From: a virus
Taxonomy: Duplodnaviria; Heunggongvirae; Uroviricota; Caudoviricetes
Virus record (IMG/VR): IMGVR_UViG_2529293146_000007
Location: 1 to 4,168 of that record
DNA: 4,168 nt
Strand: one strand, 5' to 3'
In this document: one piece after another, positions 1 to 4,168 of the stretch
Layout of the letters: each line of letters opens with the position of its first letter
Position numbering within the stretch: position 1 is the stretch's first letter
Position numbers and translations under genes: made by a program
Notes under the pieces: generated by a model
What the model was told of the DNA's origin: nothing
Seen by the model: the letters and a program-made list of their open reading frames with translations, nothing else
Databases searched by the model: none

Positions 1-1
1 C

Positions 2-112
2 ATGGAAAAGGCTTACGAAGAATACTTCGAAGGTCTTGCCGAAGGCGAAGAAGCTCTCAGCTTCAACGAATTTAAACAGGCGCTTTCCAGTTCCGCAAAA
101 TCTAACGGCTGA
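2..112 (+). CDS. Small ORF, possibly 5'-truncated by the window edge (…MEKAYEEYFEGLAEGEEALSFNEFKQALSSSAKSNG*); possibly YdfB-like
   Basis: ATG at 2-4 and an open frame to TGA at 110-112, hand-translated; it is absent from the supplied ORF track, presumably because it is short or truncated. The frame could continue upstream of the window. Same strand as the downstream operon and 30 bp from it. The YdfB assignment rests only on position in the operon and memory. Confidence 0.4.
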   Translation: MEKAYEEYFEGLAEGEEALSFNEFKQALSSSAKSNG

Positions 113-141
113 TAAGCGAAACAGCACCGCGAGGAATCAGT

Positions 142-360
142 ATGCAGAAACGAGAACCCGTCATCATCGCACAAGACTATACCGATGATGAACTTTATGA
201 GTGGATGCGCCAGAAAATTAATGCAGCGCAGGATCTGAAATGGGCCAATGAAGCCAGGGCTAAGCAGGCTGAAAATCTGTCCGCTCTGGAGCAGGATATC
301 ACCAGGCTGGAAAAAGCAGCGGCATTAAGCATTGCCAGAATGATTACATACCCACGTTAA
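142..360 (+). CDS. ydfC: YdfC-like small prophage protein, 72 aa
   Basis: ATG at 142 preceded by GAGGA (131-135) with a 6-nt spacer; stop TAA at 358-360. Length and position upstream of dicF/dicB match my recollection of Qin YdfC (72 aa); the name is from memory and synteny, not a search. Confidence 0.75.
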   Translation: MQKREPVIIAQDYTDDELYEWMRQKINAAQDLKWANEARAKQAENLSALEQDITRLEKAAALSIARMITYPR

Positions 361-382
361 TAGCTAACCAACGAGGCTAATA

Positions 383-757
383 ATGGAATTTAAAGATTTA
401 CCAATGCAATTCCAGGAAATGGCAGCGAATATAGTTCGTTCCCAACTGGCGACTCTTGACCTGAGTACCGTAGAAAAAGAAACCATCTATACTATATCCG
501 GTAACGTGCGTCGTGCCTTTATCGGTCTGTACGAAGAGAAGCAGCTCTCTGATAACCAGGATTTACATAAAAAATACTTCCTGGATCTAATGGACATCAT
601 TGATAAGGGGTTTGGCTTGTTAATGAAAAAGAAAGGGATTCGAATAGACCCCCTTGAAAATTACTTTGCAACAAAAAGCGTTAACTCCTGTGATTTAAAG
701 CATCCCGCCACAGACGGGAGTGTTACAGTTAGCCATGAGATTTCGATTAATCATTAA
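383..757 (+). CDS. Hypothetical protein, 124 aa, no recognisable motif
   Basis: ATG at 383 preceded by GAGG (373-376) with a 6-nt spacer; stop TAA at 755-757. Hand counts on two 60-nt blocks (541-600, 601-660) give about 37-38 % GC, against about 58 % in the leader block 1141-1200. I do not recall an ORF at this position in the K-12 dicB operon. Confidence 0.7.
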   Translation: MEFKDLPMQFQEMAANIVRSQLATLDLSTVEKETIYTISGNVRRAFIGLYEEKQLSDNQDLHKKYFLDLMDIIDKGFGLLMKKKGIRIDPLENYFATKSVNSCDLKHPATDGSVTVSHEISINH

Positions 758-968
758 AATCAATAGCTATTTCAATAAGTGATGCCATCTCGTTGCATTT
801 TGTTGAATTCATCTTACGTAATGAGTCACAAATATCTGATGGTTGTGATGCTGCTGGCAACTTAGCAACAAGTAGCATAATTGCTGTTTTTATAGCAGTG
901 AGTTCATCCGCAAGTCCGGCAGGAGAAACATCGTGGTTAAACTGGATATTTACATTTTTACTAGTCAT
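747..968 (-). CDS. Hypothetical protein, 73 aa (MTSKNVNIQFNHDVSPAGLADELTAIKTAIMLLVAKLPAASQPSDICDSLRKMNSTKCNEMASLIEIAIDFND), convergent with the 124-aa ORF
   Basis: Minus-strand ATG at 968-966, preceded on that strand by cAGGAtGG with a 7-nt spacer (reverse complement of 969-985); stop at 749-747. Its 3' end overlaps the 124-aa ORF by 11 bp (747-757). The track's 184-aa ORF (747-1301) is this gene plus an unsupported N-terminal read-through of the GC-rich leader. A fully overlapping + strand ORF (793-981) is an alternative. Confidence 0.45.
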   Translation of the reverse strand: MTSKNVNIQFNHDVSPAGLADELTAIKTAIMLLVAKLPAASQPSDICDSLRKMNSTKCNEMASLIEIAIDFND

Positions 969-1302
969 TTCACCATCCTGAGGGTTGGTACTTAAGGAGT
1001 TCTCCACGGGTGAGGTGGAGTGCGTGCGCCGGACACGGGTGAGCATCCGGTACTGACAGTTTACTGAAAGGATATTTCTCTGAAAAGTCAGAGCATAACG
1101 CGAAAGCGCACGGCGAGGTTGCTGGTTCATAGATAGCCTGTCGTTAAATTTTCGTCGACCGTGCGCTTCCGGTTGTGGCAATCCGCGAAATGGCGCGGCG
1201 GTAAGTATGGCGGGGTTATTCCTTCCCCGTTGAGGACACCGGGTTGTCAGGTTGACCATACGCTTAAGTGACAACCCCGCTGCAACGCCCTCTGTTATCA
1301 AT
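969..1302. promoter_or_regulatory. GC-rich structured untranslated region upstream of DicF; likely holds the promoter and 5' UTR of the minus-strand 73-aa gene and processing structures of the DicF precursor
   Basis: No credible ORF on either strand. Perfect 10-bp direct repeat cacgggtgag at 1005-1014 and 1034-1043. Perfect stems: 1029-1033/1046-1050 (ccgga/tccgg), 1104-1113/1159-1168 (aagcgcacgg/ccgtgcgctt), 1211-1215/1225-1229 (cgggg/ccccg), 1241-1249/1269-1277 (gggttgtca/tgacaaccc). Confidence 0.35.
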
Positions 1303-1355
1303 TTTCTGGTGGCGTTTAGCGGTATCAGTTTTACTCCGTGACTGCTCTGCCGCCC
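1303..1355 (+). ncRNA. dicF: DicF small regulatory RNA (Hfq-dependent sRNA known to repress ftsZ and other targets)
   Basis: The 53-nt stretch tttctggtggcgtttagcggtatcagttttactccgtgactgctctgccgccc, followed by TTTTT, matches my recollection of K-12 DicF, with an apparent difference or two in the 5' third. It sits about 170 bp upstream of dicB, as in Qin. Identification is from memory, not a covariance-model search. Confidence 0.8.
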
Positions 1356-1360
1356 TTTTT
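1319..1360 (+). terminator. Intrinsic terminator forming the DicF 3' end
   Basis: Imperfect hairpin: gcgg (1319-1322) pairs with ccgc (1350-1353) and cagt (1326-1329) with actg (1341-1344), followed by T5 at 1356-1360. Hand-folded only. Confidence 0.5.
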
Positions 1361-1364
1361 AAAG

Positions 1365-1512
1365 TGAATTTTGTGATGCGGTGAATGCGGCTAAGCGCAC
1401 GCGGAACAGTTAAAACCAAAAACAGTGTTATGGGTGGGTTCTCTGTATCCGGCGTTAATTGTTAACTGGTTAACGTCACCTGGAGGCACCAGGCACCGCA
1501 TCACAAAATTCA
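1365..1512 (+). repeat. Perfect 19-bp inverted repeat bracketing the dicF-dicB spacer: arms 1365-1383 and 1494-1512, 110-nt loop
   Basis: Left arm tgaattttgtgatgcggtg is the exact reverse complement of right arm caccgcatcacaaaattca. The right arm ends 5 nt before the dicB Shine-Dalgarno (gagga, 1518-1522). The loop contains three gttaa units (1454-1458, 1461-1465, 1469-1473) and tandem ggcacc (1485-1490, 1492-1497). Confidence 0.9.
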
Positions 1513-1529
1513 TTGTTGAGGACGCGATA

Positions 1530-1718
1530 ATGGAAACGTTATTACCAAACGTTAATACGTCTGAAGGTTGTTTTGAAATTGGTGTCACTATCAGTAACTC
1601 AGTATTTACTGAAGATGCCATTAACAAGAGAAAACAAGAAGGGGAGCTATTAAATAAAATATGCATTGTTTCAATGCTGGCTCGTTTACGTCTGATGCCA
1701 AAAGGATGTGCACAATGA
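1530..1718 (+). CDS. dicB: DicB cell-division inhibitor (MinC-dependent FtsZ-ring inhibitor), 62 aa
   Basis: Protein METLLPNVNTSEGCFEIGVTISNSVFTEDAINKRKQEGELLNKICIVSMLARLRLMPKGCAQ is near-identical to my recollection of K-12 DicB. ATG at 1530 with GAGGA (1518-1522) and a 7-nt spacer; stop TGA at 1716-1718. The track ORF 1425-1718 is an upstream in-frame extension with no supported start. Confidence 0.9.
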   Translation: METLLPNVNTSEGCFEIGVTISNSVFTEDAINKRKQEGELLNKICIVSMLARLRLMPKGCAQ

Positions 1719-1906
1719 ATTCAGCATTTGCGCTTGTTCTGACAGTTTATCTTGTTTCCGGAGAGCCAGTTGATATTGCAGTCAGTGTTCACAGGACAAT
1801 GCAGGAATGTATGACTGCAGCAACCGAACAGAAAATTCCCGGTAACTGTTACCCGGTCGATAAAGTTATTCACCAGGATAATAACGAAATCCCGGCAGGT
1901 CTTTAA
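1715..1906 (+). CDS. ydfD: YdfD-like small protein (DUF1482-type prophage protein), 63 aa
   Basis: Protein MNSAFALVLTVYLVSGEPVDIAVSVHRTMQECMTAATEQKIPGNCYPVDKVIHQDNNEIPAGL matches my recollection of K-12 YdfD. ATG at 1715-1717 overlaps the dicB stop (ATGA, 1715-1718); aagga at 1702-1706. Confidence 0.9.
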   Translation: MNSAFALVLTVYLVSGEPVDIAVSVHRTMQECMTAATEQKIPGNCYPVDKVIHQDNNEIPAGL

Positions 1907-1998
1907 AACAGTTCCGTAATAAACATCCGCTTTCATTCTTATATGCCAGCAATGGCAGGGATTTGTTCACCCTTAAATCTGTAATGAGGTAAAACAAA

Positions 1999-3003
1999 AT
2001 GAGTAAAGTCTTTATTTGCGCCGCCATTCCGGACGAACAGGCAATAAAGGAAGAAGGTGCTGTGGCTGTAGCCACAGCCATTGAAGCTGGCGACGAACGC
2101 CGTGCTCGAGCAAAATTTCACTGGCAATTCCTGGAGCATTATCCGGCTGCTCAGGACTGCGCTTATAAATTTCTTGTTTGCGAGGATAAACCTGGTATAC
2201 CCCGCCCTGCCCTCGATTCCTGGGATGCTGAATATATGCAGGAAAACCGCTGGGATGAGGATTCTGCTTCTTTTGTTCCGGTTGAGACTGAATCCGATCC
2301 GATGAACGTCACTTTTGACAAGCTGGCCCCTGAAGTACAGAACGCTGTCATGGTTAAGTTCGACACATGTGAAAACATCACCGTTGATATGGTTATTAGC
2401 GCGCAGGAATTGTTGCAGGAAGACATGGCAACATTCGACGGACATATCGTTGAAGCGTTGATGAAAATGCCAGAAGTTAACGCCATGTATCCGGAGCTTA
2501 AGTTGCATGCCATTGGGTGGGTTAAGCATAAATGTATTCCTGGTGCTAAATGGCCCGAAATTCAGGCAGAGATGCGCATCTGGAAAAAACGTCGCGAAGG
2601 TGAACGCAAGGAAACCGGAAAATACACGTCTGTTGTTGATCTCGCCCGCGCCAGAGTCAATCGACAGTACACTGAAAATTCAGCAGGAAATATCTGCCCT
2701 GTCATTGCTGTCATTCATCGCGAATACAAGCAGACATGGAAAACACTGGATGACGAACTGGCCTACGCTCTCTGGCCTGGTGATGTGGGTGCCGGAAACA
2801 TTGACGGCAGCATCCATCGCTGGGCAAAAAATGAAGTTATCGACAACGACCGCGAAGACTGGAAGCGTATCTCGGCATCGATGCGCAAACAGCCTGATGC
2901 CCTTCGCTACGACCGCCAGACTATTTTTGGCCTTGTCCGTGGGCGTCCGATCGACATTCACAAAGATCCTGTGGCACTGAACAAATATATTGCGAATACC
3001 TGA
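1999..3003 (+). CDS. ydfE: Conserved prophage protein of unknown function, 334 aa; YdfE-like by position
   Basis: Long uninterrupted ORF; ATG at 1999 with GAGG (1986-1989) and a 9-nt spacer; stop TGA at 3001-3003. It lies immediately downstream of ydfD, as ydfE does in Qin. The name is by synteny and memory only; all overlapping track ORFs are shorter and out of frame or antisense. Confidence 0.8.
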   Translation: MSKVFICAAIPDEQAIKEEGAVAVATAIEAGDERRARAKFHWQFLEHYPAAQDCAYKFLVCEDKPGIPRPALDSWDAEYMQENRWDEDSASFVPVETESDPMNVTFDKLAPEVQNAVMVKFDTCENITVDMVISAQELLQEDMATFDGHIVEALMKMPEVNAMYPELKLHAIGWVKHKCIPGAKWPEIQAEMRIWKKRREGERKETGKYTSVVDLARARVNRQYTENSAGNICPVIAVIHREYKQTWKTLDDELAYALWPGDVGAGNIDGSIHRWAKNEVIDNDREDWKRISASMRKQPDALRYDRQTIFGLVRGRPIDIHKDPVALNKYIANT

Positions 3004-3023
3004 CTACAAAGGGCGTGTTTGAG

Positions 3024-3368
3024 ATGAAGGAACAGATCTGGGCGCTGTTGATGTTCTCTCGTCGTCAGTACCAGAAACTGATGCAGTGGAAACGGGTATC
3101 TGATATCGCAAAAACTGAATGCGCGGTGGAAGTTGAACCATCTGTAGAGCGTGAGGGGCCGTTCTATTTCCTCTTCGCCGATAAGGATGGCGAAAAATAC
3201 GGTCGCGCAAACAAACTTTCTGGTCTGGATAAGGCGCTGGCTGCTGGGGCTACTGAAATCACGAAAGAAGAATATTTTGCCCGCAAAAATGGTACATACT
3301 CGGGTTTACCGCAAAATGTTGGTGCCTCTGAAGACCGCACAGCCAGAGCCGGTAAAAGTTACCGCTGA
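3024..3368 (+). CDS. Hypothetical protein, about 114 aa; C-terminal boundary doubtful
   Basis: ATG at 3024 (the track starts at GTG 3015), 21 nt after the upstream stop. The last ~25 codons overlap a stretch where frame 1 reads more protein-like, including a QPEPV motif at 3340-3354. Confidence 0.5.
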   Translation: MKEQIWALLMFSRRQYQKLMQWKRVSDIAKTECAVEVEPSVEREGPFYFLFADKDGEKYGRANKLSGLDKALAAGATEITKEEYFARKNGTYSGLPQNVGASEDRTARAGKSYR

Positions 3369-3693
3369 CGAAGTAAACAAAATTATGCAGGCAGCCAATA
3401 TCAGCCAGCCTGACGCCGATAAGTGCTTGCTGTATCACGTGGTGAATTTGTTGAAGGGATTAGTGACCCGAATGATCCGAAATGGGTTAAGGGGATCCAG
3501 ACCCGCGATTCTGTGAACCAGAACCAGCATGAATCGGAACGGAACTACCAGAAAGCGGAACAAAACAGCCAAATGCGTTACAAAACGAGCCAGAAACGAA
3601 ACAGCCTGAACCAGTGGTGCAACAGGAAGTGGAAAAATCTGCACCGCTTGCGGTCAGAGCGGTGGCGGCAACTGCCCTGATTGTGGTGCGGTG
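3289..3693 (+). other. Frame-mosaic, repeat-rich region; best guess a frameshifted or decaying gene, possibly continuous with flanking ORFs, or alternatively overlapping small genes
   Basis: By eye, the frame with common E. coli codons changes: frame 1 (about 3289-3445), frame 0 (about 3423-3560), frame 2 (about 3560-3640), then frame 1 again (3610-3918). No frame is open throughout. Each apparent junction sits at a short homopolymer (A5 3285-3289, T3 3447-3449, A4 near 3561, A5 3633-3637). Candidate standalone ORFs are frame 1 3289/3316/3385-3516 and frame 0 GTG 3423-3680, none with a good Shine-Dalgarno. Confidence 0.3.
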
Positions 3694-3918
3694 ATGGGTG
3701 ACGCAACATACCAGGAAATATTCGATGGAGAGTATCAGGTTGAAGTTCAGGAAGATGATCCGGAGGAAATGGAAGGCGCTGCGCATCCGCACAAGGAGAA
3801 CACTGGCGGCAATCAGCATCATGCTAGCGATAGTGAAACTGGCGAGGCGTCAGATCCCTTAATTAAGGTGAACGGTCATCATGATCTCACATCCACCAGC
3901 AGGGCGGTGATCATCTGA
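3694..3918 (+). CDS. Small acidic protein, 74 aa from ATG 3694; possibly the C-terminal part of a longer frameshifted protein
   Basis: Frame 1 is open from 3610 to the stop at 3916-3918 with good codon usage. The first ATG is 3694 (GTG at 3691) with a weak Shine-Dalgarno. The stop overlaps the exonuclease ATG (TGATG, 3916-3920). A CxxC-x7-CxxC motif lies in frame just upstream of the ATG (3640-3684). Confidence 0.45.
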
Positions 3919-4168
3919 TGATCGACCTTGAAACCATGGGAAAAAATCCTGATGCCCCGATTATCTCAATAGGTGCAATATTTTTCGATCCGCAAACCGG
4001 AGATATGGGACCGGAATTTAGTAAGACTATCGATCTGGAAACTGCTGGCGGAGTCATTGATCGGGACACCATTAAATGGTGGCTTAAGCAATCACGCGAA
4101 GCGCAATCTGCCATTATGACCGATGAAATCCCGTTAGATGATGCACTGTTACAATTGCGGGAATTTAT
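3918..4168 (+). CDS. DnaQ-like DEDD-family 3'-5' exonuclease, N-terminal 83 codons; 3' end outside window
   Basis: ATG at 3918, open to the window end. The N-terminus MIDLETMG carries the Exo I D-x-E motif typical of DnaQ/ExoX-type exonucleases common in lambdoid early operons. The start is coupled to the upstream stop. Confidence 0.85.
   Translation, partial: MIDLETMGKNPDAPIISIGAIFFDPQTGDMGPEFSKTIDLETAGGVIDRDTIKWWLKQSREAQSAIMTDEIPLDDALLQLREF

Follow-up and report, generated by a model that had tools for sequence, protein, structure and literature searches.

A polymorphic slot between ydfC and dicF in Qin-type prophages holds convergent small-gene pairs behind a shared structured leader

The window, by which we mean the whole stretch of 4,168 nucleotides analysed here (positions 1 to 4,168 of the IMG/VR virus record IMGVR_UViG_2529293146_000007), carries a Qin-type dicB (dicBF) operon in which ydfB, ydfC, the gene for DicF, dicB and a ydfD-like gene are collinear with their counterparts in K-12 and PEC422 (Table 1). 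Between ydfC and the dicF leader lie two convergent open reading frames, ORF124 on the operon strand and ORF73 opposite to it, both annotated at NCBI as hypothetical proteins. We note that the 5' part of DicF, which we take to be used in target pairing, differs between the window and K-12 at two positions (GGTGGCGTTTAGCGG versus GGTGACGTTTGGCGG in the alignment), and that the exonuclease gene (1999-4168) is broken over several frames (tblastn frames 1, 3, 1 and 3) where PEC422 has an intact gene of 823 aa. The break represents either a pseudogene or sequencing errors, and with its exonuclease split the prophage is probably defective.

Table 1. Features of the window in the region of the dicB operon (positions are those of the window).
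Feature	Position	Strand	Basis or remark
ydfB	2-112		ORF list
ydfC (72 aa), conserved gene upstream of the slot	142-360	+	ORF list; YdfC annotation in homologous loci
Two-gene cassette	381-983		Alignment, spacer lengths, GC
ORF124 (124 aa)	383-757	+	ORF list
Terminator-like hairpin in ORF124, 91 nt past the ORF73 stop; T-rich tail to ~622	632-655	-	
ORF73 (73 aa, ATG at 968)	747-968	-	ORF list
Overlap of the 3' ends of ORF124 and ORF73, stop codons included	747-757, 11 bp		ORF coordinates
ORF73 Shine-Dalgarno sequence (SD), CAGGATGG; 3' arm of the sequestering helix	973-980	-	RNAalifold pairing with 994-999
Anti-SD, CUCCUU, directly after hairpin 2	994-999	-	
Leader hairpin 2, CUCCAC-N7-GUGGAG	1002-1020	-	
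Leader hairpin 1, 9 bp including U-G and G-U pairs (mismatches on the + strand)	1028-1051	-	
-10-like hexamer TAAACT, 6 nt upstream of hairpin 1	1058-1063	-	Candidate minus-gene promoter
DicF sRNA gene	1304-1355	+	Rfam RF00039, 68.6 bits
dicB (62 aa)	1529-1718	+	ORF list; dicB annotation in homologous loci
ydfD-like gene	1715-1906		ORF list; exonuclease gene comes next

A three-way alignment with K-12 and PEC422 defines 603 bp of 39% GC (381-983, boundaries within 2 bp) that are missing from the Qin prophage of K-12, with flanks that are nearly identical in K-12 MG1655 and PEC422; from the ydfC stop to the start of dicF there are 943 bp in the window as compared to 340 bp in MG1655. A sequence-only reading of this locus had proposed about 600 bp of DNA additional to K-12 that encode two convergent frames of 124 and 73 aa with an 11-bp overlap, and the breakpoints and coordinates bear this out, although the K-12 spacer, which it had called short, is in fact 340 bp. 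It had also described the extra DNA as markedly AT-rich. With respect to the adjacent leader this holds, with somewhat different figures: positions 361-968 have 39.0% GC (rather than 37-38%) and the leader has 53.8% over 986-1303 and 56% over 1100-1300 (rather than about 58%). The break in composition is one with the non-coding leader and not with the operon overall, however, because dicB-ydfD is equally AT-rich at 39.7% (ydfB-ydfC has 47.5%). No direct or inverted repeats were found to flank the 603 bp, and a cassette of the integron or transposon type was rejected, there being no terminal repeats and a structured element on one side only.

What lies between ydfC and the dicF leader varies: this polymorphic slot is found empty, with a plus-strand gene only or with a convergent pair. 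Among 5426 complete E. coli genomes ydfC is present in 3083 (4301 places) and the dicF leader in 4326 (9017 places), while a DNA match to ORF124, covering at least its start, is found in 1447 (1705 places) and one to ORF73 in 88 (90 places). Partial matches to ORF124 fall into classes that break off 44, 135-150, 182 or about 340 nt into the query, and inspection of one locus per class revealed different alleles in the slot (Table 2). At least seven unrelated convergent pairs occupy the slot, with 3' overlaps of 11 bp in the pair of the window and 17-41 bp in the other types, and with minus-strand genes of 73/74, 91, 92, 77, 69/63 and 96 aa, those of 69/63, 74 and 96 aa having been added by a scan of viral contigs. 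The pair found in O157 and other Shiga-toxin-producing strains (STEC) is complete in 646 of the 5426 genomes (12%), mostly of Shiga-toxin-producing serogroups. In a sample of IMG/VR loci the empty allele is the commonest (61 of 121) and 42 of 45 plus genes have a minus partner, the three that do not all bearing the tail allele '..KVESNNKISINH'; in an even sampling of the ranking of matching E. coli genomes, about one third have a type-A plus gene without any minus gene. The singular insertion that had been envisaged here must accordingly be given up. It had been offered on the understanding that such frames would not prove ordinary in homologous operons, and this holds only by half, because roughly 40% of ydfC loci (1705 of 4301 places) have a relative of the plus gene after ydfC, K-12 representing the empty allele.

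Table 2. Alleles of the slot at inspected loci.
Allele	Plus gene	Minus gene	Overlap
Window, PEC422	124 aa	73 aa	11 bp
E01	106 aa	91 aa	23 bp
118UI	133 aa	92 aa	41 bp
O157, O145, UMNK88	135 aa	77 aa	23 bp
Strain 9000	124 aa	None	
K-12	None	None	

The plus proteins are modular. ORF124 matches phrog_6937 along its full length, and its N-terminus also matches phrog_1363, phrog_2151, phrog_9419 and phrog_33007, so that the first 55 residues or so are common to five PHROG families; residues 56-91 are specific to type A, and the tail (92-124) is predicted to be disordered. Downstream of the shared N-terminal part the plus proteins differ in sequence by type, and some of their C-terminal modules stand alone at the same position as proteins of 57-63 aa or 119 aa. 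Across different backbones the C-terminal part follows the type of the minus gene. For instance, minus genes of 69/63 aa accompany a common '..SELEK.NIKPT..' module on both a 119-aa and a 201-aa protein, and ORF73-type genes accompany tails in '..ISINH' or '..ISVNHHD' on two unrelated plus proteins. This association would fit either a functional pairing or the plain linkage of adjacent, overlapping DNA. The family of ORF124 is narrow, 1.84 billion proteins yielding just 31 clusters at 50% identity, and its alleles have dN/dS values of 0.23-0.41 (0.26 in the predicted disordered tail, at a dS of about 1).

ORF124 is also a site of IS1 insertion. It is split at two sites by IS1 (at 1582-2349 in locus L009 and at 1795-2640 in locus L013); IS1B lies at the point corresponding to window positions 607-616 in at least nine genomes, several of which are known ETEC strains, and IS1A lies within ORF124 in three further genomes. 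In at least 12 genomes ORF73 is undamaged beside an IS1-disrupted ORF124. A preference of IS1 for AT-rich targets or selection against ORF124 could each account for such insertions.

The ORF listing allows the minus-strand frame to extend to a TTG at 1301 (184 aa). We regard the ATG at 968 as the real start because the 73-aa form is annotated by NCBI in PEC422 and has an SD upstream, and because unrelated minus genes elsewhere begin at the equivalent point behind the same leader. ORF73 matches phrog_7249, with a conserved VSPAG motif and the conserved cysteines C47 and C58, and has homologues in E. coli and Salmonella whose dN/dS is 0.12-0.15 (dS 0.26 within E. coli and 1.46 versus Salmonella). 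Judged by these substitution ratios, all well below 1, ORF124 and ORF73 are genuine genes under purifying selection. AlphaFold2 models give three helices each, at residues 8-23, 32-53 and 59-83 in ORF124 (pLDDT 66; pLDDT 68 for ORF73), and the predicted folds would be generic helical ones. The sequence-only reading recognised neither protein, and the databases agree: sequence searches of Pfam, NCBIfam, PADLOC and the PDB returned no match for ORF124, ORF73 or eight other slot proteins, the defence models of PADLOC-DB 2.0 gave nothing below E = 0.01 against the ten, and no known toxin or antitoxin family in Pfam, NCBIfam or PADLOC matched ORF124 or ORF73 at threshold. On inspection neither sequence has an obvious hydrophobic membrane segment, and the AlphaFold2 helices are short. 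Among the minus proteins the 73-aa and 74-aa types are the sole ones to align (32% identity), and pairwise BLASTP of four of them found no similarity. In two E. coli proteins (P0126 and P0127) minus-strand sequence from the dicB-dicF side is fused to the last 24 residues of ORF73, which suggests variants in which a deletion has taken the leader together with the first two-thirds of ORF73.

Upstream of every minus gene lies the same leader (about 973-1063 in the window), and K-12 keeps it. From 18 distinct leaders RNAalifold gives three helices, namely two hairpins and an anti-SD:SD helix, the same as were drawn by eye. In this set, which has limited sequence variation and was collected with a pattern derived from hairpin 1, 93.4% of cells pair as compared to 35-52% when the 3' partners are slid. 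Compensatory changes occur in four leader pairs, one of them within the anti-SD:SD helix; in hairpin 2 they affect three of the six pairs (e.g., UUCCCAAC/GUUGGGAA in Salmonella). The CUCC of the anti-SD is invariant, and the adjoining pair changes from U-A to A-U in 5 of the 18 leaders. Two further comparisons point to the minus strand as the one that folds: it folds better than its shuffles (z = -2.1, versus -0.1 for the plus strand), and it has 42 G-U cells versus 7, with a paired fraction of 93.4% versus 84.1%. Most likely, then, this is a promoter-proximal 5' leader of the minus genes that controls their ribosome-binding site. It is possible that the leader also has a role on the sense transcript of the operon, since it is kept in K-12 without a minus gene and 84% of cells pair on the plus strand. 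No Rfam family was found for the leader; only DicF reached the gathering score, and over 700-1320 nothing credible appeared at E <= 10.

Several details of the leader deserve mention. The SD of ORF73 is CAGGATGG in the window and CAGGAGGG in most alleles; with GGATGG in place of the usual GGAGGG, the SD is weaker, and so is the top pair of the helix that sequesters it. A 10-nt direct repeat, CACGGGTGAG, at 1005-1014 and 1034-1043 comprises the loop and one arm of both hairpins, and on the plus strand it prompted consideration of an antitermination site of the nut or put kind, which was set aside in view of the better folding of the minus strand. Read on the minus strand, the loops are UCACCC, the complement of which, GGGUGA, lies between the SD and the AUG; the loops resemble the 3' end of 16S rRNA. 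A kissing interaction of UCACCC with GGGUGA covaries between E. coli and locus L012 and does not hold for the leaders of Salmonella and of type E.

The sequence-only reading had the minus gene facing the operon with a promoter of its own, and a conserved SD and leader of its own have now been found for it. About five of six unrelated upstream contexts have a T-A-rich hexamer, often with TGn, 6-7 nt ahead of hairpin 1, although the TAAACT of the window falls below threshold in a simple sigma-70 scan. At the other end, a terminator consensus scan found 2 sites as compared to 1.4 expected, which is weak alone; the unrelated 91-aa minus gene has the same hairpin as that at 632-655, 25 nt beyond its stop. 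The hairpin sits in coding sequence and could be of chance origin. On the plus strand, the consensus scan found no terminator between ORF124 and dicF.

The arrangement is not confined to one prophage backbone. In ST95-type strains ydfB and ydfC are missing and the cassette directly follows ydfA, the homology beginning exactly at the ORF124 start codon. The ST95-type prophage of locus L013 additionally has a relBE toxin-antitoxin pair (587-1065) between the repressor gene and ydfA, and a truncated dicB beside a Rha gene and kil. Salmonella relatives of ORF73 reside in a prophage of the Cox/HTH/integrase kind that has a C4 RNA and lacks DicF; there they run against the early operon, share 17-20 bp with an early gene and follow the same type of leader, and one of them (P0130) partners an unrelated 111-aa protein. 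In the Salmonella element of locus L010 the C4-type antisense RNA lies at 1900-1987 (Rfam, 71.8 bits), and genes for Ash and a Derepression domain represent a P1/P4-like immunity module; the element is integrated beside pheA. Compared locus by locus, these arrangements show that the cassette or its minus half moves between prophage backbones, a mobility that the sequence-only reading had raised as a matter for alignment. The leader itself goes further. A scan of genome contigs with a 16-base leader pattern was dominated by chance matches in GC-rich genomes, and its only real hit was a locus of Edwardsiella ictaluri (L089) where the leader (2808-2824, minus strand) is followed by an SD and a 30-aa ORF, with the hexamer at the same distance, CUCCAUU...AAUGGAG retained and further compensatory changes. 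It is intergenic there, beside an apparently divergent ORF and outside any dicB or Cox operon, so the leader travels beyond the Escherichia/Salmonella prophage context.

This leads us to propose, at about even odds (a probability of roughly 0.5), that positions 381-983, one allele of the slot, are a moron-like accessory module of two antisense-coupled convergent genes. The slot lies in the early operon that DicA represses in Qin-type prophages, and as we picture it ORF124 would be read within the ydfABC-dicF-dicB transcript upon derepression. ORF73 would form a separate unit, presumably transcribed from the weak -10-type promoter at about 1058-1063, with a 5' leader in which two hairpins are followed by an anti-SD that would hide the SD, and with a transcript that probably ends at the hairpin inside ORF124. 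In K-12, DicF is processed out of one long dicBp transcript (PMC10448788). Given such a transcript, and with no plus-strand terminator found between ORF124 and dicF, transcription of the operon must cross the whole minus unit, so that any transcript of the minus unit will be complementary to the operon RNA over at least 300 nt. The operon RNA and the ORF73 RNA might then work against each other, through transcriptional collision and the formation of a duplex. From such mutual antagonism it would follow that the repressed prophage makes ORF73 and that induction turns it off, and its transcription may damp leak-through toward the toxic dicF-dicB genes. As for targets, we can only guess at a prophage-versus-phage or host-takeover function.

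The same observations invite other accounts. The main one, possible though in our view doubtful, is that each pair consists of cognate proteins of a toxin/immunity-like or effector/inhibitor-like kind, with the C-terminal part of the plus protein and the minus gene swapped as one cassette, and with the minus protein neutralising or recognising the variable C-terminal part as in polymorphic toxin systems. This would explain why a given C-terminal part and a given type of minus gene go together across different backbones, why stand-alone C-terminal modules without the shared N-terminus still accompany minus genes, and why nearly all plus genes of the IMG/VR sample (42 of 45) have a partner. Adjacency and 3' overlap alone would produce the same linkage, however, and the pairing is loose: the type-A plus gene often lacks a minus gene (in about one third of matching E. 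coli genomes), ORF73 stays intact beside an IS1-disrupted ORF124 in at least 12 genomes, and its Salmonella relative P0130 stands beside an unrelated protein. The genes, moreover, are convergent and not co-transcribed, and show no similarity to toxin, antitoxin or defence families. An obligate toxin-antitoxin pair is disfavoured by the existence of the plus gene without ORF73 and the persistence of ORF73 next to disrupted copies of ORF124; as compared to type II toxin-antitoxin systems, the genes are convergent, do not co-occur obligately and have no homology to known families. Of the moron-type accessory module in the sequence-only reading, then, the moron-like part is favoured, the DNA being absent from K-12 at the same position, and an obligate toxin-antitoxin pair is unlikely, the genes being separable. 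The transcriptional-interference or antisense effect that it had suggested would be plausible. One might go further and suppose, which we think unlikely, that the slot holds cognate two-protein modules (e.g., an effector tail expressed by the phage and a partner expressed in the lysogen, acting in superinfection or defence) that are exchanged as cassettes of a C-terminal part plus an antisense gene, behind a leader with a gated ribosome-binding site common to Qin-type and Salmonella Cox-type prophages.

Alternatively, the functional product of the minus strand might be an RNA, or the act of transcription, gating read-through to dicF-dicB with the peptides as incidental cargo. The leader is indeed conserved in front of mutually unrelated frames, and the layout is always convergent with the operon, yet we consider this improbable: the low dN/dS of ORF73 (0.12-0.15, at dS up to 1.46 versus Salmonella) points to a selected protein, the strong conserved SD and its controlling helix point to regulated translation, and the leader occurs without a minus ORF in K-12 and most IMG/VR loci, from which it follows that a gate would need no cassette. 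The most sceptical account, in which the frames are non-functional mosaic debris left by phage recombination and called genes by annotation pipelines, could draw on annotations that all read 'hypothetical protein', on the narrow family and on a degraded-looking prophage with a frameshifted exonuclease gene. We hold it to be very improbable indeed, in view of purifying selection on both ORF124 and ORF73, of an architecture that recurs in seven sequence-unrelated pairs and on two prophage backbones, and of an O157-type pair kept in 646 genomes.

The moron-like module that we favour has partial counterparts elsewhere. Like phage morons, extra genes of lambdoid prophages with a promoter and terminator of their own such as lambda bor and lom, it is present or absent at the same position among close relatives, is AT-richer than the adjacent leader, though not than dicB-ydfD, and has a candidate promoter and terminator of its own within a repressed operon; unlike them, it is a convergent two-gene unit with one gene part of the host operon, and its promoter and leader lie outside the extra DNA, in DNA common to the empty allele. 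Another partial parallel is sieB of Rac, which we take to be a counter-oriented gene inside the early-left operon beside kilR. Both are opposite-strand genes in an early operon that also holds a cell-division inhibitor, but ORF73 has no sequence similarity to SieB, a larger membrane protein, and on inspection no obvious membrane segment. Lambda OOP RNA with cII, and the type I toxin-antitoxin loci txpA/RatA and bsrG/SR4 of Bacillus prophages, are likewise convergent units with overlapping 3' ends, in which the sense-antisense duplex is open to cutting by RNase III. In the slot, by contrast, both partners encode selected proteins, no small hydrophobic toxin is evident, and the operon RNA would be antisense to the whole minus mRNA and not just to its 3' end. 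With the polymorphic toxin and immunity cassettes of CdiA-CT/CdiI and Rhs the slot shares a conserved N-terminal part and a variable C-terminal part swapped with an adjacent small gene, whereas its proteins are tiny (57-201 aa) and without a secretion or toxin domain, the partner is convergent and the pairing is not obligate. It resembles the cargo hotspots of P2 and P4 prophages, which hold variable defence genes, in its fixed conserved flanks, its many unrelated cargo alleles and its common empty allele, and differs from them in having much smaller cargo without a PADLOC match and in lying inside an early operon behind a structured leader.

What is new here is a recurrent convergent architecture with a shared structured leader, in the light of which the 600-bp 'insertion' is an ordinary allele of a widespread slot. 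Those of the papers searched that mention ydfC together with prophage, or with dicF and dicB, regard this part of K-12 as untranslated, and neither cassette nor leader is described in them; a literature search on antisense start sites near ydfC found nothing usable. The dicBF operon has been studied almost entirely in K-12, that is, in the empty allele. About 40% of ydfC loci hold an extra early gene, and at many of them a gene read in the opposite direction separates the promoter from the toxic dicF-dicB genes. Transcription of the minus unit, should it take place, must alter the DicF and DicB output of a derepressed prophage, an output that bears on cell division, on phage resistance and on the DicF-dependent control of virulence in EHEC. 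The conserved leader and its many unrelated small cargo genes also offer an easy way in to new small prophage proteins, both to find them and to test them. Should the slot hold cognate modules after all, it would represent a previously undescribed hotspot system in the commonest prophage operon of E. coli, that of O157/STEC included.

Follow-up and report, generated by a model that had tools for sequence, protein, structure and literature searches.

The perfect inverted repeat found in the spacer between dicF and dicB is P1, the extended helix which closes a prophage RNA domain, both conserved and pseudoknotted. The repeat resides in a stretch of phage DNA of 4,168 nt, hereafter called the window. 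P1 measures 21 bp in the RNA; it probably is cut by RNase III, and closes a domain of the STnc100/PasD type which occupies the dicF-dicB spacer. The repeat is genuine and has a function, but it has largely been explained already, an RNase III cut having been reported in 1990. The link of the spacer to STnc100 appears to be new.

The inverted repeat and the domain it closes

The 5' arm (1365-1383, TGAATTTTGTGATGCGGTG) and the 3' arm (1494-1512, CACCGCATCACAAAATTCA) of the repeat measure 19 nt, are 100% complementary, as an earlier note on this DNA had stated, and are spaced by 110 nt. This is the sole perfect inverted repeat within the 4,168 nt of the window, the ten others measuring 12–21 nt and being 75–92% complementary. 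The same note described the repeat as far beyond chance, and our own estimate agrees, since about 8.7e6 position pairs multiplied by 4^-19 leave about 3e-5 such repeats to be expected in 4,168 nt. In the RNA the helix is lengthened by the pairs G1364·U1513 and A1363-U1514, and reaches 21 bp (1363-1383 / 1494-1514). The region 1361-1516 folds with a minimum free energy of -66.8 kcal/mol (z = -6.7 relative to dinucleotide shuffles).

The repeat is flanked by two known genes, both on the plus strand. The DicF sRNA and its Rho-independent terminator span positions 1303-1360 (Rfam RF00039, 68.6 bits at 1304-1355), with the T-tract at 1356-1360. DicF measures 53 nt in the K-12 annotation, and alignment with the latter sets its 5' end at window position 1303. 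The dicB gene (1530-1718, 62 aa, ATG at 1530; Pfam PF05358, E 2.5e-39) is preceded by a Shine-Dalgarno (SD) sequence, GAGGA, read from the sequence at 1518-1522. The placement proposed for the repeat, 5 nt after the T-tract and 5 nt before the SD, holds, as does the notion of a long RNA duplex, bounded by the DicF terminator on one side and by the dicB SD on the other. The 3' end of P1, at 1514, is 3 nt from the SD. The start codon of dicB is in turn found inside a small A/U-rich predicted hairpin (1526-1543, GAUAAUG-GAAA-CGUUAUU), which might further limit initiation. More downstream, the gene which follows ydfD (1999-3516) matches the 823-aa phage exonuclease family phrog_2082. The match is split into 1999-3003 (profile 1-332) and 3015-3368 (profile 354-448), plus overlapping frames, and the gene looks like either a pseudogene or a series of sequencing frameshifts.

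The 110-nt segment enclosed by the arms had been viewed as a loop carrying stray repeats. It is instead a conserved structured domain, homologous to STnc100. The domain measures about 150 nt, and is made by the helices P1, H1, H2, H4 and H5 and by a loop pseudoknot, all on the plus strand. The 5' strand of P1 (1363-1383) includes the 5' arm and the tetranucleotide GGUG (1380-1383), a core conserved family-wide; the 3' strand (1494-1514) includes the 3' arm and the core CACC (1494-1497). The AAU junction (1384-1386), which connects P1 to H1, is conserved throughout the family as GGUGAAU. H1 (1387-1402) is a hairpin in which 1387-1391 pair with 1397-1402, with A1399 bulged and the loop UAAGC. 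H2, found by RNAalifold, measures 3 bp (1403-1405 / 1448-1450) and encloses the variable region 1414-1447. The 5' strand of the pseudoknot, CAGUUAA (1407-1413), is complementary to the H4 loop and covaries across the family; the 3' strand, UUAACUG (1462-1468), is made by residues of that loop. H4 (1451-1477) is a hairpin of 8 bp (1451-1458 / 1470-1477), separated by the unpaired A1478 from H5 (1479-1493, CCUGG-AGGCA-CCAGG), a hairpin featured as CCGGG/CCCGG in the Rfam consensus. The elements of the core fold (GGUG/CACC, AAU, H1, H4 and the CCNGG-AGGCA-CCNGG hairpin) are all located within 1380-1497. P1 core, H1, H2, H4 and H5 were found by RNAalifold with no structure supplied.

The fold explains the internal repeats noticed previously. 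These are all present, the GTTAA units being four (1409-1413, 1454-1458, 1461-1465, 1469-1473) rather than three. GTTAA units make the H4 stem and the pseudoknot; the CCTGG/CCAGG hairpin placed at 1479-1493 is H5; the tandem GGCACC (1485-1490 and 1492-1497) corresponds to the 3' strand of H5, followed by P1. Some other assignments were considered and set aside. The put antiterminator RNA of phage HK022 (PMC9378689) was set apart by its description, which is that of an RNA of about 70 nt with two stem-loops in a V shape and no closing helix. Resemblances of GGUGAAU or GGAGG to tRNA-like, sigma-70 pause or CsrA-binding elements, suggested by eye, were dropped for want of support.

Covariation, strand and DNA-level readings

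Covariation was analysed in an alignment of 59 distinct copies of the leader subfamily. Standard pairs fill 95.8% of the cells, versus 32–42% when the 3' partners are slid by 1–3 columns. Double-sided changes were found in 13 pairs (8 in P1, 4 in H4, 1 in H5), and none of 500 shuffles matches any of the observed covariation measures. P1 is paired in 93% of the cells among the 59 aligned sequences, with compensatory changes at 8 pairs. In H1, a G-C pair is changed to A-U in the contig L012. The third pair of H2, as drawn by RNAalifold, is A-U in 38 sequences and C-G in 11, and the middle pair of H5 is U-A in 52 sequences and G-C in 7. Double compensatory changes mark the outer half of P1 in L068 and L061. 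The Klebsiella phage copies, in which P1 measures 14–17 bp, carry TTGCAAAACC in place of TCACAAAATTCA as outer sequence.

The pseudoknot was derived in the present analysis, and is missing from the Rfam consensus structure line shown with the match. Pairing was monitored in 74 representatives sharing at most 92% identity. The segment after H1 and the H4 loop form at least 6 bp in 55 of them, versus 17% of mismatched controls. The strands vary in sequence as complementary sets, such as CCAGTC/GACTGG, ATCAGC/GCTGGT, AGACTGACAAA/TTTGTCAGTCT and ACTGGATA/TATCCAGT.

The perfect repeat is a minority allele, found in 9 of the 64 dicB loci scored in IMG/VR. The 3' arm features CACTGC in 48 of the 64 loci, and 18 of these 48 also feature GTGGTG in the 5' arm; with these alleles G-C pairs of P1 become G·U pairs, one or two being gained in this way. 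Most dicB loci hence have an imperfect repeat in the DNA and an intact helix in the plus strand RNA. It had been suggested to look for the repeat, and for covarying changes, in the Qin prophage of K-12 and in other dicB loci: CACTGC, and hence G·U pairing, is found in Qin, compensatory changes are found elsewhere. Because the arm variants are mismatches in DNA, and C·A oppositions in the antisense RNA, selection acts on the plus strand RNA. Both strands of the perfect allele fold equally well (z = -6.7 vs -7.3), hence folding energy is uninformative on the strand, which was assigned from the G·U alleles and the orientation of the genes.

These alleles bear on two readings, raised in the earlier note, in which the repeat would act at the DNA level. 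A palindrome bound by a protein, or able to form a cruciform, would be consistent with the perfect symmetry seen in this window. We regard this reading as highly improbable: the arms are separated by 110 bp, the common C-to-T changes destroy the symmetry in the DNA of most dicB loci and keep G·U pairing only in the plus strand RNA, and double compensatory changes are found in L068, L061 and the Klebsiella copies. According to the other reading, a small MITE-like element would have inserted between dicF and dicB, with the arms as its terminal inverted repeats. A perfect 19-bp inverted repeat around a segment of about 150 bp, with related segments at several places in prophages and phage-plasmids, has indeed the look of such an element. 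The flanks, AAAG at the left and TTGT at the right, are not direct repeats, and there is accordingly no target-site duplication. Copies are sense-oriented and syntenic in phage operons rather than dispersed; the arms differ, or are missing, in other copies which conserve the interior; and arm variants correspond to G·U-compatible transitions and compensatory pairs. The domain was found in 75 of 78 dicB loci, and no empty site was found among the 78. A mobile origin of the repeat is accordingly highly improbable.

In the remaining three dicB loci (L229, L274, L293) DicF and the domain are replaced, up to ...AAAATTCATTGTTGAGGA, by a Rha/Ash ORF located upstream of dicB (Pfam PF09669 and PF10554), and the match to the window begins again at AAAATTCATTGTTGAGGA, a sequence internal to the 3' arm. 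The position of the joint indicates that the arm marks the boundary of a module, and that the three loci are instances of module replacement.

Relation to STnc100 and genomic contexts

In a permissive Rfam scan, the full RF02076 (STnc100) model (1-206) was aligned to the window at 1353-1562 (38.4 bits, E 5.3e-06). The score is below the RF02076 gathering score of 47, and the window is not listed at the gathering threshold. The K-12 Qin, Rac, P7, P1 and Klebsiella copies are below the gathering score as well, and with such sub-threshold scores copies are missed by standard annotation pipelines. A scan of IMG/VR with CACCNGGAGGCACCNGGCACC identified at least 120 contigs and at least 102 distinct elements; canonical copies tagged by this sequence score 72–161 bits on RF02076 among the matches listed. 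By sequence comparison, the dicF-dicB spacer is a divergent, unannotated subfamily of the STnc100/PasD phage RNA family. A small ORF starting at an ATG after CACC in canonical copies was judged spurious, the ATG being lost wherever the P1 sequence varies.

BLAST searches show that the spacer is a separate module, which occurs apart from dicF and dicB. In E. coli genomes, the segment 1350-1514 recurs without dicF or dicB in Rac-type prophages, about 20 nt upstream of kilR. In P1-like phages and phage-plasmids the match is limited to the interior (1377-1500), and is found in the ban operon, about 40 nt ahead of terB/tciA; this segment only is what P7, D6 and P1 have in common with the window. 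Klebsiella phage copies are 72% identical. In an eight-way alignment two near-invariant blocks, TGCGGTGAATGCGGCTAAGCGCACGCGG and CGTTAATTGTTAACTGGTTAACGTCACCNGGAGGCACCNGGCACCGCA, are separated by a variable insert.

Copies reside in different contexts. Canonical copies are stand-alone among the matches listed, and are made by a promoter, the domain, a linker of 30–50 nt and a Rho-independent terminator, with a P1 of 6–10 bp. The contig L014 carries, downstream of a Q-like gene (phrog_753, E 1e-54), the promoter sequence TTGACA-N17-TAAATT, then two successive copies, each with a terminator after it, and finally a holin gene. Copies of the dicB/kilR type come after the terminator of an sRNA (DicF, or KilS in Rac), and are followed by an SD and a start codon, 32–45 nt from the second CACC. 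The genes found at this distance are unrelated, and include dicB, kilR, terB/tciA and small ORFs of Klebsiella and P1-like phages.

The length of P1 changes with the context. P1 measures 21 bp in dicB-type copies, about 10 bp, a one-nt bulge and about 11 bp in kilR-type copies, and 14–17 bp in Klebsiella phages. A P1 of 14–21 bp was found, among the matches listed, only in lambdoid operon-internal copies ahead of an ORF; the leader copies of P1-like phages, with a P1 of 9 bp, are the exception. Lengths were obtained from ungapped extensions and alignment counts, as duplexfold over-counts pairs across large internal loops.

Because the same domain is set 32–45 nt ahead of unrelated start codons (dicB, kilR, terB/tciA, small ORFs), it could work as a cis-acting leader, controlling the toxic downstream gene by structure-dependent translation or mRNA stability, the RNase III cut being incidental. 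Such a leader would possibly sense a ligand, a protein or temperature, and the long P1 would mainly hold the fold by the SD. The highly conserved junction residues and the covarying pseudoknot are reminiscent of ligand- or protein-binding RNAs, and the end of P1 is just 3 nt from the dicB SD. In contrast, most members of the family, among the matches listed, are stand-alone sRNA genes without a downstream ORF, a conserved alternative pairing able to sequester the SD is missing, leader copies of P1-like phages have a P1 of 9 bp only, and there is no known ligand or protein partner. We regard a purely cis-acting role as unlikely, and favor the reading in which cleavage of P1 by RNase III is central.

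Some loci are mosaics. DicF precedes the domain and kilR in L110, and a KilS-type upstream region precedes the domain and dicB in L032 and L215, indicating that the domain is also a recombination joint. In the Rac prophage of K-12 (L217, 343-603, minus strand), KilS ends with ...GGCGGCATCAG...CTGATGTCCGCCCTTTTT directly before the domain copy, and its terminator resembles the DicF terminator (window 1303-1360). Likeness and position of the terminators point to a layout common to Rac and Qin, in which an sRNA with its terminator, the domain and a division inhibitor follow each other. In L011 (8044-8230), L009, L024 and L062 H1 is of the GCGGC type, and a KilS-like TGCTGTGTGTAGTCCTGGCGGTACCAG... 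and a terminator come after the domain. DicF- and KilS-type sRNAs may derive, to judge from such sequences, from the 3' part of an STnc100-like gene.

Other arrangements were observed. Two to four STnc100-type copies within 1–4 kb, each with a terminator, are found in L014 (1100-1800), L019, L028, L029, L030, L084 and L104, and the copies often adjoin tRNA gene clusters (L010, L020, L029, as also P1 and P7). In the Klebsiella phages L007, L131, L186 and L205 the domain is followed by an unrelated small ORF, encoding either 40 aa or a membrane protein of 67–69 aa, and then by a YdfD homologue. This order indicates that in these phages the dicB slot is filled by non-homologous small proteins, leader and ydfD being kept. 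In L072 the domain is followed by a 282-aa ORF and then by kilR, an instance of a Rha/Ash-domain ORF interposed between domain and toxin gene.

Probable RNase III processing and known systems

Two DicF species matter here. According to the passages of PMC5069750 and PMC9438474 which cite Faubladier 1990, the 53-nt DicF is the product of termination, and a 72-nt DicF owes its 3' end to RNase III, which acts on full-length dicBF RNA. Counted from the DicF 5' end at 1303, 72 nt lead to a 3' end at about 1374 (1303 + 72 - 1), at the twelfth pair of the 21-bp helix. The cut in the 5' strand of P1 (1374/1375, plus strand) is thus inferred from DicF lengths which later papers quote, with an uncertainty of a few nt. 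A 2-nt 3' overhang, assumed on the geometry described in PMC6212723, would set the partner cut in the 3' strand (plus strand) at 1504/1505. The pairs between the predicted cuts are G1373-C1504 and U1374-A1503; a G-C pair is preferred at such positions in vivo (PMC6212723), and one of the two is G-C here. The same paper defines the substrate of RNase III as approximately two turns (roughly 20–22 bp) of uninterrupted double-stranded RNA, and the 21 contiguous pairs of P1 (1363-1383 / 1494-1514) fit this size. The earlier note had called the duplex an RNase III substrate. Very probably it is: the helix is 21 bp long, and the 3' end of the 72-nt DicF, as quoted in the citing papers, maps to about 1374 in the 5' arm. 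The reading of P1 as an RNase III site is supported, and is essentially in the literature already, as far as these citing passages represent it.

Additional data on the region are of different kinds. In Table S1 of Gordon 2017, the rnc mutant yields 26 reads at position 1649470, between dicF and dicB (about window 1392), and neither wild-type replicate yields any. This signal supports the RNase III reading weakly, being low in count and unstranded, drawn from a table which is long and noisy, and located some 9 nt beyond the 5' arm. In a 2023 preprint the one role described for RNase III is in forming, upstream of DicF, the 5' end of a 190-nt species. Accounts of the role of RNase III hence differ between the preprint and the passages citing Faubladier 1990. 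Counted back from the DicF 3' end, 190 nt lead to about 1167-1171. A second inverted repeat (1101-1113 / 1159-1171; 13 nt, 92% complementary) has these positions in its 3' arm. DicF would then lie between two hairpins cut by RNase III, 1101-1171 and P1. The region of about 320 nt upstream of DicF (983-1300), which contains the 190-nt DicF precursor, has no plausible plus strand ORF. It is kept at 90–98% identity in more than 4000 E. coli genomes, where it is unannotated, and gave no match in the Rfam scan.

In the mechanism we propose, the domain would form only in transcripts which read through the DicF terminator, and RNase III would cut their long P1. The 5'-strand cut, at about 1374, would generate the 3' end of the reported 72-nt DicF; the 3'-strand cut, at about 1504/1505, would excise the domain (1375-1504, about 130 nt of RNA). 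Against this mechanism, a stable spacer RNA of about 130 nt has no report in the literature, and dicB and dicF-dicB terms are absent from the RIL-seq supplement searched. The dicB mRNA would be left with a short, 5'-monophosphorylated leader, starting 13 nt before the SD. Structure, homology, covariation and contexts come from the present analysis, and the RNase III dependence of the 72-nt DicF comes from the literature, through the citing passages. We infer the placement of the 72-nt end within P1 and the second cut, as well as possible effects on dicB mRNA stability or translation, such as the switch put forward in the earlier note, which would couple DicF 3'-end formation to dicB.

STnc100, PasD1/PasD2 and the overlapping EcOnc27 are prophage-encoded Hfq-associated sRNAs of Salmonella and pathogenic E. 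coli. The literature on them deals with Hfq association and candidate targets, gives no role to the 5' domain, and does not link dicB, dicF or kilR to the family. The homology raises the possibility that the dicBF operon has in this spacer a third RNA working in trans, excised by RNase III and comparable to PasD, EcOnc27 and STnc100. This reading is compatible with the mechanism outlined above, as two staggered cuts in P1 would yield an RNA of about 130 nt with a 5' end resembling the primary 5' end of stand-alone copies. The leader copy, however, has neither the single-stranded linker nor the U-tailed terminator, the usual carriers of the Hfq-binding site, and such an RNA is missing from the K-12 RIL-seq tables searched. 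A trans-acting function of the excised RNA is in our opinion doubtful.

Similarly tentative, and rather improbable as a whole, is the broader idea that the spacer by itself specifies a gene product. The compact pseudoknotted module would be used by enterobacterial phages in three settings: the late region, after a promoter, between a Q-like antiterminator gene and a holin gene (seen in one contig, L014); after stx2; and before the host-takeover or toxic genes dicB, kilR and terB. The long P1 of leader copies might have evolved for excision by RNase III from read-through transcripts, and the conserved junctions and pseudoknot might serve a specific partner, gating the expression of cell-division inhibitors. 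The partner would be a protein, RNA polymerase, the ribosome or a small molecule.

As regards the inverted repeat, the outcome is chiefly a clarification: the repeat is an RNA helix already implicated in RNase III processing, and no mobile element. P1 provides a structural rationale for an RNase III cut which has been quoted for decades with, in the citing passages, no structure described. The added value is in the recognition of an STnc100-like domain common to the leaders of several prophage toxin genes, and of a long P1 specific, among the matches listed, to operon-internal copies. This widespread STnc100-like subfamily is unannotated because it scores under the Rfam threshold. The dicBF operon is a textbook case of a prophage operon which encodes a toxin and an sRNA, and bicyclomycin toxicity is due to the Rac gene kilR. 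One structured RNA set ahead of dicB, kilR, terB/tciA of P1 and Klebsiella phage ORFs is a common element, and offers a handle on how cryptic prophages limit or time the expression of lethal genes.

One of the closest known systems is the RNase III site of the 72-nt DicF (Faubladier, Cam and Bouché 1990). As quoted in later papers, this site is about 19 nt past the 3' end of the 53-nt DicF, that is in the 5' arm, and read-through transcripts are required. The passages citing it differ from the present description in that they deal with neither a structure, nor a conserved RNA domain, nor a second cut, nor an effect on dicB.

The KilS-kilR region of Rac, where KilS has been described (PMC8175672), features the same order: an sRNA, which ends in ...CCGCCCTTTTT, is followed by the domain, and the domain by the gene of a cell-division inhibitor. 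It differs since P1 has a one-nt bulge and G·U pairs, and sRNA and toxin are other genes. The K-12 Rac copy has in addition a G-to-A change in H5.

STnc100, PasD1, PasD2 and EcOnc27 share with the window the closing helix (GGUG...CACC) with AAU after it, the H1 hairpin and its ...GCG loop, the pairing of the H4 loop with the strand after H1, and the CCNGG-AGGCA-CCNGG hairpin abutting the 3' CACC. Like the window domain, they are confined to phages and prophages. The H1 stem is a variant, GCGGC... in the window and CCCCC...GGGG with a YNNGCG loop in STnc100. The stand-alone STnc100 gene has its own promoter, a linker of 30–50 nt and a Rho-independent terminator, none of which is found in the window copy, where the SD and the ORF of dicB take the place of linker and terminator. 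P1 measures 21 bp in the window, 6–10 bp in stand-alone STnc100 genes.

The T7 R sites and the lambda N leader, sib and cIII sites are RNase III sites in phage polycistronic early RNAs. Like P1, they are long intergenic duplexes in phage operons. Cutting at these sites separates functional RNAs, and the stability or translation of the neighbor gene can change. The T7 and lambda sites are simple hairpins with an internal loop, whereas the duplex in the window closes a conserved, five-helix pseudoknotted domain, which occurs also as a stand-alone gene.

Follow-up and report, generated by a model that had tools for sequence, protein, structure and literature searches.

The DNA analyzed here (hereafter the window) is a stretch of 4,168 bp that makes up the complete contig AQBA01000047.1 of draft assembly GCA_000359015.2. 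Because DicF lies upstream of dicB and ydfD, the contig was assigned to a Qin/Tritos-like lambdoid prophage, of which it is the left-operon end. From position 1999 to the window end, homologs have one gene on the plus strand, which runs past the contig end (Table 1). The list of open reading frames (ORFs) gives for this part an ORF of 334 aa (1999-3003), then a series of short ORFs spread over the three frames, and finally an ORF from 3918 that holds the exonuclease domain. On the minus strand, a 127-aa ORF (747-1130), a possible gene, lies between ydfC and DicF and extends into the end of the 383-757 ORF; it is without a Pfam hit and has been called as a gene in several assemblies.

Positions 1-1900 matched several other draft genomes at 100% identity, among them L003-L006, in which the 823-aa gene is intact. 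For positions 1-2000, the best match among 5426 complete RefSeq E. coli genomes was about 95.5% identical, or 96.3% where only part of the stretch matched; the closest full-length hits included ETEC-type serotypes O169:H41 and O6:H16. From the 100% identity to drafts and the roughly 95.5% identity in complete genomes, the complete-genome set seems to lack the prophage variant of the upstream part. For positions 3000-4168, the best identity was 94.3% among the 4123 complete E. coli genomes that matched.

Table 1. Features of the window, with positions counted from its first base.
Feature	Position	Strand	Remarks
DicF antisense sRNA	1304-1355	+	Rfam RF00039, 68.6 bits, full length
dicB	1530-1718
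ydfD	1715-1906
Prophage exonuclease gene	1999-4168	+	823-aa ORF in Tritos and L003-L012; here nine frame segments through eight deletions, almost certainly artifactual
Apparent merged consensus of two paralogous alleles (L006-like; L009b/Tritos-like)	2110-3965	+	Letter order, gap columns, allele switches
1 missing nt	about 2991	+	Upstream of 3289-3918
1 missing nt	about 3022	+	Upstream of 3289-3918
2 missing nt	about 3095	+	Upstream of 3289-3918
2 missing nt	3331-3336	+	Alleles GACACGACC / GAAGATTCA
First QPEPV	3340-3354	+	Residue 450 of intact protein; QPEPV in allele 1, QPEPI in allele 2
1 missing nt	3423-3424	+	Alleles GATGAACTGC / GATAAGTTGC
1 missing nt	3569-3570	+	Alleles GCCAAAAT / GCACAAAT
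Second QPEPV	3602-3616	+	Residue 538; frame matches first copy in intact alleles
1 missing nt	3636-3637	+	Alleles AAAAGATC / AAAAAGTC; window AAAAATC
CxxC-x7-CxxC motif	3640-3684	+	Residues 551-565; in both alleles, in frame there
1 missing nt	3906-3910	+	Divides acidic stretch from exonuclease domain; not in AQBA01000035.1
Start of Rv2179c-like / DnaQ-type 3'-5' exonuclease domain	3918-4168	+	PF16473

The exonuclease gene and its intact homologs

The initial annotation of the window had proposed that homologs might encode one continuous protein across the frames, and this was borne out: in phage Tritos (TRITO_27) and in the loci L003-L012, the product is 823 aa and is read from one continuous ORF. 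The Tritos gene is 2472 nt long, with DicF, dicB and ydfD upstream and xis and int downstream. Megablast hits to the stretch came from 27 phage records and from 4123 of the 5426 complete E. coli genomes searched (median of one and maximum of eight matching places per genome), and in all matched records a single gene annotated as "exonuclease" spans it. The intact protein consists, in order, of a probably YdfE-like N-terminal part, a Pro/Glu/Gln-rich linker, a four-cysteine motif, an acidic stretch and an Rv2179c/DnaQ-like 3'-5' exonuclease domain. In Pfam searches, PF16473 (Rv2179c-like) matched residues 642-813 of the intact L006 protein (E=4e-66) and the window fragment 3918-4166 (E=4e-29), and a weak PDB match to the exodeoxyribonuclease 8kel covered residues 643-776. 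PF27430 and PF27432 (YdfE_N and YdfE_C) are precomputed Pfam hits for the 334-aa fragment and for all 823-aa homologs, and were not returned by our own hmmscan search. None of three small fragments inside 3289-3918 matched Pfam, as expected of linker sequence. Many phage records (H1, H3, H18-H21 and H25) label this gene "exodeoxyribonuclease VIII / RecE", which is probably annotation carry-over, because the intact protein gives Pfam matches only to an Rv2179c-like / RNase_T (DnaQ-fold) domain of the 3'-5' exonuclease type.

Within 3289-3918, it was confirmed that QPEPV is encoded twice in different frames (CAGCCAGAGCCGGTA and CAGCCTGAACCAGTG), that the four differences between the copies are all synonymous third-position changes, and that the CxxC-x7-CxxC motif lies after an in-frame stop (TGA, 3607-3609) and before the next ATG (3694). 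In the intact protein, QPEP[VI], QPEPV and the four-cysteine motif are all in the same frame, and CTACGQ[ST]GGGNCPDC is translated in frame in both alleles and in Tritos; judged by its sequence, this motif is a conserved, in-frame putative zinc ribbon of the linker. Because both QPEP motifs, the cysteine motif, the acidic stretch and the exonuclease domain are collinear in the intact protein, positions 3289-3918 are the middle of one long gene. The gene of roughly 300 aa that had been suggested for this region is actually the middle of the 823-aa exonuclease gene, and the ATG at 3918 corresponds to an internal methionine. Stable, separate small ORFs had also been considered, and no homolog with the same stops or frame arrangement exists. 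The real content of the region is an ordinary, widespread prophage exonuclease gene that is functionally little characterized.

Missing bases and the two-allele signature

Relative to Tritos, the window has eight indel events, every one a deletion in the window, with 10 bases lost in total, and the same 10 bases at the same eight sites are absent relative to every homolog. When these bases were restored, 726 stop-free codons extended from 1999 to the window end. The loss at 3331-3336 is the switch out of the frame of the ORF at 3024 into that of the first QPEPV, and the loss at 3636-3637 divides the second QPEPV from the cysteine motif. The initial annotation had placed the frame switches at homopolymers; these tracts exist (A5 at 3633-3637, TTT at 3447-3449 and A5 at 3285-3289), but alignment to the intact homologs put the switches elsewhere, and only one of the eight losses (3636-3637, abutting the A5 run) touches a homopolymer. 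All eight lie at adjacent differences between two natural alleles that can be aligned with an offset, as in GAAGATG versus GAGAATG, AAAAGATC versus AAAAAGTC or GCCAAAAT versus GCACAAAT, and at these places a gapped alignment of the alleles pairs bases with gaps, leaving columns half occupied.

We aligned the window with 11 natural sequences, which form two allele groups that are about 15% apart in 2936-3965, and found that the window switches between these groups at the level of single sites. It is unlike all 11 sequences at just 14 columns (10 deletions and 4 substitutions), and its remaining differences from any one homolog are states of another natural allele. Among the 5426 complete E. coli genomes, none carried both parental alleles beside an identical upstream region; therefore, draft loci from other strains were taken as allele proxies. 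The proxies, L006 and L009b, only approximate the parental alleles of this strain. At the sites in 2110-3965 where these two differ, the window carries whichever base comes later in the alphabet (T>G>C>A) in 169 cases, the earlier base in 12 and a gap in 10 (binomial p=1e-36), and it switches alleles 82 times over 180 informative intervals. Five natural sequences that were treated alike as controls had the later base at 88-96 sites versus the earlier base at 93-100, with 0-20 switches. By pair type, the counts for 2936-3965 were 46:3 for A/G to G, 44:1 for C/T to T, 18:1 for A/C to C, 13:2 for A/T to T and 9:0 for C/G to G.

In a dynamic-programming test, the rule was that a mismatch column gives the later letter and a base/gap column gives nothing. 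This rule rebuilt the 1030-nt segment 2936-3965 from the two 1040-nt alleles with the fewest possible gap steps (20) and a single exception, the T at 3648, which is a variant also found in L007. The opposite rule required 132 exceptions, and either allele alone 66-69. All 11 earlier-letter sites in this segment lie inside shifted alignments beside deletions. Farther upstream, the window is pure allele 1 to about 2058, and at 2061-2109 it follows allele 2 tract-wise, against the letter rule. The start of the merge, at about 2110, is approximate, because in AQBA01000035.1, a second contig of the same assembly, at each of the 10 sites equivalent to those within 1675-2044, the base fits "allele 2" as well as "later letter".

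Origin of the broken reading frame

The second contig, AQBA01000035.1, is identical to the window over 2110-3788 and shares seven of the eight deletions there. Beyond this stretch, from 3789, it is pure allele 2, lacks the 3906 deletion and continues into xis and int, and in its equivalent of window 1675-2109 it has the later letter at 23 of 23 allele-discordant sites. Since this contig shares the merged stretch and then diverges, the merged block appears to have been written once and joined to different unique flanks. Among 153 billion catalogued gene positions, the 85-aa fragment product was present in these two contigs only, the 334- and 74-aa fragments were present in the window contig only, and no broken product was found in any other assembly. 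The products called in locus 1-2788 of AQBA01000035.1 (334, 114, 85 and 255 aa) are almost certainly artifacts as well. A literature search on the assembly accessions returned no match.

Altogether, the frame mosaic is almost certainly a consensus artifact, in which two diverged copies of the exonuclease gene were merged base by base during assembly; we infer the merge step from the footprint that it left in the contig. The strain would have the dicB-ydfD-exonuclease region in two paralogous copies, both from lambdoid (Qin/Tritos-like) prophages, that differ by about 15% where the exonuclease gene encodes the linker, and the assembler would overlap these copies and derive one consensus from an effectively 1:1 pile-up. 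A tie between two bases would go, by a deterministic rule, to the one later in the alphabet (T>G>C>A), and base/gap ties would go to the gap, with nothing emitted. The product would be a chimera known from no natural genome and 10 bases short at eight places, and the 823-codon gene would read as short ORFs in three frames because of these missing bases. Every indel would be a deletion because base/gap ties go to the gap, and under the same rule each offset alignment would cost exactly one base, or two at two larger patches. Each of the two real gene copies is probably intact.

The ties may have arisen from each copy being represented once, e.g. by super-reads or unitigs. Assemblies of this accession series presumably come from a center with a super-read-based pipeline; each copy would then enter as one sequence, so that ties would be systematic. 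We know of no mutational or recombinational process that picks bases by letter order on one strand, as a consensus caller that breaks 1:1 ties does, and therefore the site-wise T>G>C>A pattern is best regarded as not biological. An assembly error had been among the options listed in the initial annotation, and this option holds, although the mechanism appears to be a two-copy consensus and not homopolymer miscalling.

The other readings that had been offered, i.e., recent decay, slippage-based phase variation, programmed frameshifting and overlapping genes, fit poorly with a frame arrangement that occurs in no other assembly and with substitutions that follow letter order. It is very unlikely that the gene is a genuine, recently decayed pseudogene that gained eight small deletions in this strain. 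Prophage genes do decay, and L007 carries a single frameshift in its copy of this gene; in the window, none of the eight indels is an insertion, and the gene is interrupted from 2991 onward. However, besides the deletions only four columns differ from all 11 natural sequences, each deletion falls exactly at an allele-discordant, shift-alignable spot, and the fragments are absent from every other assembly. Furthermore, a pseudogene should have a single ancestral haplotype as its background, whereas the background here is a two-allele merge, with ancestry that alternates site-wise under T>G>C>A, and mutation and recombination cannot yield such a pattern. A physically real chimera, produced by extensive heteroduplex formation between the two prophage copies and subsequent, strongly strand-biased patch repair that left a hyper-mosaic frameshifted pseudogene in two genomic places, is extremely unlikely. 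A natural recombinant mosaic was ruled out by L007, L008, L009a and L001, which are tract-wise mosaics with a letter order of about 50:50.

Homopolymer-length sequencing errors confined to the region would be in keeping with a contig from a draft assembly and with the one lost base that abuts the A5 run at 3633-3637. Yet seven of the eight events lie outside homopolymers, two of them are 2-nt losses of mixed bases (CA/AG), and such errors would leave the 169:12 letter-order bias and the 82 allele switches unexplained, which makes this explanation hardly credible. The chance that programmed ribosomal frameshifting, slippage-based phase variation or genuinely overlapping small genes account for the arrangement is vanishingly small. 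Coding-like sequence does occur in all three frames, and the QPEPV copies differ synonymously only; however, homologs from thousands of genomes and phages have a single frame throughout, and the frame arrangement is confined to one assembly. The true break points have neither a slippery heptamer nor a repeat tract, the junctions being at mixed-base sites, and eight frame changes in 900 nt are implausible for any known recoding.

In L007 (AQAW01000039.1, 9618-12088), which by its nearby accession prefix is possibly from the same project as GCA_000359015.2, a single gap of 1 nt, close to the position that corresponds to window 3116-3121, splits the exonuclease into 383 and 359 aa. This gap sits in a small patch of bases unique to L007, which elsewhere is a tract-wise mosaic without letter-order bias. 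Either a true frameshift or an error at this spot may explain the split.

Consequences for the assembly and comparison with known systems

For biology, little is at stake, as the underlying gene is a common prophage exonuclease that is intact elsewhere, with its QPEP and four-cysteine motifs in one frame. The result matters as a quality flag: on the merged-consensus reading, AQBA01000047.1 and AQBA01000035.1 hold fabricated sequence, and the database proteins of 334, 114, 85, 74 and 83 aa would be artifacts, which should therefore be taken neither for pseudogenes or small ORFs nor for candidates of recoding. Other draft assemblies could be scanned with a simple, reusable diagnostic that combines the T>G>C>A footprint with deletions at offset-alignable sites.

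The window resembles the collapsed-repeat misassemblies of paralogous prophage genes in short-read drafts in that it is a short contig bounded by repeat edges, with mixed copies and spurious frameshifts, and in that another contig of the assembly repeats its merged stretch. In contrast to the usual case, its footprint is unusually clean, with a strict tie-break and lost base/gap columns, so that it can be regenerated with one exception. The 823-aa exonucleases of Tritos (TRITO_27) and of E. coli Qin-like prophages (putative YdfE_N and YdfE_C domains and an Rv2179c-like domain) represent the same gene in the same neighborhood. Their DNA is 93.7-94.3% identical to window 3000-4168, and the repaired window translation is collinear with them; however, they are intact single ORFs, whereas the copy in the window appears to be a two-allele chimera short of 10 bases. 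The ydfE gene of the E. coli K-12 Qin prophage, probably an N-terminal remnant of this gene cut off by an insertion element, belongs to the same family and is an example of a real disruption in a cryptic prophage. It is presumably truncated cleanly in every K-12 genome, whereas the window has eight small deletions with an algorithmic signature, and these occur in one draft assembly only.
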